DNA of 64,000 bases from an archaeon (GTDB lineage: Archaea; Nanobdellota; Nanobdellia; Woesearchaeales; GW2011-AR9), in the NCBI GenBank assembly GCA_023259115.1, contig JAHFQW010000001.1, forward strand, positions 81,937-145,936, read 5' to 3'. Below the pieces are notes generated by a model, which was given only the letters and a program-made list of their open reading frames with translations, was not told the DNA's origin and made no database searches. Positions 1 to 64,000 of the stretch are shown piece by piece (position 1 is the stretch's first letter; each line of letters starts with the position of its first letter). The position numbers were made by a program, and so were the translations under genes.

Positions 1-58
1 ATATATAAATTAAAAAATTAAAAAGGATAAATAGAATACATATTATGAGAAAGATATA

Positions 59-3000
59 ATGATGCAAGAACAGATTAGAAAATGTATGGGATTGTTTGTG
101 ATGTTTCTCTTTGTAGTGATGCCTCTGACTTCGGCGAGTGCGATGGCGGTGTCGGTGCAAATTACAAAAAATACAGGGGAAGCGAATGTGCCGGAGGTAA
201 TTGATGCGCAGGGGGATGTGTGGAGAGTTGAGGCGCTCATTACAGGTTTGGGTGCTGCAGAGGGGAGTGGTGGGGGAAATGGTAGTACTATTAATGCGCA
301 GGATGTGCATATGAAAATAGGGGAGAATGAGGAGTCGTTTACGAGTTGTTCTTCGAGCCCACTTGGGATTTTATGCCAATATGCGAGTCCGTTGCAAAAT
401 GGGGTGGCACAGGGAACGTATACGTTTACAGTTTTATATAATATGTTTAAGGATGTGTCAGGGAGTGGGGCTAATCCGAGTGCAACGGGTGTTGTGGCGG
501 CGGATGGGAGTGGGCCGAGTGTGAGTACACCAAGTGTTGTAATGGCGGGTGAGGGAAAAATTCATGTTGATTTTACGGTGAACGATTTGCCAGTTGATAA
601 GAATGCAGGACTTAAATCGGTTGAGATTTTGGATGCGGATAGTGGAGTGGTCTTGTTTAGTGTGAGTTCTTTTGAGAATGGCAAAGATACGTTTTCGTTT
701 GCGAATGATGGGGGGACAAAGGGAATTGTTTCTGTGCCTTGGAAAGATGAGGGACTAAAACGTATTAAAGTGCGGGCAGTGGATAGATTAGGACATGTGA
801 CGGCGAGTCCGCCTGTTGTGTCTTTTATGGTTGATTATGTGAAGCCGGTTATTTTGGATTCAACATTAGAGTTTTCTTCTCTTGGTAAATTTATGGGTTC
901 CGTGATTGTGTCAAGTGACATAAGTATTGATATTAATGAGAAAAATTTGAAGAAGGATAGTGTGATTGCGTATTCGGATCAGGCGGGGTTGAGTGGGCAG
1001 AGTGCGCAGTGTGATGTACTTGCTGGTAAAGAGATATGGCATTGTGTGTGGAAGAAGGTTGAGATAAAACCAGTGGAGAGCATTTCTATTAAGATTGCAG
1101 CAGAAGATGAGTCGGGTAATGTGGTTGAGAAAGTTATTTCAAAGTCGTTTACAAAAGATACGAGTGCACCTGTGGTTACGTTTTTTGGGTTGGAGCAGCA
1201 ATTTGAGGATCGAAGTTATTATCCTGCTACGGGTGGGGAACGCAAATTAGTGTTACAGGTTAAAGAGCAAGGTGCGGGGATGAGTATAGATGGGGTTCGT
1301 GCTAATTTAAAAGCGTTTGGCAGGGGTATAACTGAGATGCCTGAGAATTGTTCTGCGGTGGAAGGAACATTTTCGTGTTATTGGATGGTGAATAAACAGT
1401 TTGGTTCTGATGATGTGGTTCATGTTGGTTTATCAAAGTTTGTGGATGGGGTTGGTAATGAGGGGAAGGCGTCGGATATTGAAATTGTTGTTGATAAGGC
1501 CGTGCCAAAAGTTGTGAAAGCGGAATTTTATGGAGTATCGGATGTTGGGGATAAGGAATATTTTCAGAGTAATGATAAGATTAAGTTGAAGTTAACGATT
1601 GCGGAGGAGAATGGGATTGCGGTATTAGTTAATATGAATGATTTGGTTATGGATGCGCAAAATCAGTTTCCTGTAAATAGTTATACGCAAGGGCTTGCGG
1701 ATGAGGCGGGGTGGCAGTTGTTTACACCAGATTTATGTGTGCGGGATAAAGAGAAGAAGCAGTGGACGTGCGAATTGTTGACAACAAGTTTACGTAGTGG
1801 TCCTGATTCAGATGTGGCGTTTGATGTTTTGGTGGTGGATACGGCGGGGAATGTGGCAACGTGGGATGTTGCGCCTAAACATGTTAAAACGGGTTCAAAA
1901 GGAAAAGGTAATTTTAAGATTGATTTGTTAGGGGTGAGTTCAGAGAGTACGCCGGATTATTGGGAGGTTAGTTCTGTGAAAGCGCAAGGAGGAGATAGTG
2001 CGTTTATTGATTTAGATACGACTTCACTTACGTATACACGTTTGCCCTTTGAGGTGGATTTATCACATAAATTGGGGTCAGCTAAAGCGTTGAATATGGA
2101 GATGATTGGTTGTGAACCAAAAGGAGGAGCAGGGGGATTAGCGTTTAATGCAAATAAAACAACGGTTGCGAGTCCTACCGTGAGTCGCGCACTGCTGTAT
2201 GGGGGAAAGAGTGCTATAGGGGTTGATAATCCAAAACCAATAGTTGTGTTGGAATTTGAACCTTTTGATGGGAGGAAAATGTTTAGTTTGCCGTCTGAGG
2301 GTGAATTTGAGAAGAAGTTAGTTGAGTATGAGTGTTCGATTAAGATATATTCGGCGGTGGGTAGTTCGGCGTTGAAATCGGCAGAGATTCAAAAGGTTAG
2401 TGTGAAAGTGCCGTTTGCGTTTTCAACATTGGGCGCGAATGATGAGAATTTAGATGCGTTGGTGAAACAGGCAAAAGAGGATGTGAATTCGGGTGTGCTG
2501 CAGATTGGGAGATTACAGAAGTATATGAAATGGATTGATTATGGGGTGCAGACGGTGATGTTGGTTAAAGGAGTAGAACAGTTATATAGTAATGCACGTT
2601 CGGTATTAGAAGCTCCAACTCAATGGCCACCATCAAAAGCAGGTTCTATTACTGCTTGTTTTGGATTTACTAGCGCTGAAGCTTCAACAGAAAAAGGTAT
2701 ATCTTATTTGGATCAAATTCTCCAAGTATTAACTTGTCGAGGAACGGAGGCTGGCTTGGGATGGTATGGGGCTTGGCAGGAGACGATTTTGAAGTTATAT
2801 AATGTTGAGATGTTACGAGCACCGGATCCGGGACGGCCAAGTTTTGGGGCACCGGCGCGTGATATTAAAGAGAATTTGTATTTATCAATGGCGGGGTTAT
2901 GTGTTCCGGGGATTATTAAGAATGTGGATAAGTATAGGCAGATTAAATGTCGGAAGGTGTATTGTTTACAAAATGAAGTGAAAGCGGGAAGCGCAACGGT

Positions 3001-3331
3001 TGCGATGTGTGATGAATTGGATGGTTTACTTACATGCAAGTATTTCTTTGGGGAGTTGTGGTATATTTTACCGTTCTCACAATTCTATGATAAAACGATA
3101 AAAGCGTTATGGGATGTGTTTCGTGGACCAATTGAAATTATTCGTAATGCAAATATTGTTGGGTGTGGATTATTATGTGCATATAGTCCTTCGGGTGCTA
3201 CTTTCTGTTCTTATACTACTTATTTTTGGCAAGTTATAGATTACATTGAGAGCATGGTTGGGTTTATTACGACAGTGAAAAATGATATACAAGCAGGCGG
3301 GCTACAGTATTGTGATTCGGTGGGGTTGTAG
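59..3331 (+). CDS. Giant secreted/surface protein (1090 aa) with N-terminal signal peptide and Cys-rich C-terminal region
   Basis: Long uninterrupted ORF. N-terminus MGLFVMFLFVVMPLTSASA is a signal-peptide-like hydrophobic stretch. C-terminal ~250 aa is rich in Cys. No recognisable catalytic motif. Confidence 0.5.
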   Translation: MMQEQIRKCMGLFVMFLFVVMPLTSASAMAVSVQITKNTGEANVPEVIDAQGDVWRVEALITGLGAAEGSGGGNGSTINAQDVHMKIGENEESFTSCSSSPLGILCQYASPLQNGVAQGTYTFTVLYNMFKDVSGSGANPSATGVVAADGSGPSVSTPSVVMAGEGKIHVDFTVNDLPVDKNAGLKSVEILDADSGVVLFSVSSFENGKDTFSFANDGGTKGIVSVPWKDEGLKRIKVRAVDRLGHVTASPPVVSFMVDYVKPVILDSTLEFSSLGKFMGSVIVSSDISIDINEKNLKKDSVIAYSDQAGLSGQSAQCDVLAGKEIWHCVWKKVEIKPVESISIKIAAEDESGNVVEKVISKSFTKDTSAPVVTFFGLEQQFEDRSYYPATGGERKLVLQVKEQGAGMSIDGVRANLKAFGRGITEMPENCSAVEGTFSCYWMVNKQFGSDDVVHVGLSKFVDGVGNEGKASDIEIVVDKAVPKVVKAEFYGVSDVGDKEYFQSNDKIKLKLTIAEENGIAVLVNMNDLVMDAQNQFPVNSYTQGLADEAGWQLFTPDLCVRDKEKKQWTCELLTTSLRSGPDSDVAFDVLVVDTAGNVATWDVAPKHVKTGSKGKGNFKIDLLGVSSESTPDYWEVSSVKAQGGDSAFIDLDTTSLTYTRLPFEVDLSHKLGSAKALNMEMIGCEPKGGAGGLAFNANKTTVASPTVSRALLYGGKSAIGVDNPKPIVVLEFEPFDGRKMFSLPSEGEFEKKLVEYECSIKIYSAVGSSALKSAEIQKVSVKVPFAFSTLGANDENLDALVKQAKEDVNSGVLQIGRLQKYMKWIDYGVQTVMLVKGVEQLYSNARSVLEAPTQWPPSKAGSITACFGFTSAEASTEKGISYLDQILQVLTCRGTEAGLGWYGAWQETILKLYNVEMLRAPDPGRPSFGAPARDIKENLYLSMAGLCVPGIIKNVDKYRQIKCRKVYCLQNEVKAGSATVAMCDELDGLLTCKYFFGELWYILPFSQFYDKTIKALWDVFRGPIEIIRNANIVGCGLLCAYSPSGATFCSYTTYFWQVIDYIESMVGFITTVKNDIQAGGLQYCDSVGL

Positions 3332-4167
3332 TGGAATTTGGTGGGTTAAAGAAAATGATTGAAAAAGTTGCGAAACATAAGCAGTATGATGGACTTATTA
3401 AAGAAGTTGGTGTTTTGTTAGAGGAAGCACGAAAAAATGTGTATTATCAGGTTAACCAGATTCTTGTTAAAACGTATTGGGAGATTGGGAAGAGAATTGT
3501 GCAGTTTGAACAGCAGGGCAATAAAAAAGCTGAATATGGAGACAAAATTTTAGATACGTTGGCCGTTGATTTAAAATTAAATTATGGGAAAGGTTTTAGT
3601 AGAAGCAATGTTTATTCGATGCGTTTGTTTTATCTTAAGTATACAAAAATCCAGACAGTGTCTGGAAAATTAAGTTGGTCACATTATTGTGAACTTCTCA
3701 GTGTGTCTGATGATTTAGCTCGGGGTTTTTATGAAAAACAATGTTTAATGGAGAATTGGAGTATAAGAGAGTTGAATCGTCAGATTAATTCTATGCTTTT
3801 TGAGAGAATTGCTTTGAGCAAGGATAAGAAAGAAGTTTTAAAGCTTTCTTATAAAGGGCAAGTTATAGAATCGGAGTATGATATCATTAAAGATCCTTAT
3901 GTTCTTGAATTTCTCAAGATTCCTGAAAATTCTAAGTATAGCGAAAAAGAACTCGAACAAAAGATTATTGATAATTTACAGTTATTTTTATTAGAGTTAG
4001 GAAAAGGTTTTACGTTTGTGGCACGGCAATTTAGACTGACTTTGAATAATAGTCATTATTATGTTGATTTGGTTTTTTATCATCGAATTTTGCGTTGGGT
4101 GGTATTTCCAATAAATTGTTTGTTTCACGATATAAGTTGTATTTGCCTTCCAAAGAGGAGTTGGTGA
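3331..4167 (+). pseudogene. DUF1016/YhcG-like PD-(D/E)XK nuclease family protein, C-terminal catalytic core apparently disrupted
   Basis: N-terminal region (KTYWEIGKRIVQFEQQGNKKAEYGDKIL...GKGFSRSNVYSMRLFY...LSWSHYCELL) matches the YhcG/DUF1016 N-terminal domain pattern. After YVDLVFYHRIL the expected E-x-K core is missing. A YhcG-like C-terminal tail (LYLPSKEELVREIQKLI) is readable in another frame at ~4125-4190, suggesting a deletion or frameshift. Confidence 0.45.
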
Positions 4168-4213
4168 GGGAAATACAGAAACTGATTTAAATGCTTGGAT
4201 ATTACTAGAGATT

Positions 4214-4399
4214 ATGATGAAAAAAGAGGGGATGATTGGAGTTGTACTTTTGGTGTTTCTTAGTGTTAGTTTTGTGTCTGCAGCGGAGGATTCGTGTTTG
4301 GGATTTTTTGGCAGGGTTTCTTGTATTCTGTGGGGGGATCCTAGTGTACGTGCGAATATAGCAGGGGAGGCGATGAGGAATGTGGTGAATGTAAGATGA
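4214..4399 (+). CDS. 61-aa N-terminal fragment paralogous to the 5' end of the 5048..9022 giant protein (signal peptide plus AAEDSCLGFFGRVSCILWGDPS motif)
   Basis: About 90 nt (4283-4372) is near-identical to 5120-5209. The encoded peptide MMKKEGMIGVVLLVFLSVSFVSAAEDSCLGFFGRVSCILWGDPSVRANIAGEA matches the N-terminus of the downstream giant protein. Its stop overlaps the next start (ATGA). Confidence 0.4.
   Translation: MMKKEGMIGVVLLVFLSVSFVSAAEDSCLGFFGRVSCILWGDPSVRANIAGEAMRNVVNVR
4283..4372 (+). repeat. 90-nt direct repeat (copy 1) of the signal-peptide/AAEDSCLGFFGRVSCILWGDPS cassette
   Basis: Differs at 2 positions from 5120-5209. Confidence 0.7.
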
Positions 4400-4905
4400 A
4401 ACGGTTGTTACTTGATACGAATATTTATGGGGAGATGGTTGTTGATGATACTCTTACTATTTTGATTGATACATATGAACAAAAAAAAGATTTGATGGTG
4501 TATGGCTTTACGGTTGTACGTAAAGAGTTACGAGATACTCCACCTCTTAAAAAAATGTTGGGTCGTAATTTACGGGTTGCTTTACTTTCTCTTTATGATC
4601 CAATTGTTAAAGATCACTTATTGATTGTTGATGAGAAAGCATTACAACTCATCGCTGAAGAATATTTTAAACAGTATAAACAATTGGGTGGTGCAAAGTC
4701 TTTTCGTGTGTTAGAGAAAGATTACTTGGTTGTTGCCTGTGGTTCACAGAAAGGGATGGATATTGTTGTGAGTAATGATGATGCATCTATGCTCTCCGAG
4801 TTATCACTGAGAGCGTATGCATTGGTTAATGAGCGGTTGAAATTAAGAAGTCCTGATTTTTTAGATTATAATCAATTTAAAAGTTTGGTTTTTGAGGGGG
4901 TATGA
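4396..4905 (+). CDS. PIN-domain protein (VapC-like nuclease fold)
   Basis: N-terminal LLLDTNIY (first conserved Asp), a mid-region acidic residue and a C-terminal D-x-VV-S-NDD block fit the PIN acidic-residue layout. Translationally coupled to the upstream fragment ORF. Confidence 0.45.
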   Translation: MKRLLLDTNIYGEMVVDDTLTILIDTYEQKKDLMVYGFTVVRKELRDTPPLKKMLGRNLRVALLSLYDPIVKDHLLIVDEKALQLIAEEYFKQYKQLGGAKSFRVLEKDYLVVACGSQKGMDIVVSNDDASMLSELSLRAYALVNERLKLRSPDFLDYNQFKSLVFEGV

Positions 4906-5047
4906 CCGGTATGCATACGGATAAATTGGTAGGCGGCACGAATGAATTCAGGGTCTTTTTGCCATTCTTTGATTTGTGTCGTTATATCTTTCTTTTGTTT
5001 CATGATACTATTAAAGAAAAGCTTATATATAAAGATTTCGTGCTAGA

Positions 5048-8000
5048 ATGATGATGTCAATACAGAGGGTGATAGGACTGGGTTTTATGTTTCTTATACT
5101 TTTGAGTGTATTTGTTGCGGCGGAGGATTCGTGTTTGGGATTTTTTGGCAGGGTTTCTTGTATTCTGTGGGGTGATCCTAGTCTACGTGCGAATATAGCA
5201 GGGGAGGCGTTTGGAAGTGCTGGGAATTTGGTGGGAGGGGCGTATGGCTCTTGCAATGACTTATCTAATTCTAATCTTAAATCTTTTTGTAAAACACAAG
5301 ATGACACACCAAAAACACATCTTCTTTATTTAGCAGATATGTATGGTGAGAACGTTGCTAAAGGAATATATGATAAAGAGAATAATGGGGGAAATGTTTT
5401 TTTTAAAGATAAAAAGGGTGATTATTATTATATGGATTCTTCTGGTCATTCGTCCAAACAAGGTTTCTCTAATAATCAAGAACAGGCTTATAATGATTTA
5501 AAAGGAGGAGTTATAGACCAGACTCAATTTAATCAAAAAGTGGGACAATTACAACTTAAAGCTGATATTAATAAGATTTATGATTCTAGTGATGTACCTT
5601 CACAATTTAGAAAGTCAGGATCTACATTAGGTGCTCAAGCAGATGCCGAAAAGTGGAAAAAAGTTACAGAGAGTGATGTTCCTTCTGAACAAAGAGAGAA
5701 TCTTTATAAAAAAGGGAAAGTTGAAACAGATATTCAAAGTAGTGGTGAAAAGCATTATATCTCTGAATTTGAAATAAAAGGAAATTCAGTTGTTAAAACT
5801 GATAAGTATGCATCTGCCTTTGGTTTTAAGACTGATCAAGCTTTTGTTGAATTTGCAGATAAAGTAAAAAGTGTGCCTGGTTCATATAAAGACTTAGCGG
5901 TTCAATATATTATATGGAAAGATGCAAATAATGATGGAAAAACTCAAATTGATGTTGATTCCTGGTTAAAATCTCGAGAGCCAAAACCAGCAGCACCTAG
6001 CGTGTCTCCTGCGCCAATAGCTGCTTCTGGTAGTGATCCTCAAAAAATATTAGATGCTAGCAAGCCTGAAGGGGCTAGTTTCGTTGAGACGGATTCTCAG
6101 AAACATATAGGATATTATGTGAAAGGGGAAGAGGTTTATGCAGTAGTGGGTGGAAAATGGGTAAAGACTGATTCACTGGTATATCAAAATGGAAATGTTA
6201 TTTCTGCAGCATCTGCAGCAAAATCTCAGGAAGGTTCTGGAAAAGTTGCGGTGTCTCAAGGAGAAACTAATGTTAAAAAAACTGTAGTGAAAGGTATTAC
6301 TGGAAAAAAGGTAAAAAGTAAGCCAGCAGCTAAAAAGGAGGACAAGATTGAAGAGACTACAACAGAGTCTGCTATTCCAATAAAAGAGTCAACTGGGTTT
6401 ACTCATAATGAAAAAGGGGAAGTACTTAAAGATGGTACTAAAGTCGAAGGGGTTATTTATGATGCTAAATCAGATTCTTATAGAGTAACAACAGGTTATA
6501 TTTGGAAATTTAATAGTGATGATAATCTAGATGTTCAAAGAGAGCCGAAAGGGGATTATGTGATTATTGAAGATAAAAGTAACAAATTAGTGGTGTTTCA
6601 AAAGCAATCTGATAATAGTGGTTATAAACTATATGAAGATGGTAATGCGAAAGGGAATGTTGTTTCTGATATAAATAAGCAAGTCCATGATGCAATTGTT
6701 GCAGGAACATACGTGAGTGCGGGGAATAACGAGAAGATAGTTGATACACAACGTGAGGTTGTTCTTAAAGAATATGTTGGTGATGAGTTGTCTAAAAAGT
6801 ATGGTAAGTCCATTGATTGGGATAAAAGGAATGGTGAGCTTGTAAGCTCTGAGGGTGATCAAGTTTTTGAGCTGAAAACTATTAATGGAAAAATAGTTGT
6901 AGATTCTAAATTAAATAGCATGAATGAAGTGAAGGTTACTATAAAAGATGCTAAAGGAGAGGATGATAAGAGTAAGTCATCTATTGTGATTGTTCAGAGT
7001 GGCACAACGGTTTTGAGTGCGTCTTTGGCTGATAAAGAGAAAGGGTTGGCGCAGGTAGAAGGATTTAAAGGTGGGGTGTTTGTGGGAAAAGATAATTTTG
7101 ATGACAAAGTTAAAGATGTAACTGATGGAAAAGCGGTTACTGTTTTTGATTCAGAAGAAGCAATGAAAGCTAATAAGCCGCGAGGGGATTTTAAAGCAGA
7201 TGAGAAACAACGGGTTGCTACGGATTATATTGATGAATCACAATTTGTGGTTAAGAAAAATGGCGAGATAACGAAGTTGACTGGGGATTATTATAAGAAA
7301 GGGGAGACGGGCTTTTTGGGGAGTAGTGATAAGAAGTGTAATGATGATAATGGTTGTTTCAAACCAAGCAAGGGAGAGATTTATGAGAAGGTGACAGTTA
7401 AGGATGATAAAGGAAAAGAGGTTCAAGTTGATAAGTTAAAGTATTTGGCGGATTATGATACGGAAGGATTAGGGGCGGGGCAGAAGTTGGAGAGAGTGGA
7501 GTTGTATGATCCAAAAACGGGGAGGTATGTGGGGGCAGAGGATAGAGATGTGAGTGGTAATTTAAAATGGAGAGTTGTAAATAATCAAAAAGGCTATGTT
7601 TATGTAACAAATGATAAAGGACAAACTTCTTCTTTGTTAGAAGAAAATGATGATCAAGGCATAAAAGATTGGTTAAATAATGGAAGAAATACTGTTAAAA
7701 GTGTTGGGCAATTAGAAGTAGAATTAGGTAGTGATAGTCCTAAGTTAAAATCTATAGGTGATAGTTTTATTGTTAAAGTAAGTGAAGGAACATTACAGAC
7801 TCAAGTTGATTATAGTTACAATGGGAAACCTGTTAGTTGTGAGAAAGGAAATTGTTATTATGTTACCTATGAAGCTAATCCTACCTTTGATAGAACTAAA
7901 CCTACGGCTAGTGACACTCATATTATTGTAAGAGGAGAACAATTATCTTCAAATGAGGTAGCTAATGTTGTAGCTCGTAGCGGGGATAAAGCTAATGAGC

Positions 8001-9022
8001 TGGATAGAGCGTTGCATCCTGATGCTAAAGAATCTTCTTTAAATGAAGAAGATGTGAAAAAAGCTCAAGAAGTTGCAACTGATAGTTCTGGTGCTACTAA
8101 TTTAAAAAATGCACAAAAATCTTTAGAATCTATCTATGCTATAGAGAATTCTATTAAATCGTATCCGGCGTTGAGTCAGTTGATTTTTGGAAGTAATGGA
8201 ACTGTTGCTAATTGGAGAAATAATGCGGATAGAACGTTTGCGCCGATGCTGGGTACGAATTGGTTTCCCTCTGCTATTTGTGAAGGACATTATGATATTC
8301 AACCTGCGGGGTCTGCGGTGATTAAAACAAGTACGGGGACGTATCAGGCGGTGGCGCATGTGGAGGGGGAGATTTCTGATACGAAAACGCCGTTGTTGTG
8401 TTATAGGAATCCTGATAAGGAAGCCAAAGAGAAGTTTGTGTGTGATAGTGGAGAAGTGTGTGGTAGTGATGAGTTGTGTTATGCGGATACGAATGAGGAT
8501 GGGGAAGCGGATTCAGATAAACCACTGCAAGGCTTTTTCTATAAAATTACATGGTCGGTGACAGCACCACGAGATGAGAAGTTGACGCCGTTTATTGATG
8601 AGAATGGGGTAGCGGTGAAGTTTAATGTGGGGGTGGATGAAGTTGCGGATGGTGAGGTAGCATCGGGTGCGGCATTCAAACCATTCTATTCGATTAATGG
8701 GAATACGATTGGACCAATTGAGTTGAAGAATGGGCAATCAGATAAAGATGTGGTGACGCATTATTCGGATAAAGAGTTTAAAGAAGTGTGTATCAAATGG
8801 GCGGCAGCACCGTTGACTGTGCCAACTCCGGGAATTGCTGCGGTGGGATCATTTGGGTTATCTTCTGTTGGGGGTCTTACTAATTCAGTTGAGACAGTCC
8901 CTAACGTCTGTTTTACGTTGACAAAGTCGTCTGTGGGTAAAGTTTCTTGGGAACAGTCAGGCAAGAGCGAGGGGACAACATCTACAGTTTCAAATGGACG
9001 TGTGGCGAGGACGAGTTGGTAG
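5048..9022 (+). CDS. Giant secreted protein (1324 aa), Lys/Asp/Gly-rich low-complexity N-terminal half and Cys-containing C-terminal region
   Basis: Signal-peptide-like N-terminus (GLGFMFLILLSVFVAAEDSCLGFF...). Long uninterrupted ORF with compositionally biased (K, D, G, E) sequence. Shares its 5' cassette with the 4214..4399 ORF. Confidence 0.5.
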   Translation: MMMSIQRVIGLGFMFLILLSVFVAAEDSCLGFFGRVSCILWGDPSLRANIAGEAFGSAGNLVGGAYGSCNDLSNSNLKSFCKTQDDTPKTHLLYLADMYGENVAKGIYDKENNGGNVFFKDKKGDYYYMDSSGHSSKQGFSNNQEQAYNDLKGGVIDQTQFNQKVGQLQLKADINKIYDSSDVPSQFRKSGSTLGAQADAEKWKKVTESDVPSEQRENLYKKGKVETDIQSSGEKHYISEFEIKGNSVVKTDKYASAFGFKTDQAFVEFADKVKSVPGSYKDLAVQYIIWKDANNDGKTQIDVDSWLKSREPKPAAPSVSPAPIAASGSDPQKILDASKPEGASFVETDSQKHIGYYVKGEEVYAVVGGKWVKTDSLVYQNGNVISAASAAKSQEGSGKVAVSQGETNVKKTVVKGITGKKVKSKPAAKKEDKIEETTTESAIPIKESTGFTHNEKGEVLKDGTKVEGVIYDAKSDSYRVTTGYIWKFNSDDNLDVQREPKGDYVIIEDKSNKLVVFQKQSDNSGYKLYEDGNAKGNVVSDINKQVHDAIVAGTYVSAGNNEKIVDTQREVVLKEYVGDELSKKYGKSIDWDKRNGELVSSEGDQVFELKTINGKIVVDSKLNSMNEVKVTIKDAKGEDDKSKSSIVIVQSGTTVLSASLADKEKGLAQVEGFKGGVFVGKDNFDDKVKDVTDGKAVTVFDSEEAMKANKPRGDFKADEKQRVATDYIDESQFVVKKNGEITKLTGDYYKKGETGFLGSSDKKCNDDNGCFKPSKGEIYEKVTVKDDKGKEVQVDKLKYLADYDTEGLGAGQKLERVELYDPKTGRYVGAEDRDVSGNLKWRVVNNQKGYVYVTNDKGQTSSLLEENDDQGIKDWLNNGRNTVKSVGQLEVELGSDSPKLKSIGDSFIVKVSEGTLQTQVDYSYNGKPVSCEKGNCYYVTYEANPTFDRTKPTASDTHIIVRGEQLSSNEVANVVARSGDKANELDRALHPDAKESSLNEEDVKKAQEVATDSSGATNLKNAQKSLESIYAIENSIKSYPALSQLIFGSNGTVANWRNNADRTFAPMLGTNWFPSAICEGHYDIQPAGSAVIKTSTGTYQAVAHVEGEISDTKTPLLCYRNPDKEAKEKFVCDSGEVCGSDELCYADTNEDGEADSDKPLQGFFYKITWSVTAPRDEKLTPFIDENGVAVKFNVGVDEVADGEVASGAAFKPFYSINGNTIGPIELKNGQSDKDVVTHYSDKEFKEVCIKWAAAPLTVPTPGIAAVGSFGLSSVGGLTNSVETVPNVCFTLTKSSVGKVSWEQSGKSEGTTSTVSNGRVARTSW
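5120..5209 (+). repeat. 90-nt direct repeat (copy 2) at the 5' end of the 1324-aa giant protein gene
   Basis: Differs at 2 positions from 4283-4372. Confidence 0.7.
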
Positions 9023-9057
9023 AAATGTTTATATAACTTATAGATATTCAGAGTGAT

Positions 9058-9447
9058 ATGGATATACAGAAAATCGTACAAAAAATATTAAAATTGGATA
9101 CAAAGAAAAAAGTGAAGTTCATAGTTCTTTTTGGGAGTGTGGCGAGAGGAGAGCATACCCCCCTTTCTGATATTGATTTTGCGGTGTATTATGATGGAAA
9201 AGTAGATGAACGATTTCGATTTCGTATCAAATTATTGGGTTTATTGCCAGATAGAGCTGATGTTCAGATGTTTCAAGATTTACCGTTGGCAGTACAAAAA
9301 GAGGTTATCAAAGGAAAAGTAGTATATTCAAATAATTTTCAGTTTGTGTTTGACTCGTTTATGAACGTTATCAAAGAGTTTAGTACGTTTGAAAAGTATT
9401 ATAATCGCGCTTTGGAAGAATTACGTAAAGAAGTGGGTGTGGTATGA
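9058..9447 (+). CDS. Minimal nucleotidyltransferase (MNT, antitoxin-type, Pol-beta superfamily)
   Basis: Motif LFGSVARGEHTPLSDIDFAV, i.e. GS-x9-13-D-x-D of Pol-beta-type NTases. 4-nt overlap with the downstream HEPN gene. Confidence 0.75.
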   Translation: MDIQKIVQKILKLDTKKKVKFIVLFGSVARGEHTPLSDIDFAVYYDGKVDERFRFRIKLLGLLPDRADVQMFQDLPLAVQKEVIKGKVVYSNNFQFVFDSFMNVIKEFSTFEKYYNRALEELRKEVGVV

Positions 9448-9866
9448 ATTTTAAAGATCGTATTATTTTGAAACTGCAAGAGATGAATAGGTACTTGCGT
9501 GATTTGGAAGAACTGCTGCCAGAGGATAAGAAAATTTATCTTATGAATCTCATGCAGCGAAGAGCATGTGAGAAGACAATAGAATTGGCAATTGAGGCGG
9601 TTATTGATATTGTGGCAATGATTGTTTCATATGAGAAATTAGGTGTGCCTGAGAGTGAGGATGATTTGATTAATTTCTTAGCAAAGAAAACGATTTTAAC
9701 ACAAAGAGTAAGAAACACCATACCTAAAATGAAAGGGTTTCGTAATATTTTAGTGCATAAATATGGCGAAATTGATAATGGTTTAGTTTATATGTTTTTA
9801 TCGGAGAAATTGGATGATTTTTATGAATTTGAAAAAGAGATTAAACGATATTTACAAAGAAACTAA
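9444..9866 (+). CDS. HEPN-domain protein (DUF86/HepT-like toxin)
   Basis: R-x4-H motif (FRNILVHKY) near the C-terminus. Paired with the upstream MNT in the classic MNT-HEPN operon arrangement. Confidence 0.7.
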   Translation: MNFKDRIILKLQEMNRYLRDLEELLPEDKKIYLMNLMQRRACEKTIELAIEAVIDIVAMIVSYEKLGVPESEDDLINFLAKKTILTQRVRNTIPKMKGFRNILVHKYGEIDNGLVYMFLSEKLDDFYEFEKEIKRYLQRN

Positions 9867-9888
9867 CATAAATAAGGTGAAAAATATA

Positions 9889-10221
9889 ATGCAACAATGT
9901 GATGAATGTAGTAAGGGTGTACTGAAAAAACAGAAAGTGGATTATATGTTACTTGGACATAATTTGGGAACGTTTGATGCATTAGTGTGTAGTGTATGTA
10001 CAGAAACAATTTTTGAAGGGGATACTTTTGGACTTATTGAGCAAAGAGCAAAAGAGAAAGGGTTGTGGGGTATTTCTGCTAAAACTCGTATTGGTACGTC
10101 TGGCAATGCGTTAGATGTTAAGATTCCAAAGCAAGTGGTTTCTTTTCTTCGGTTGAAGAAAGGACAAGAAGTTTTAATTGAACCCGTTGATGAAAAACGA
10201 TTTCAAGTGCAGATTATTTAA
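9889..10221 (+). CDS. Zn-ribbon (CxxC...CxxC) plus SpoVT/AbrB-like swapped-hairpin DNA-binding protein
   Basis: Start re-assigned to MQQCDECSKG, which is preceded by a GGTGA Shine-Dalgarno-like site. C-DEC...CSVC cysteine pairs. C-terminal GNALDVKIPKQVVSFLRLKKGQEVLIEP resembles an AbrB/MazE-type domain. Confidence 0.45.
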   Translation: MQQCDECSKGVLKKQKVDYMLLGHNLGTFDALVCSVCTETIFEGDTFGLIEQRAKEKGLWGISAKTRIGTSGNALDVKIPKQVVSFLRLKKGQEVLIEPVDEKRFQVQII

Positions 10222-10269
10222 TTGAATAAAACCATAGGTTTTTTATAGTCATATTGATTTTGTGGTGGT

Positions 10270-11121
10270 ATGAAAAAATGGTTTTTGGAGTATATACATT
10301 CGTTTAGATTAGGGTTTGATTTTTGGGCGACGTTTTTAATTGATTTTATGTATTTAGGCTTGTGTATGATGATTTTTACCTGGTTTTTGGATTGGTTGAA
10401 GAATCGCTCGCAGGAGTTATTACAGAATAAAACACTTGAGGAGGTGCAAGCGATGATGGCAAGTGCACATCCGGAACAATCGTTGGTGTTTTTAGCATCA
10501 CTTAAGAATTTTTTATGGCTGGCGATTGGAGGGGTGGTATTTTTGGTTGTGGCGGCGGGATTGCTTTATTCATTATCGCGCGCGGTTATTTGGTATCATT
10601 TACTGGGTAAAAAATGGTCTTGGAAGAATTATGGGAAGTGGAATGTGTTTAATTTGGTGTTGATTATACCTCTCTTATTTTATGGCTTGTTCTATTTTAT
10701 TGGTTCGTCTATTGCGGCGTTGCTGATTAAATGGTTGATTACGTTGATACCGAGTTTGTATTTTAAATTTCCTGCTTTTTTTCAAGGGTTTACAACATTT
10801 GTGAATAGTTTTGTGAGTTTTTCGTATGGGTTGGGCGCATTGATGTTATTATTTCTGTTGTATTATACGTTTGCTACAGAGTATGTGGTGTGGGCGAGTA
10901 TTGGAAAAGCGTTTCATGTAATGAGATTGAAGAAGAAGCAATTGGCTAGAGTATTTTGGCAGGCACTACTTACAACGTTTCTATTGGCGTTAGCGGCGAT
11001 GCCACTGAGAAGCGTGATTCAAGGGATTATATTTTTATCAGTGGGTTTTGATTTAATGTTATTCTGTTTATTTGTGGCATGGCTACGATTAGGCGTGTGG
11101 AGAGTGTTAGAGGAGAATTAA
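10270..11121 (+). CDS. Polytopic integral membrane protein (hypothetical)
   Basis: Multiple long hydrophobic segments (at least 6 predicted TM helices). No catalytic motif recognised. Confidence 0.45.
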   Translation: MKKWFLEYIHSFRLGFDFWATFLIDFMYLGLCMMIFTWFLDWLKNRSQELLQNKTLEEVQAMMASAHPEQSLVFLASLKNFLWLAIGGVVFLVVAAGLLYSLSRAVIWYHLLGKKWSWKNYGKWNVFNLVLIIPLLFYGLFYFIGSSIAALLIKWLITLIPSLYFKFPAFFQGFTTFVNSFVSFSYGLGALMLLFLLYYTFATEYVVWASIGKAFHVMRLKKKQLARVFWQALLTTFLLALAAMPLRSVIQGIIFLSVGFDLMLFCLFVAWLRLGVWRVLEEN

Positions 11122-11211
11122 AGATTACTCTTAGTGTTATATGATGCTAAATATAGTGAAATTTGTAAGAAATTAAATCTCTCTCTATCAGATAAAAATT
11201 AAAAAAAATAA

Positions 11212-11409
11212 TTAACTTTTCTTGAATTCTCCTGCGATGTCAATTAATTCAAGATGGCCTAAGAATAAACCACGACAGCAGTAGCGTTCTAAACCGATAG
11301 CATCCATAGCTTTTTTAGCGGATTCACCCTTCTGAAGTCTTTCCTGGTATTCTTCCCAGAGGTGACCGATGGGTTTTGAGCAACTAAAGCAACGAATTGG
11401 AATCATCAT
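11212..11409 (-). CDS. rpoN: DNA-directed RNA polymerase subunit N (Rpb10 homologue)
   Basis: MIPIRCFSCSKPIGHLWEEY...CCRGLFLGHLELIDI shows the Rpb10/RpoN zinc-bundle signature. Located at the end of the archaeal S13-S4-S11-rpoD-L18e-L13-S9-rpoN cluster. Confidence 0.85.
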   Translation of the reverse strand: MMIPIRCFSCSKPIGHLWEEYQERLQKGESAKKAMDAIGLERYCCRGLFLGHLELIDIAGEFKKS

Positions 11410-11421
11410 GGTATTATAGCC

Positions 11422-11817
11422 TCATCTGTATGATTTTTGTCTCTTTGCACGCGGTTTGGAATCGTTTGGTTTTGATTCTTCGTTCTGACGTACGTCTGCA
11501 ACTAATAATAAACGGTCGTAATCGGTGAAGACTTTTTTGAGTTTTGAGTCAAATTGCACTAATGCCCGGGCGATGGCGAGACGAATAGCATCTGATTGGC
11601 CGTTGACGCCGCCACCTTGGACTCTGATGGAGAGATCGACTTTTGGCGCGAGTTCTGCGGCAAGCATTAAAGGTTCTGAGATACGCAAGAATGATAAGTT
11701 ATCGGTGTAATAACGGGCATCTTGACCGTTGATGGTGATTCTACCTTTTCCTGGTTTTAGGGTTGCTCGGGCAACGGCTTGTTTACGAGTTCCGATTGTT
11801 TGAATAGCATTTTTCAT
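11422..11817 (-). CDS. rps9: 30S ribosomal protein S9 (uS9)
   Basis: Conserved uS9 sequence with the C-terminal ...KRQKSYR tail. Correct operon position. Confidence 0.85.
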   Translation of the reverse strand: MKNAIQTIGTRKQAVARATLKPGKGRITINGQDARYYTDNLSFLRISEPLMLAAELAPKVDLSIRVQGGGVNGQSDAIRLAIARALVQFDSKLKKVFTDYDRLLLVADVRQNEESKPNDSKPRAKRQKSYR

Positions 11818-11830
11818 TGATTTTTTCCAC

Positions 11831-12259
11831 CTAGTTGTTTACTTTGCCACCTAATTGTTTACATACTTCGCCGACAGTCATATAGCGTAAGGAGGGGAGT
11901 TTTTTGGCTGATTCTTTTGTTAAAATAATCGCGGGTTTGTCTTTGAGTCCTATGGGTATACCAATATGGCATTGAATGCGATGAAATGCATCTTTTCCAC
12001 GTGCGAATTTCCAGGGGACCATACCACGAATAGTGCGTCGTACATAGCGATCGGGTAAGCGGGAGAATTTAGCACTCTTTAATGGATAGCCTTTGCGCAA
12101 ACGGCGTTCTCTTTCATGTTCTACCGTGGTTATTTTGTGTCCGCTGATAATGCTTTTTTCGCAGTTAATTACATGAACTTCTTCACCTAAGAGAGCATCT
12201 TTTGCGACAATGGTGGCTAGACGTCCTAGGATTATACCTTCTGCGTTGTAGATTTTCAT
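11831..12259 (-). CDS. rpl13: 50S ribosomal protein L13 (uL13)
   Basis: uL13-like sequence (MKIYNAEGIILGRLAT...). 4-nt overlap with L18e. Correct operon position. Confidence 0.85.
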   Translation of the reverse strand: MKIYNAEGIILGRLATIVAKDALLGEEVHVINCEKSIISGHKITTVEHERERRLRKGYPLKSAKFSRLPDRYVRRTIRGMVPWKFARGKDAFHRIQCHIGIPIGLKDKPAIILTKESAKKLPSLRYMTVGEVCKQLGGKVNN

Positions 12260-12615
12260 CCGATGATCCTCACGTTTTTCCCTTGTGGGTTTTCTTTGAT
12301 TAATTCTTGAATGCTAAGTGTTCTGCCTTTTGCTTGGTTGATTTTAAGTTTTGCTTCAGTTGAGAAGTTTAATGCGGCGACGTTGACTTTTTTGGAAATG
12401 TTGCCTACACTTAAGACTTTTCCTGGGACAATAATGGTTTCACCATCTTGGGCTACTTTGTCAAGGGTGTAGATGTTGACAATTCGGCGTTGACGAGTGG
12501 AACGTGCTACGTCTTCCATGATGCGTTTCCAAAATCTGCTGGTGACAGCTTTTGCTTGCAGTTCTACTATAAGCTGCTGCAGTTGATAATTGGTTGGCCC
12601 TGTGCGTTTTGTCAT
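12256..12615 (-). CDS. rpl18e: 50S ribosomal protein L18e (eL18)
   Basis: eL18-like sequence (TNYQLQQLIVEL...VPGKVLSVG...VAALNFS). Archaeal and eukaryotic-only r-protein. Correct operon position. Confidence 0.8.
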   Translation of the reverse strand: MTKRTGPTNYQLQQLIVELQAKAVTSRFWKRIMEDVARSTRQRRIVNIYTLDKVAQDGETIIVPGKVLSVGNISKKVNVAALNFSTEAKLKINQAKGRTLSIQELIKENPQGKNVRIIG

Positions 12616-12648
12616 GTGATGTCTCTTGGAATATTATGGTTATTATTT

Positions 12649-13431
12649 CTATAATTGTTTTTCTAGTGCTTCGATTTTTTCGATTAAGATGTCCGCACTT
12701 TTGGTTAAGATTTCTTTGTTTGTAAGTTGTCCCCAGTTTTCAAGGGTGAAGATGATGTTGTCGCTGTATTCAACGGTAATACCTTTGTCAAGTTCAGCAT
12801 AGTATTCAATGAGATTACTGTCATAGATTTTTTCTTCATTGAGTTCGAGCTTTTTGTTTTTAAGTGTGAAGACGCCATCGGTTGATTTTTCTGCAACTAA
12901 GTCTGGTTTTTCTACTTTGCCTACTTTGATTATTGGTTCTTTTTTGTAGTAAGCCCAACCTGGCGACCATTTGGTGTGTTCGCGTCCTCTACCTAAGATG
13001 GCGGTCATGGTGACATCCAGTTTTTGTTTTGAGAGTAATTTTGCGGCAGGCATTTTTTCGTAGACAAATGTACATTTAGGATCGGCACTTACGGCTTCTC
13101 CAGCATAGACGTAGCCTTTTTTGCTGGCTTTTAATGTAATTTTTAATTCACATTGTGCGCAACCTGCACCGGCGCATTTACATTGTTCTTTGAGATTGTA
13201 ACTTTTTAAGTCAGTTTTGATAGGGATGAGTCCGAGACGCAGGGCAAGCATTTCATCGTATAAAGAGGAGCTGTTGTCTTTGATTTCTACGTCTTCTACT
13301 GCAAGAGTTGGCACTTCTTCTACAATGAGGCGGCGAATAGTGTTTGCAAATACTTCGTTTGTGCCTTTGAGTAGGAAGATTATACTTCCCTTCTTTTTCT
13401 CTTCACGAATTTTTTCAATTTTGATGGACAT
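12649..13431 (-). CDS. rpoD: DNA-directed RNA polymerase subunit D (Rpb3 homologue) with Fe-S cysteine cluster
   Basis: Rpb3/RpoD-like dimerisation domain. CKCAGAGCAQCE cysteine motif typical of the archaeal RpoD 4Fe-4S domain. Position between S11 and L18e. Confidence 0.8.
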   Translation of the reverse strand: MSIKIEKIREEKKKGSIIFLLKGTNEVFANTIRRLIVEEVPTLAVEDVEIKDNSSSLYDEMLALRLGLIPIKTDLKSYNLKEQCKCAGAGCAQCELKITLKASKKGYVYAGEAVSADPKCTFVYEKMPAAKLLSKQKLDVTMTAILGRGREHTKWSPGWAYYKKEPIIKVGKVEKPDLVAEKSTDGVFTLKNKKLELNEEKIYDSNLIEYYAELDKGITVEYSDNIIFTLENWGQLTNKEILTKSADILIEKIEALEKQL

Positions 13432-13501
13432 GTTGTTTGTTTAATTGTTTATTTTGATTTTTTTTATTTAATTAAATGGTGATGTTATTTGTGTAATTGA
13501 T

Positions 13502-13933
13502 TTATACCCGTCGTCCTCGTCTTCCACCTTTCATACGGCAACCATTGTGTGGTTCTGGGGTGACTTCTTCGATTTTTCCTATACGCATACCAATACGGGA
13601 GAGGGCACGAATGGCGGCTTGTGCTCCGGGCCCGGGATTTTTTGCGCCGTTTTGTCCGCCTTGTGCGCGAACACGAATATATAATCCTGTAATGCCTTTT
13701 TCACGGCAGATTTCTGCGACTTTTTTGGCAGCGCCCATGGCGGCAGTGGGTGAACTTTCTAAGCGATCAGATTTTACAATTTGACCCCCGGATGATCGAG
13801 CGATGGTCTCAGTTCCGGTGATATCGGTGATAGTGATAATGGTGTTGTTATAGGAGGAATAAATGTGAGCGATACCCCAGCGAAGTCTTTGATTCATGGC
13901 AGGAGATTCTTGGCGTTGTTCTGGTTCTGCCAT
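13502..13933 (-). CDS. rps11: 30S ribosomal protein S11 (uS11)
   Basis: [21 protein letters not shown] and the C-terminal ...[16 protein letters not shown] are hallmark uS11 segments. Start moved to the internal Met (MAEPEQ). Confidence 0.85.
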
Positions 13934-13950
13934 TTTGGTTGGTGCGGGTT

Positions 13951-14610
13951 TCATGCGGATGTTTCCTCAACGTTTTTGACAATTTCTTTCACTTCTGTTT
14001 CTTCTGCGGTTTCTGTTGATTGGTCTGTTTTTTCTTTTTTAGTTGTTTTCTTTTTTGGTTTGACGCTTTCGGCTTCTGCGTGTATTTCTTCAGCTTTTAC
14101 AACTACACGTTCGGGATGATCGGCGCTAGCGAGAGCAGATGTGGGTTTGAATGTAAGCTGTGATTCTTCTTCAAGGGTGAGCAGATATGAGGGAGAGGTG
14201 ATTTGTTTATTCCCAATGAGAACGTGTCTGTGGGTGATAAATTGACGAGCTTGTTTCATAGAGCGCGCAAAACCCTTACGAAATAAGATGCTTTGAAGAC
14301 GGCGGTCAAGAATGTCTTTGGTTTCTAATCCTAAAATTTGATCCAGAGGTGCGCCAACGGGGAGCAAGCCAAGACGCAGCAATTTTTCGATGATCATCTT
14401 TTTTTCTTTTTCGGCTTGTGTACTTTTATCTGCAATTAATTTTTTAGAAATGTCTTTGTATTTTTTTAAGAAGGAGATGGCGATGTAGATTTCTTTTTTG
14501 TTGACGAGACCATAGTCGTTTTTGAGTTTACGCTCTGTTTCGATAGCGTTTTTGTTCCAAGGATGAACGGGACTTTGGTACTTTTTCTTTAATTTTTTTG
14601 GATCTCCCAT
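13951..14610 (-). CDS. rps4: 30S ribosomal protein S4 (uS4) with Lys/Glu-rich C-terminal extension
   Basis: uS4 N-terminal segment ([18 protein letters not shown]...). Followed by a ~60 aa K/E/T-rich tail ([36 protein letters not shown]). Confidence 0.8.
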
Positions 14611-14649
14611 GGTATTATATTTTTAAATTAATTTTAAATTAAATATGGT

Positions 14650-15150
14650 TTATTTTTTTCCTTTTGGTTTTTCATCAGATTTGCCGCTATCTGATTTGGC
14701 TGGTTCTTTCTTCTTAGCGACTCCAACGACTTTACCTTTGTTCTTACGGAAGTTAGCTTTTGTGCGCTGACCACGTGTAGGTTGGCCTTGGATGTGTCGT
14801 ACACCACGATAGCATTTGATTTTTTTGAGGCGTTTAAGATCGTTTTCTTGTGTGAAAGTTAAAGAACTGGTGATGAGGTGTTTGTTTTCGCCGGTGTCGT
14901 AATCTTTACGGCGGTTGAAGAACCAGGTAGGAATACCTGCGGGTTGGTTGATTAATTGGGTGATTTTAGCAACTTCTTCAGGTGATAATGTTCCTGTCTT
15001 TTTATGCGGATCGATAGTGGTAATATTACAGATAACGCGGGCGAAGTTGATGCCAATGCCTTTGATACCTGTGAGAGAGAAGGCAACGGGCTTATTTCCG
15101 GGTAGGTCTACGTTGGAAATACGTACGATATGTTTGAATTCTTCGGCCAT
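14650..15150 (-). CDS. rps13: 30S ribosomal protein S13 (uS13) with basic C-terminal tail
   Basis: MAEEFKHIVRISNVDLPGNKPVAFSLTGIKGIG is a typical uS13 N-terminus. First gene of the cluster. Confidence 0.85.
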   Translation of the reverse strand: MAEEFKHIVRISNVDLPGNKPVAFSLTGIKGIGINFARVICNITTIDPHKKTGTLSPEEVAKITQLINQPAGIPTWFFNRRKDYDTGENKHLITSSLTFTQENDLKRLKKIKCYRGVRHIQGQPTRGQRTKANFRKNKGKVVGVAKKKEPAKSDSGKSDEKPKGKK

Positions 15151-15323
15151 TTTATATGTAGTCTTGAGAATGAGCGCACTTAATCTTACCGTTTATGACT
15201 CTTACGGAAGCCCTATACGCTGTTCACTCGGACTTGGTAGGTTAGTGAAAAAAGAGGTTATTTATAAAGGTTTTGGTTTTTGAGATTTTGGAGAGATTAA
15301 ATCGAAGAATGAAGTAGATATAC

Positions 15324-15363
15324 GGGCGGCACTCATTAATCAAGTAGTTTGTTAGTGCCGCCC
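15324..15363 (+). promoter_or_regulatory. 10-bp perfect hairpin (GGGCGGCACT...AGTGCCGCCC) in the divergent promoter region upstream of the rps13 operon, followed by palindromic TATA-containing CCGTATATAAATACGG
   Basis: Seen directly. Lies ~170 nt upstream of the rps13 start and ~170 nt upstream of the 15533 gene. Confidence 0.35.
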
Positions 15364-15532
15364 TATGCACAGAAATTACGATTTTTGGCATGCAGGAAAC
15401 GGCGGTTTCCCCGTATATAAATACGGCTTTTATATGTTCAATAATTTACTGCCGTATCTATATTTCGTAGATTTTAAATAGGGGGTGTGAAAAAGCAGAT
15501 GTATAGCAGATGTACACGTATATGTTATTCAA

Positions 15533-16075
15533 ATGTTTGGTGAACAAGGGTTACAGTTTTGTGCTATCGATAAATCTGATAATGGGAGGGAAATTGTTAT
15601 GACTATTACTGGTGGATTGGGGATTTCGTATACTTCGGGGGCTTTTTCTTCGAGAGAAGAATTGAGACAAAGCCATGATTTGGTTACAGGGTTGTATGCG
15701 TTTGTGGGATTGTTACGTATTCTCTCTGGTCGTGATAAAGAAGTTGAGATGGATCTTTATTATTTTGATAGAACGGGCTTGGATAAGAGTTCTGCGGTGA
15801 TACAAGAGGCTTATGTGAGTCATTCTCGTGAGGGAGAGTTAGAAGTTGCACTTGTGCTTTGGGATAAAAGAGCTAGTTGTGAGAAATGGGATTTAGATAC
15901 TTGGGCGACGGCGAATTTGATGCAATTTTCTGGTTCTGAGTATGTTGATGAGTTGGTGGGCAGAACATTGTGTGTGTATCGGAAGGGAATAGAGAAGATA
16001 CAGGGATTGTCTTATGTGCAGTCGGAGTCGATTTCTACCCTGCAGGAGTTGCGTCGAGTTGGGCGAGAATTGTAG
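15533..16075 (+). CDS. Hypothetical protein
   Basis: ORF only. No motif recognised. Confidence 0.3.
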   Translation: MFGEQGLQFCAIDKSDNGREIVMTITGGLGISYTSGAFSSREELRQSHDLVTGLYAFVGLLRILSGRDKEVEMDLYYFDRTGLDKSSAVIQEAYVSHSREGELEVALVLWDKRASCEKWDLDTWATANLMQFSGSEYVDELVGRTLCVYRKGIEKIQGLSYVQSESISTLQELRRVGREL

Positions 16076-16161
16076 GTTTCAATTATTTTTTTTACTTTTG
16101 ATTAAGTAATATAGTCTTGATTAAATATATTTTTATAAATTTAGGGGTGATTTAGATTTTT

Positions 16162-16902
16162 ATGACGTATTTAATTGGTATTGCTGGAGGTTCTGGTTCT
16201 GGAAAAGGTACGATTGCGACTCTTATGGAGAAGCATTTGTCGTTGTGGGGGTTGAAGGCGTTGGTGTTTTCAACAGATGATTGTTACAAAGATTTGAGTT
16301 ATATGGATAAGATTGAGAGAGATGGGTTGTGTTTTAATCCGAATTTTAATTTTGATCACCCTAAGTGTGTGGATTTTGAGCGGATGGTGGCGTATGCGCA
16401 GAATTTGAAAGGGGGCAGGGCGTTTGGCTATAGACAATATGATTTTTCTGTGCATTCGTATGGGCGAGAAGTGAGGGATGTGCCGGGAAATTTGGATGTG
16501 GCAATTGTTGAGGGAATTTATGCGTTGTATGCGGGCGGGGAGATTGATAATAAACTGATATCTTTGTATGATCAGAAGTTGTTTGTGATCACTACGCCTG
16601 AATTGGCGAATAACCGGCGTATACGTCGAGATGTTCGTGAACGAGGAAGGGAGTTATCGCATGTGCTGCGGCAACTGGATACAACGGTTGTGCCTATGTA
16701 TCAGAAATTTATCTACCCTATGCAGGTGCATGCAGATGATGTGATTGATTGGCGGGTGGATGAGACGAAGAGTTTGGAGGCTGTGAAGAGTCAGTTGATT
16801 ACGATTGCACGGCAGAAGGCGGTATCAGTGTATGAAAAAGTGAGAGAAGCGGTGCTTGCGGAGTTAGATTTGGAAGATGTGGTGATTGAAGGGATTGGGT
16901 GA
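16162..16902 (+). CDS. udk: Uridine kinase / phosphoribulokinase-family P-loop kinase
   Basis: N-terminal P-loop LIGIAGGSGSGKGT is near-identical to the uridine kinase Walker A region. Size ~240 aa. Confidence 0.6.
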   Translation: MTYLIGIAGGSGSGKGTIATLMEKHLSLWGLKALVFSTDDCYKDLSYMDKIERDGLCFNPNFNFDHPKCVDFERMVAYAQNLKGGRAFGYRQYDFSVHSYGREVRDVPGNLDVAIVEGIYALYAGGEIDNKLISLYDQKLFVITTPELANNRRIRRDVRERGRELSHVLRQLDTTVVPMYQKFIYPMQVHADDVIDWRVDETKSLEAVKSQLITIARQKAVSVYEKVREAVLAELDLEDVVIEGIG

Positions 16903-16904
16903 GA

Positions 16905-17441
16905 TTATTTGTTGAGAAAAAGTAGATTTTCTGGTGCGAGATATTTTGTAGGAGGATAATTATTGGAAAGAGTGTCAAAATCGTAATATATTTCTCTTCC
17001 ATCAATAGTACCGGTTGTTTCTCCTGGGGCGGCAGGTTGAAGTGTTCGTGTTTTATTTTTTGTTATATCTTCGATAATTAGAAAATATCTGGGAAATAAG
17101 TAGTTGGGTAGTATTTCTGTTTTTATCGCACCACAAATACGAGGAACATTTTTACCTTGTTCATGTGCTTTGATGATCTGATCTATATAATTCTCGTATT
17201 CTGCTGTTATATCTTCTTCGTCATAGGCAATTCCAATATATTCACGTGTGGCGAGGTGGATATTTTCGATAGTTCCAATATGAAAATGGATGTTATGTTT
17301 TCCAGCACCTAGTGGGGTGATGGTTGGATGGTTAATGAGCAGAAGTCTATCTGTATACGCGTATGTTCTTATATTCTCTATGAGGTCTTTGGTTGTGAGA
17401 ATTTGCTCTTTGAGATGCAAAAAGTATTCAAATGGATTCAT
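16905..17441 (-). CDS. Hypothetical protein
   Basis: ORF only. Confidence 0.3.
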   Translation of the reverse strand: MNPFEYFLHLKEQILTTKDLIENIRTYAYTDRLLLINHPTITPLGAGKHNIHFHIGTIENIHLATREYIGIAYDEEDITAEYENYIDQIIKAHEQGKNVPRICGAIKTEILPNYLFPRYFLIIEDITKNKTRTLQPAAPGETTGTIDGREIYYDFDTLSNNYPPTKYLAPENLLFLNK

Positions 17442-17505
17442 AGTATGTCTTTTTTTTTGACTTATTTAATTAGTTTTCGGTTCAATTGTGGTGTTATTAT
17501 TGTCT

Positions 17506-19146
17506 TTAACTATTATTACATTTATTATTAGTTGAATCAGACTCGTTTGTTGTCATTTGTTGTGTTTCTGATATTGCTTCTTGCTTTTTTCTTCCGCGTT
17601 TTGGTTTGTTTTCCTCTTCTTGGGATTGTTCGAGATGGATTTTCCATTTCAATAATGTGTAGTTGGCGGGGTTTTTGATTTTGGCGCAAAATGAATCTGG
17701 ATGGCAGAGGTTAAGACTTTTGTAGTAGCCTTCGTTGTTGCAGTTGGGGGGAAGGCGTTCATTGGGGATGAAGTGGTGCAATTGGCTCTTGAGGTAGACT
17801 TCGCGCAGGGGTTGGGGATTTTTTTCTTTGTTCCAGTTTGCCAAAAATTCTTCTATGTCGTTTTTGTTCCAACCAATTTTACCAAGATAGTTTGTGAGGA
17901 TGAAGATGCCGCGTTTTTTTCCATCTTCAACTCCTGTGAGAAGCCGTTTTATGCAGGGGGGAAAGAATTCTTCGGTTATGGGACTTTGGATGATGAGTTC
18001 GTTGTAGGGTGGGGATTTTTTGAGTGATTTTTTTTCTATGGCAAATTCTTCTTTTACTTTGAAATCTAATGCTTGAGTTAAGAGATAGCGAGCGGATTGG
18101 GCAGTGATGTTATGGCGAGGTATGAATGTTGGGCTTTGCGTTGTGATGAGAGGAATGTTTTCGGGTTTTGCGGTTGATTTTTCAAAGGTGAGGACGTTTT
18201 TTGGTTCGATGGGGATGCTGACCAGGCCGGATTTTTCGTGCAGGCTGTAGGGCATTCTGTAGAGGTGGCGTGATGAGATGAGAATGGTATCAATTTCAAT
18301 TATGGTTGATGGTTCAAAGTGAAGAGTGGAGGTGTTGGAGCCACAAGAACAGAGGGTGTTTTTGGTCTCGATTTTTTCCATGAGGATGTGGCATTTTTCA
18401 CATTGCACATAGTCTTGTTCGATTTGATATTTCTGATCGCATTTTGGACAGATAAATTCAGTTGTTTGGTGAGTGGTTTCTGATTTTTTTGTGGTTATTT
18501 TCTTTTTGCATTCGCTGCATTTTCGGATGAGGAATTCTTTTTCTCCAAATTTTTCTTTGAGTTGGGCTATGGTGAAAGGATAATTATTGTCAAAGATTAT
18601 GGTGTCGTTTTCAATTTTGATATACTTTGTGGTTATATGGTTGAGGAGGTATTCTGATATTTTTCTAGGTAATTCGGGGAAGAGATGTTTGACTTTTGTT
18701 TGGGCGATTTCGGGAGGGAAGGCTTCATAGGGGACTGCAATATGAAAGCCTTTGTTGCCGGAGAATTTACAGCTGATGTCTTGTACTTGGTTCTGGGCTA
18801 ATGCTTTTATAAATAAGTGGGTGGTGAGTTTGGAGAATTCCCAATCAGGACAGTCGATGTCTAATACTAAGTCCCAGCCGATACGAAGGGTTTCCATCTC
18901 TTGTTTGGTAATTGTGCTGCTCAGGTTGAGGGGGTTGCTCCAGAGTTCTTCACTGCAATGAAATGAGCTGAGGCCGTTGAGGGCGAGTTCTAAAACATCT
19001 TTGGGGTAGGTGAGGGTGTCGGGGCGTTTGCCGAAGAATTCGTTGTAGCGCATGCCGATTTCTTTGTTTTTGGCGTGTTCTACTATTGCTTCTTGGATGT
19101 CTTTACGTTTGTAGAATTTGAGGCAGATGGATTTGTCAAGAGGCAT
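17506..19146 (-). CDS. priS: DNA primase: catalytic small subunit (PriS) fused to a C-terminal PriL/PriX-like Fe-S helical domain
   Basis: WDLVLDIDCPD (DxD catalytic motif of the AEP primase). Internal CxxC...CxxC zinc ribbon. C-terminal four-Cys segment (PPCIKRLL...NCNNEG...LCHPDSFC) resembles the PriL-CTD Fe-S domain. Start set at MPLDKS to avoid overlap with the divergent neighbour. Confidence 0.65.
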   Translation of the reverse strand: MPLDKSICLKFYKRKDIQEAIVEHAKNKEIGMRYNEFFGKRPDTLTYPKDVLELALNGLSSFHCSEELWSNPLNLSSTITKQEMETLRIGWDLVLDIDCPDWEFSKLTTHLFIKALAQNQVQDISCKFSGNKGFHIAVPYEAFPPEIAQTKVKHLFPELPRKISEYLLNHITTKYIKIENDTIIFDNNYPFTIAQLKEKFGEKEFLIRKCSECKKKITTKKSETTHQTTEFICPKCDQKYQIEQDYVQCEKCHILMEKIETKNTLCSCGSNTSTLHFEPSTIIEIDTILISSRHLYRMPYSLHEKSGLVSIPIEPKNVLTFEKSTAKPENIPLITTQSPTFIPRHNITAQSARYLLTQALDFKVKEEFAIEKKSLKKSPPYNELIIQSPITEEFFPPCIKRLLTGVEDGKKRGIFILTNYLGKIGWNKNDIEEFLANWNKEKNPQPLREVYLKSQLHHFIPNERLPPNCNNEGYYKSLNLCHPDSFCAKIKNPANYTLLKWKIHLEQSQEEENKPKRGRKKQEAISETQQMTTNESDSTNNKCNNS

Positions 19147-19221
19147 TTGGATTGTGGATTTTTTGAGATTTAAATACTTTTGTTTCCTAAGGTTAATAAA
19201 GAGTTGTTTGAAATCTAATTT

Positions 19222-19800
19222 ATGGCACAAAATATTATTGATGGATTTGTTGAATTGATGGGTTTTCAAGCGCAACAGGCGTATGGGGCATTGGAATTTT
19301 TTAATACAAAAAGAGATGAATTGCCTAACGTTTCTTTAGCCACTTTTACGCTTCATGCATCGTATGCTCGACATGTCTATCAGGGATTAGCTGATTATAT
19401 TGCTCGTTTGGAAGGACATAAACCTGTTGAAAGAGGCTGTTATTATATTACTACAAATCGTAATGAGACAAAGAGCGATTCTGAGCTTCAACGTTTTGTT
19501 CAAGGCTGTAAAATACAAGCAGTGATTGGGCTATATGGCATGAATTTATTAGATAATATATTAAGTGAAAAAGCAAAAAAAATTCAAGGTCCGATTTGTG
19601 ATTCGAAAGATTTTTTAGCAACGCTTGTGGTGTTGCCTAATGATGGACCAAAGTTAGATGTTCATGAGATTGAATTTGTGGGGAGGTCTTATTTAGATAT
19701 TATATCGTTTACTGATAATGTGGTGATGGCGAAACGTTTTGATTTGATGCTCAAGGCATTGGATGATGTGAGAACAAGTTACCCACAAAAAGTGTGGTGA
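19222..19800 (+). CDS. Hypothetical protein
   Basis: ORF only. Confidence 0.3.
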   Translation: MAQNIIDGFVELMGFQAQQAYGALEFFNTKRDELPNVSLATFTLHASYARHVYQGLADYIARLEGHKPVERGCYYITTNRNETKSDSELQRFVQGCKIQAVIGLYGMNLLDNILSEKAKKIQGPICDSKDFLATLVVLPNDGPKLDVHEIEFVGRSYLDIISFTDNVVMAKRFDLMLKALDDVRTSYPQKVW

Positions 19801-19866
19801 GTTGAAGAGATTTTTACTCAATGAAAAGGGGTCTAATACCCCATAGCTTGCTGTGACGACCACATT

Positions 19867-19894
19867 CGCTGAAAATGTTATCACATTTTCAGCG
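19867..19894 (+). repeat. Hairpin with TTATCACATTT loop related to the 28051 repeat loop
   Basis: CGCTGAAAATG-ttatcac-ATTTTCAGCG, a 10-bp stem. The loop TTATCACATTT matches the loop of the 28051 hairpin. Sits between convergent genes. Confidence 0.45.
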
Positions 19895-19925
19895 TGCCAA
19901 AAATTATTGATTTTTGTGCATTCAA

Positions 19926-19987
19926 GAGTAAAAATCCCTCAATCTTATTGAATGCTCCGCAGCTTTGCGATTGAGATTTTTACTTTT
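19926..19987 (+). repeat. AGTAAAAATC...GATTTTTACT long hairpin repeat (copy 1)
   Basis: Shares the TTCAAGAGTAAAAATC-N-CTCAA 5' arm and GATTTTTACT 3' arm with 28344-28389. Overlaps the stop of the DAHP-synthase-like gene. Confidence 0.45.
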
Positions 19988-20747
19988 TGTTTATGAGTTG
20001 GTGTATCTGTTTACTTTTTTGAATGATATTTTTTAATACGTCTGGAGTTATATGTTGTTCTTTATCTGATTGAGCTTGACTAAGATAAGGTTCAAGGCTT
20101 ACTTCGATGAGTAATCCATCTGCACCGGCGGCAATACCGGCTAAGGCTAATGGTTCAATGAGTTTTGCGGTTCCTGCGGCGTGTGATGGGTCGATGATGA
20201 TACGATGATGAAATAGGGGGTCAGATTTTAATGCGGCGAGGAAGTTGAGATCAAGGGTTGCTCGACTATATTCTCCATCAGTAAATGTGCGAATACCGCG
20301 TTCGCAGAGAATTATTTCACCCTGATGGCCGTATTCTTTGAGGTAGTTGATGGCACCAAGCACTTCTTGTTTGGTTGCGGCGAAACCTCGTTTGAGGAGG
20401 ATGGGGTTTTTGAGATGGGCTTGGGCGATTTTTTTGAGCAGAGCAGAATTATGCATGTTTCTTGAACCGATTTGAATGATGTCAGCAATAGGTGCGATGA
20501 GGAGGAGATGGTCTGGGTCAAGAATTTCGGTGACGAGTTTGAGATGGTATTTTTTGGCAACTGAGCTGATAATTTTGATGCCGTTATGTTCTATTCCTTG
20601 AAATGAGGAAGGAGAGGTACGTGGTTTGAAGATGTTGGCGCGCAGATGCGTTATGCCTAATTTTTGTAGTGATGAGGCGATGGCATCGAGTTGTGCTGGT
20701 GATTCTACGGCACAGGGACCGGCGATTATGAGGAGGGCTTGGGACAT
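19980..20747 (-). CDS. DAHP synthase / KDO8P synthase family (type I-beta 3-deoxy-7-phosphoheptulonate synthase-like)
   Basis: N-terminal LLIIAGPCAVES matches the IAGPC(S/A)VES signature of AroF/KdsA-type TIM-barrel synthases. ~255 aa. Confidence 0.6.
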   Translation of the reverse strand: MSQALLIIAGPCAVESPAQLDAIASSLQKLGITHLRANIFKPRTSPSSFQGIEHNGIKIISSVAKKYHLKLVTEILDPDHLLLIAPIADIIQIGSRNMHNSALLKKIAQAHLKNPILLKRGFAATKQEVLGAINYLKEYGHQGEIILCERGIRTFTDGEYSRATLDLNFLAALKSDPLFHHRIIIDPSHAAGTAKLIEPLALAGIAAGADGLLIEVSLEPYLSQAQSDKEQHITPDVLKNIIQKSKQIHQLINKK

Positions 20748-20815
20748 GATTGGGTTTTTGAATTGAAGTTTATCTTTGGGGTAACAAAGCAGCTAACGAG
20801 ATTTTCTTGTTTAAT

Positions 20816-21187
20816 TTATATCTGTAGTTGTGGGACGAACATTTTTGTTTTTGAGGTAATGCTTTTTCCTAATTCATTATAAAATGTGTTTCCTGCTGAG
20901 AGATTTGAACTGAGTTCAAAACCAAGAGGAACAAATACTTTTTCTTGAAGTTCTCGTTCTATTCTCTCGTACGTTCCTAAAGGAGATATATGATAAACCT
21001 GCGCAATGATATACATTCCTACTACCCCGGCTGATCCAAACATATTTTGGCCGTATTCATCTTTATCCGAGGTATGATACGCGGTGTGAATAGTTCTTAA
21101 TGTAGTTGATCTTACGGGATCTTGTAGTATATCCTCTATACAGAAATTAGCGGCTTCTTCTTGAGTTACTTTCTTTAGTTCAGGCAT
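20816..21187 (-). CDS. Hypothetical protein
   Basis: ORF only. Confidence 0.3.
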   Translation of the reverse strand: MPELKKVTQEEAANFCIEDILQDPVRSTTLRTIHTAYHTSDKDEYGQNMFGSAGVVGMYIIAQVYHISPLGTYERIERELQEKVFVPLGFELSSNLSAGNTFYNELGKSITSKTKMFVPQLQI

Positions 21188-21226
21188 ATTTATTCCTCAA
21201 TCCCATTAAATTCAATGTACTAGAAA

Positions 21227-21496
21227 TTATAAATTTGTTACTTCTTTTTGGAATTCTTTTGCTTTCTTTTTTAAGTTAGCTAATGCTTCTTTGATGGCTT
21301 TTCTGGGTTCGATGCTTTTTGTTTCGATATGAAATTGAGGTACGCCTACAAGAGGGTGGCTGATTCTATAGGTGGCGATTTCTATGCCTTTGATTTCTTG
21401 TAGCTCTTGTTTGAGAGCATTACAGAAGGTATGAGTTTCCCCGGGCAGTTCAAATAGGAGCTTATGTTTGTCTTCTTCGATTACTTTGAATTCCAT
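21227..21496 (-). CDS. rpoL: DNA-directed RNA polymerase subunit L (Rpb11 homologue)
   Basis: MEFKVIEEDKHKLLFELPGETHTFCNAL...ATYRISHPL matches the RpoL/Rpb11 pattern (E-x-HT-x-N...Y...HPL). Confidence 0.7.
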   Translation of the reverse strand: MEFKVIEEDKHKLLFELPGETHTFCNALKQELQEIKGIEIATYRISHPLVGVPQFHIETKSIEPRKAIKEALANLKKKAKEFQKEVTNL

Positions 21497-21621
21497 TTTA
21501 GGAGATATTTAAGAGGGTATTTATAAATGTTACGTTGCCGTTTGAGAATGTTTTGTATTTGAAAAAAAGAGGTGGCGTTTGTTACTTAAATTTTATAAAG
21601 AGATTATTTTTTTGGTTTCTT

Positions 21622-22575
21622 ATGTTAGAAGAACGCATTTTAAAAGTAGGGTTAGTACAGATGGAGATGGCTGAGCGACGTTATGAAAATATGACATGCG
21701 CGCGTGAGCTTGTGCATGAAGCTGCAGCAAAAGGTGCTGAGATTGTGTGTTTGCCAGAGTTGTTTTCTTTGCGATATTTTGCGCAGGCCGTTGATAGAGA
21801 TTTGTTTGCTTTAGCGGAAAAAGATGTAGATGAGCCAGGTACAATGAGAAGCTTTTTGAAAGAGTTAGCAGCTGATGTAAAGGTAATGCTTGTGGGTGGT
21901 TCTTTTTATGAAGTAGATTCAATAGGTGTAGTAGATAACACTCATTCTTTGGCTGGTGTAGCAGATAAGTCTGATTCTACTTTAGATCATAATTTAAATC
22001 ATTTAAATTTAAAATATTATAACACGTCGCTGGTTGTTGATAGTAGAGGAGAGGTTGTTGGGAAATATCGCAAAATTCATATCCCTCAAGATAAGTATTA
22101 TTATGAGCAGTTTTATTTTAGTTCGGGTAATCTAGGATATGTGCAGGTGCAGCATGAGAAAGCAAAAGTTGCACCACTTATTTGTTATGATCAATGGTTT
22201 GCGGAAGCGGCGAGAGCTAATGTGTTAGTAGGGGCGGAAGTGTTATTTTATCCGACAGCGATTGGATGGTTTAATGAGATGAAGAAAGAGGAGCCGTTTG
22301 CGCAACAGCGGTGGGTTGATGCGATGCGGAGTCATGCGTCGTTGAATGGAGTGTATACAGTGGCGGTGAATCGGGTGTGGGTGGATGGAGAGTTGAATTT
22401 TTGGGGTAGTTCTTTTGTGGCTGATCCGTATGGACAAATTGTTGCTCAATGTTCTGATAATCGGGCTGAGGTTTTAGTTGTGGAGTTAGATATGAATTTG
22501 GTTAGAAAATCACAAGAGAGTTGGGGATTTTTAGGAAATAGAAAACCGCAAACGTATGGCGGGATTGTGAGGTAA
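21622..22575 (+). CDS. aguB: Carbon-nitrogen hydrolase (nitrilase superfamily), probable N-carbamoylputrescine amidase
   Basis: VGLVQM start block and CN-hydrolase-like length and sequence. Immediately upstream of agmatine deiminase. Start re-assigned to the internal Met (MLEERIL). Confidence 0.55.
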   Translation: MLEERILKVGLVQMEMAERRYENMTCARELVHEAAAKGAEIVCLPELFSLRYFAQAVDRDLFALAEKDVDEPGTMRSFLKELAADVKVMLVGGSFYEVDSIGVVDNTHSLAGVADKSDSTLDHNLNHLNLKYYNTSLVVDSRGEVVGKYRKIHIPQDKYYYEQFYFSSGNLGYVQVQHEKAKVAPLICYDQWFAEAARANVLVGAEVLFYPTAIGWFNEMKKEEPFAQQRWVDAMRSHASLNGVYTVAVNRVWVDGELNFWGSSFVADPYGQIVAQCSDNRAEVLVVELDMNLVRKSQESWGFLGNRKPQTYGGIVR

Positions 22576-22581
22576 GAAAAA

Positions 22582-23676
22582 ATGATGATATTACGAAAAG
22601 ATTCTGATAATGGATATACTCCAAAACGAGAGGGGTTTCGAATGCCGGCGGAGTGGGAAAGACAGGACGCGATTTGGTTGAGCTGGCCGCATAATACGGA
22701 GTGGTGGGGAGAGGAGATTTCTAGAATGGATGCTATTTATGGGCAGTGGGCAAAGATGTTTTGTGATGATCAAGGGGTGCGTATTCTTGTTCCAAGTAAA
22801 GAGGTTGAGCAGCGAGCAAGGCAGGTTTTAGAGTCAGTTGGTGTTTTAGAGCAGAAGGTGAAGTTTTATCCGATTTCTACTGGTGAGATTTTCATTCGTG
22901 ATTATGGACCAACGTTTGTGGTGCGTGATGCAACTGGTGAGAAGGCGATGGTGTGTTGGGATTTTAATGCGTGGGGTGGGAAATATGAATCATCTCTGAA
23001 TGATGCGTATGTTCCTTATCTTATGAATGAGTATTTACATTTACCTCTTTTTTGTCCAGGGATTGTGATGGAAGGCGGCTCGATTGATGTGAATGGCCGA
23101 GGATGTGTTTTGACAACGGAATCAGTGTTGTTGAATAAGAATAGAAATCCGGAGCTTGGGAAGAGTGAATTGGAGAAGTATTTATGTGACTATTTGAATG
23201 TTGAAAAAGTATTATGGTTGAATCAGGGTTTAGAAGGTGATGATACGGATGGGCATATTGATGATATTGCGCGGTTTGTAAATGCTCGCACGATTTTATG
23301 TGCGTATGAAGAAGATACTACTGATGTAAATTATGCGGCGTTGCATGAAAATTATGAACGGTTAGTTACGATGAGAGATGTGGGGGGGGGCTTATTTGAT
23401 GTGGTGAGAATGCCTATGGCAAAAGTTGTGGCTGAGGAGCATCTGCATACAGGGAATAGTCGCAAGCCGGCGAGTTATTTGAATTTTTATATTGGTAATA
23501 AGATGGTAGCAGTGCCGATTTTTGGGGGAGAACATGATGAGCGGGCACTCGAAATTATTGGGCGTTATTTTCCGGATAGAAGAGTTGCGGGGATTGATTG
23601 TTCAAAGATGGTGCTGGATGGGGGAACGCTGCATTGTGCGAGTCAGCAGGAGCCAGCTTGTGAGAGAAAATTTTAA
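22582..23676 (+). CDS. aguA: Agmatine deiminase (porphyromonas-type peptidylarginine deiminase family)
   Basis: Family-typical C-terminal DGGTLHCASQQ (catalytic Cys in the G-x-x-HC-x-TQQ motif). N-terminal W-x-x-WP block (AIWLSWPHN). Confidence 0.7.
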   Translation: MMILRKDSDNGYTPKREGFRMPAEWERQDAIWLSWPHNTEWWGEEISRMDAIYGQWAKMFCDDQGVRILVPSKEVEQRARQVLESVGVLEQKVKFYPISTGEIFIRDYGPTFVVRDATGEKAMVCWDFNAWGGKYESSLNDAYVPYLMNEYLHLPLFCPGIVMEGGSIDVNGRGCVLTTESVLLNKNRNPELGKSELEKYLCDYLNVEKVLWLNQGLEGDDTDGHIDDIARFVNARTILCAYEEDTTDVNYAALHENYERLVTMRDVGGGLFDVVRMPMAKVVAEEHLHTGNSRKPASYLNFYIGNKMVAVPIFGGEHDERALEIIGRYFPDRRVAGIDCSKMVLDGGTLHCASQQEPACERKF

Positions 23677-23738
23677 TTTTGAATATTTTATTTTGATTCT
23701 CTATTCTTTTTTTATTATCTTTTTTTTTATTTAAGTTG

Positions 23739-24650
23739 TTATGCTTTTTGAATTCTGTTCTGAATTTCTGGAGGGAGCTGCATACAGGCTAGATGAATCT
23801 GTGGTGTGTACCATTTTAATTCTCTTGTGTCAAAGCGATTTGTTCGTTCTTGTAATTTTTGTAACGAGGTGTTGAAGGCGTTATAATTTTTAGAAGCGGT
23901 GACAAATGTGAAATACCCTCCGTGATAGGTTGGTACGGCAGTGATAATTCCTTGTACTGCGCCATTTTGGTATATGTTTTTCAATTGGTGGTAGTGTTCT
24001 GCCATTTCTGTTGGTTGATAAAGACTCGAACCGGTTTGACGGATGCTGACTCCGTATATAGTTAAAAGATCGTGAATATTTTGGTAAAATTCATTGCGAA
24101 ATAATGAGAGAGCAACACCCATGGGGTCAGGTGAATCTACTATAATTATATCATATGTTTTTCCTTGGGCGATTTTTTCTTTGACAAATATTGCACCGTC
24201 AGCAATGGTGAGATTGACACGCGGATCGTCAAATGAGCCGTTAGGAATAGAAGGGATATATTGTTTCATGACGTTTATGATGGTGGCGTCGATATCTACA
24301 ACATCTATTTCTTTTAGTGAGGGATATTTTACGGCTTCACGTAATGTTCCGCCATCACAACCTATGAGAAGGGCGGTTTTTGGCGGGATAAAATAGGAAT
24401 TCATAGGGATATGAACTATTGGTTCGTGATAGTAGGCGTTGTCTTTTTCGGTTGTTTGAATTACGTCGTCAATGGTTAATACTCTGCCGTATTGAGGTGT
24501 GTCGAGAACTTTAATTTGCTGTAGGGGCAGACCTTGTTCATCTTGGCTTGTTTGTTCGAATAGAATCTGAGATACTTTGAATGAAAGAGATACGTTTTCA
24601 AATAAGCTTTCTTGAAACCAGATTTCGTTGTCTTTTGTTATTAGTGGCAT
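23739..24650 (-). CDS. speE: Spermidine synthase / polyamine aminopropyltransferase
   Basis: LLIGCDGGTLREAVKY...IDVVDID corresponds to the GGGDGG...E-I-D SAM/decarboxy-SAM binding signature. ~300 aa. Confidence 0.7.
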   Translation of the reverse strand: MPLITKDNEIWFQESLFENVSLSFKVSQILFEQTSQDEQGLPLQQIKVLDTPQYGRVLTIDDVIQTTEKDNAYYHEPIVHIPMNSYFIPPKTALLIGCDGGTLREAVKYPSLKEIDVVDIDATIINVMKQYIPSIPNGSFDDPRVNLTIADGAIFVKEKIAQGKTYDIIIVDSPDPMGVALSLFRNEFYQNIHDLLTIYGVSIRQTGSSLYQPTEMAEHYHQLKNIYQNGAVQGIITAVPTYHGGYFTFVTASKNYNAFNTSLQKLQERTNRFDTRELKWYTPQIHLACMQLPPEIQNRIQKA

Positions 24651-24683
24651 GTGTATTTGGTTGCGAGGTTATAGTTTATGAAT

Positions 24684-25883
24684 TTATTGGTTTGCTAATA
24701 TCTCTTTTGGAAGGATGTATACTTTTAAAGGAGGAAAGCCATTGAAACAAATGGAGGAGTACGTTTGGGTATATGCGCCGGTTGTGAGGATAAAGGCTCG
24801 GTCACGGCTTTGTAAATCAAGGGGGAGTTGATATTTGAATTTTTCGTACATGATGTCATAGCTGTCACAGGTGGGACCGGCGAGAAATACTTCTCCTGTT
24901 TTAGGTGGGGGTTGATTGATATAGCGTTCAATAAAAATAGGATATTTAATTGATTCGTCTAGTGTTTCAATTAATCCGCCAAATTTGCCAATGTCTAAGT
25001 ATACCCAGCGATCTGGACTGTAGGGTGATTTTTGAGATACAAGAATTACTTCACTTACGATAACGCCGCTATCTGCGGTAATAGAACGTCCGGGTTCAAT
25101 GATGATTTCGGGGAGTTTGGGGAAGTGTTTTTTGAGATAGGAATGCACACCTTGGGCATATTCTTTTATTGAGGGGGTAGTATGGATATATTGCGCGGGA
25201 AATCCGCCGCCAATATCAATTGCTTCAAGAGGGATACCTTGCTGGGAGGTTTGGTCAAATAGACTTTTACAGATGGTGAGGAAGTGGTCCCACTCAGAAA
25301 TATTACGTTGTTGTGAACCGACATGGAAAGATAGTCCGTAGGGGTGCAACCCTAGGTCTTTTGCTTTGGGTATGAGAGTTGTAATAAGATCGGGATGGGC
25401 ACCAAATTTTTTGGAGAGTGGCCAGTCTGCGAATGAGCCACTGCCCTCAGAGATGATTCGGAAAATTATGTTAGAACCAGGTGCGTGCTGTGCGAGGTGT
25501 TCTAAATCCATTTGCGAGTCGGTGGTGAACAGACGGATGCCTTGTTGGTAGGCGTAGGCGATGTCTTGGGATTTTTTGATGGTGTTGCCAAAGCTCATAT
25601 GCTGGGGTGGGATGGCTTGTTGGAATAATTGATCCATTTCATATTTAGAGGCGATGTCAAAATGGGTTCCATGTTCTTTGAGGAGATTAATGACTTCTTC
25701 TTGAGGGTTTGCTTTCATGGCGTAGTAGATTTTGGCATAGGGGAGAGATTGCTGTAGCTCATTATATTTTTGAGCAATCTTTTCAAGATTAATGAGTAGG
25801 AAAGGGGTTTCTTTGTTTTTTGAGAACTCTTGTATGTGATGTAGTTCGGCGGGGGTTAGGTAGTTATAGATTGTTTTGTCCAT
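24684..25883 (-). CDS. PLP-dependent Orn/Arg/Lys decarboxylase (alanine-racemase fold, group IV), probable arginine decarboxylase
   Basis: IYYAMKANP (PLP-lysine motif). GGG near 225-235. C-terminal beta-barrel region. Sits in a polyamine cluster next to speE and aguA/aguB. Confidence 0.65.
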   Translation of the reverse strand: MDKTIYNYLTPAELHHIQEFSKNKETPFLLINLEKIAQKYNELQQSLPYAKIYYAMKANPQEEVINLLKEHGTHFDIASKYEMDQLFQQAIPPQHMSFGNTIKKSQDIAYAYQQGIRLFTTDSQMDLEHLAQHAPGSNIIFRIISEGSGSFADWPLSKKFGAHPDLITTLIPKAKDLGLHPYGLSFHVGSQQRNISEWDHFLTICKSLFDQTSQQGIPLEAIDIGGGFPAQYIHTTPSIKEYAQGVHSYLKKHFPKLPEIIIEPGRSITADSGVIVSEVILVSQKSPYSPDRWVYLDIGKFGGLIETLDESIKYPIFIERYINQPPPKTGEVFLAGPTCDSYDIMYEKFKYQLPLDLQSRDRAFILTTGAYTQTYSSICFNGFPPLKVYILPKEILANQ

Positions 25884-25994
25884 CTTCTATTCCTCACTTT
25901 TTTTGGTTGTTATTCCAGAGAGATTTATGTAGTTTATGTTACATCTTTTAAGTAGTTATTTCAGAAAAGTTTATAAATAGAGGGGTAATTCTGT

Positions 25995-26432
25995 TTGTCT
26001 ATGTGTCCTGAGAGAATGTATTCTGAGAAAATATTTCGAACAACGCCAGTTCGTTCATTAGAGGATACTCTTTTTAATGGAAGGCATACGTTTTTAGATC
26101 ATACTCTACATTATGCGCTGCCGTTAATGAATGGGGTGATTATTGGATGTGGATTAGTATCTAACTATAATGCAGCGATAGTAGCAGTTATGGCTGCTGG
26201 TGGAAGTGGCTATGTTCAAGCACGGAATTATATTAATGATTTATCATATGAATTTGGGAATGTTGAATTGTCTGATGTTTTTGAGAATGAATTTCGTGGT
26301 GAATTTCGAGAAGAATGTAGGGTTAGGGCATCGATTGGGGTGTTGCGCGGTGTAGTGGAAGGAAGTGGTCTGGTTGTTTTGGGATTAGGCATAGCGAATT
26401 ATTTTGAATCGGCGTATCATATGGTGAAGTGA
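25995..26432 (+). CDS. Hypothetical protein
   Basis: ORF only. Contains a hydrophobic/Gly-rich segment. Confidence 0.3.
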   Translation: MSMCPERMYSEKIFRTTPVRSLEDTLFNGRHTFLDHTLHYALPLMNGVIIGCGLVSNYNAAIVAVMAAGGSGYVQARNYINDLSYEFGNVELSDVFENEFRGEFREECRVRASIGVLRGVVEGSGLVVLGLGIANYFESAYHMVK

Positions 26433-26498
26433 AGTTTATTGGATTTCAATTAGAGTTCATTGAGGAAAAGATTTATGAACTTCTCTTAGTTTATTAGA

Positions 26499-28046
26499 TT
26501 GATGAAAAGAGGTAATGTTGAGAAACAAAAAGTACTTTTATTAATTCTGGATGGATTTGGTTATCGAGAGGAGACTCGAGGAAATGCAGTTAAACTGGCT
26601 AAAACGCCGGTGTGGAGTGGTTTGTGGAAAAAGTATCCACATGCATTGCTTGATGCGTCAGGGAAAGCGGTGGGTTTACCTGAGGGATATATGGGCAATT
26701 CTGAAGTGGGTCATTTAACGATTGGGTCAGGTAGAGTTGTAGATACAGATTTTGTGAGAATTGAGAGGGCGATTCGGAGCGGGAAATTCTTTAAAGATAA
26801 AGCATTGCTGGAGGCGATATTGCATGCGAAGAGGAATAAGACAAAATTACATCTGCTAGGGCTTTTGAGTGATTCAGGGGTGCATGCACATATTTCTCAT
26901 TTATTTGCACTGCTTAAGATGGCGAAGATGCATGGACTCAAAGAGGTGTATGTGCATGCGATATTAGATGGACGAGATACACCGCCAAAATCGGCGAAGA
27001 AGTATGTTCAAATGTTACTTGATGAGATGAAGAGGTTGGGAATTGGTACTCTGGCAACGATGATGGGAAGATATTATGCAATGGATCGAGATAATCGATG
27101 GAATCGTGAGCATAGGGCGTATGAATGTATGGTGCAATGTATTGGTCGTCATGCAACAGATCCATTTACAGCGCTTGATTCGGCGTATGCGGTGGGTGAG
27201 ACGGATGAGTTTTTTGAGCCAACAATTTTACTGAATAAATGTATTGTTGAGGAGCATGATTCGGTGATTTTTTTTAATTTCAGATCGGATAGGGCTCGAG
27301 AGTTAACTAAAGCGTTTGTGTTGGGTGAATTTAAGAATTTTAAACGCAAGAAGTTGATTGATTTGAAGTTTGTGACGCTCACACAGTATGATTCACGTGT
27401 GAAAGTTCCTGTAGCGTTTGCACCGGTGGTGCCAGTGATGACGTTAGGTGAGGTTATTTCGAGAGAAGGGTTGAGGCAGTTGCGTATTGCGGAGACGGAG
27501 AAGTGGGCGCATGTGACGTATTTTTTTAATGGGTTGTGCGAGTGTATTTTTCCCCGCGAGCATCGGGTGCATATAGCTAGTTTGAAAGTTGCAAAATATG
27601 ATAAAACACCTGCAATGAGGGCTAAAGGGATTACAGATGTGTTGTTACGCGATCAGAGGGAGTATGATTTTTTTGTTGTGAATTTTGCGAATGCGGATAT
27701 GGTGGGTCATACAGGAAATTTAAAAGCGACTTCTCGATCAATTGAGGTGATTGATAGGCAGTTGGGTCGGATAATTAGGGAGTTTAAAGGAGTAGTTGTG
27801 ATTACGGCGGATCATGGAAATTGTGAAGATATGTTGGGAGAGTGTACTACGTGTCATACGACAGCGAGGGTGCCGTTTATGGTGGTTGGTGGTGGGGAAG
27901 GAAGTGAAGGAAAAAGGAGAGGAAAATGGGGACAGAGAAGATTGATTGAGGTTGGGGCCCTGCAGGATGTGGCGCCAACGGTGTTAGATGTGATGGGTAT
28001 CAAGAAACCTAAAGAGATGAGGGGAAAGAGTTTGTGGGTGATGTGA
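26499..28046 (+). CDS. gpmI: 2,3-bisphosphoglycerate-independent phosphoglycerate mutase (bacterial-type iPGM)
   Basis: N-terminal LLLILDGFGYREE...GNA is a hallmark of GpmI. ~515 aa with phosphatase and transferase domain layout. Confidence 0.75.
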   Translation: MMKRGNVEKQKVLLLILDGFGYREETRGNAVKLAKTPVWSGLWKKYPHALLDASGKAVGLPEGYMGNSEVGHLTIGSGRVVDTDFVRIERAIRSGKFFKDKALLEAILHAKRNKTKLHLLGLLSDSGVHAHISHLFALLKMAKMHGLKEVYVHAILDGRDTPPKSAKKYVQMLLDEMKRLGIGTLATMMGRYYAMDRDNRWNREHRAYECMVQCIGRHATDPFTALDSAYAVGETDEFFEPTILLNKCIVEEHDSVIFFNFRSDRARELTKAFVLGEFKNFKRKKLIDLKFVTLTQYDSRVKVPVAFAPVVPVMTLGEVISREGLRQLRIAETEKWAHVTYFFNGLCECIFPREHRVHIASLKVAKYDKTPAMRAKGITDVLLRDQREYDFFVVNFANADMVGHTGNLKATSRSIEVIDRQLGRIIREFKGVVVITADHGNCEDMLGECTTCHTTARVPFMVVGGGEGSEGKRRGKWGQRRLIEVGALQDVAPTVLDVMGIKKPKEMRGKSLWVM

Positions 28047-28050
28047 AGGT

Positions 28051-28096
28051 ATAGATAACTGCGCAAGTTATATCACATTTGGCGCAGTTATCTAAT
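28051..28096 (+). repeat. Intergenic hairpin repeat, TAGATAA-stem/ACATTTG-loop/TTATCTAATA family
   Basis: ATAGATAACTGCGC-aagttatatcacatttg-GCGCAGTTATCTAATA forms a 12-bp perfect stem. Lies 5 nt after the gpmI stop. Confidence 0.55.
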
Positions 28097-28099
28097 ACA

Positions 28100-28460
28100 A
28101 GAAAATAAATAAACGATTTATTTTCCACAAGACAAAACCGCGATTTTGTCTGTGCACAAATAGGATAGTTTTCCTATTTTGTGTGTACAGAAATACGATC
28201 GTTTTCGTATTTCTTGTAAGTAAACTGCGTGCATAATGTAGTGAAATTCGCAAGAAATGGAACAAAATGTTGCGAATTTCAATATATAAATGAGTTTGAA
28301 TAACTATATCCGATTCAATGAAAATGCAAAAACCATTTTCAAGAGTAAAAATCACCTCAAGTGTTCAAATAGGCAAGTGATTTTTACTTGTCAAACTCAT
28401 TTAAGAAGAACTTTGAATTGATAAAATAAAATATTATTCAAAGTTCTCTATAAAAATTGC
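28100..28460 (+). repeat. Array of at least 6 consecutive unrelated perfect hairpins (stems 7-11 bp) in a 650-nt intergenic region
   Basis: GACAAAA/TTTTGTC. AAATAGGA/TCCTATTT. AGAAATACGA/TCGTATTTCT. GAAATTCGCAA/TTGCGAATTTC. GTAAAAATCAC/GTGATTTTTAC. GAACTTTGAA/TTCAAAGTTC. Confidence 0.5.
28344..28389 (+). repeat. AGTAAAAATC...GATTTTTACT hairpin repeat (copy 2)
   Basis: AGTAAAAATCAC-loop-GTGATTTTTACT, an 11-bp stem. Related to 19926-19987. Confidence 0.45.
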
Positions 28461-28742
28461 CTGGAATGTTCGATTTCTAGGGTAATTTACTATATGATAT
28501 TTGCTGTAAATAGGATTTGCTACAAGTAACGCAGTTTACTATAATATTGTTTAAATGTTTTGCGGTTTTCGGGAAGTTTCTTATTGATTACTATCAAGTG
28601 ATTATTTTTAAGAAAGATTTATAAATGCAGCTTATTTTTGAGGGGATATGGTTTCCGCTCAGTTAATGATAGTACAGTTGTATGTGGTGGTAGAAGAATA
28701 TTTAGGACTGGAAAATGAGAATGTTATTGTTACGAGGATATT

Positions 28743-30032
28743 ATGAGTCCAGTTCAAAATTTGAATAATAGAGTATTACTTTTTCCAGATAAAGGTTCGC
28801 TGTTAGTTTGTTCTGATGTACATGGAAATAAAGAAGATTATTTACATATGGTTGGAATTTTTTTAGATCAATTTAGACAAGATAAAGAAACATATCTTTT
28901 ATTTTTAGGTGATTTAGTTCATGGGCCTCAGGTTGCGCAAAGAGAACGATTTACGTATGTTGATGAGTCTGAATTTATTATGGATCATTTTATGGATATG
29001 GTTCAGACATATTCAGGGAATGTATTTACGCTGTTAGGAAATCATGAACATGGTCATGTGGGAGGAGTACATACGGGAAAATTTTGTACAGATGAAGTAC
29101 TTGAATTAGAGAATAAAGTTGGAGTGTCTAAAGCGAGTACCTATAGGGAGTTTATGGGTTCGTTTCCTTTGATTGCTTTAACACAAACAGGAGTAGCTTT
29201 TACACATGGTGCACCATCAGCAACAATTGGTTGTTTAGATGATTTGTTGAATGTGTTATATTCAGGACATGAAAATAAAACTATTAATCAGATGTATGAT
29301 GTTCCTATATTAGATTTATTATGGAAGCGATGTGCAACTGATCAAGAGACGGATGCATTTTTTAGTTCAATACGATTAGAGGGATACGAATCAAGAGTGG
29401 TTATTTATGGCCATGATATTGTGGAGGAAGGCTTTGCAGTGGAAGGAGTGAATAGAGGAATATTATCAACGTCATTTGGTGTTCCCGATGTCAATAAATT
29501 ATATTTAAGATTAGATTTAGGTGCAAGATATGGAACTATTACTGATTTGCAGGATAAAAAGATTTTGTGTCAATTTTGGGAGTTTGAGAAGTGGTATGTG
29601 GAGGATGGGCGTTATCAATTTGCAGAGAAGGCAATAGCGCAAAAGAAATATGATGCAGCGTTATTTTCTTTAGAACATGGTGAAGAGGATTATCAGAGAT
29701 ATTTTTTGTTAGGGAAAACTTGTTTATTAAAGTCAAGTGAAATGCAAGGAAATTTTTTAGATAGAGCACTTACTTATTTTGAACGATCTTTAGATCTTCT
29801 GTCTTCATTTGCGCCAACACATTATATGATGGCACAATGTTATGAGCTTAAAGGTTTACACGTAAAACAGAAAGGGGAAAAAGGGAATGTTCAGAAAAAG
29901 ATTGGATCTGTGGGGGAGATATTTCTTAAAGCATTACAACATTACCGAAGTGCGGAAACAGATGGTTTAGTCTACAATACTCTTGTTGATAGACAGAGAG
30001 TTCAAAAAGAGATGAGGTCTAGGCTATTATGA
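28743..30032 (+). CDS. Calcineurin-like metallophosphoesterase with C-terminal helical (TPR-like) region
   Basis: LLVCSDVHGN...LLFLGDLVHGP...GNHE are metallophosphoesterase motifs I-III. Confidence 0.55.
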   Translation: MSPVQNLNNRVLLFPDKGSLLVCSDVHGNKEDYLHMVGIFLDQFRQDKETYLLFLGDLVHGPQVAQRERFTYVDESEFIMDHFMDMVQTYSGNVFTLLGNHEHGHVGGVHTGKFCTDEVLELENKVGVSKASTYREFMGSFPLIALTQTGVAFTHGAPSATIGCLDDLLNVLYSGHENKTINQMYDVPILDLLWKRCATDQETDAFFSSIRLEGYESRVVIYGHDIVEEGFAVEGVNRGILSTSFGVPDVNKLYLRLDLGARYGTITDLQDKKILCQFWEFEKWYVEDGRYQFAEKAIAQKKYDAALFSLEHGEEDYQRYFLLGKTCLLKSSEMQGNFLDRALTYFERSLDLLSSFAPTHYMMAQCYELKGLHVKQKGEKGNVQKKIGSVGEIFLKALQHYRSAETDGLVYNTLVDRQRVQKEMRSRLL

Positions 30033-30994
30033 TTCTGAATAAAGAAATACGTTTCGATAAAATTAAAGGATGTTTGGTTGGTGCGGCGGTCGGAGATGCA
30101 TTAGGGATGCCTACAGAATATTTATCAAAAACTGAACTTAATCAATTTTATAATGGCAGAATTACCGACTATCAAGCACCGTTATCTACACATCCTTGCG
30201 GGCATCTTAAAGCGGGTCAATATACGGATGATACACAACAGCTTTTACTTTTAGCTGATTCATTAGTTGAAAAAAATGGGTTTGACATTAATGATTTTGG
30301 TCAAAGAGTGGGCAATTGGGGTTGGAAATGTAGAAGTGTGCCGGGATATAATCGTTTTGCTGGTGGTACCAGTATGTCTGCGGCTTTAGAACTTTATGCG
30401 GGGGGTAATCCTCTCTTTACTGGTAAAAATCGTGCTACTTGTGGTTCAGCTATGAGAGTAGCTCCTCTAGGACTATTCTATTCTGATGAGAAACCAGAGG
30501 TGTTAAAGGATATTGCTTCTGTAGTTTCACGTGTAACACATACACATCCTGCAGCGGTGGATAGTAGTGTGTTTATTTCATTACTGGTGGCTAATTTATA
30601 TAATGGTTTTGATGTTGAGAGTGCGGTTTCTCGTTCACTTTCTTATTTGGATTCTGATTTAAAAGATAAATTGGACTATGTTGTACGTAATCAATCTAAA
30701 AATCCGACAGATATGGGAGAAGTGGTGGGGTGTTCTGAGAGTTGTTATGAAACGGTTCCGATGGCGCTATATTGTTTTTTGCATAGTTCAACTGATTTTG
30801 AAAAAACAGTGGTGGAAGCGGCTAATTTAGTTCCAGGAGATACTGATTCTATTGCATGTATTGCGGGAGCTCTATCAGGGGTATATAATGGATATCACAA
30901 AATACCTCTCAAATTTATTAATACTTTAGAAAATATTGATTATTTTAATGTTTTATCTTTGAAATTTGTTGATAGAAAAAGGAAAACTCTTTAA
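30029..30994 (+). CDS. ADP-ribosylglycohydrolase family protein (DraG-like)
   Basis: GCLVGAAVGDALGMPTE at the N-terminus. Internal YTDDTQ. C-terminal D-x-D-S motifs (PGDTDSIACIAGAL) typical of the family. Confidence 0.65.
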   Translation: MILNKEIRFDKIKGCLVGAAVGDALGMPTEYLSKTELNQFYNGRITDYQAPLSTHPCGHLKAGQYTDDTQQLLLLADSLVEKNGFDINDFGQRVGNWGWKCRSVPGYNRFAGGTSMSAALELYAGGNPLFTGKNRATCGSAMRVAPLGLFYSDEKPEVLKDIASVVSRVTHTHPAAVDSSVFISLLVANLYNGFDVESAVSRSLSYLDSDLKDKLDYVVRNQSKNPTDMGEVVGCSESCYETVPMALYCFLHSSTDFEKTVVEAANLVPGDTDSIACIAGALSGVYNGYHKIPLKFINTLENIDYFNVLSLKFVDRKRKTL

Positions 30995-31016
30995 AGGATA
31001 GGGTTATGGTTCTCTT

Positions 31017-31373
31017 ATGAAAATTATTACTATTAATATTAATCAGCTGGCGTTACAAGATCCTTTAAAAATTTGTTTGGGTTCAGATACATTTTATAAA
31101 AAATGTTCTCGATATCTAGGTAAACTAACAAAAGAAATAGCGTTATTTTATGAAAGCCAAGGATTTGAACAGGTTTCAGTGGATAGTTCTACTATGGATG
31201 CTACTTTTTTATTTCATAAAGAAAAACATTGGTGGAAGATTACTAATTTTTTACCTGTTGAAATGGAAAAAAGTTCCAAAGCTTTCTTAACTTTGGAATT
31301 TTCAGAGAGTGCATTATTGTATGTTCAGGCGTTGCTTACACAGTTGAAAATTCCTAGAGTAGCTATTTCTTAA
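31017..31373 (+). CDS. Hypothetical protein
   Basis: ORF only. Confidence 0.3.
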   Translation: MKIITININQLALQDPLKICLGSDTFYKKCSRYLGKLTKEIALFYESQGFEQVSVDSSTMDATFLFHKEKHWWKITNFLPVEMEKSSKAFLTLEFSESALLYVQALLTQLKIPRVAIS

Positions 31374-31776
31374 AAATAAATAAAATCTTAATTTTATTTT
31401 ACTCTTCTTTTTTGTCTTCTTCTGGGAAAAAAGAGTCAAGCTTTTTACACTTCTGCTGTGCGTTATAAGAAATTTTTGTCATGAAAATCTATCACCTCTT
31501 TTTTCTAACATCTACCAAATGTTAGAAAGAAATGTTGATATATAAAGACTGTTGATTTGTAAACTATAGTCTTGATTGCGATACCACTTGGAAAATGAAA
31601 AAGGGATTTGTTACTTGATAATGTGTGGTGAGTAAGGGAAATAATTAGATGTTTTGTGTTTGATGTGTTTGGGAAAAGATATTGATTAAAACATTTGAGC
31701 AGAGGGGTCTTGTTTGGGATATATAATTGTTGAGAAGTTTGGTTAATTCATATTTTTAGTTAAATTCCTCTATTGT

Positions 31777-32304
31777 TTAGTTTGCTGAAGGTTGCTTTTT
31801 ATCTAGCAATTCAATGGTTTGATGCGATTCAAGAACACCCGTTTGAGCATTGATTTTGAGGTTGATAAATTGGATGGAGCGGGTGATGAATGTGACGTTG
31901 TAGAGTGTTATGTTGTTGAGGGTTTGAATGATGAGAAAGCCGTTGCCGATTTGTTCTTTGGGAAAATAGGTTTTGAGTTTTTCTGCAATGAGGGGGAAGA
32001 GGACGTCAAGCGTGAGATTAAATGTGTTGATGGCAAGGGTTTCTACCGTGGATGTTTCTTGTTTAAAAACGTCATCGGCGGGTTTGATTTCAAAGTCGTT
32101 ATTCTCTAAGGGAACAAAGACGGTAATTTTCTGACTAGTTGGATCAAAATATCCTAGTTCCCAATCACTGAGTGGCGCAATCTGCTCATTTATTGGTAGG
32201 AAGAGATGTGATAGATATGCTTGAGGATGCTGAAAGAACCATTTTTGAAAGAGTTCGTTTTGCTCAAGAAGAGTGATTATTTGCTGAGGTGATTGAAGTG
32301 TCAT
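31777..32304 (-). CDS. Hypothetical protein
   Basis: ORF only. Confidence 0.3.
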   Translation of the reverse strand: MTLQSPQQIITLLEQNELFQKWFFQHPQAYLSHLFLPINEQIAPLSDWELGYFDPTSQKITVFVPLENNDFEIKPADDVFKQETSTVETLAINTFNLTLDVLFPLIAEKLKTYFPKEQIGNGFLIIQTLNNITLYNVTFITRSIQFINLKINAQTGVLESHQTIELLDKKQPSAN

Positions 32305-32363
32305 GAGGTTTATGCTTTTTAGTTATTACAGATTAATTACAGATTATTAATCATTATGCCTGA

Positions 32364-32690
32364 TTATGCGTATTCTCTCCAGGTGTGGTTGCATTTGGTG
32401 CATTTAAAGAAGCGTGTTTCGGGTTCATCAGCACCGCGAGTTTGCTGTGTCCAATAATAAGCAATAGTATTGTTGCATTTGTCGCAGGTGATTTTTATTT
32501 TAGGATTGATTTCGATGTTTTCGACTACTTCAATTTTTTTTGCGACTTTGGTGGTTTCTTTTAATTCGGCAGAGGTTTCTTGTTCGCCAGGGGTTTTAGT
32601 GAAACCACAGTTACAGAAGAGAATTTTTTTACCCGCTTTTTCTTTTGGACGTAAAATGGAACCGCATTTTGGACAAAACATTATTTTCAC
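32364..32690 (-). CDS. tfs: Transcription factor S / RNA polymerase subunit M (TFIIS-type zinc ribbon)
   Basis: N-terminal CPKCGS...CNCG zinc ribbon. C-terminal TFIIS-type ribbon CDKCN...QTRGADEPETRFFKCTKCNHTWRE (the RSADE-like acidic loop). Confidence 0.8.
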   Translation of the reverse strand: MKIMFCPKCGSILRPKEKAGKKILFCNCGFTKTPGEQETSAELKETTKVAKKIEVVENIEINPKIKITCDKCNNTIAYYWTQQTRGADEPETRFFKCTKCNHTWREYA

Positions 32691-32795
32691 CTGATTTGTG
32701 TGTATTTTAGTTTCTTGATTGATTTTGGTTCCTGTTTATATACTTTACTTATTTAGGGTATATGTTTTTGGTTGATATATGTGGTCTTAGGGGGT

Positions 32796-34157
32796 TTAGA
32801 GTTTATATCCTAGAGTTTTTACTGCGTTCATAAAAGGGATTTTTGTGTTTTCATCAATTAATCCTTCATCTTGGAACCATCTTAATGACTCGCGTCCGTT
32901 TCCCTGATGTCCAAGGCATAAGAAAAATATTTCTTTTGTTTTCTCATCGCGTGAAGAAATGGAGCTCTGGTAACTTTGTTTAATGTTAATTCTCTTAGTG
33001 AGGGTGTTTATACCAATGAGATCTTGCAGAGCGAGACTACGGAATCCATACACTTCTTTTTCAAATTCACAGAAGAGGGGTGTGTAATATAAAATGGCTT
33101 GGCTCATCTGTTTTTGTTCTCTAGGAGAACAGTTATTTGCTTCAAATTCAAATAGTGAGTTTAGTATTTCTATAAAATTATCTAGAGGCATACTTCTTTT
33201 TTGTTCTAGGGTCATGTGATAGGCAATTTTATGTATTGCTCTTTGGTATTCTCCTCCTAGGTTCCAACTCCCTCTATTAAATTTTGCATCAAATAAACGG
33301 AGACCATATTGTTGTTCGGTGGGTGATGTTGTAAATTCATCTTTTTCTAATATGGTTCCTACGGTGGGTGCAACAAGATCATTGACAATTCTCTCGGAAA
33401 AATCTACGATGTTATGCCCCATAGATCTTGTGTGTTGATACATAATTCGGGCATATTCGAATAGTGCGGGGTTAGAGAGTATTATTTCAGCAAAAGGTAA
33501 TTTTTCTAATGCTTGGGCAAAATCTTGATAGATCTCTTTACCATCCAGTTGTTTTCTGAGGATCCATTCTGCATATTCTAATGCCTCTTTTTTTGAAGCT
33601 GATTTAATGGTGTAATGGTTTTGTGAGAGAAGGGTAGAATTTGGACGTGAAGTGAGTAATATACGATTTTGGTTTAGTGTTTTTTGAATGAAATCTAGGG
33701 TTTGTTGCCGAGATTTTACATCAAATATTTCATCTAGTCCATCGAGAATGATGAGGGGGTCTTTTTGTTCTACGAGTTGTTGATATTTTTGAGGTTGTTC
33801 ATCAAGAATAGACAAAGTGACTTTAGAGAGATGGTCATATAATTCTGGAAGAGATTGAATAGAGGCGAAGTGTTCATCAAGACGGATGAAGAGAGGTGTT
33901 ACTTTGTGTTGAAAGGGAGAATATCCTTCCTGTGCTTGGTACGCAAGATGTTTTGCGACAACGCTTTTGCCTGAGCCACCATCACCAACTAAAATGTTAA
34001 TGCCGGTTTCAATTAATTTTTCTTCATTTACTTCATTTTTTGCTGTATCTTGGAGTATTGGCTTAAGAAAAGGCATGCATTTGCCAAGATAGAGGGGATG
34101 AGGAACACTTTTGTATTGTTGTGCTAATAAACTTAATTTTAGTTCGAGTTGTTGCAT
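32796..34157 (-). CDS. NACHT-type STAND P-loop NTPase
   Basis: Walker A GDGGSGKS. Walker B hhhhDGLDE (LIILDGLDE). Downstream LLTSRP sensor-like motif. ~250 aa C-terminal helical region. No recognisable N-terminal effector domain. Confidence 0.55.
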   Translation of the reverse strand: MQQLELKLSLLAQQYKSVPHPLYLGKCMPFLKPILQDTAKNEVNEEKLIETGINILVGDGGSGKSVVAKHLAYQAQEGYSPFQHKVTPLFIRLDEHFASIQSLPELYDHLSKVTLSILDEQPQKYQQLVEQKDPLIILDGLDEIFDVKSRQQTLDFIQKTLNQNRILLTSRPNSTLLSQNHYTIKSASKKEALEYAEWILRKQLDGKEIYQDFAQALEKLPFAEIILSNPALFEYARIMYQHTRSMGHNIVDFSERIVNDLVAPTVGTILEKDEFTTSPTEQQYGLRLFDAKFNRGSWNLGGEYQRAIHKIAYHMTLEQKRSMPLDNFIEILNSLFEFEANNCSPREQKQMSQAILYYTPLFCEFEKEVYGFRSLALQDLIGINTLTKRINIKQSYQSSISSRDEKTKEIFFLCLGHQGNGRESLRWFQDEGLIDENTKIPFMNAVKTLGYKL

Positions 34158-34307
34158 GGTTATTGTTTTTTGAATAGGATATATAAATCTTTCCTATTTA
34201 GTACTTTTAAGTGATACTCTAATTTATTATTAGTATTATTATAATTATTATCATTATAATTATTATCAAGAATATGACTTAAAGATGAATGTTTTAAATT
34301 TATGAAG

Positions 34308-34964
34308 TTATCGTTCTATTACAATTCCAAAGGGAGCTAAGAGTTGGACAAAGAGAATTTTGACCCAGCCGAGATATGGAATGCGCAGAGTGGCTTTGCC
34401 ATAAATACGGTCGATGGTGATATCGGTTTCAGGATAATTTCCGGTGATGCTATTGCTATTATGGTCGCCTTTGGTTTGGTAATGTTTTTGGCCGTCTTGT
34501 TCCCAGATTTTGATGACGCGATGAATGATGGGTTGTGGACGATCGCCTCTGAAGATGAGGATATCGCCTAGATGGATGTTATTTGTATTGGCGCGCCAGA
34601 TGAGGATGACGTCACCTTTGCGAAAGCCTTGGTTTAAGGTGAAGGTTTGAAATTGTTCTTTGGTGATGCTATGTTGTTCGTACCAGGCGCCACAGGTTTT
34701 CCAATAGTTGTCATAGGATTCTTTGAAGTCGCTGAATTGCTGACCGCAGAGGATGTTGTCGTGCAGGCCATGTTCCATACTCTCGCTTACAACTGCGACA
34801 ATGGGAAAACCTGTGCCAAAAATAATGGCTAAGATGGGATAGACAATGAAACGGATGAGAACAAATGCGACAGCAAGATTTGCAAGCCAGCTCCAAATCG
34901 AGTCGTCATGCCAGAGAAAGTGCCATGTGGCTTTGACATAGTGTTTCCATTTGTTCTGGGTCAT
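34308..34964 (-). CDS. Signal peptidase I (S26 family, archaeal Sec11-like)
   Basis: N-terminal TM helix followed by AVVSESMEHG (S-x-SM-x-P-type catalytic Ser box) and GDILIF. Typical size. Confidence 0.6.
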   Translation of the reverse strand: MTQNKWKHYVKATWHFLWHDDSIWSWLANLAVAFVLIRFIVYPILAIIFGTGFPIVAVVSESMEHGLHDNILCGQQFSDFKESYDNYWKTCGAWYEQHSITKEQFQTFTLNQGFRKGDVILIWRANTNNIHLGDILIFRGDRPQPIIHRVIKIWEQDGQKHYQTKGDHNSNSITGNYPETDITIDRIYGKATLRIPYLGWVKILFVQLLAPFGIVIER

Positions 34965-34969
34965 AGGAT

Positions 34970-35899
34970 GTGGGGATTGTTTGGGCGTTTAAAAAGGTTT
35001 TTATATATTATAGGAATTGTTATGAAGATATGGGATTAACGGATGAACAAGTGCGTATGTTGGTTGCGGATATCTGTCGTAAGAAAGAGCTGCAAGGTTT
35101 GTCTTTGGGGTATGTTGAGAGAGTGCTGCGTGATTTTTTACGTCAAAATTCACAAGTTGAGGAAAGACTTGCGGCCAAATTTCATGTGAAATCGGCGGTG
35201 TATGAGAAAGTGTTGAAGGGAGTAAGAGCAGGTTTGCGACGAAAAGTGGGGTTATTTGGGCATGAGAGCAATTTAGATGATGCACGAGAGCTGATGCATA
35301 CATATTTTAATGTTAGTTTGTCTGAAAAGAAAAAAGTGTTAGGTGAGTTGTTGTTGGCACATTCTTCTACTCGAGAGAGAGTGGGATTTGCCAGAGAGTT
35401 GTATCAGAAGATTTTTATTTCTTGTCCGGAGAAGATTTTGGATTTGGGATGTGGGCTGCATCCGTTGTCTGTGCCGTTGATGGGGCTTAGGAAGTCTGGG
35501 GTGCAATATTTTGCGTATGATATTCATGCTGATGAGATGGAAGTTGTAAATGAATTCTTTGGGTTGTGGATGAGGGAGCATAAGACATTTAGGGCAAAGG
35601 CAGGGGTTTTGGATCTATTGGATGTGGGTGAGGTTGAGAAGTTGCCAGAAGCAGATATAGCTTTGTTGTTTAAAGTGGTTGATGTACTTGATGCAAATAG
35701 AGGACATACGCGCAGCGAGGCGTTGTTGAGAGCGGTGCCATCTTCTAGGATGGTTGTGAGTTTTGCGACCAAGACGATGAGTGGGAGGAAGATGACGGCT
35801 CCTCGAAGACGTTGGATGGAGTGGATGTGTTCACGTTTGGGGTGGAAGTTTATGATATTTGAGTTTGAGAATGAGATTTTTTATGTGATTGAGAAATAA
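34970..35899 (+). CDS. Class I SAM-dependent methyltransferase (probable start at the internal Met ~35030)
   Basis: ILDLGCGLHP (motif I). Downstream acidic motif II-like FAYDIHAD. Target unknown. Confidence 0.45.
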   Translation: MGIVWAFKKVFIYYRNCYEDMGLTDEQVRMLVADICRKKELQGLSLGYVERVLRDFLRQNSQVEERLAAKFHVKSAVYEKVLKGVRAGLRRKVGLFGHESNLDDARELMHTYFNVSLSEKKKVLGELLLAHSSTRERVGFARELYQKIFISCPEKILDLGCGLHPLSVPLMGLRKSGVQYFAYDIHADEMEVVNEFFGLWMREHKTFRAKAGVLDLLDVGEVEKLPEADIALLFKVVDVLDANRGHTRSEALLRAVPSSRMVVSFATKTMSGRKMTAPRRRWMEWMCSRLGWKFMIFEFENEIFYVIEK

Positions 35900-35947
35900 C
35901 TATTATTTAATAGTAATGTTTATAACTGTCGTGATTTTTTCAATGTT

Positions 35948-36628
35948 ATGGATGTAGATCTGGCAAATATGGTTCAAAGAGAATTAGGAACGCGTTGTAG
36001 TTTTGCAGAGCAGAGTGTATTACGTAATCACTTTTTTTTCCAAGATGAGATGTTGGCAGAGGATGTGGCGTTGCCGATGTGTTCTTTTTATTTTTATGGT
36101 TTAATTGGTAGAGGAATTTATGGGATTCTTCAAGAAGTTGTAACAAAAGAACCTGTTTTTGATCTTTTTTTCTTTCATCAAGCATCTACTTTTGAGGTGT
36201 TAGATGATAGTACTAATGGGATGTATTATACTTTTATTGATGGAGGAGATGTACGTATACCCATTGAGGATCCTATGTCTGTGGATGATTTTTGTTCTAC
36301 GCTTGGAACAGATGCATATAAACCTCTAATAGATGAGCGCGCGGTATTAAATGCGAGTTGGATTCGTGTGAAACCGTTTTATTCAATAGGCAATAAAGAT
36401 AATTCTTTTGATAAAGCATTGCGAAATAGTTTGCAGCATACTTTATTTTTTTTACGAAATTATCAACCTCTAAATAGGCTGCAAATTGATTTTGATTATA
36501 CTATTCATGAACCACATTTATTTTCACGTTTTTTAGTGGGGGCGCATTTTAATTTTGCTGATCTTTGTGATGGTGGTGAACGATTTGTTGAGAAAGCAAG
36601 AGAAGTGTATTCTATGTTAAAGAAATAG
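35948..36628 (+). CDS. Hypothetical protein
   Basis: ORF only. Confidence 0.3.
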   Translation: MDVDLANMVQRELGTRCSFAEQSVLRNHFFFQDEMLAEDVALPMCSFYFYGLIGRGIYGILQEVVTKEPVFDLFFFHQASTFEVLDDSTNGMYYTFIDGGDVRIPIEDPMSVDDFCSTLGTDAYKPLIDERAVLNASWIRVKPFYSIGNKDNSFDKALRNSLQHTLFFLRNYQPLNRLQIDFDYTIHEPHLFSRFLVGAHFNFADLCDGGERFVEKAREVYSMLKK

Positions 36629-36678
36629 TTTCTGAATTATCGTATTTTTTATAAAGAGTTGTTGTTTTTCTATTCATT

Positions 36679-37776
36679 ATGGTTCATTTTGAGTATATTG
36701 AAACACAAGAGCAGCTGCAGAGGGCGGCTTTAGAGTGGTGTGAGGAGAAAGAGCTGGCTATCGACCTAGAATGTGAGAATAATTTACATCATTATGGTAC
36801 GTTTATTTCGCTGATTCAGCTTTCTTCACGAAGTAAGCATTGGGTTGTTGATGTGTTGGTGTTGAAAGAGATACAGTTGCTACTAGATGTATTTTTGAAG
36901 GATACGATATTGAAAGTGTTTCATGATATTAGTTTTGATTTTCGTATTTTGTTTATGCAGTTTAAATGTGTGCCAAGATATTTTTTTGATACGCAGGTTG
37001 CGGCTTTGTTTTTAGGTGAGGAGAAGTTAGGGTTGGGATCTTTACTTGAGAAGTATTTTCAGATCATTTGTGAAAAGAAGTTTCAGCAGATGGATTGGAC
37101 AAGACGTCCGTTGTCAAAACCCATGTTAGAGTATGCGTCAGGGGATACGGCACATTTGTTGGGATTGAAAGATGTGCTGTGTGATATTTTACGAGAGAGA
37201 GGAAGAGTGAGTTGGGTTGAGGAGGAGTGTCGATATTTAGAGGGGCAAGATTATACGCTACGTGAGCAGGAGTATAAAGATATTTCGGGGTTTCGCAGTA
37301 TGAGTGTGCAGGAGAGAGCGATTTTACATGTGCTCTTTGATGAGAGGCGCAAGTTGGGAAGAGTTGCGGATAAGCCGTTATTTATGATTTTTTCAAATAA
37401 ACAGATGCTGGCGTTTGTGAAAAATCCTCCCTATAATGTTGAGGGGTGGAAACGTTTGCATGGTGTGCATCCACTGGTGAAAGAGAATGCGGTGGAGTTG
37501 TTTAGGTTGGTGGAGGAAGCGCGTACGGGTGGTGGAGAGGAGTATGTTGTGGAACGTAAAGAGAAGTTGGCGCCACGGTTGTATGAATTGATGTTAGAGT
37601 TGGGAGAGCGCAGAAATGTGGTTGCAAAAAGTTTGGGATTACGTGGGCATTTGTTGCTCTCTGAGGAGCAGATGCGGGATATGGTTGTGGGGAAATCGTT
37701 TGGTATGCTACGAGGATGGCAGAGGGAGTTGTGGGAGAAAGAGGAGGTGGTACGTAAGGTAATGGGTGTCAAATAA
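36679..37776 (+). CDS. RNase D-like 3'-5' exonuclease (DEDDy) with HRDC-like C-terminal region
   Basis: ExoI-like LAIDLECEN. ExoIII-like YASGDTAHLL (Y-x3-D). Followed by a helical region consistent with HRDC. Confidence 0.6.
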   Translation: MVHFEYIETQEQLQRAALEWCEEKELAIDLECENNLHHYGTFISLIQLSSRSKHWVVDVLVLKEIQLLLDVFLKDTILKVFHDISFDFRILFMQFKCVPRYFFDTQVAALFLGEEKLGLGSLLEKYFQIICEKKFQQMDWTRRPLSKPMLEYASGDTAHLLGLKDVLCDILRERGRVSWVEEECRYLEGQDYTLREQEYKDISGFRSMSVQERAILHVLFDERRKLGRVADKPLFMIFSNKQMLAFVKNPPYNVEGWKRLHGVHPLVKENAVELFRLVEEARTGGGEEYVVERKEKLAPRLYELMLELGERRNVVAKSLGLRGHLLLSEEQMRDMVVGKSFGMLRGWQRELWEKEEVVRKVMGVK

Positions 37777-37814
37777 GTCGAAATGTTTATTAATGAAGTA
37801 TGTAGATTCTCTTT

Positions 37815-38144
37815 ATGGCGAGTCTTACAGTTATTTTGTCGGAAACGTTAAAGCCTCCAGAGGGAGATATTGAGAGAAGGCAATACTTTTTTACTTCACT
37901 GAGCCAATCTTTGCTGGAGCAGTTTACGGTTTTAGCCCATGGAACTGTTTTATCTGAGCAGGTGGAGAAAGAAGTTAGGATTCTGGGGTGGTTCGATCCA
38001 AAAAAAAGCCCAAATTTTAAAGCGAGAGCAGAGCCAAAACAAGTGTATGAATTACAACCTCTGCCGGAGAGATTGTTGGGAGAAATATCAAGATATATGA
38101 AAATGGCGGATAAGTATAGTTCGTTGTTTTATCGTTGGCAATGA
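37815..38144 (+). CDS. Hypothetical protein
   Basis: ORF only. Confidence 0.3.
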   Translation: MASLTVILSETLKPPEGDIERRQYFFTSLSQSLLEQFTVLAHGTVLSEQVEKEVRILGWFDPKKSPNFKARAEPKQVYELQPLPERLLGEISRYMKMADKYSSLFYRWQ

Positions 38145-38169
38145 GTGTGTTTGAATTAGTTTTTTATAG

Positions 38170-39132
38170 GTGTTCTTCTATTTGGTAGATTTAATGGATA
38201 AATTACAATTTTCAGATTCTATTCTTGATTGGTATAGTATACATAAGCGTGATTTACCATGGCGTGCTTTGGGGGTAGATCCGTATTATGTGGTGGTGTC
38301 AGAGATTATGCTGCAGCAAACACAAGTGCCAAGGGTGATTGAGAAGTATAAAGAGTTTTTGTCAAGGTTTCCGACTATTTTTGATTTGGCTAGTGCTCCT
38401 AGAGGGGAGGTGATTGATGCGTGGAGCGGTCTTGGTTATAATCGACGGGCGATTATGCTGCAGCAGTTTGCGCAGGAAGTGGTTAGGTTGTATGATGGAA
38501 AGATTCCTGCGGTTCCTGAGGCGTTGATTAAGTTGTCCGGAATTGGCCCGTATGCGGCGGGTTCAATTGCGAGTTTTGCGTTTAATCGAGCGGAGCCGGC
38601 GATTGATGTGAATGTACGTCGGATTTATATGCGTTATTTTCATGGGCGGGATCAAGGTTTACCTATGTCAAAAGAGGAGGAGAAAAAGTTATATGGGCTT
38701 GTGAAAGAGAGTATCCCCTCGGGTCGTAGTTGTGATTTACATAATGGATTGATGGACTTTGGCTCACTTGTGTGTTTGCGGGATGCGCCGAAATGTCAGG
38801 ATTGTGTTTTAAAACAGAGTTGTGCTTTTTTTCCGTTGTATACAAATGCTAAGGAAAAAGTGTTGTTTGTGGCAGAGAAGAGGGTGGAGAGGGGAATTTA
38901 TGAGAATGGACGTCATATACCTAATAGGATTTTTCGGGGCAGAATTGTGGAGTTTGTGCGCAAACACACAGGGGAGGAAATTTCGCTTCTGGAGTTAGGT
39001 ACATGTGTCAAGAAAGATTTTGTTGATAGCGAGAAAGAGTGGTTGTTTGGGTTGTGTGAGAAGCTGCGGAAAGAGGGGATGATTGAGATAGAATTGAAAA
39101 ATGAAAACGTGAGGTTGAGGTTGGGGAAGTAA
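38170..39132 (+). CDS. HhH-GPD DNA glycosylase with 4Fe-4S cluster, MutY-like (A/G-specific adenine glycosylase family)
   Basis: DWYSIHKRDLPWR N-terminal MutY/Nth block. HhH LSGIGPYAAGSIASFAF. Catalytic Asp region AIDVNVRRI. CLRDAPKCQDCVLKQSC Fe-S loop. Confidence 0.65.
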   Translation: MFFYLVDLMDKLQFSDSILDWYSIHKRDLPWRALGVDPYYVVVSEIMLQQTQVPRVIEKYKEFLSRFPTIFDLASAPRGEVIDAWSGLGYNRRAIMLQQFAQEVVRLYDGKIPAVPEALIKLSGIGPYAAGSIASFAFNRAEPAIDVNVRRIYMRYFHGRDQGLPMSKEEEKKLYGLVKESIPSGRSCDLHNGLMDFGSLVCLRDAPKCQDCVLKQSCAFFPLYTNAKEKVLFVAEKRVERGIYENGRHIPNRIFRGRIVEFVRKHTGEEISLLELGTCVKKDFVDSEKEWLFGLCEKLRKEGMIEIELKNENVRLRLGK

Positions 39133-39197
39133 CGTTTTTACTTTAAAGTAGTCCTATATCCATAATATTTTTAAATGGCGGCTATTTTTAGGGGTGT

Positions 39198-40301
39198 ATG
39201 AAAGCAGTTGTTGTTGGTGCGGGTCCGGCGGGATTATATTTTGCGCTTAAGTTGAAGCAGCTAGAGCCTTGTGCTGAAATCAAAATAGTTGAAAAAGAGT
39301 TAAGAGCTAGTTCAAATGGGTTGGGGTATGTGTTGCAAAAACCTATTTTTGATTTATTGGGTGATATTGGTTCTTTTTCTGAGGAAGAATTTCTGGATAA
39401 ATGTACCGTTGGTTGGGATGTTGTGGATATTGAGGCCAAAAGTGTTGTATCAACGAGGAGGTTTCCTTATTCTGTGGGTATTAGACGTGGTTTGTTGGTT
39501 GATTATTTGCGTGATTTAGTGCAGCGTGCTGGTGTGGAAGTTGTGTATGGTTGTTCTCTTAATTCTGCAGATATTACCGCTTTTAAAAGAGATGCGGATG
39601 TGGTGGTGGGGGCGGATGGTTTACATAGCGTGGTGCGTTCTTTTTATTCTGAGGAATTTGGTGCTTCGGCAATTGAGAGTACGAATTCGTATATTTGGCT
39701 GGGTAAGACAAATCGAGAAGCACTGATGCGAGTGAGTGTACAGGAACATAAAGGAGTTGCGTTGGTTGGAACAACGTATCCGATAGGCAGGACACTGGAT
39801 ACGATGATTGTGGAGGCAAATACGCAAAAGTTGCGCAGTTCAGGAATGCTTTCTTTGGTTCAAACGGATGAGATGATTTCAACAAAAGGATTAAAAGATT
39901 TGGAATGGGGTTTTTTCACACTGTATTCTGGAGTGAATTTACAATCAATTCATTCCCATTGGAGTGCGGTTGTGGTGAATAGTTGTGAGAGATTGACGTT
40001 TGAAAATGTAGCGTTGATGGGGGAAGCAGGAATTTCTACGCATTATAGTGCGGGTGCAGGGCTGCTAGTGGCGTTTAAAGCGGCGGGGAGTTTGGCTGAG
40101 CAGTTAACATCAATTAGACATATTCCTAGTGCGTTAGGACACTATAATAGATTAATGTTGCCGTTTCTTCTAAGTGCTTCTGAGATGTCTTTACAGAGTA
40201 TGCGTTGGTTAGAACGGGTAGATTCTTTTTATGCGGATTTAGAGGGTGATGCTTTTATTCATGCATTTGGATTGAAAGGAAGAGAGGTTAGTTTATACTA
40301 A
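39198..40301 (+). CDS. FAD-dependent oxidoreductase (monooxygenase / geranylgeranyl-reductase-like)
   Basis: N-terminal Rossmann dinucleotide motif VVVGAGPAGLYFALKL...VEKE. ~367 aa. Confidence 0.55.
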   Translation: MKAVVVGAGPAGLYFALKLKQLEPCAEIKIVEKELRASSNGLGYVLQKPIFDLLGDIGSFSEEEFLDKCTVGWDVVDIEAKSVVSTRRFPYSVGIRRGLLVDYLRDLVQRAGVEVVYGCSLNSADITAFKRDADVVVGADGLHSVVRSFYSEEFGASAIESTNSYIWLGKTNREALMRVSVQEHKGVALVGTTYPIGRTLDTMIVEANTQKLRSSGMLSLVQTDEMISTKGLKDLEWGFFTLYSGVNLQSIHSHWSAVVVNSCERLTFENVALMGEAGISTHYSAGAGLLVAFKAAGSLAEQLTSIRHIPSALGHYNRLMLPFLLSASEMSLQSMRWLERVDSFYADLEGDAFIHAFGLKGREVSLY

Positions 40302-40329
40302 AAGTACGAAATATTCGTATATTTGGTTA

Positions 40330-40470
40330 TATAGTAATGGTGAATAGTTTTCGAATTCGAGTCACTCCGTTCGTGACTTTGCTAAAGCAAAGCTTTGTTC
40401 ACCATTACTAATAAGTAAATGTGTAGATTAATATTCGATTATTTTACACATTTACTATATTATTCAGTAT
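40330..40470 (+). terminator. Nested palindromic structure in intergenic region (AGTAATGGTGAA...TTCACCATTACT enclosing AGTCAC...GTGACT and TTTGCTAAAGCAAA. Then TAAATGTGTA...TACACATTTA)
   Basis: Multiple perfect inverted repeats read directly from sequence downstream of the FAD-oxidoreductase gene. Confidence 0.35.
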
Positions 40471-40474
40471 AGAA

Positions 40475-40855
40475 ATGATTATAAATCTGTTTTCTCTCTA
40501 TTTTTTTATGGTGGAAGAATATATTTGTCCTATTGATGGTTCATCGATGAGGTCTGAGAATTTAGGTGATGGGCATGAGAGTGATTTTGGGGCGGTGTGT
40601 GGAACATGTCAATTTGAATATTCTCGCCGTGCGCCTGGTGATCTTGAAGATCAGGCGAGGAGATATGTGTCTGGGGTAATTGATAAATATCAAGGTTTAA
40701 AATCACGAGCTCAAGGTTATTTGCAGCAACTTCGTGATGAGAAACCGGGCTTAGAGGCTAAGCTTGATTTGTTGAAGAAGTGTGCACAGGGTGAATTTTC
40801 TGAGCCATTGGCTTGTGTGATGAAATATGAGATTAAGATAAGCGAGAGATTGTAA
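40475..40855 (+). CDS. Small zinc-ribbon protein (hypothetical)
   Basis: CPIDG...CGTC cysteine pairs near the N-terminus. Likely start at the internal MVEEY. Confidence 0.35.
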   Translation: MIINLFSLYFFMVEEYICPIDGSSMRSENLGDGHESDFGAVCGTCQFEYSRRAPGDLEDQARRYVSGVIDKYQGLKSRAQGYLQQLRDEKPGLEAKLDLLKKCAQGEFSEPLACVMKYEIKISERL

Positions 40856-40931
40856 TCTTTTGTTTACTTCTCATTTTGTTTAAGATACTTCTTTACTAAA
40901 GAAAAGCATAAAAAGGTTAAGTGATTTTAGG

Positions 40932-41369
40932 TTGTTTATGGATAAAGCATTTTACAAGTTTTTGGATCATACGGCGGATGTGATGTTTGTGGCGAAAGCG
41001 GCAACGTTACCTGAATTGTTTGAGCAGTGTGCTCTGGCAACAGAAGAGACAATGGTGGATGTTGCGAAGGTGAAGCAGAAGGAGCAGACGAAAATTTTAA
41101 TTGAGGAGAAGACGGTGGAACAGCTGCTGTTTAGTTTTTTGGATGAGTTGGTGTTTTTTAAGGATTATAAACAGATGATGTTTAGTACATTTGAGATTCA
41201 GATTGGTGAGGTAAAAGAGGGCTATGAGTTGAAGTGTGTGGCGCATGGGGAGAAGCTGGATATGACAAGACATAATCCTAAAGTAGATGTGAAAGCAGTT
41301 ACTATGCATTTGTTTAAAGTGGAGCAGAGTAATGGGTTGTGGAAGGCGCAGGTGATTTTGGATATTTGA
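40932..41369 (+). CDS. Archease (RtcB tRNA-ligase cofactor family)
   Basis: FLDHTADVMF (archease EHTAD(I/V) signature). ~140 aa size. C-terminal conserved Lys/Asp block. Confidence 0.7.
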   Translation: MFMDKAFYKFLDHTADVMFVAKAATLPELFEQCALATEETMVDVAKVKQKEQTKILIEEKTVEQLLFSFLDELVFFKDYKQMMFSTFEIQIGEVKEGYELKCVAHGEKLDMTRHNPKVDVKAVTMHLFKVEQSNGLWKAQVILDI

Positions 41370-41389
41370 GAATATTTATATAGCTTGTT

Positions 41390-42253
41390 TTGTTTCTTGC
41401 TCTTATGAGAAGAGGATGTTTATGGTTACTGGGGTTATTGCTGTTTATAGTGGGATGTAGTTCTATTCATAATTATTTGAATAGTTCTCTTGATAAAAAT
41501 ACTTTTGTTGTGAATGATTCAGTGGCAAGTTCTGTAATTTCTGCGGGTGATGTTTCTACGAGGAATGTTTCGGTTAATGAAACGCAGATTACTACGCAGA
41601 TTACTATTAAAGAGAGTATAGATAATTCTGTGGGTTATAATACATTTTGTACAGAATTATCTAATAAGACAATTCTGAATAGTTGTCATATAAGTAACAG
41701 AATTGTCTATAATATTACTGTTTGTTCTGCGCAATGGGTTTGTTTGAACTCAAAGACGAAAATATATAGGGTACAAAATTGTAGTTTTACGCAACGAGTG
41801 GATTGCAAGTTTGGGTGTAAGAATGATTCTTGTGCGATTGCACCAGTATGCAAGGCGGGGTGGAATTGTGATGGAAACTATTATCGTGGGTATCGAATGG
41901 AGAGTTGTGAATTTATAAAGAGGGAAAAATGTGAGTTTGGTTGTAGAGAGGGTGATTGTTCGGTTGAGGTTGTTGAAAATACATCAACAATTATTGTTAA
42001 AACGGGAGTGGAGGAGGCAAGGCCGGCGTTGGCAACGCTTAATTCTGGTGATATGGTCTTGTTGAAGAATCATAATGTGACTATTTATACGATGACGGAT
42101 GAACAAGTAATTCTGATTATCGATGGGAGGAAAAGCAATCTACTCAAGGAAGGTGAGAGTGTTACGCGTGATGATTTGACGATTGTGGTGGAAGAGATTT
42201 TATTTCAAGCGTATGGGGAAGGAAAGAAGATGATTAGTTATACGGTTACATGA
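41390..42253 (+). CDS. Secreted Cys-rich protein carrying the 97-nt in-frame repeat element
   Basis: N-terminal hydrophobic signal/lipobox-like segment (LWLLGLLLFIVGCSS). More than 20 Cys. Contains IDNSVGYNTFCTELSNKTILNSCHISNRIVYN encoded by the repeat at 41617-41713. Confidence 0.5.
   Translation: MFLALMRRGCLWLLGLLLFIVGCSSIHNYLNSSLDKNTFVVNDSVASSVISAGDVSTRNVSVNETQITTQITIKESIDNSVGYNTFCTELSNKTILNSCHISNRIVYNITVCSAQWVCLNSKTKIYRVQNCSFTQRVDCKFGCKNDSCAIAPVCKAGWNCDGNYYRGYRMESCEFIKREKCEFGCREGDCSVEVVENTSTIIVKTGVEEARPALATLNSGDMVLLKNHNVTIYTMTDEQVILIIDGRKSNLLKEGESVTRDDLTIVVEEILFQAYGEGKKMISYTVT
41617..41713 (+). mobile_element. 97-nt AT-rich palindromic repeat element, copy A (in frame inside 41390..42253)
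   Basis: Over 95% nucleotide identity with 48623-48719 and 57203-57299 while flanks are unrelated. Internal inverted repeats CAGAATT/AATTCTG and GACAATTCTG/CAGAATTGTC. GC far below the host gene. Confidence 0.6.
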
Positions 42254-42268
42254 TTTTTTGAGGAAGTT

Positions 42269-42814
42269 ATGGCAGATACACTTTTTTCATTGGCGGAAGG
42301 AATTAGACGTTGTACGGCGTGTCCTCTTTATAAGAATAGAACACTGGCAGTGCCAGGTGAAGGAGGAGTTGGTGCGCGCTTGATGTTGATTGGGGAAGCG
42401 CCGGGAGCGCAAGAAGATCGAGTGGGGTTGCCGTTTGTGGGTAGATCGGGGAAGTTTTTGGATTTGATGCTGCAGAAAATTGGTTTGTTGCGCAATGAGG
42501 TATTTGTGACGGGGGCGTGTAAGTGCAGACCGCTTGATAATAGGATGCCGATGCACAAAGAGCTTGTGATGTGTCGGGAGTTGTGGCTGAACAAGCAAAT
42601 TGAGCTTGTGAGTGCAAGAGTTGTGGTATTGCTTGGTGGAGCGGCGTTATGGTCGGTGCTGGGTGAGAAAGATGTGAAGAAGTGGCATGGACGGGTGGTT
42701 GTGCGAGATGCTCGGATGTATTTTGTGACGTATCATCCGGCAGCGGGGATGAGATTTCCAGCGATTAGAAAGATTATGGAGAGAGATTTTGAAAAGTTGA
42801 AGAAGATGGTGTGA
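42269..42814 (+). CDS. Uracil-DNA glycosylase, family 4 (Fe-S UDG)
   Basis: CTACPLY...VPGEG...MLIGEAPGAQED...PFVGRSGKFL are the family 4 UDG motifs. Confidence 0.8.
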   Translation: MADTLFSLAEGIRRCTACPLYKNRTLAVPGEGGVGARLMLIGEAPGAQEDRVGLPFVGRSGKFLDLMLQKIGLLRNEVFVTGACKCRPLDNRMPMHKELVMCRELWLNKQIELVSARVVVLLGGAALWSVLGEKDVKKWHGRVVVRDARMYFVTYHPAAGMRFPAIRKIMERDFEKLKKMV

Positions 42815-42867
42815 TAGAGATATTCTAATCTCATAAATTTAATAAAGTATTCCGAGGTTTTAAGAGT

Positions 42868-43365
42868 ATGGTTTCAAGAAGCTCGGGTTTAGTTCAATAT
42901 TCTGGCGATTTTCATCATTTAGTACTGCGTGATCTTGAGAGATTTTATGAGTTATCTCATTTTTCTTCAGGTAGTTCTAGGTTGGAAGATTATAAAGGGT
43001 CTCAATTCATGTCCGCCTCTTTTTTATTTCATCATCCCTCACATGGTTTCTTCAAGTCGGGTAGTACTTCTGATTTTAATTCAAATCTTGAAGATGTATT
43101 GGGATTGTTTTCTTCTTATTTTAATGCGCATGGAAATACAGAGAAGATATTGGGGGATTATGGTGCTCTTTCTCTTTTAAAATTATTACCTACTGTATCA
43201 CAGAGCTTAAATCTTACTTTAGATGAAAAGATGGAGATGTATGTTAAACGGTTTGATGATAATATGATTCAGTTTGCTTCGTTTGGTTTAGAATATACCC
43301 CTAAGCTAAATGTAGCAAAAGGGACAAGAGGGATATTATATGGACAGATTACTCTGTTTGGATAA
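42868..43365 (+). CDS. Hypothetical protein
   Basis: ORF only. Confidence 0.3.
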   Translation: MVSRSSGLVQYSGDFHHLVLRDLERFYELSHFSSGSSRLEDYKGSQFMSASFLFHHPSHGFFKSGSTSDFNSNLEDVLGLFSSYFNAHGNTEKILGDYGALSLLKLLPTVSQSLNLTLDEKMEMYVKRFDDNMIQFASFGLEYTPKLNVAKGTRGILYGQITLFG

Positions 43366-43435
43366 TTACTGTTGTATCTATATCTCTTCTTTATATCTTT
43401 CTTCTTTAAATGTGTGTGAAATCTATGTGTTAAAG

Positions 43436-43487
43436 TATAGATAATTCTGCAGATTAGATTACATTTGGCAGAATTATCTAATATAAC
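43436..43487 (+). repeat. Intergenic hairpin repeat, same family
   Basis: TATAGATAATTCTGC-agattagattacatttg-GCAGAATTATCTAATATAAC. Flanks and loop are conserved. Stem hexamer is changed with compensating change relative to the 28051 copy. Confidence 0.55.
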
Positions 43488-43594
43488 GAAGGACACAAAT
43501 AATCAATAAAATAGTTGTGTCCTTCGAATATAGTAAGTGATATTTGTATAAATATTTAGGTCACTTACTATAAGTAAATTCTGTCGATAATGAT

Positions 43595-43642
43595 TATCAA
43601 ATATAATACCAAAAATTAGCATAATTAACAGAATTTACTATA
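43595..43642 (+). repeat. Module-2 repeat (TATCAAATATAATACCAAAAATTAGCATAATTAACAGAATTTACTATA)
   Basis: ~90% identical to 63694-63740. Abuts the stop of the 43625..44548 minus-strand gene. Confidence 0.5.
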
Positions 43643-44548
43643 ATTTCCTGCTCTGTCAAATACGTAATGTTTTAGATCAATCCATTGTTTTAATGCGGTA
43701 TATATCTCTTTTTGGTGTTGTGTTTTGAGATGAGATAGTCCCTCTTGGTATAGTTTTTCTGCTTTTTTTTCAAGGGTTATCATTATTTCCTGTCTGGTTT
43801 TTGGTGTGTTTCCTTGTTCTTTTATTTTCAATACGGGGTACGTAGGGGTATTATTTTTAAGATCTTCATTGAGGTCTATCATGTCATCAAGTAATTTTAA
43901 GTAGCCGCCGAGATTATAGATGGCATGGATGGTGTTCTTATCGTTGGATTTCTGAGAATATTGTGCGATTACTGCAGGAATTAAGAAGCAGCATCCACCC
44001 ACTTCTATGGCATGATCTATTGATTGTTCTAAATCAGTATTTTTACTTTCTTCAATAATGGCAATTACTGTTCTTTCATATATCTCTTTTAGAGAGGGGA
44101 GAGATTGGTTTTTATGATATTGTTGGTAGGAGTATTCTGCTTGGCTTAGAACGATTTTTCTCTCGATGTCAGTTGTGGTTTTTGTTCTTCCTTCAAACAT
44201 GACATCCATGATACTTTCTAAGAATTGCTGGGATTCTTTTGGCGTCATTTTTTCTTGGTCGATGATGTTATCTGCACGATCGTTGAGAGTGGCGTAGAGG
44301 ATGTTTCTTTTGATGATTTCTGTGGATTGTTTTTTTTGAGGTGCTTGTGAATGGAGAAGTTCATATATTTTTACACCCAGAACGCCGGTAAATTGAAATG
44401 CGAGGGTGCTTTTGCTTTTCTGAAAGTGTTGGCCTAACGCATCAGCGGGGTATTGTTGGTTGAGAAATTTTGTTTGTTCTTCTATGAATTCGTGTACTAT
44501 TTTTTTTGCGCAGAGGGCTTCAAGTCCAAGGGAGAGGAATTGGTTCAT
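43625..44548 (-). CDS. Hypothetical protein (possible all-helical isoprenoid-synthase-like fold)
   Basis: ORF with an Asp-rich DDMIDLNED segment reminiscent of DDxxD motifs. Weak. Confidence 0.3.
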   Translation of the reverse strand: MNQFLSLGLEALCAKKIVHEFIEEQTKFLNQQYPADALGQHFQKSKSTLAFQFTGVLGVKIYELLHSQAPQKKQSTEIIKRNILYATLNDRADNIIDQEKMTPKESQQFLESIMDVMFEGRTKTTTDIERKIVLSQAEYSYQQYHKNQSLPSLKEIYERTVIAIIEESKNTDLEQSIDHAIEVGGCCFLIPAVIAQYSQKSNDKNTIHAIYNLGGYLKLLDDMIDLNEDLKNNTPTYPVLKIKEQGNTPKTRQEIMITLEKKAEKLYQEGLSHLKTQHQKEIYTALKQWIDLKHYVFDRAGNYSKFC

Positions 44549-44994
44549 GTTTTTTCTTTTCGATTATTAGAGGTATATTTTGGAGCATATTTTTCAAATG
44601 TTTCTTTGCTGCCAAGATAGAGGATGATATATTCTCCAGCACCGATGAAGTAGGCTTTTTTTTCTGTTGGTAGAGGGGTTATGCCTAGATTTATCCTATT
44701 TTGGTTATCTAATTTTAATTCTCTTAGTCCATGGATTTGTTGTAATTTTTCAAGTGTTTGTTCTAGGTCGAATTTTTGATCTAGAGGTGAGGGAATATGT
44801 TCCCATTGGTGTTTGATGTATTGTTCAGGGTAGATGAAATAGAGGGGTGTATTGTTTTCTAGATGATTCTCTGGTTTCTGTTCCTGAAGATAGATTTTTT
44901 CTGGCTGGATTTGTTTACAGATTTCTGCGGGAAGATAACATCTACATTTATGATCTAGAGATACTTCGTGTCGATTGGTAAAGCGCAGGGACAT
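44545..44994 (-). CDS. Hypothetical protein
   Basis: ORF overlapping upstream gene by 4 nt. Confidence 0.3.
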   Translation of the reverse strand: MSLRFTNRHEVSLDHKCRCYLPAEICKQIQPEKIYLQEQKPENHLENNTPLYFIYPEQYIKHQWEHIPSPLDQKFDLEQTLEKLQQIHGLRELKLDNQNRINLGITPLPTEKKAYFIGAGEYIILYLGSKETFEKYAPKYTSNNRKEKT

Positions 44995-45123
44995 GTGGTT
45001 TTCTTTGATTTATAGTAATTGTGAATAATTTTTGTATATTTGCTATACTTTCTTTTAGTATTTTAACATTTCTTAGTATTCTAACACTTAGAAACCATAA
45101 CTTCTTTTTTGACTAATAAAAAG

Positions 45124-45221
45124 TAGCGGGGGGTGGACTTTCAGAGTTCTTGTGAACTTATTTGAACCACCGACCTATGGGTTATGAGCCCATCGGGCAC
45201 TCCGAGCTACCCTACCCCGCT
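45124..45221 (-). tRNA. Initiator tRNA-Met (anticodon CAT) with a 23-nt insertion immediately after the T-loop
   Basis: Hand-folded on the minus strand: AGCGGGG-TA-GGGT-AGCTCGGAGT-GCCC-G-ATGGG-CTCATAA-CCCAT-AGGTC-GGTGG-TTCAAAT-[AAGTTCACAAGAACTCTGAAAGT]-CCACC-CCCCGCT-A. A1:U72 and three G:C pairs at 29-31:39-41 are initiator hallmarks. Perfect acceptor, anticodon and T stems. Confidence 0.65.
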
Positions 45222-45341
45222 ATATATCTTAGAAAAGAGGAGTGTTTTAAAAAGGTTTGGTTTGGATTTGGTATAATTTTTGGTGGAAGATTTGCTTTTA
45301 TGAGGTTAATATTTATAAATAATCTATCATTCTGATGATGT

Positions 45342-45986
45342 ATGGTAACACCATATACTTTTACATTACGTGAACAATTGAATGCGCTCAATGGTTTAGA
45401 ACAGCAGGTTGGCTCGCTTTTTGTGGATAATCCATTTTTTACTAAAGCGGATAATAAATTTTCCTCTGCCTCTGAGGCTGTTCTTATGACTTTTCTTCAA
45501 CATAATCCATTAGTATATGCGGTGGCAAAAGGAGAAGAATCGTATGTTCGCAAGATTCAACCCATTTGTGAGCGATATGATTCTGTGTGGAAAAGAGTTA
45601 GGCTATCTGTGAAAGATGAGGCGTTTGATACCTATGTTGATGAGATATTAGGTTCGATGAATTCGGTTGGGGAAGTATCTATGCCTGTGGATAATTTTAA
45701 ACTAACTTCGCGGCGTGAGGAGTTTCTTCAACTTAATAAATCGTCTGGAGTGATGGGACTTATGATGGGATCACTATTTGGTGCGCCGCCGTATTTTTCA
45801 GAAATTACGTATGGTAAGCTTTTGGGTGTAGGCATATTTTCACTGAGTGTTTTGGGTTTTCCTGGCTTGATTAATGGTATTCAATCTGGAAAAACTCATT
45901 CTTTTGTAAAAGAGTTATATCTGGATGCTGAAAAGACGGATACGTTTTTGCGTGAGACTTATATTAAACATAGTGGACAGAAATAA
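45342..45986 (+). CDS. Hypothetical protein
   Basis: ORF only. Confidence 0.3.
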   Translation: MVTPYTFTLREQLNALNGLEQQVGSLFVDNPFFTKADNKFSSASEAVLMTFLQHNPLVYAVAKGEESYVRKIQPICERYDSVWKRVRLSVKDEAFDTYVDEILGSMNSVGEVSMPVDNFKLTSRREEFLQLNKSSGVMGLMMGSLFGAPPYFSEITYGKLLGVGIFSLSVLGFPGLINGIQSGKTHSFVKELYLDAEKTDTFLRETYIKHSGQK

Positions 45987-46056
45987 AAATATTTTTTTTC
46001 TTTATTTTTCTATATAATATTCTATATAATATGTAACAGTTTTTTAGAGTATTCTC

Positions 46057-46971
46057 TTATGAATTTTCATTGGCGGGATAAATGACTTCACCATTATATG
46101 TTCCACCGATACTTTTGGTTTTTTGGTCTTTCTGGGTGTTTTCTGCTACTGGTCCACAATCGGGATTGAGGGGAGCTGATATGAACGTATTTTTTTCGAA
46201 CATTGGTTTGGCGTTGAATTCGCAGTTGAGGCTGAGTTGTGCGTCATGAATGTTGTTGTTTTTGATGAAATTGTTGCTTTGGGTTTTAATGCCAATGGCT
46301 TGATGCCAGCAGTGATCGATTTCGTTGTGTTCGATGAGATTTCCTGCAGAGAAAATGTCGATGCAACTCCAGAGGGAGTGATGGATGTGGCTTTGACGAA
46401 TGATGATATTTCCTCCCTCAATGTCATTTTGGAGGTTGATGCCGTTATGAGCATAGGAGAGTTCGATATTTTCAAGAATGCTGTCTTTGTATAATACTAA
46501 TTCATCCCAATCAGCGTATTCTGGTTGTTTTTGTGCTGAGGTGAAGAGGATTGGTTGTTGAGTTGTGCCGTGGGCGATGATTTTGGCGGTGAGGTCGAAG
46601 TGAGTTGTGGCGTAGTTCTCTTTGCCGGTGGGGTCGTTATGATTTTTGATGAAGTCGTCGGCGGAGTTTGACCAAGGAATTTCTTTGGTTACTTTGTTTT
46701 CATTGGTGTTTTTATTGATATTTTCATCAGGGATTTTTTCAAAGAGAATTGTTGTACCGGGTTCAATGTAGAGTGTGGTCCAAGGTAAAAAGAGGGTGTC
46801 TTTGGTTATGGTGATGGTGCCAGACCATTGGTGAGGGAGGAAGTAGGTGCCGCCGATAGTTATGTCTTTATCTTGCAGAATGATTTTTTGTGATAGATAG
46901 TATAGGGTGATGAGTGCGATTATGCTGATGACTATTACTAATTTGATGAATGCTTTTTTTGATTTGAACAT
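46057..46971 (-). CDS. Membrane-anchored/secreted right-handed beta-helix repeat protein (pectate-lyase-like fold)
   Basis: N-terminal TM/signal anchor (LVIVISIIALITLYYL). Repeated short N-x-I-x-D/H-rich segments (NNIHDAQ, HNEIDHCWHQAIGI, IRQSHIHHSLWSCIDIF) typical of parallel beta-helix repeats. Confidence 0.45.
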   Translation of the reverse strand: MFKSKKAFIKLVIVISIIALITLYYLSQKIILQDKDITIGGTYFLPHQWSGTITITKDTLFLPWTTLYIEPGTTILFEKIPDENINKNTNENKVTKEIPWSNSADDFIKNHNDPTGKENYATTHFDLTAKIIAHGTTQQPILFTSAQKQPEYADWDELVLYKDSILENIELSYAHNGINLQNDIEGGNIIIRQSHIHHSLWSCIDIFSAGNLIEHNEIDHCWHQAIGIKTQSNNFIKNNNIHDAQLSLNCEFNAKPMFEKNTFISAPLNPDCGPVAENTQKDQKTKSIGGTYNGEVIYPANENS

Positions 46972-47116
46972 TTCTTTGTTATATTCTTCTCATTTAAATA
47001 TATAATTATCTTACTACTCAGAGGTTAAGTGAAGAGGGTGTTGGTTTAGGCGGCGGCTTTTTCTACAGGGATGTCTAAGAATAACATTTATATAGGTTGG
47101 TTTGTTTTTATGATGT

Positions 47117-48055
47117 ATGAGTGTTATAAGAAAAGTGGATGGGGAGAATGGGGGGAGAAGTAAGTCTATTTTGTTTACGATTTTAATATTATTTTTGGTT
47201 TTTTTTGTGGTGATTCCACTTGCAACGAGTTTTTTATTTGATAAGAAATTATCAGGGAATATTGCAATTATTCCTATTGAGGGGGAGATTACTAGTGATG
47301 GTTCATCTTCTTATTTTGGTTCGAGTTCAGTTGGTTCAAGTCAAATTGTTGATTTTATTGAACAGGCGGATGAGAATAGTAATGTTAAAGTGATTTTGCT
47401 TGAGATAAATTCTCCGGGGGGGTCGGCGGTGGCATCAGATGAAATTGCGGCGGCGGTTAAGAGTGCGAAAAAACCGGTGGTTGCGTTAATTCGAGAAGCA
47501 GGGGCAAGCGGGGCGTATTGGATTGCGTCTGCATCGGATCATATTGTTGCAAATAGAATGTCGATTACAGGGAGTATTGGAGTGGTTGCATCTTATTTAG
47601 AGTTTAGTGGACTGATGGAGAAGTATGGGGTTGGGTATCAACGCATGGTTGCAGGTAAAGAAAAAGATTTAGGAACGCCCTATCGTAAATTAACACCAGA
47701 GGAAGAGGGGATTATGCAGAAGAAGTTAGATATATTGCATGGATATTTTATTGATGAGGTGGCGTTCAATCGCAAGTTACCTCGGGAAAAAGTGGTGGAG
47801 TTGGCGACAGGAGAATTTTATCTTGGTTCTGAGGCGTTACAGTTAGGTTTAGTTGATGAGTTGGGTGATATTCATACGGCGGAACAATATATTAATAAAA
47901 CGTATGGGACGGGTGCGCCAGAGTATGTTCGATATGAGCCAGAAAAAGGTTTTTTGCAGATGTTGACAGGGGCTGAGGCGGATTTTGCGTATCATTTTGG
48001 GCAAGGAATTGGTTCGATGTTTGTGAAGCAAGATACAGGATTGCAATTGAAGTAG
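47117..48055 (+). CDS. sppA: Signal peptide peptidase SppA (S49 family, 36K type)
   Basis: N-terminal TM segment. LEINSPGGSAVASDEI (S49 catalytic Ser region). Downstream Lys-containing block. Confidence 0.7.
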   Translation: MSVIRKVDGENGGRSKSILFTILILFLVFFVVIPLATSFLFDKKLSGNIAIIPIEGEITSDGSSSYFGSSSVGSSQIVDFIEQADENSNVKVILLEINSPGGSAVASDEIAAAVKSAKKPVVALIREAGASGAYWIASASDHIVANRMSITGSIGVVASYLEFSGLMEKYGVGYQRMVAGKEKDLGTPYRKLTPEEEGIMQKKLDILHGYFIDEVAFNRKLPREKVVELATGEFYLGSEALQLGLVDELGDIHTAEQYINKTYGTGAPEYVRYEPEKGFLQMLTGAEADFAYHFGQGIGSMFVKQDTGLQLK

Positions 48056-48140
48056 GAAGTTAAAATAAAGAAGTTAAAATAAGAAGTAGAAATAGAATGT
48101 AGAAGAATTTAGGCTGTGACTTTGTGTTTGTGTTGCTAAG

Positions 48141-51100
48141 TTGGTTGTTGAGAGCGGTTTTGCGATGAAGAAGGTGGTTTTATTATTGTTGGTACTCTTG
48201 GTTTCTTTTTCTATTGTGTATGCTGCTGATGTGCATGTTGATGCGAAGGTGCAGGAGGCGTTGGTGCATGGTTCAAATGCGTCGGTGATTGTGGTGCTCA
48301 AGCATTCTTCAAGTGCCGTGGCTGATTTAGGTTTAGAGAGTGCAGGGGCTGATGATGAGATGGTTGCTTCTGTTGGTGGTGGTGATGGTAGTAATAGATT
48401 TAGGGGTTTGAGAGGCACTCGCGTTTTAAAAGAGGTGGAATTACGTGAGGAGCGTCAAAAACAGGAAGCGAGAGTTGTAGAAGAAAATGTACTTGGGGGG
48501 TTACGAGTGCGAGAAGAGGGGATAGTGAAAAACTCGATGAATAACTCAGTGACAAATTTAGTGACAAACTCAGAGAAAAGTTTGGGGAATAGTTCAGGGT
48601 TGGATGTTGAGGATGTAGTTAGTATAGATGATTCTGTGGGTTATAATACATTTTGTACAGAATTATCTAATAAGACAATTCTGAATAGTTGTCATATCAG
48701 TAACAGAATTGTCTATAATGATACTTATGATATTGCGCTACGTACACGATATAATTTATTTAATGGATTTAGCGGTGATGTGACGGCAGAGGGATTGAAA
48801 AAATTGCAGGAAAATTCACAAGTTGAGAGTGTGTATCTGGATGAGGAGCGGCATGTGTTTTTAACGGATTCGGTGCCGCAGATTAATGCAAATAAAGTGT
48901 GGAATTTTTCGCTGAGTCATTATAATATTACAGGTGTTGGGGAAACGGTGTGTGTGGTTGATACGGGTATCAATTATAGCCATAGTGGATTAGGTGGAGG
49001 ATTAGGTATTCGAGTGATTGATGGATATGATTTTGTGAATTCAGATACAGATCCGGCAGATGATCATGGCCATGGTACGCATGTGGCAGGAATTATTGGT
49101 TCAAATGATAGTGTGTATAGAGGTGTTGCACCGGGAGTTAAATTTGTGGCGTTGAAAGCGTGTAATTCAGGTGGCTCATGTAGTGATTCTAATGTGTTGT
49201 CAAGTATTAGTTGGTGTATTGATAATTCAACTATCTATAATATCTCGGTGATTAGTATTAGTTTAGGCGGGGGTCAATATACGAGTTATTGCGACAATGA
49301 TGTGAATTCGCAGTATCATTCGTTGATTGGTCAGGCGGTAGGGAAGAATATCAGTGTGGTTATTGCAACGGGGAATACGGGAAGCACGTATACCAATAAT
49401 ACAGGAGGTATTGCGGCGCCGGCGTGTATCCAGAATGCGACACGAGTAAGTGCGGTGGATAAATCGGATGTGATGGCGAGTTATGCGTTTCGGCATTTTA
49501 ATTTTACAGATATTATTGCAGCGCCCGGGAGTTCTATTACGTCGTTATCGTATACAGGTGGAACGACGACGTTATCGGGTACATCGATGTCGACACCGCA
49601 TGTGTCAGGAGCTGTTGCGTTGATGCGGCAGTATTGGCGATTAGCATATACGCAGACGCCGTCGGTTAGTTTTGTGACAAATAAGATTCTCAAGACGGGA
49701 GTTTCTATTGATGATACGGGAAGTGGATCTACGTTGATAATTCCTCGTGTTAATATATTGGCGTTGCTACAGCCATTCATTAATTATACCACGACGAGCG
49801 TGGTAAATGGATCGGTGCGTAATGTGAATACGGCGTTGATTAACATTAGTTCAGATGTGAATTTAAGCTCTGCGTTGTTGGAGTGGCATTATAATAATGG
49901 GACGATTCGCAATATTTCGATGAGTTCTTTTAATGGTACGAGTTATTCTTTAACGCTTGGCAATTTGGCGGATGGGACGGATTTTTATGAGGTATATGGG
50001 AATGATACCGCGAATACGTTTGGGCAAATAAGTATTCGTAATATTACCGTTGATGCAACGGTGCCGGCAGTTACGGTTGTAAATCCAGCGAATGGCACAA
50101 ATATGAGTAGTGGTAGCGCAGCGTTTAATGCGACGGTTTTGGAGAAGAATATTGATAGTGTATTATTTAGTTTTGATAATGTGACGGGAAGCGGGGTGGC
50201 GTTTAATGTGACGGCAACGAATAGCAGCGGCAATTGGAATGCGAATGTGGATTTGACGCGGTTGAAGGAAGGTAGGCATGTGATGAATGTACTGGCAAAT
50301 GATACGGCAGGGAATTATAATAGGTCTTCAATTGTGCAATTTGTGGTGGATAGAACGGCGCCGAATGTGACGGTTATTATACCGTTTTCTAATCGTAATT
50401 TCACGTTGAGTTCAGGCAATCAGACGTTTAATGTTTCATTGCGGGAGAGTTTGTTAACGGTAGATTCAGTTATTTTTAGTTTTGATAATGCGAGTGGTGT
50501 GAATTTTAATGTGACGGCGCAGAATAATTCAGGGTATTGGGCTGTATCTTATAATGTGTCGAGTTTAGCTGAAGGGAGCCATACGATGACGGTGCTTGCT
50601 AATGATACGGTGGGGAATTATAATCGGACGGTAAATGTATCGTTTACGGTGGATTTTACGGTGCCAAGTGTGACGTTGAATGCGCCGAGCGCGGGAGTAG
50701 TGTTTACAATAGTATCTAGCAACCAGACGTTTAATGCAACGATTCGCGATGGTGTTAGCGGGGTGCGTGATGTGGTATTTAGTTTTGCTAATTCTACTAC
50801 GGGGTTTAATGTGACGGCGCAGAATAATTCAGGCTATTGGATTGTTTCATATAATGTTTCTACGTTGGGACATGGCAGTCATAGTATAGTGGTGTTTGCT
50901 AATGATTCAGCGGGTAATATGAATACGACAAGTTCGGTGAGTTTTACAGTGGATTTAGATACACCTCTGGCGATTTTAAATAGTCCGGTGGATTTTTTTA
51001 ATTCTTCTACGGCATTACTGGTGTTTAATTGTTCTACTTTGGATAATACCAGTTTGTTGAATGTGACGTTGTATGGAAATTGGAGCAGTGGCTGGCATGG

Positions 51101-52016
51101 GAATGTGACGACATCTATTTCGGGGAGAAATAATGAGACGACGTTTAGTCGTACACTGCTTGATGGGACATATAGGTGGAGTTGTTTAGCAGGTGATGGG
51201 CAGGGTAATGTAGGGTTTGCGAGCAGTAATTATACGATTACAGTGGATACAGTATATCCGTTGATTACGTCTGTGAGTTCGGGAAGTCCCACTTCATCTG
51301 CGGCGACAATTACGTGGACGACAAGTGAGGGGGGGAATGCGAGTGTGGATTATGGTGTAGATACGTCTTTAGGTTCGCGCAGCTCGAGTTTGACGTTTAG
51401 TACTTCGCATAGTGTGGGGTTGTCTGGCTTGACTGCTTCAACTACGTATTATTATAATGTGACGAGTTGTGATGCTTCGGGGAATTGTAATACGACTGGT
51501 ATGAATTCTTTTACGACAGCGTCTTCTGGTGGAAGTGGCAGTAGTAGTTCTTCGTCTGGTGGCGGTGGCGGAGGAGGAGGCGGGGGTGGAGGTGGTGGTG
51601 GTTCTTCGAGTAAGATTGCAGCGGCTGTTACAACAACACCTGTCAAAATTGAAACTCCTGTTGCAAAAGAACCTAGTGCGCCAGCAGCAGAGAGCGGGGG
51701 AGCTGGAGCTGCAGTGAGTGTGCTTTCAGATGGTGGAAGTAGCAGGGGAGAGAGCAAGAATGAGATAGCTGCGGCGTTAGGGCAAGATAAAGGTTCGACT
51801 AATTTGGCAGGAAATGCTGCGAGTGTGGGTCAGAGTTCTACGAGTTCACGTTTGGCGCTAGCAGGAAGGGCGTTCTTTCAGAGCGGAGTACAATTATTTA
51901 AGAATAAAGTAGTATTAGGTGTGATGGTTGTAATTGTGGGATTATTGATTATTATTTTATCTTTATTGTCCTGGAGAAGAAAGAATGAAGTGGCGAAGCA
52001 GGGGTTTGGGTTTTGA
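48141..52016 (+). CDS. Subtilisin-like serine protease (S8) with long N-glycosylation-sequon-rich Ig-like tandem repeats, poly-Gly and Thr/Pro linker and C-terminal TM anchor
   Basis: Catalytic triad blocks VCVVDTGIN (Asp), HGHGTHVAGII (His), GTSMSTPHVSGA (Ser). N-terminal signal peptide. At least 3 tandem ~85-aa repeats (FNVTAQNNSGYW...VLANDT.GNYN...FTVD). GGGGGGGGGGGGGGG tract. C-terminal hydrophobic helix plus RRKN tail. Contains the 97-nt repeat at 48623-48719. Confidence 0.8.
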   Translation: MVVESGFAMKKVVLLLLVLLVSFSIVYAADVHVDAKVQEALVHGSNASVIVVLKHSSSAVADLGLESAGADDEMVASVGGGDGSNRFRGLRGTRVLKEVELREERQKQEARVVEENVLGGLRVREEGIVKNSMNNSVTNLVTNSEKSLGNSSGLDVEDVVSIDDSVGYNTFCTELSNKTILNSCHISNRIVYNDTYDIALRTRYNLFNGFSGDVTAEGLKKLQENSQVESVYLDEERHVFLTDSVPQINANKVWNFSLSHYNITGVGETVCVVDTGINYSHSGLGGGLGIRVIDGYDFVNSDTDPADDHGHGTHVAGIIGSNDSVYRGVAPGVKFVALKACNSGGSCSDSNVLSSISWCIDNSTIYNISVISISLGGGQYTSYCDNDVNSQYHSLIGQAVGKNISVVIATGNTGSTYTNNTGGIAAPACIQNATRVSAVDKSDVMASYAFRHFNFTDIIAAPGSSITSLSYTGGTTTLSGTSMSTPHVSGAVALMRQYWRLAYTQTPSVSFVTNKILKTGVSIDDTGSGSTLIIPRVNILALLQPFINYTTTSVVNGSVRNVNTALINISSDVNLSSALLEWHYNNGTIRNISMSSFNGTSYSLTLGNLADGTDFYEVYGNDTANTFGQISIRNITVDATVPAVTVVNPANGTNMSSGSAAFNATVLEKNIDSVLFSFDNVTGSGVAFNVTATNSSGNWNANVDLTRLKEGRHVMNVLANDTAGNYNRSSIVQFVVDRTAPNVTVIIPFSNRNFTLSSGNQTFNVSLRESLLTVDSVIFSFDNASGVNFNVTAQNNSGYWAVSYNVSSLAEGSHTMTVLANDTVGNYNRTVNVSFTVDFTVPSVTLNAPSAGVVFTIVSSNQTFNATIRDGVSGVRDVVFSFANSTTGFNVTAQNNSGYWIVSYNVSTLGHGSHSIVVFANDSAGNMNTTSSVSFTVDLDTPLAILNSPVDFFNSSTALLVFNCSTLDNTSLLNVTLYGNWSSGWHGNVTTSISGRNNETTFSRTLLDGTYRWSCLAGDGQGNVGFASSNYTITVDTVYPLITSVSSGSPTSSAATITWTTSEGGNASVDYGVDTSLGSRSSSLTFSTSHSVGLSGLTASTTYYYNVTSCDASGNCNTTGMNSFTTASSGGSGSSSSSSGGGGGGGGGGGGGGGSSSKIAAAVTTTPVKIETPVAKEPSAPAAESGGAGAAVSVLSDGGSSRGESKNEIAAALGQDKGSTNLAGNAASVGQSSTSSRLALAGRAFFQSGVQLFKNKVVLGVMVVIVGLLIIILSLLSWRRKNEVAKQGFGF
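48623..48719 (+). mobile_element. 97-nt palindromic repeat element, copy B (in frame inside subtilase 48141..52016)
   Basis: See copy A. Confidence 0.6.
51556..51603 (+). repeat. GGN microsatellite encoding a poly-Gly tract inside the subtilase gene
   Basis: GGTGGCGGTGGCGGAGGAGGAGGCGGGGGTGGAGGTGGTGGTGGT encodes 15 consecutive Gly. Confidence 0.6.
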
Positions 52017-52085
52017 GTGGGAAGAGGGAAAGTTTTGGGCAGTTATGTGTAATTTTCAAAATCAATTTTAGTGAAAGGAAAAATT

Positions 52086-53015
52086 CTACTGAAGGCCCAA
52101 TAAATTTGCTGAGTTGCTATGAAATAACTTTTCTTGGAGTTCTTCATCTCTATCACAAGCTAACTTTATCATCTTTATAGAAGTTTTACGATCACCATAT
52201 GGCCAATCTGATGCAAACAAAACTCTTTCAGAGCCAAACGCATTTACTAATTCTTTTATTTTCTCTGGCGATTGAAAAGAAGTATCAACATAAGCATTAT
52301 CATATTTTGGAAGTGTCTCGATAACTTCTCTCACCTCAATTCCTCCTGCATGACCAACAATAAATCTTACATTTGGAAAATCGGCTATCAATTGTTCTGC
52401 TTGAGAAATATTTCCATTTTTTGGTTCTTGTTTACTCTTTTCTTTTCCATGATAATATGATGTAACTCCACTATGAAACAAGACAGGAAGATTATAAACT
52501 GAAAAGATTTCAATTCCTTCTCGTAATCTTCTATCAGATAAAGAAACTTTTTGTATTATTGGATGTAACTTCATTCCTTTTGCTCCTCTTTGAACTTGAT
52601 GAGCTAAAGTTTTTTCAAGATCATATTCTCGGGTGAAGTCAATCCCGGTAAAAGGAATTATTCTTTCATCATTCGCTTCTTTTATATCTTCAAAAGTAAC
52701 ATATGGAGGAATTGGTAAACAACATGTTTGAGTTACACCTGATGCATCTAATGATTTCTGCATATTCTCAACTGACGCAACGAAATTTCTTTGTCTATTG
52801 GAATATGTACCCCATTCACGAATAAGATTGTGGGGTTGTTTACCTCTATGCCTATAATGAATTAAAGCTGCATAAAAACCAGCATCAAATAAATTTCTTA
52901 ACTTAAATCCAGTATCAAAAAGATTCCTATCAGGTAAACTTTTTTCATGAATTACATGACCGCCACAATCATATAATATATCTCCTAAGTGTGTATGGAC
53001 ATCAATGATTTTCAT
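52086..53015 (-). CDS. Metal-dependent amidohydrolase family protein (TIM-barrel, amidohydrolase_2-like)
   Basis: N-terminal MKIIDVHTHLGD (HxH metal-binding start). Downstream His/Asp positions consistent with the family. Confidence 0.5.
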   Translation of the reverse strand: MKIIDVHTHLGDILYDCGGHVIHEKSLPDRNLFDTGFKLRNLFDAGFYAALIHYRHRGKQPHNLIREWGTYSNRQRNFVASVENMQKSLDASGVTQTCCLPIPPYVTFEDIKEANDERIIPFTGIDFTREYDLEKTLAHQVQRGAKGMKLHPIIQKVSLSDRRLREGIEIFSVYNLPVLFHSGVTSYYHGKEKSKQEPKNGNISQAEQLIADFPNVRFIVGHAGGIEVREVIETLPKYDNAYVDTSFQSPEKIKELVNAFGSERVLFASDWPYGDRKTSIKMIKLACDRDEELQEKLFHSNSANLLGLQ

Positions 53016-53211
53016 TTTATATTGATATTAGGTCTTCTTTAAATATTTAACTCTTAAACAAGAGTTCTCTATCGCTTATTGGCTTAACTTTAGATTTCTG
53101 AAAACTTGCTCCGCTGATGCTAGGCACCCAGATGTGAAGTCTGGAACATATAACCTCATATACATTTTCTTTTAAGGAAAATTTAAATAGATGATTTGCT
53201 AGAAGAATTTT

Positions 53212-53460
53212 ATGTCTCAACAAATTGCCATTGGCGTGGTGCACACAGTGTCAGTCGATTTGAGAAAAGCTCTGACTTCCTCTTCAGCGGTCCGAGATGC
53301 ATGGAATGGTCTTACCCCACTTGCTCGCAATGAGTGGATTTGCTGGATTACTTCTGTTAAGAAATTGGAGACACGTAGAGATCATATACACCGATTATGT
53401 AAAGATATTTTAGAGGGAAAACGCCGACCGTGTTGTTGGCCAGGTTGTCCTCATCGTTGA
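53212..53460 (+). CDS. YdeI/OmpD-associated family small protein
   Basis: ...RNEWICWITSVKKLETRRDHIHRL resembles the YdeI (PF13376) W-I..AK..ETR..RI block. Locally higher GC than neighbours. Confidence 0.4.
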   Translation: MSQQIAIGVVHTVSVDLRKALTSSSAVRDAWNGLTPLARNEWICWITSVKKLETRRDHIHRLCKDILEGKRRPCCWPGCPHR

Positions 53461-53540
53461 AATAAATGGGTTATTCAAGGTTTTCTATAAAGATGTTGAT
53501 GTGTTAATTATATCAAAACATTTAGCTGGTAATTTCAAAC

Positions 53541-53557
53541 CGTGACAAATTGTCACG
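53541..53557 (+). promoter_or_regulatory. Perfect palindrome CGTGACAAATTGTCACG about 105 nt upstream of the speH-like gene
   Basis: 8-bp arms with a 1-nt centre. Candidate transcription-factor operator. Confidence 0.3.
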
Positions 53558-53661
53558 AGTTGGGGTTCCCTCTGTTTTAAATACTTTCTTACGTTATACA
53601 ACATAGCATTTAGGCTGGCAGAACAATAGGTTTTTAAATCTCTTCCCCCTACAATACAAAT

Positions 53662-54036
53662 ATGAAAATTGTACACCACCATCTTATATATCAAGCAAAA
53701 GTTGGCAACAATGAACTTGGTGCTGATTCTGAAAAAGTGTTCGAACAATTTCTCTACAATCTTCTCGATGAAGTTAAAATGAAATGCTTAATTCCAGTAC
53801 AACTAAAATTTAGTAATCAAAAAGCATGGACGGGTATTGTTGGAATTATCACTTCACATATCGCATTTCATTTCTGGACTATAGAGAAATATGTTCAACT
53901 CGACATCTATAGTTGTAAGCCTTTCGAAAAACAAAAAGCTGTAAAATTCTTAAATAACTTTTGGAAAGCAAGTGATGTTCGAGTACTTTTTATTGATAGA
54001 GAAGTCGGGAAGAAATTTAAAATTGAAGAATTGTAG
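53662..54036 (+). CDS. speH: S-adenosylmethionine decarboxylase proenzyme (SpeH-type, class 1b pyruvoyl enzyme) or paralogous pyruvoyl arginine decarboxylase
   Basis: ITSHIAFHFWTIEKYVQLDIYSCKPF aligns with the AESHI(S/T)IHTWPE...VDVFTCG signature containing the self-cleavage Ser. ~124 aa. Confidence 0.55.
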   Translation: MKIVHHHLIYQAKVGNNELGADSEKVFEQFLYNLLDEVKMKCLIPVQLKFSNQKAWTGIVGIITSHIAFHFWTIEKYVQLDIYSCKPFEKQKAVKFLNNFWKASDVRVLFIDREVGKKFKIEEL

Positions 54037-54235
54037 ATCAGCTAGCCTAAATATTATGCAATGGGGGGATGCTGCGTGCTCGTTGTGCAAACGAGTATTC
54101 TGATTAACTATTCTACTCTCGTTTGCTCTACTGATCTACTTAACAGCAACTGTATGGCTCGCTCATTGTAGTTGCTCTCCCAAGTGCTTTAATGTTCTGC
54201 GGGACTTAAAGCACTTCGTACAGTTGCATACGTTA
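54030..54235 (+). ncRNA. Candidate structured non-coding RNA downstream of speH
   Basis: Nested long-range pairings: AGATCAG(54036)/CTGATCT(54139). CAGCAACTGTA(54150)/TACAGTTGC(54213) enclosing a perfect 11-bp hairpin AAGTGCTTTAA...TTAAAGCACTT. Plus CTCGTT-GTGCAA-ACGAG. Confidence 0.3.
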
Positions 54236-54470
54236 ACTTTTCACTTCAACATTAGGAATAGTTGGTTTTTTGTTAGGGTTAACTTTACCAAATGCTTATA
54301 AAGGTGGATAGTTTACTCTCTGTGTTAAAAAGAGTTATTAGGAAATATATTAGAAGAGTTATTAAGAGGGCTATTAAAAGAGGTATTAGAAGAGTTCTCT
54401 ATACTTTTTTATAATCTCTAAAATATAATCTCTAAAGTAATATCAACAAAAAATAATATCTAAAAAAAGA

Positions 54471-57400
54471 GTGGTGGCTATGGGAACGGGTGGACGGAAT
54501 CATCGTTTTATTATTACGGGGTTTGTGTTAGTGTTTGCGCTCTTTGCGGTGGTGCTATATCATGAGTCTACAACTTCTTCACTTGATGTGACGGGATATG
54601 TTATTTTAGAGGATGGAGTGAGAGTGAGTACGCAGAAGATGGATAGTTCTTTGGTTACAGAGATTAGAGGGGGAGATGTGACGCCTAAAGTGGTGGTGGT
54701 CTTAGATGAGAGTGCAAGTGTGAATACTGATGGTGTAGGTGGTGGGAAAAGTCAGCAAGAATTTATTGATCAATTAAAACAAAATATTGTTGTGTCGGAT
54801 TCTTCTTCTGCGAGGAGTGGTGTTGAGGATGTGAAGAAAATAAGCAGTAGTGGGAGTAGTGGGGTTGATGGCAGTTCAGATTTTGCGTTGACACATACAT
54901 TTAGTTCTGTCTCAGCGATTGCAGGGGAAGTTACAAGTGCAGATGGGTTAGTTGAGCTGACTAAAAACAAACATGTTAGAAAAATTTTGTTAGATTATCC
55001 GGTGAGTGTGAATTTGGATAAAAGTGCATTACACATTAATGCGCCTCGTGTGTGGAATGTGACGTTGAATGGCTCAAGTGTTGATGGCCGAGGGGGGGCT
55101 GTGTGTATTATTGATACGGGTGTTGATTATGCGCATGCGGCGCTAGGTGGATGTAGTGCTGCAACGATGCAGTTGAATGGGGCAGTTGAGATGCTTTCTG
55201 TACCGGTTGAGTCAAGTCATCCGTATAGTGATACTATGGATCAGACATGGGTTATACAGCGTGAAGGATTTGAACATATGGCGCTGCATTTTTCTAAGAT
55301 TGAATTAGAGCAGATATCAAGTGCGGGGGATACGACGGATAGGGTATATGTTTATGATTCACAAAATAGGACAGTTGCTGTCTACAAAGGTATTTCAAAT
55401 GATATGTGGACGCCTTCGGTTCTAGGGGATATGATGTATGTGCGTTTGGTGTCAGATGGTTCGGTGAGTGGGTATGGATTTTCTGTTGATTCTATAATTA
55501 ATGGAACGACGAATGTGACGATGGATTGGAGCGGATGTTCTAAAGTTGTGGGGGGATATGATGTGTATAATAATGATGCGAATCCTCAAGATGATCATGG
55601 CCATGGTACGCATGTGGCGGGTATTATCGGTTCAACGGATTTGACATATAGGGGGATTGCACCAGGGGCAAACATTGTGGCATTGAAGGCGATGAGTGGT
55701 TCGGGGAGCGGTTATTCGTCTGATGTGTTGGCGGCAATGGAGTGGTGTACGAAAAATAAAGAAAAGTTTGGTATTTCGGTTATTAGTATGAGTTTAGGGT
55801 GTGATGGAGGGAGTTGTCCGCATTATCAGACTTATTGTTCGGATGATATTTTAGCAAGTGCGGTTGCAGGGGCGATTGCTAAAAATATTAGTGTGGTTGT
55901 GGCGGCAGGGAATTCAGGCTGGGTGGATGGGATTTCAAGTCCGGCGTGTATCAATGGCGTGATTCCAGTTGGTGGGGTGAATAGTGCGGATGAAATTTTG
56001 TTTAACCGTGGGAAATTGTTGCGATTGCTTGCGCCAGCGCAAGGTATTACGTCGGCAAAGTTAGCAGGGGGATTTGTGGCGTTGAGTGGTACGTCGATGG
56101 CAACTCCGCATGTTGCAGGGGCAATTTTGTTGTTGCAGGATTATGCAAAACGTGTGTATGGGCGGGAATTGACATCGGCAGAGGTGAATGTGAAGTTAAT
56201 TGAGAGTGGGAAGAAGGTGTATGATAGTAGGGTGGGGTTGAATTTTTCACGTATTGATGTATTTGCGGCAATTGGTGGAGCTGAGGGTTTGAGTGGTGTT
56301 AATAAAAATGTGTCAAATAGTTCAGCGGTTATTTTGAATGAAACAGAAAGAATTGGTGATTTAAGTTTGATTGTACTCCCTGTGAATAATAGTTATGTTT
56401 CTACTCTGTTGAATGTGAGTGTTGCTGCTCGTAGTAATGTGTCGTTGTATGGGGTGTGGTATAGTGTTTCTGGAGATAATGGGAGTGTGTTGTTGAATAA
56501 TTCAATGGTGTGGGATGTGTCGGGTGCTACTAGTTCTGTTGAGAATTATACTCTTTTTGATTCTGTTGTTGTGTCTGGTTGGAGGGAGGGGAGTTATACT
56601 TTAGCAAGTTATGTGATTGATAGGGAAGGAAAAGAGGTGTTTGTGTTTTCTACTTTTAATGTGGATAGAACATTTCCTCGTGTTGGGAATGTAGATTATA
56701 TGCCTGTTTTACTATATACAAATACGAGTGCGTTGTTTACGGTTATTGTGAATGAGAGTTCTATTGATTCTACTTTGGTTAAATTGTGGTATACGGTTAA
56801 TGGGAGTGATTGGCAGAGTGGGGTTATGAGTAAGGATATGAGTGGACGAACTTGGGGAAGTGGTGCGGGAAGTGAGGTGTATACGTATTCATTGAATTTG
56901 ACGCAGTTTGCACCAAATAGTGTGTTGCAATTTTATGTTTCAGGGAGTGATTTGGCGGGTAATGTGAATACGAGTGCGATGGGGAATGTGACGATATATG
57001 AGGGGGTGAATGCGGTTGTGGTGCCGCCGGTGAATGCGGGTGCTGCTGTGCTTACTATTACGTCTCCTTTGAATGGGTCGGTTGTTGAGGTTGGCAGTGT
57101 TATTTCTTATACTGGTGTGGTTGAGAATTTGAATGTGTCACGTGTGTTTTGGAATTTTTCTAGTGGGGGGAGTGATACTGTTTTGAGTGGTGTTACGCAG
57201 TTTATAGATAATTCTGTGGGGTATAATACCTTTTGTACAGAATTATCTAATAAGACAATTCTGAATAGTTGTTATATAAGTAACAGAATTGTCTATAATA
57301 AGACGGGAATTGTTGTGATGCAAGTATGGGTGAATGCAACAGAGGGACAATTTGCAGTGAATACAACTGTTGTTGTGAATGATACAACTGCTCCAAAAAT

Positions 57401-58076
57401 TGAGATGATGAGTTTTGCAAAAGAGATTCATCTTGGTAAAGTTAAGAGTCAACAAGTGAATGTGAGTGTGTTTGATTATTCAGGGATTTCGGCTTTAACG
57501 CTGGGGCTCAATGGAGTATTAGAGAATGGGGTGTGTTCAAAAGAGAGTAGTCGCTGGAGTTGCGGGTGGAATATGTCGAATTTGAGTTTGGGGAATGCAA
57601 CGTTAATGTTGACTGTTGCGGATGGGGCGAGTGTGGTGCATACTAATCTGACAAATTATACGTTTGTGGTGCAATCCTGTAGTGATTTTATACAAAATGG
57701 GGATGAGGCGGGAGTTGATTGTGATGGTTCTTGTGGTGCTTGTAATGGAAGTGTATCAAGTGCTAATGTGAGTGCGGTGATTGAGGCAACGCCTGTGGCT
57801 GCTGCGGTGGCAGATGTTGCTCAGTCTACGCCTGTGGTAGTGGCAGCACCTGTTGATTCTACTGTGGTGAATAAGGCAGAAGGAGTAGTACCGGTTCAGA
57901 CGGCTTCTGTGAAGAATCAGGAAGTTGGGCAGAGTGCGGATAAAAAAGAAGTTGCAAGTGCGAGTGTGGTGCAAGCAACGGATGAGAGTCAGAAAGAGGG
58001 AGTGTTGTATGTGCTAGGTTTACTGGTTGTGGTATTGAGTGGGTTGTATGTGTTTATGATGCGGGAAGGTCTGTGA
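54471..58076 (+). CDS. Second subtilisin-like serine protease (S8) with sequon-rich extracellular domains and C-terminal TM anchor
   Basis: VCIIDTGVD, HGHGTHVAGIIGS and GTSMATPHVAGA catalytic blocks. N-terminal TM/signal anchor. C-terminal Ala/Val/Pro-rich linker plus hydrophobic helix (LYVLGLLVVVLSGLYVFMM). Contains the 97-nt repeat at 57203-57299. Confidence 0.8.
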   Translation: MVAMGTGGRNHRFIITGFVLVFALFAVVLYHESTTSSLDVTGYVILEDGVRVSTQKMDSSLVTEIRGGDVTPKVVVVLDESASVNTDGVGGGKSQQEFIDQLKQNIVVSDSSSARSGVEDVKKISSSGSSGVDGSSDFALTHTFSSVSAIAGEVTSADGLVELTKNKHVRKILLDYPVSVNLDKSALHINAPRVWNVTLNGSSVDGRGGAVCIIDTGVDYAHAALGGCSAATMQLNGAVEMLSVPVESSHPYSDTMDQTWVIQREGFEHMALHFSKIELEQISSAGDTTDRVYVYDSQNRTVAVYKGISNDMWTPSVLGDMMYVRLVSDGSVSGYGFSVDSIINGTTNVTMDWSGCSKVVGGYDVYNNDANPQDDHGHGTHVAGIIGSTDLTYRGIAPGANIVALKAMSGSGSGYSSDVLAAMEWCTKNKEKFGISVISMSLGCDGGSCPHYQTYCSDDILASAVAGAIAKNISVVVAAGNSGWVDGISSPACINGVIPVGGVNSADEILFNRGKLLRLLAPAQGITSAKLAGGFVALSGTSMATPHVAGAILLLQDYAKRVYGRELTSAEVNVKLIESGKKVYDSRVGLNFSRIDVFAAIGGAEGLSGVNKNVSNSSAVILNETERIGDLSLIVLPVNNSYVSTLLNVSVAARSNVSLYGVWYSVSGDNGSVLLNNSMVWDVSGATSSVENYTLFDSVVVSGWREGSYTLASYVIDREGKEVFVFSTFNVDRTFPRVGNVDYMPVLLYTNTSALFTVIVNESSIDSTLVKLWYTVNGSDWQSGVMSKDMSGRTWGSGAGSEVYTYSLNLTQFAPNSVLQFYVSGSDLAGNVNTSAMGNVTIYEGVNAVVVPPVNAGAAVLTITSPLNGSVVEVGSVISYTGVVENLNVSRVFWNFSSGGSDTVLSGVTQFIDNSVGYNTFCTELSNKTILNSCYISNRIVYNKTGIVVMQVWVNATEGQFAVNTTVVVNDTTAPKIEMMSFAKEIHLGKVKSQQVNVSVFDYSGISALTLGLNGVLENGVCSKESSRWSCGWNMSNLSLGNATLMLTVADGASVVHTNLTNYTFVVQSCSDFIQNGDEAGVDCDGSCGACNGSVSSANVSAVIEATPVAAAVADVAQSTPVVVAAPVDSTVVNKAEGVVPVQTASVKNQEVGQSADKKEVASASVVQATDESQKEGVLYVLGLLVVVLSGLYVFMMREGL
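57203..57299 (+). mobile_element. 97-nt palindromic repeat element, copy C (in frame inside subtilase 54471..58076)
   Basis: See copy A. Confidence 0.6.
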
Positions 58077-58176
58077 AGGGTTCTGAGAAAAATGTAACCA
58101 CTTTATTGTAATAAAAATATAGGAAGATTTATATAGTATATGTTCTTTTTGCCATAAAAATCAATGAGGTTATACT

Positions 58177-59034
58177 ATGACAATTGAACTTGCGGGATAT
58201 GATATGCTTTTGACAAATGCGCTGTATACTACAGATTTTGCTAAAACAGCTCGAGATCAAGAAGGTAATGAAGTTTCTTTAGGAGTGTATGTACTGCCGA
58301 TGGTCTATAGACAGCCAACGGAGGATGCGGTGGTTAATTATTTGATGAAAGAGGCAGGACGTTTAGAGATGGCGGCGAGTTTGCCACCTATTGTTCAGAA
58401 TTCTGTTGCGATAACTCCGGTTGCAAAAATTTTAATGAGTGTACCTCAGTTACGTCAAGATTTGCAGCATGGAGATATGAATTTACTTTCATTTGTACGT
58501 AAGTATACTCCTGCACCGGCTCTTTCTGATCCCTGTTATTTTGTGAAAGTGATGTATGGGATTTTGCCACAAGCAGTGGTTGAGAAGTATAGTGATACTA
58601 CAGAGAAAGAAGATGCACAATGGTATGCACAAGCGCTTACACATTTTCGTTCGATGGGTCTTGGTGAGTTGTTTACGTTACAAATGACACTGGATGAACA
58701 GAGAAAATTGCCTGATAAAACAGTTATTGATATGCTTGTAGGATTAGGAGTATATGGTTCTCCAGCTTTGGAATTGAATAAGCCTATCTATGATAAAAAA
58801 TTAGTGGGAGAATTATTGAATAAGTTATATGAGGGGCTAGAAGGAGAAAATATCTTGACGTTGCGAGATGTGTCAGAGCAGGAATTGCAGCCGTATGCGT
58901 TAGCACCGTTGGAGAAAGTATTAGAACAATCAAGTCGAAATGCTGCTGCACAACACATGGCTGTGATGGGACAGAGAGGGGGAAATGGTGGTGGGCAGCC
59001 GGCGGTTAAGTTGGATTTTGGCAGTCGAAAATAA
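58177..59034 (+). CDS. Hypothetical protein
   Basis: ORF only. Confidence 0.3.
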   Translation: MTIELAGYDMLLTNALYTTDFAKTARDQEGNEVSLGVYVLPMVYRQPTEDAVVNYLMKEAGRLEMAASLPPIVQNSVAITPVAKILMSVPQLRQDLQHGDMNLLSFVRKYTPAPALSDPCYFVKVMYGILPQAVVEKYSDTTEKEDAQWYAQALTHFRSMGLGELFTLQMTLDEQRKLPDKTVIDMLVGLGVYGSPALELNKPIYDKKLVGELLNKLYEGLEGENILTLRDVSEQELQPYALAPLEKVLEQSSRNAAAQHMAVMGQRGGNGGGQPAVKLDFGSRK

Positions 59035-59139
59035 ATAAAGTTATATCTCCCCATGGGAACATCTACTATTAAACTAAAAATTGGAAAATTATCAGCGATT
59101 GGCTCTTCGATTTTAAAAGAAGGGTATTGATTTGAACGA

Positions 59140-59814
59140 TTGGAAGAGAGTTGGCATTTATATTGGGAGATGATGTTTTCTGAGAAGATGATTGATTTTT
59201 CAGCGCAGCATATTGTGTTTACTGAGCCGTCTGTGATTGCGCAATGTGTGGAGGAGAAGGGTGAACGTGATTTTTCGGTGATTCATTCGTTGCTGCCTGC
59301 AGCGTTACAGAAAAGATATGGGGTAGATGTTGTACGAGGGGTGTATGAGCATTGTTTGGCAGGTGTGATAGAGAGCATGAGAAAAGAATTTGGTGATATT
59401 GTAGTTGGACATTATAATAGTGTTGCTGATCGATGTTATGTTTCAGATTTTTTTTATGGAAATGAGGGTAATCCTTTAGCTTGTAATCAAATGGTTACGG
59501 CAGGTCATGAGTTGACACATCGATATATTTATCATAAACGGTTGGAGCATAGTGAATTATCAGATGGACGATGGCTTAGTGATGGAGGACTTGAGGAACA
59601 GTTCTGTTATGCGGTAAAGAGAGGTTATACGTTTTATTTATTTTCTTTGCGTGCGCAAGAGGCAGGATTGAAAGAAGTTCGTGCATCTCAAAAACGTCTT
59701 GTTCCTGAATTGACAACGCTTTTGGAGCCAAGTTCAGTGATTATACATACGGGGAAGACGGTGGGATATTATGCTGTTTGTTTGGATAAATTGAAAAAAC
59801 AGATGGTACCGTAG
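59140..59814 (+). CDS. Hypothetical protein with HExxH motif (possible minimal zinc metallopeptidase)
   Basis: TAGHELTHRYIYH contains HELTH. No other support. Confidence 0.3.
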   Translation: MEESWHLYWEMMFSEKMIDFSAQHIVFTEPSVIAQCVEEKGERDFSVIHSLLPAALQKRYGVDVVRGVYEHCLAGVIESMRKEFGDIVVGHYNSVADRCYVSDFFYGNEGNPLACNQMVTAGHELTHRYIYHKRLEHSELSDGRWLSDGGLEEQFCYAVKRGYTFYLFSLRAQEAGLKEVRASQKRLVPELTTLLEPSSVIIHTGKTVGYYAVCLDKLKKQMVP

Positions 59815-60066
59815 ACTGTGCGGAGATAATGATTGTGAATAATCTATTTTTGGGAGGGATGATTTGATTTTCATGTTTCTTTTGAGGAGATTTAATATTC
59901 CATTAAATTCTTTTGTTTCTTCTGTTCGTGTATCATATAGGATCCGTGTTAGTTTCTCCACCAGTTACGTAAGTTCTGGTGGATTTAGTCAGAAAAGTTG
60001 AGAAAAAGACCGACCAATCCTGCATGGAGTGCCATAAAGGAAAAGAGTCAAAGGCGGGACTAATAT

Positions 60067-60678
60067 TTAATTTATAAAATAACCTGCTTCCTTAATTTTA
60101 TCTGTTATAGATATTAAAGATTTTGGAGTTAATTCTAGATGTAGGTCTGGTCTAAATATATCGTTACCAGTTGGACCCATATCAAATAGTACTATACCTA
60201 ATAAAGATTTTCTTCTTTGACTAACATCTTTTTGGCCATAGACAGTATAGGATAATTCAGTATATGCTCTCCCATCAACAATTAGAATTGCCAGACTTAC
60301 GCCGTTAGGAGCACCAGACCAAGTATAAGGTGCTATTTGTTTGTCTCTTAAAACAGGCTTAGCCCACATAACATCCTCACGTTGATATCCTGCTTCAGCA
60401 ATTTTTCCATAAGGATCTATGTTTTTATCAAGAACACTTTGATCTGACCCATCATTACCATTTGTAGTACAATGAGTTAATAAATTATCAATCCCGTGAA
60501 ATAATTCGCTTTCCCTATTAAAATCAGGAACAGTACGTAAGAGTAAGTAATTTGGCATTTTTTTCCTTAAATTTTCTAATGCTTCATCTAACTTTTTTTG
60601 AAGACTTATTTCTACACCATTTCGATCTTGATGTCGTAATCTGAAAGGATAACCGTCATATACAAAGATATCTGTCAT
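60067..60678 (-). CDS. Hypothetical protein (AT-rich gene)
   Basis: ORF only. Noticeably lower GC than flanking genes. Confidence 0.3.
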   Translation of the reverse strand: MTDIFVYDGYPFRLRHQDRNGVEISLQKKLDEALENLRKKMPNYLLLRTVPDFNRESELFHGIDNLLTHCTTNGNDGSDQSVLDKNIDPYGKIAEAGYQREDVMWAKPVLRDKQIAPYTWSGAPNGVSLAILIVDGRAYTELSYTVYGQKDVSQRRKSLLGIVLFDMGPTGNDIFRPDLHLELTPKSLISITDKIKEAGYFIN

Positions 60679-60773
60679 TTTATTATCATAAAATAAAAGT
60701 AGTATTTAAATCTTTCTATTTATATTAACTTATAAGTAATAACATTATTGTTAAGTCCCGCCTCTTCTATTTT

Positions 60774-61361
60774 TTAGGTCTTTTTCTCAATTGCAACTAA
60801 CACTTGATTGATGAGTTGGAAGTCAGAGGCCATTTGTTTGAACATTTCGGGGTTTCGACCATTGTAGAGGTAGTTGGCGGGGTGGATGATGGGGATTACA
60901 GCGATTTCTTGGTTGTTGATGATTGCGAGGTGGATTTTGCCACGCAGTGTTGTGATGCCGGTTTTGTTGAGGATGCGTTGTGTTGCGAAGTTGCCAATGG
61001 TGATGATGACTTTTGGCTGCATGATGTGGATGAGTTGGTCTAATCGGTCACGGCAATTGTTTACTTCTTCTTTGTTAGGGTTACGGTTGTTTTCAGGATG
61101 ACAGAGAATAGTGTTGGTGATGAAGATGTCTTCACGATTAAGATTGATGGTTGCGAGGAGTTGTTGCAAAATTTGGCCTGAGGCGCCGCAGAAGGGGATG
61201 CCTTGCTTGTCTTCGGTGGCACCGGGCGCTTCGCCGATGAAGAGAATTTTAGAGAGGGGATTGCCGTTGCCAAAGACGACTTGAGAACGAGATTGGCATA
61301 AGGAGGGACATTTCTGGCAGGATTGATATTGTGTTTTGAGACTGTCGAGGGATGGTGGCAT
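60774..61361 (-). CDS. Uracil-DNA glycosylase, family 4 (second paralog)
   Basis: [11 protein letters not shown]...[35 protein letters not shown] are family 4 UDG motifs. Distinct sequence from the 42269 copy. Confidence 0.75.
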
Positions 61362-61483
61362 GTTGTAAATCTAGTTCTAATGGTATTTAATGGTTGCGGG
61401 TTATCTTCATTTTTATATCTGGTTTTTTACTTTTAAAAATTCTTAGCGCAAAGTTTATAAACTATAACTTATAGGCTATAGGT

Positions 61484-61690
61484 ATGTCTACGACAATACA
61501 GGTTAATGACGATACGATGATTTTTTTGAAGAAGTTACGGTTGCAGTACGAGGCGTCTTCGTATGATGCATTGTTACAAATTCTGGTTAAAAAAGATTTG
61601 AAGCCAAAAAAGTCGTTATGGGGTGCGGGAGGGAAGATGACGATGAAAGAGATTCTGTCGGATTTGAGGGATAAACATGACCGATACTAA
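61484..61690 (+). CDS. VapB-like antitoxin (small DNA-binding partner of a PIN toxin)
   Basis: 68-aa ORF overlapping the downstream PIN gene by 14 nt. Typical TA operon architecture. Confidence 0.45.
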   Translation: MSTTIQVNDDTMIFLKKLRLQYEASSYDALLQILVKKDLKPKKSLWGAGGKMTMKEILSDLRDKHDRY

Positions 61691-62069
61691 CTCTGGAGCG
61701 GTGTCTAGGATTATTTGTCTTGATTCTTCTGCGTGGCTGGCGTATTATTTTGCTGAGAATAATGAGGTTAAAGAAATCGTTGATGGTTCTGTGCTTGTGA
61801 TGACTTCTTCATTATGTCTATTTGAGGTAAAGAAACGATTGTTAATTTTGAAAAAAGATTTTAAAGTGCTGCTTGATTTTATTAAACAGCGCGGGGAAAT
61901 AGTTTTTCCGGATGTGGTTATTGTGGAGAGAGCGGCGGAGTTTGCAGTGGAGAAGAAATTGGGAGCGATGGATGCGTTGATTTATGCAACGAGTGTTAGT
62001 TGTAGAGCGAAATTGATTAGCGGGGATAATGATTTTCGTGGTTTGGAGGGAGTGAGGATTATTTCTTGA
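61677..62069 (+). CDS. PIN-domain VapC-like toxin
   Basis: IICLDSSAWLAY (first Asp). ...MDALIYATSV... and C-terminal GDNDF acidic residues fit PIN. ~130 aa. Confidence 0.55.
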   Translation: MTDTNSGAVSRIICLDSSAWLAYYFAENNEVKEIVDGSVLVMTSSLCLFEVKKRLLILKKDFKVLLDFIKQRGEIVFPDVVIVERAAEFAVEKKLGAMDALIYATSVSCRAKLISGDNDFRGLEGVRIIS

Positions 62070-62133
62070 GAGGGGTAGTATTTTTCCAATTCCAATAGTA
62101 ACCTTTATAAAGCATTATTCTGTTTTGAGGTAA

Positions 62134-62334
62134 ATGGATGAAGAAGTGTTCCAGCAGGATGTACCGCAAGGTAAGGTGAAGCGTTTTTTTAAGGAAACGG
62201 CACGTGTGTTACGTATTACGAAGCGGCCCGATTGGCAGGAATATAAGACGTTATTGAAAGTAACGGGAATTGGTATTGGTATTATTGGGGGATTGGGATT
62301 TGCAATTTTCCTGATTAAGCAGTTATTATTTTAG
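62134..62334 (+). CDS. secE: Preprotein translocase subunit SecE (Sec61-gamma)
   Basis: 66-aa protein with a C-terminal single TM helix (GIGIGIIGGLGFAIFLI). Immediately upstream of spt5 as in the conserved archaeal secE-nusG arrangement. Confidence 0.6.
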   Translation: MDEEVFQQDVPQGKVKRFFKETARVLRITKRPDWQEYKTLLKVTGIGIGIIGGLGFAIFLIKQLLF

Positions 62335-62346
62335 AGGTTTAGGCAA

Positions 62347-62814
62347 ATGGAAACACATCTATATGGATTACGAACGGCAGCGAATAGAGAAGACCAAGTG
62401 GTTGATTATTTAGTTTCTAAGTTACATAGCAAAACGTTAGGTGTTTTAGCTGTGATTAAAGCGCATGGGATGCGTGGTTATGTTTTTATTGAGGCGACGT
62501 CTAAAGAGGATGCAGAGACGGCTCTACAAGGTGTGCCGTATGCACGTGGATTGTTACCTGCAGAAATTCCATATCAAGAGATTGAACATATGCTTGAGCA
62601 AGTGAAAGTGGAGATGAATGTTCGCAAGAGTGATATTGTGGAAATTATTTCTGGTCCATTCAAACGGGAAAATGCGAAAGTTATTCGTATCAATCGCCAG
62701 AAAGAAGAGATTGTGGTGGAATTACTTGAATCGGCTGTGCCTATTCCAATTACTGTGAAGATGGATGCGGTGAAAGTTGTGCGTCGAGAGGAGGATGCAC
62801 CGGCAGAAGAGTAA
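62347..62814 (+). CDS. spt5: Transcription elongation factor Spt5 (archaeal NusG) with NGN and KOW domains
   Basis: NGN block HLYGLRTAANREDQV...MRGYVFIEA. KOW block DIVEIISGPFKRENAKVIRIN. Confidence 0.75.
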   Translation: METHLYGLRTAANREDQVVDYLVSKLHSKTLGVLAVIKAHGMRGYVFIEATSKEDAETALQGVPYARGLLPAEIPYQEIEHMLEQVKVEMNVRKSDIVEIISGPFKRENAKVIRINRQKEEIVVELLESAVPIPITVKMDAVKVVRREEDAPAEE

Positions 62815-62823
62815 ATGTAGACG

Positions 62824-63063
62824 ATGACACTAGACGATTTTGTGGGTGCTGCACCTGATGAGGTTGGTTTACGTGCAGCTGATTTTGTGCCGTATTTTGG
62901 CAAGCGAGCGTATGAGACGCGTGTGGCACATTTACGGTTTTCTGAGAAGGCTAGGGTAATTGAGGATAGGATTGATGATTTGGGTTTTCTTCAAGGAACG
63001 TATATGACGGTTGTAGGACTTTGCGCATTTTATGTGTTATCAGTATATTTTCCTTTGAAGTGA
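62824..63063 (+). CDS. Hypothetical 79-aa protein in the position where rpl11 normally follows spt5
   Basis: ORF only. Not L11-like. C-terminal hydrophobic segment. Confidence 0.25.
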   Translation: MTLDDFVGAAPDEVGLRAADFVPYFGKRAYETRVAHLRFSEKARVIEDRIDDLGFLQGTYMTVVGLCAFYVLSVYFPLK

Positions 63064-63169
63064 ATATTCCTAAAAACTTAAATAGGGAACTTGTTTTTGT
63101 GTATTTTATACGGCTGTGATCCAACCTCGCTATCGTTCGGAGGATCACTGCGTATTCACTTGCGTTCAT

Positions 63170-63347
63170 ACGGCTGTGATCTAGTGGTATGATGTGAGCT
63201 TCCCACGCAACTTTTAAGAAAAGTTGCATCAAAACAGGGCCTACGGGTGGTGAGAACGAGCTTAACGGGGAGTTTACGGAAACAGCTTAATGTCCGGGTT
63301 CGATTATGCGTTACGTTTGTAATGCGACGAGAGTCCCGGCAGCCGTA
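63170..63347 (+). tRNA. Candidate multi-intron tRNA (tentative anticodon CCC, Gly) with ~82-nt intron at 37/38 and ~29-nt insertion after the T-loop
   Basis: Hand fold: ACGGCTG-TG-ATCT-AGTGGTA-TGAT-G-TGAGC-TTCCCA[intron]A-GCTTA-ATGT-CCGGG-TTCGATT-[29 nt]-CCCGG-CAGCCGT-A, followed by a T7 run. Acceptor, anticodon and T stems pair. D stem has one mismatch. A1:U72 is unusual for an elongator. Confidence 0.4.
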
Positions 63348-63668
63348 GTTTTTTTCTATTTAAGTTTCACTCCTCATATCTATCTCCTTCACAGCAGGGT
63401 TTGATGTGGTGGCAGTTATTATAGAGGGGTTTGATTAACCATCTAAAATTCCTCAAACCCCTCTAAGAAGTATACCAACGAACCTAATTTTTAATTAAAG
63501 TAGTTATGTTCGTTGTACAAGAAAACAAACAACGATTTGTTTTCTGTACAGAAAATAAGTTGTTTCTTATTTTCTTGTATATACAAAAGCACTAACTATT
63601 TTTGGAATTAATTAGTGCTTTTGGTATACTTTGAATAATTGATGAAAATAGGGTTATTCAAAGTCCTC

Positions 63669-63740
63669 TATAGATAATTCTGCTGATTAGATTATCAGAT
63701 ATAATACAAAAAATTAGCCTAATTAACAGAATTTACTATA
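63669..63740 (+). repeat. Composite intergenic repeat: TAGATAATTCTGC module fused to the module-2 repeat (...AATTAACAGAATTTACTATA)
   Basis: The 5' part matches 43436-43450. The 3' part matches 43595-43642 at ~90%. Confidence 0.5.
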
Positions 63741-63876
63741 CAGATGTATTTCTGTTTGATTGGTTCCATTTCGTGCTGGCATTGTTCGCAGAGGAGGGGC
63801 ATAGATAGTATATTTTCTTTGAGAATTAAAATGTTACGACAGCTTTTTATAGTATTGTGAGGCTCTAGGTGTTTAT

Positions 63877-64000
63877 GGGCGCGTGGCTCAACGGTACTTT
63901 GTTCATATAATCTGGATAAGGCGAAAAAGAGCGCTTCGTTCGCAACGAAGAGGTTTCGGGTTCAAATAGATACAATCAATAAGGTTGTTTGAGAAAGTCC
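63877..64000 (+). tRNA. Candidate tRNA (anticodon CGC, Ala-like) with 32-nt D-loop intron, truncated by window end (probably a further insertion after the T-loop)
   Basis: GGGCGCG-TG-GCTC-AACGGTA-[32 nt]-GAGC-G-CTTCG-TTCGCAA-CGAAG-AGGTT-TCGGG-TTCAAAT-... Perfect D, anticodon and 5' T-stem pairing once the 63897-63928 insertion is removed. 3' T-stem and acceptor strand not found before the window ends. Confidence 0.45.

Follow-up and report, generated by a model that had tools for sequence, protein, structure and literature searches.

In Thermoproteales and Thaumarchaeota, the D- and T-loops of tRNA genes can contain non-canonical BHB introns, with up to three introns in a single gene (PMC8450103). 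The Thermoproteales average is 0.84 introns per gene, and P. calidifontis carries 71 introns in 46 genes (PMC8450103). In ARMAN-2 (Ca. Micrarchaeum acidiphilum), pre-tRNA-Cys(GCA) has an intron at position 59/60, and pre-tRNA-Pro(GGG) has introns at 53/54 and 59/60 (Fujishima 2011, PMC3239211). The pre-tRNA-Glu(UUC) of Methanopyrus kandleri contains a D-loop intron at 20b/21 together with a canonical intron (Kaneta 2018, PMC5829648). EndAs of the alpha4 type with an L3 loop have been reported from DPANN lineages (PMC5829648). For 208 complete Nanobdellota genomes, a 2026 preprint gives a range of 26-54 detectable tRNAs in each and considers split tRNAs as an explanation.

The locus described here lies at the end of a 64,000-nucleotide stretch of archaeal DNA, referred to as the window. 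The last 124 bases of the window (63877-64000, + strand) hold a tRNA-Ala(CGC) gene made up of three exons and two short introns, and this alanine tRNA gene was confirmed to be real. Multi-intron genes, D- and T-loop sites, related introns across tRNA genes and a high intron load are all shared with Thermoproteales (Pyrobaculum, Thermofilum, Caldivirga). The host, however, is a mesophilic AT-rich DPANN archaeon and not a hyperthermophilic crenarchaeon, and its introns were found to concentrate at three loop sites, in a scan limited to genes with intact acceptor and T stems, as against many positions in Thermoproteales. Judging from the literature, the crenarchaeal (alpha-beta)2 EndA with its CSL loop would not be expected in this host (PMC5829648). 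The resemblance to ARMAN-2 lies in the DPANN host, a T-loop intron placed exactly at 59/60 and the use of strict or relaxed BHB motifs, but ARMAN-2 belongs to a different phylum-level lineage, its introns are cut by an epsilon2 EndA, and the partner intron in the present gene is located in the D-loop. The tRNA-Glu of M. kandleri is also a two-intron tRNA with a relaxed motif, and its D-loop intron occupies essentially the same site. Its second intron, in contrast, is at 37/38 instead of 59/60, and its D-loop intron is the sole non-canonical one of that genome, whereas interruption is the rule here. The split tRNAs of Nanoarchaeum equitans come from a related phylum and depend likewise on BHB-directed joining by EndA and a ligase. 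Their halves are separate genes joined in trans, while the parts of the present gene are contiguous and separated by cis introns of 31-32 nt. The kind of gene is thus already known; it is less appreciated how densely tRNA genes are interrupted in this clade and that the interruptions concentrate at three loop sites.

The tRNA-Ala(CGC) gene and its orthologues

Exon 1 (63877-63895, + strand, 19 nt) covers tRNA positions 1-20 and contains the acceptor 5' strand GGGCGCG (63877-63883), U8 and G9, the D-stem strand GCTC and the D-loop AACGGT. It is the same as in the orthologous locus L005. Exon 2 (63928-63966, + strand, 39 nt) covers positions 21-59 and starts with A21, the D-stem 3' strand GAGC, G26 and the anticodon arm CTTCG-TTCGCAA-CGAAG, in which the anticodon CGC is read at 63941-63943 (+ strand). 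The rest of exon 2, up to 63966, consists of the variable region AGGTT, the T-stem 5' strand TCGGG and the T-loop bases TTCAAA. Exon 3 starts at 63998-64000 (+ strand) with T60, C61 and C62 (TCC) and is cut by the end of the window. A partial tRNA with anticodon CGC had been described at this place, and the string given for it was found base for base at 63877-63966. When the insert is skipped, the invariant tRNA bases U8, A14, G18, G19, A21, U33, G53, T54, T55, C56 and A58 are all in place. G3 of the alanine identity pair G3:U70 is located at 63879. U70 and A73 are seen in L005 and L013 (CGCGTCC-A), and the window ends before them.

L005 (JACPNA010000053.1, Woesearchaeota) encodes an Spt5 83% identical to that of the window, and a complete tRNA-Ala(CGC) orthologue adjoins the Spt5 gene. 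Its layout is GGGCGCG TG GCTC AACGGTA [23 nt] GAGC G CTTCG TTCGCAA CGAAG AGGTT TCGGG TTCAAA [71 nt] T CCCGA CGCGTCC A, with G3:U70 and the discriminator A73 at its 3' end. Exons 1 and 2 of the window and L005 are identical at 57 of 58 bases, the sole mismatch being an ambiguous base at the T-loop junction; exon 2 matches at 38 of 39 bases if the T at 63967 is counted and at 39 of 39 with boundaries at 63928-63966. The introns occupy two identical sites and have diverged in sequence, with lengths of 32 nt in the window and 23 nt in L005 for the D-loop intron and of 31 and 71 nt for the T-loop intron. Beyond the T-loop, L005 supplies the 3' T-stem strand and the acceptor strand complementary to GGGCGCG (T CCCGA CGCGTCC A), which had been looked for in the preliminary description. 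From the 3' end of L005 and the complement of TCGGG and GGGCGCG with G3:U70, we infer that the last 11 nt of the gene (64001-64011) would read CGACGCGTCCA or a near variant (CGA CGCGTCC A).

L005 was the only close orthologue with matching exons. No genome, metagenome or viral contig in the collections contained the exact 39-nt string of exon 2, and in a metagenome scan the 20-nt exon 1 matched only tRNAs of bacteria and coding sequence. The contigs L001-L003, found by exact protein look-up to have an identical Spt5, stop before the tRNA.

ARAGORN called tRNA-Ala(cgc) for the exons of the window joined to the last 11 nt of L005, and the same call was obtained for L005 itself after in silico splicing (72 nt). 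The unspliced fragment of the window gave no ARAGORN call. Neither ARAGORN nor Rfam at the gathering threshold detected any tRNA across the 64 kb, and Rfam with a permissive E-value on 63000-64000 returned hairpin-like miRNA noise and no tRNA match. With a lowered threshold and introns allowed, ARAGORN made 16 calls, which were rejected as implausible because their "introns" were kb-sized. Look-ups of two small spurious ORFs overlapping the tRNA matched no records. That no tRNA model scores the unspliced sequence would fit a chance likeness to pieces of a tRNA in AT-rich intergenic DNA. This reading is effectively refuted and its probability is negligible: the 58 exon bases match the orthologue almost perfectly, every invariant tRNA base is present and ARAGORN accepts the spliced form.

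Further tRNA-Ala(CGC) genes of the clade differ in their introns. None was present in L059 and L078, only the D-loop intron in L020, only the T-loop intron in L016, L047 and L051, and both in the window, L005 and L013. The existence of orthologues with one intron or none indicates that the inserts are dispensable for the mature tRNA, and the introns of tRNA-Ala(CGC) appear to turn over fast in the clade. For L047 (7161-7300) and L051 (1123-1261), ARAGORN called a 71-nt intron-less tRNA-Ala(cgc). Proper T-stem and acceptor 3' strands (CCCGC CAAGTCC) were observed 67-68 nt further downstream, past a 59/60 intron, and the 3' ends called for these two genes are probably wrong.

Intron boundaries and the BHB register

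Both introns of tRNA-Ala(CGC) would fold in the same manner. A tRNA stem, either the D-stem or the T-stem, would form the outer helix. Four loop bases ahead of a two-base 5' bulge, which in this gene are the loop's first four, would pair in a central helix with four intron bases located 2 nt from the 3' end of the intron. The 5' bulge would consist of the next two loop bases and the first intron base, the 3' bulge of the last two intron bases and the final loop base, and a hairpin internal to the intron would provide the inner helix.

The D-loop intron was located to 63896-63927 (+ strand, 32 nt, position 20/21) and contains the inner hairpin CUUUGUUCA/UGGAUAAGG. An intron of 32 nt in the D-loop had been claimed for this gene, and it was confirmed, with the same site used in the complete orthologue L005. 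It had been placed at 63897-63928 (21/22). The two readings arise because both flanking bases are A, and they give the same product, but the BHB register favours 63896-63927. In this register the outer helix corresponds to the D-stem. The four loop bases that precede G19 pair with a stretch of four in the intron, 2 nt from its end, and the bulges are G19-U20 with the first base of the intron and its last two bases with A21. The inner helix is usually CUUUG/CAAAG. The register is common to 11 introns, the window included, from Ala, Gly and Arg genes, with a mean of 3.1 of 4 central pairs; no shifted register exceeded a mean of 1.9. The central helix of the window, AACG:CGAA, is the weakest of the 11, with 2 of 4 pairs where each of the 10 related introns has 3 or more, and its inner helix includes two G-U pairs. 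Because only two of the four central pairs are formed, the window D-loop intron would fit a relaxed BHB motif. MFE folding gave the D-stem, a 7x7 internal loop and an inner hairpin of 9 bp. The 4-bp central helices were not predicted by MFE folding in either the D- or the T-loop, as is expected for isolated short helices.

The termini of the window D-loop intron, ACTTTG...AAGGCGAAAA, resemble those of related D-loop introns. D-loop introns of three tRNA families have the common termini ACTTTG(C)...(G)CAAAGCGnAAA, which suggests shared descent or movement between genes. Common descent of introns or their movement between genes has reportedly also been proposed for Thermoproteales.

The T-loop intron was located to 63967-63997 (+ strand, 31 nt, position 59/60) and ends with AGAA-AG. 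AGAA pairs with T54-T55-C56, giving 3 of 4 central pairs when A57 is included, and the bulges are A58-A59|U on the 5' side and A-G|T60 on the 3' side. AGAA is also the central strand in L005, where the T-loop intron has the same end (AGAA-AA|T). AG|T forms the bulge and CC opens CCCGA, and the intron is therefore 63967-63997. The end of the window, ...TTTG AGAA AG T CC, is thus read as the intron end followed by T60-C61-C62, and the gene is short of 11 bases only. An insertion after the T-loop had been suggested, and a second insert is indeed real, with CCCGA absent before 64000. Its place is inside the T-loop, at 59/60, and it ends before the window does. MFE folding of the window T-loop gave the T-stem and a hairpin ACAAUC/GGUUGU, with a small internal loop between the hairpin and the central helix.

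The T-loop register was examined in 34 introns of the clade. The T-stem is the outer helix, bases 54-57 pair with the intron in the central helix, and the bulges consist of A58-N59 and the opening base of the intron on one side and of two intron bases and T60 on the other. The central strand consists of the four intron bases ahead of the final two, complementary to T54-T55-C56-R57. At least 3 of 4 central pairs were found in all 34 introns, with a mean of 3.74 compared to 1.61 at other intron positions. In a fixed-column alignment 93% of the central-helix cells were paired. Base 57 covaries with its intron partner, as A-U in 17 and as G-C in 12 introns. Pairing of the T-stem and the central helix fell from 96.8% to 56-65% when the partners were slid by one column; the T-stem is a selection criterion of the tRNA scan, and the central helix is not. 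The T-loop intron has the BHB geometry of two 3-nt bulges on opposite strands, a 4-bp helix between them and flanking helices on either side.

The T-loop break could also be viewed as the border of a split gene like those of Nanoarchaeum, with only the 5' piece in the window and the 3' piece encoded elsewhere and joined in trans. The host falls within Nanoarchaeota sensu GTDB, the window shows no 3' T-stem or acceptor strand, and split tRNAs in this phylum are suspected in the 2026 preprint. Such a gene is nevertheless highly unlikely here, in view of the contiguous tRNA-Ala(CGC) genes of L005 and L013 and of the window end itself, where T-CC starts the 3' T-stem at a distance of 31 nt from the break. 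The other 33 T-loop interruptions of the clade are moreover all cis introns, of 12-88 nt.

The 3' half of a tRNA gene is a frequent integration target. The 31 nt following TTCAAA are unrelated to tRNA and might for this reason be seen as the edge of a mobile element integrated with the tRNA gene as attachment site. Integration normally restores an intact tRNA 3' end, however, whereas here the loop is broken at 59/60 by an insert of just 31 nt, if TCC represents T60-C62. With short introns occupying 59/60 in many tRNA species and genomes, an integrated element is an extremely remote explanation. A short cis intron at 59/60 is the preferred reading, and the proposal of an archaeal multi-intron tRNA with inserts in the D-loop and near the T-loop is supported. 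It also agrees with the D- and T-loop introns documented in Thermoproteales, ARMAN-2 and Methanopyrus.

Interrupted tRNA genes and promoters in the window and the clade

Two more tRNA genes were found in the window. tRNA-Gly(CCC) (63170-63347, + strand), detected by our own scan, has introns of 78 nt at 37/38 (63206-63283) and 29 nt at 59/60 (63305-63333); the central helix of the 37/38 intron is TTCC:GGAA. tRNA-Met(CAT) (45124-45221, - strand) is initiator-like, starts with AGCGGGG and has a 23-nt T-loop intron at 59/60 (45160-45138); a TTTTTAAA box precedes the gene by 24 nt, and a T-run follows it. Both genes were missed by ARAGORN and Rfam in the unspliced form and were recognised by ARAGORN after in silico splicing, the former as tRNA-Gly(ccc). 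The window seemed to be free of tRNAs because none of its three tRNA genes is uninterrupted.

tRNA-Gly begins with 12 nt (ACGGCTGTGATC) that are present twice, 60 nt apart (63078-63181, + strand), and the spacing of the TATA box suits the first copy. An identical double layout was observed in a different species (L054, 7860-7962), with the first 26 nt of the spacer conserved. A third intron at the 5' end of tRNA-Gly was tested in 13 registers, and no convincing BHB was obtained. The double ACGGCTGTGATC could represent a leader or a third intron, or else have arisen by partial duplication. Between tRNA-Gly and tRNA-Ala, the spacer of 530 nt contains two hairpins (63515-63580 and 63575-63632, + strand) that are long, AT-rich and nearly perfect; they were seen solely as spurious miRNA-like Rfam matches. 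The two genes are separated by about 10 nt in L059 and L078, without the hairpin spacer.

A TATA-like box, TTTTTATA, is located at 63844-63851 (+ strand), 25 nt upstream of G1 of tRNA-Ala. In the 50 nt upstream of 53 tRNA genes (L004-L083 and the window), A+T peaked at -33 to -26 from the mature 5' end. The TATA box of the clade is TTTAAATA or TTTTTATA at -33 to -26, and positions -2/-1 are usually AT. The spacing of the box and the AT at -2/-1 imply that tRNA transcription would start at or beside base +1, giving leaderless tRNAs. The tRNA promoters of N. equitans are reportedly also at a fixed distance from base +1, and its tRNAs are said to be leaderless.

The promoter box at standard spacing bears on the question of whether the tRNA-Ala gene might be a decaying pseudogene, out of use and disrupted by two random insertions. 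Such decay would agree with the failure of ARAGORN and Rfam to recognise the gene and with the weak D-loop central helix. It is hard to reconcile with exons nearly identical to those of another species next to diverged inserts, with inserts at the exact BHB register of 11 D-loop and 34 T-loop introns, and with the similar interruption of the other two tRNA genes of the window. A pseudogene is consequently regarded as very unlikely.

For tRNA-Ala(CGC), the exon/intron anatomy, the conservation of exons versus the divergence of introns, the BHB register, the covariation of base 57 and the promoter box are all direct observations. The gene is, with high confidence from its sequence, a functional and separately transcribed tRNA-Ala(CGC) gene with two protein-spliced BHB introns, of 32 nt in the D-loop (20/21) and of 31 nt in the T-loop (59/60). 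Transcription would begin at or beside base +1 and EndA would cleave at the four bulge sites. RtcB with archease would then ligate exon 1 (1-20), exon 2 (21-59) and exon 3 (60-73) into a 72-nt tRNA with G3:U70 and A73. The actual cleavage and ligation, as well as the type of enzyme, we infer.

Archease is the cofactor of the RtcB tRNA-splicing ligase. A gene for archease was identified in the window at 40932-41369 (+ strand; Pfam PF01951, E 2.4e-42). Among the 60 window ORFs scanned, none encoded EndA or RtcB, and a tblastn search with an M. jannaschii EndA query gave no significant match, either to the window or across 83 related loci totalling about 0.7 Mb.

The tRNA genes of the clade were collected with our own scan, in which a 7-bp acceptor helix, a 5-bp T-stem and G-TTCRA were required and long inserts were allowed; only genes with intact acceptor and T stems are detected in this way. 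The scan gave 53 tRNA genes, and as the sample comprises the window and the related loci around Spt5 (L004-L083) and is dominated by tRNA-Gly(CCC), the frequencies are indicative and not genome-wide. A T-loop insert was found in 33 genes, extra length between positions 8 and 48 in 40, and both in 27. Only 7 of the 53 genes were uninterrupted; the other 46 had at least one insert, with at least 73 inserts in the 53 genes. Within the limits of a scan for intact acceptor and T stems, the introns are concentrated at 20/21, 37/38 and 59/60, three loop sites that are equivalent.

Two sequence families were noticed among the introns. A conserved T-loop intron family of about 75 nt (CAGATCT..AGATCTGGTAGGGGGATTCGCGGTCA..GCGTTCCCGCTCATAA..) occurs in tRNA-Arg and tRNA-Gly genes of different genomes (L083 722-867, L028 5287-5545, L036 7508-7771 and L073 6500-6680). 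The second family (CAGATGTCACGCCATCTGAAAGGCGGAGCGACTTCGC) includes both anticodon-loop and T-loop introns (L013, L026, L036 and L056). Both families could be mobile or structured intron RNAs.

The host and the meaning of its interrupted tRNA genes

Relatives of the window Spt5, 75-86% identical, were found in 80 genomes labelled Woesearchaeota, Nanoarchaeota or Nanoarchaeia. From these labels and the archaeal gene content, the host is judged to be a DPANN archaeon of Woesearchaeota/Nanoarchaeota, Woesearchaeales type. The genes upstream of tRNA-Ala are SecE, Spt5/NusG, a PIN protein and a UDG, and elsewhere the window contains an archaeal ribosomal-protein/RpoD cluster, TFS and primase. The G+C content of the window is about 39%.

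A strand asymmetry was also observed. The + strand of the window (1-64000) has 16729 G against 8180 C, with a GC skew of +0.34 in every 8-kb bin. Despite this strong G excess, 26 of 65 ORFs are on the - strand. At third codon positions, + strand genes have a GC skew of +0.79 and - strand genes one of -0.63 (coding strand); the intergenic skew is +0.23. The asymmetry points to what would be a very strong strand-specific mutational bias. A strong GC skew is common to L005 and L041 and is absent from most relatives. Two genes of the uracil-DNA glycosylase family are present in the window (42269-42814, + strand, and 60774-61361, - strand), and a connection with the apparent strand-specific C depletion of the genome is possible.

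A broader picture of the clade can be drawn tentatively and is more doubtful than the account of the single gene. Nearly every tRNA gene of the clade would be interrupted, often two to three times, at 20/21, 37/38 and 59/60, and the termini and sequence families common to different tRNA species would suggest movement of introns between genes. Promoters would direct transcription to start at or next to +1, and maturation would be carried out mainly by EndA and RtcB/archease, possibly with an EndA of the alpha4 type. The "missing" tRNAs of complete Nanobdellota genomes would then be undetected multi-intron genes and neither split nor lost. Multi-intron genes are in any case a simpler candidate than split tRNAs for the low Nanobdellota tRNA counts.

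If the broader picture is true, a possible alpha4-type EndA would be doing work so far credited only to (alpha-beta)2 and epsilon2 enzymes. The predicted leaderless tRNAs raise the question of whether the clade needs RNase P. The intron load of the sampled loci, with 46 of 53 genes interrupted, rivals the Thermoproteales record. Since ARAGORN and Rfam miss such genes, there are consequences for how the tRNA complement, genome completeness and codon capacity of DPANN genomes are judged. The clade also offers a mesophilic system for the study of gain, loss and movement of BHB introns and of EndA architecture in relation to relaxed motifs.
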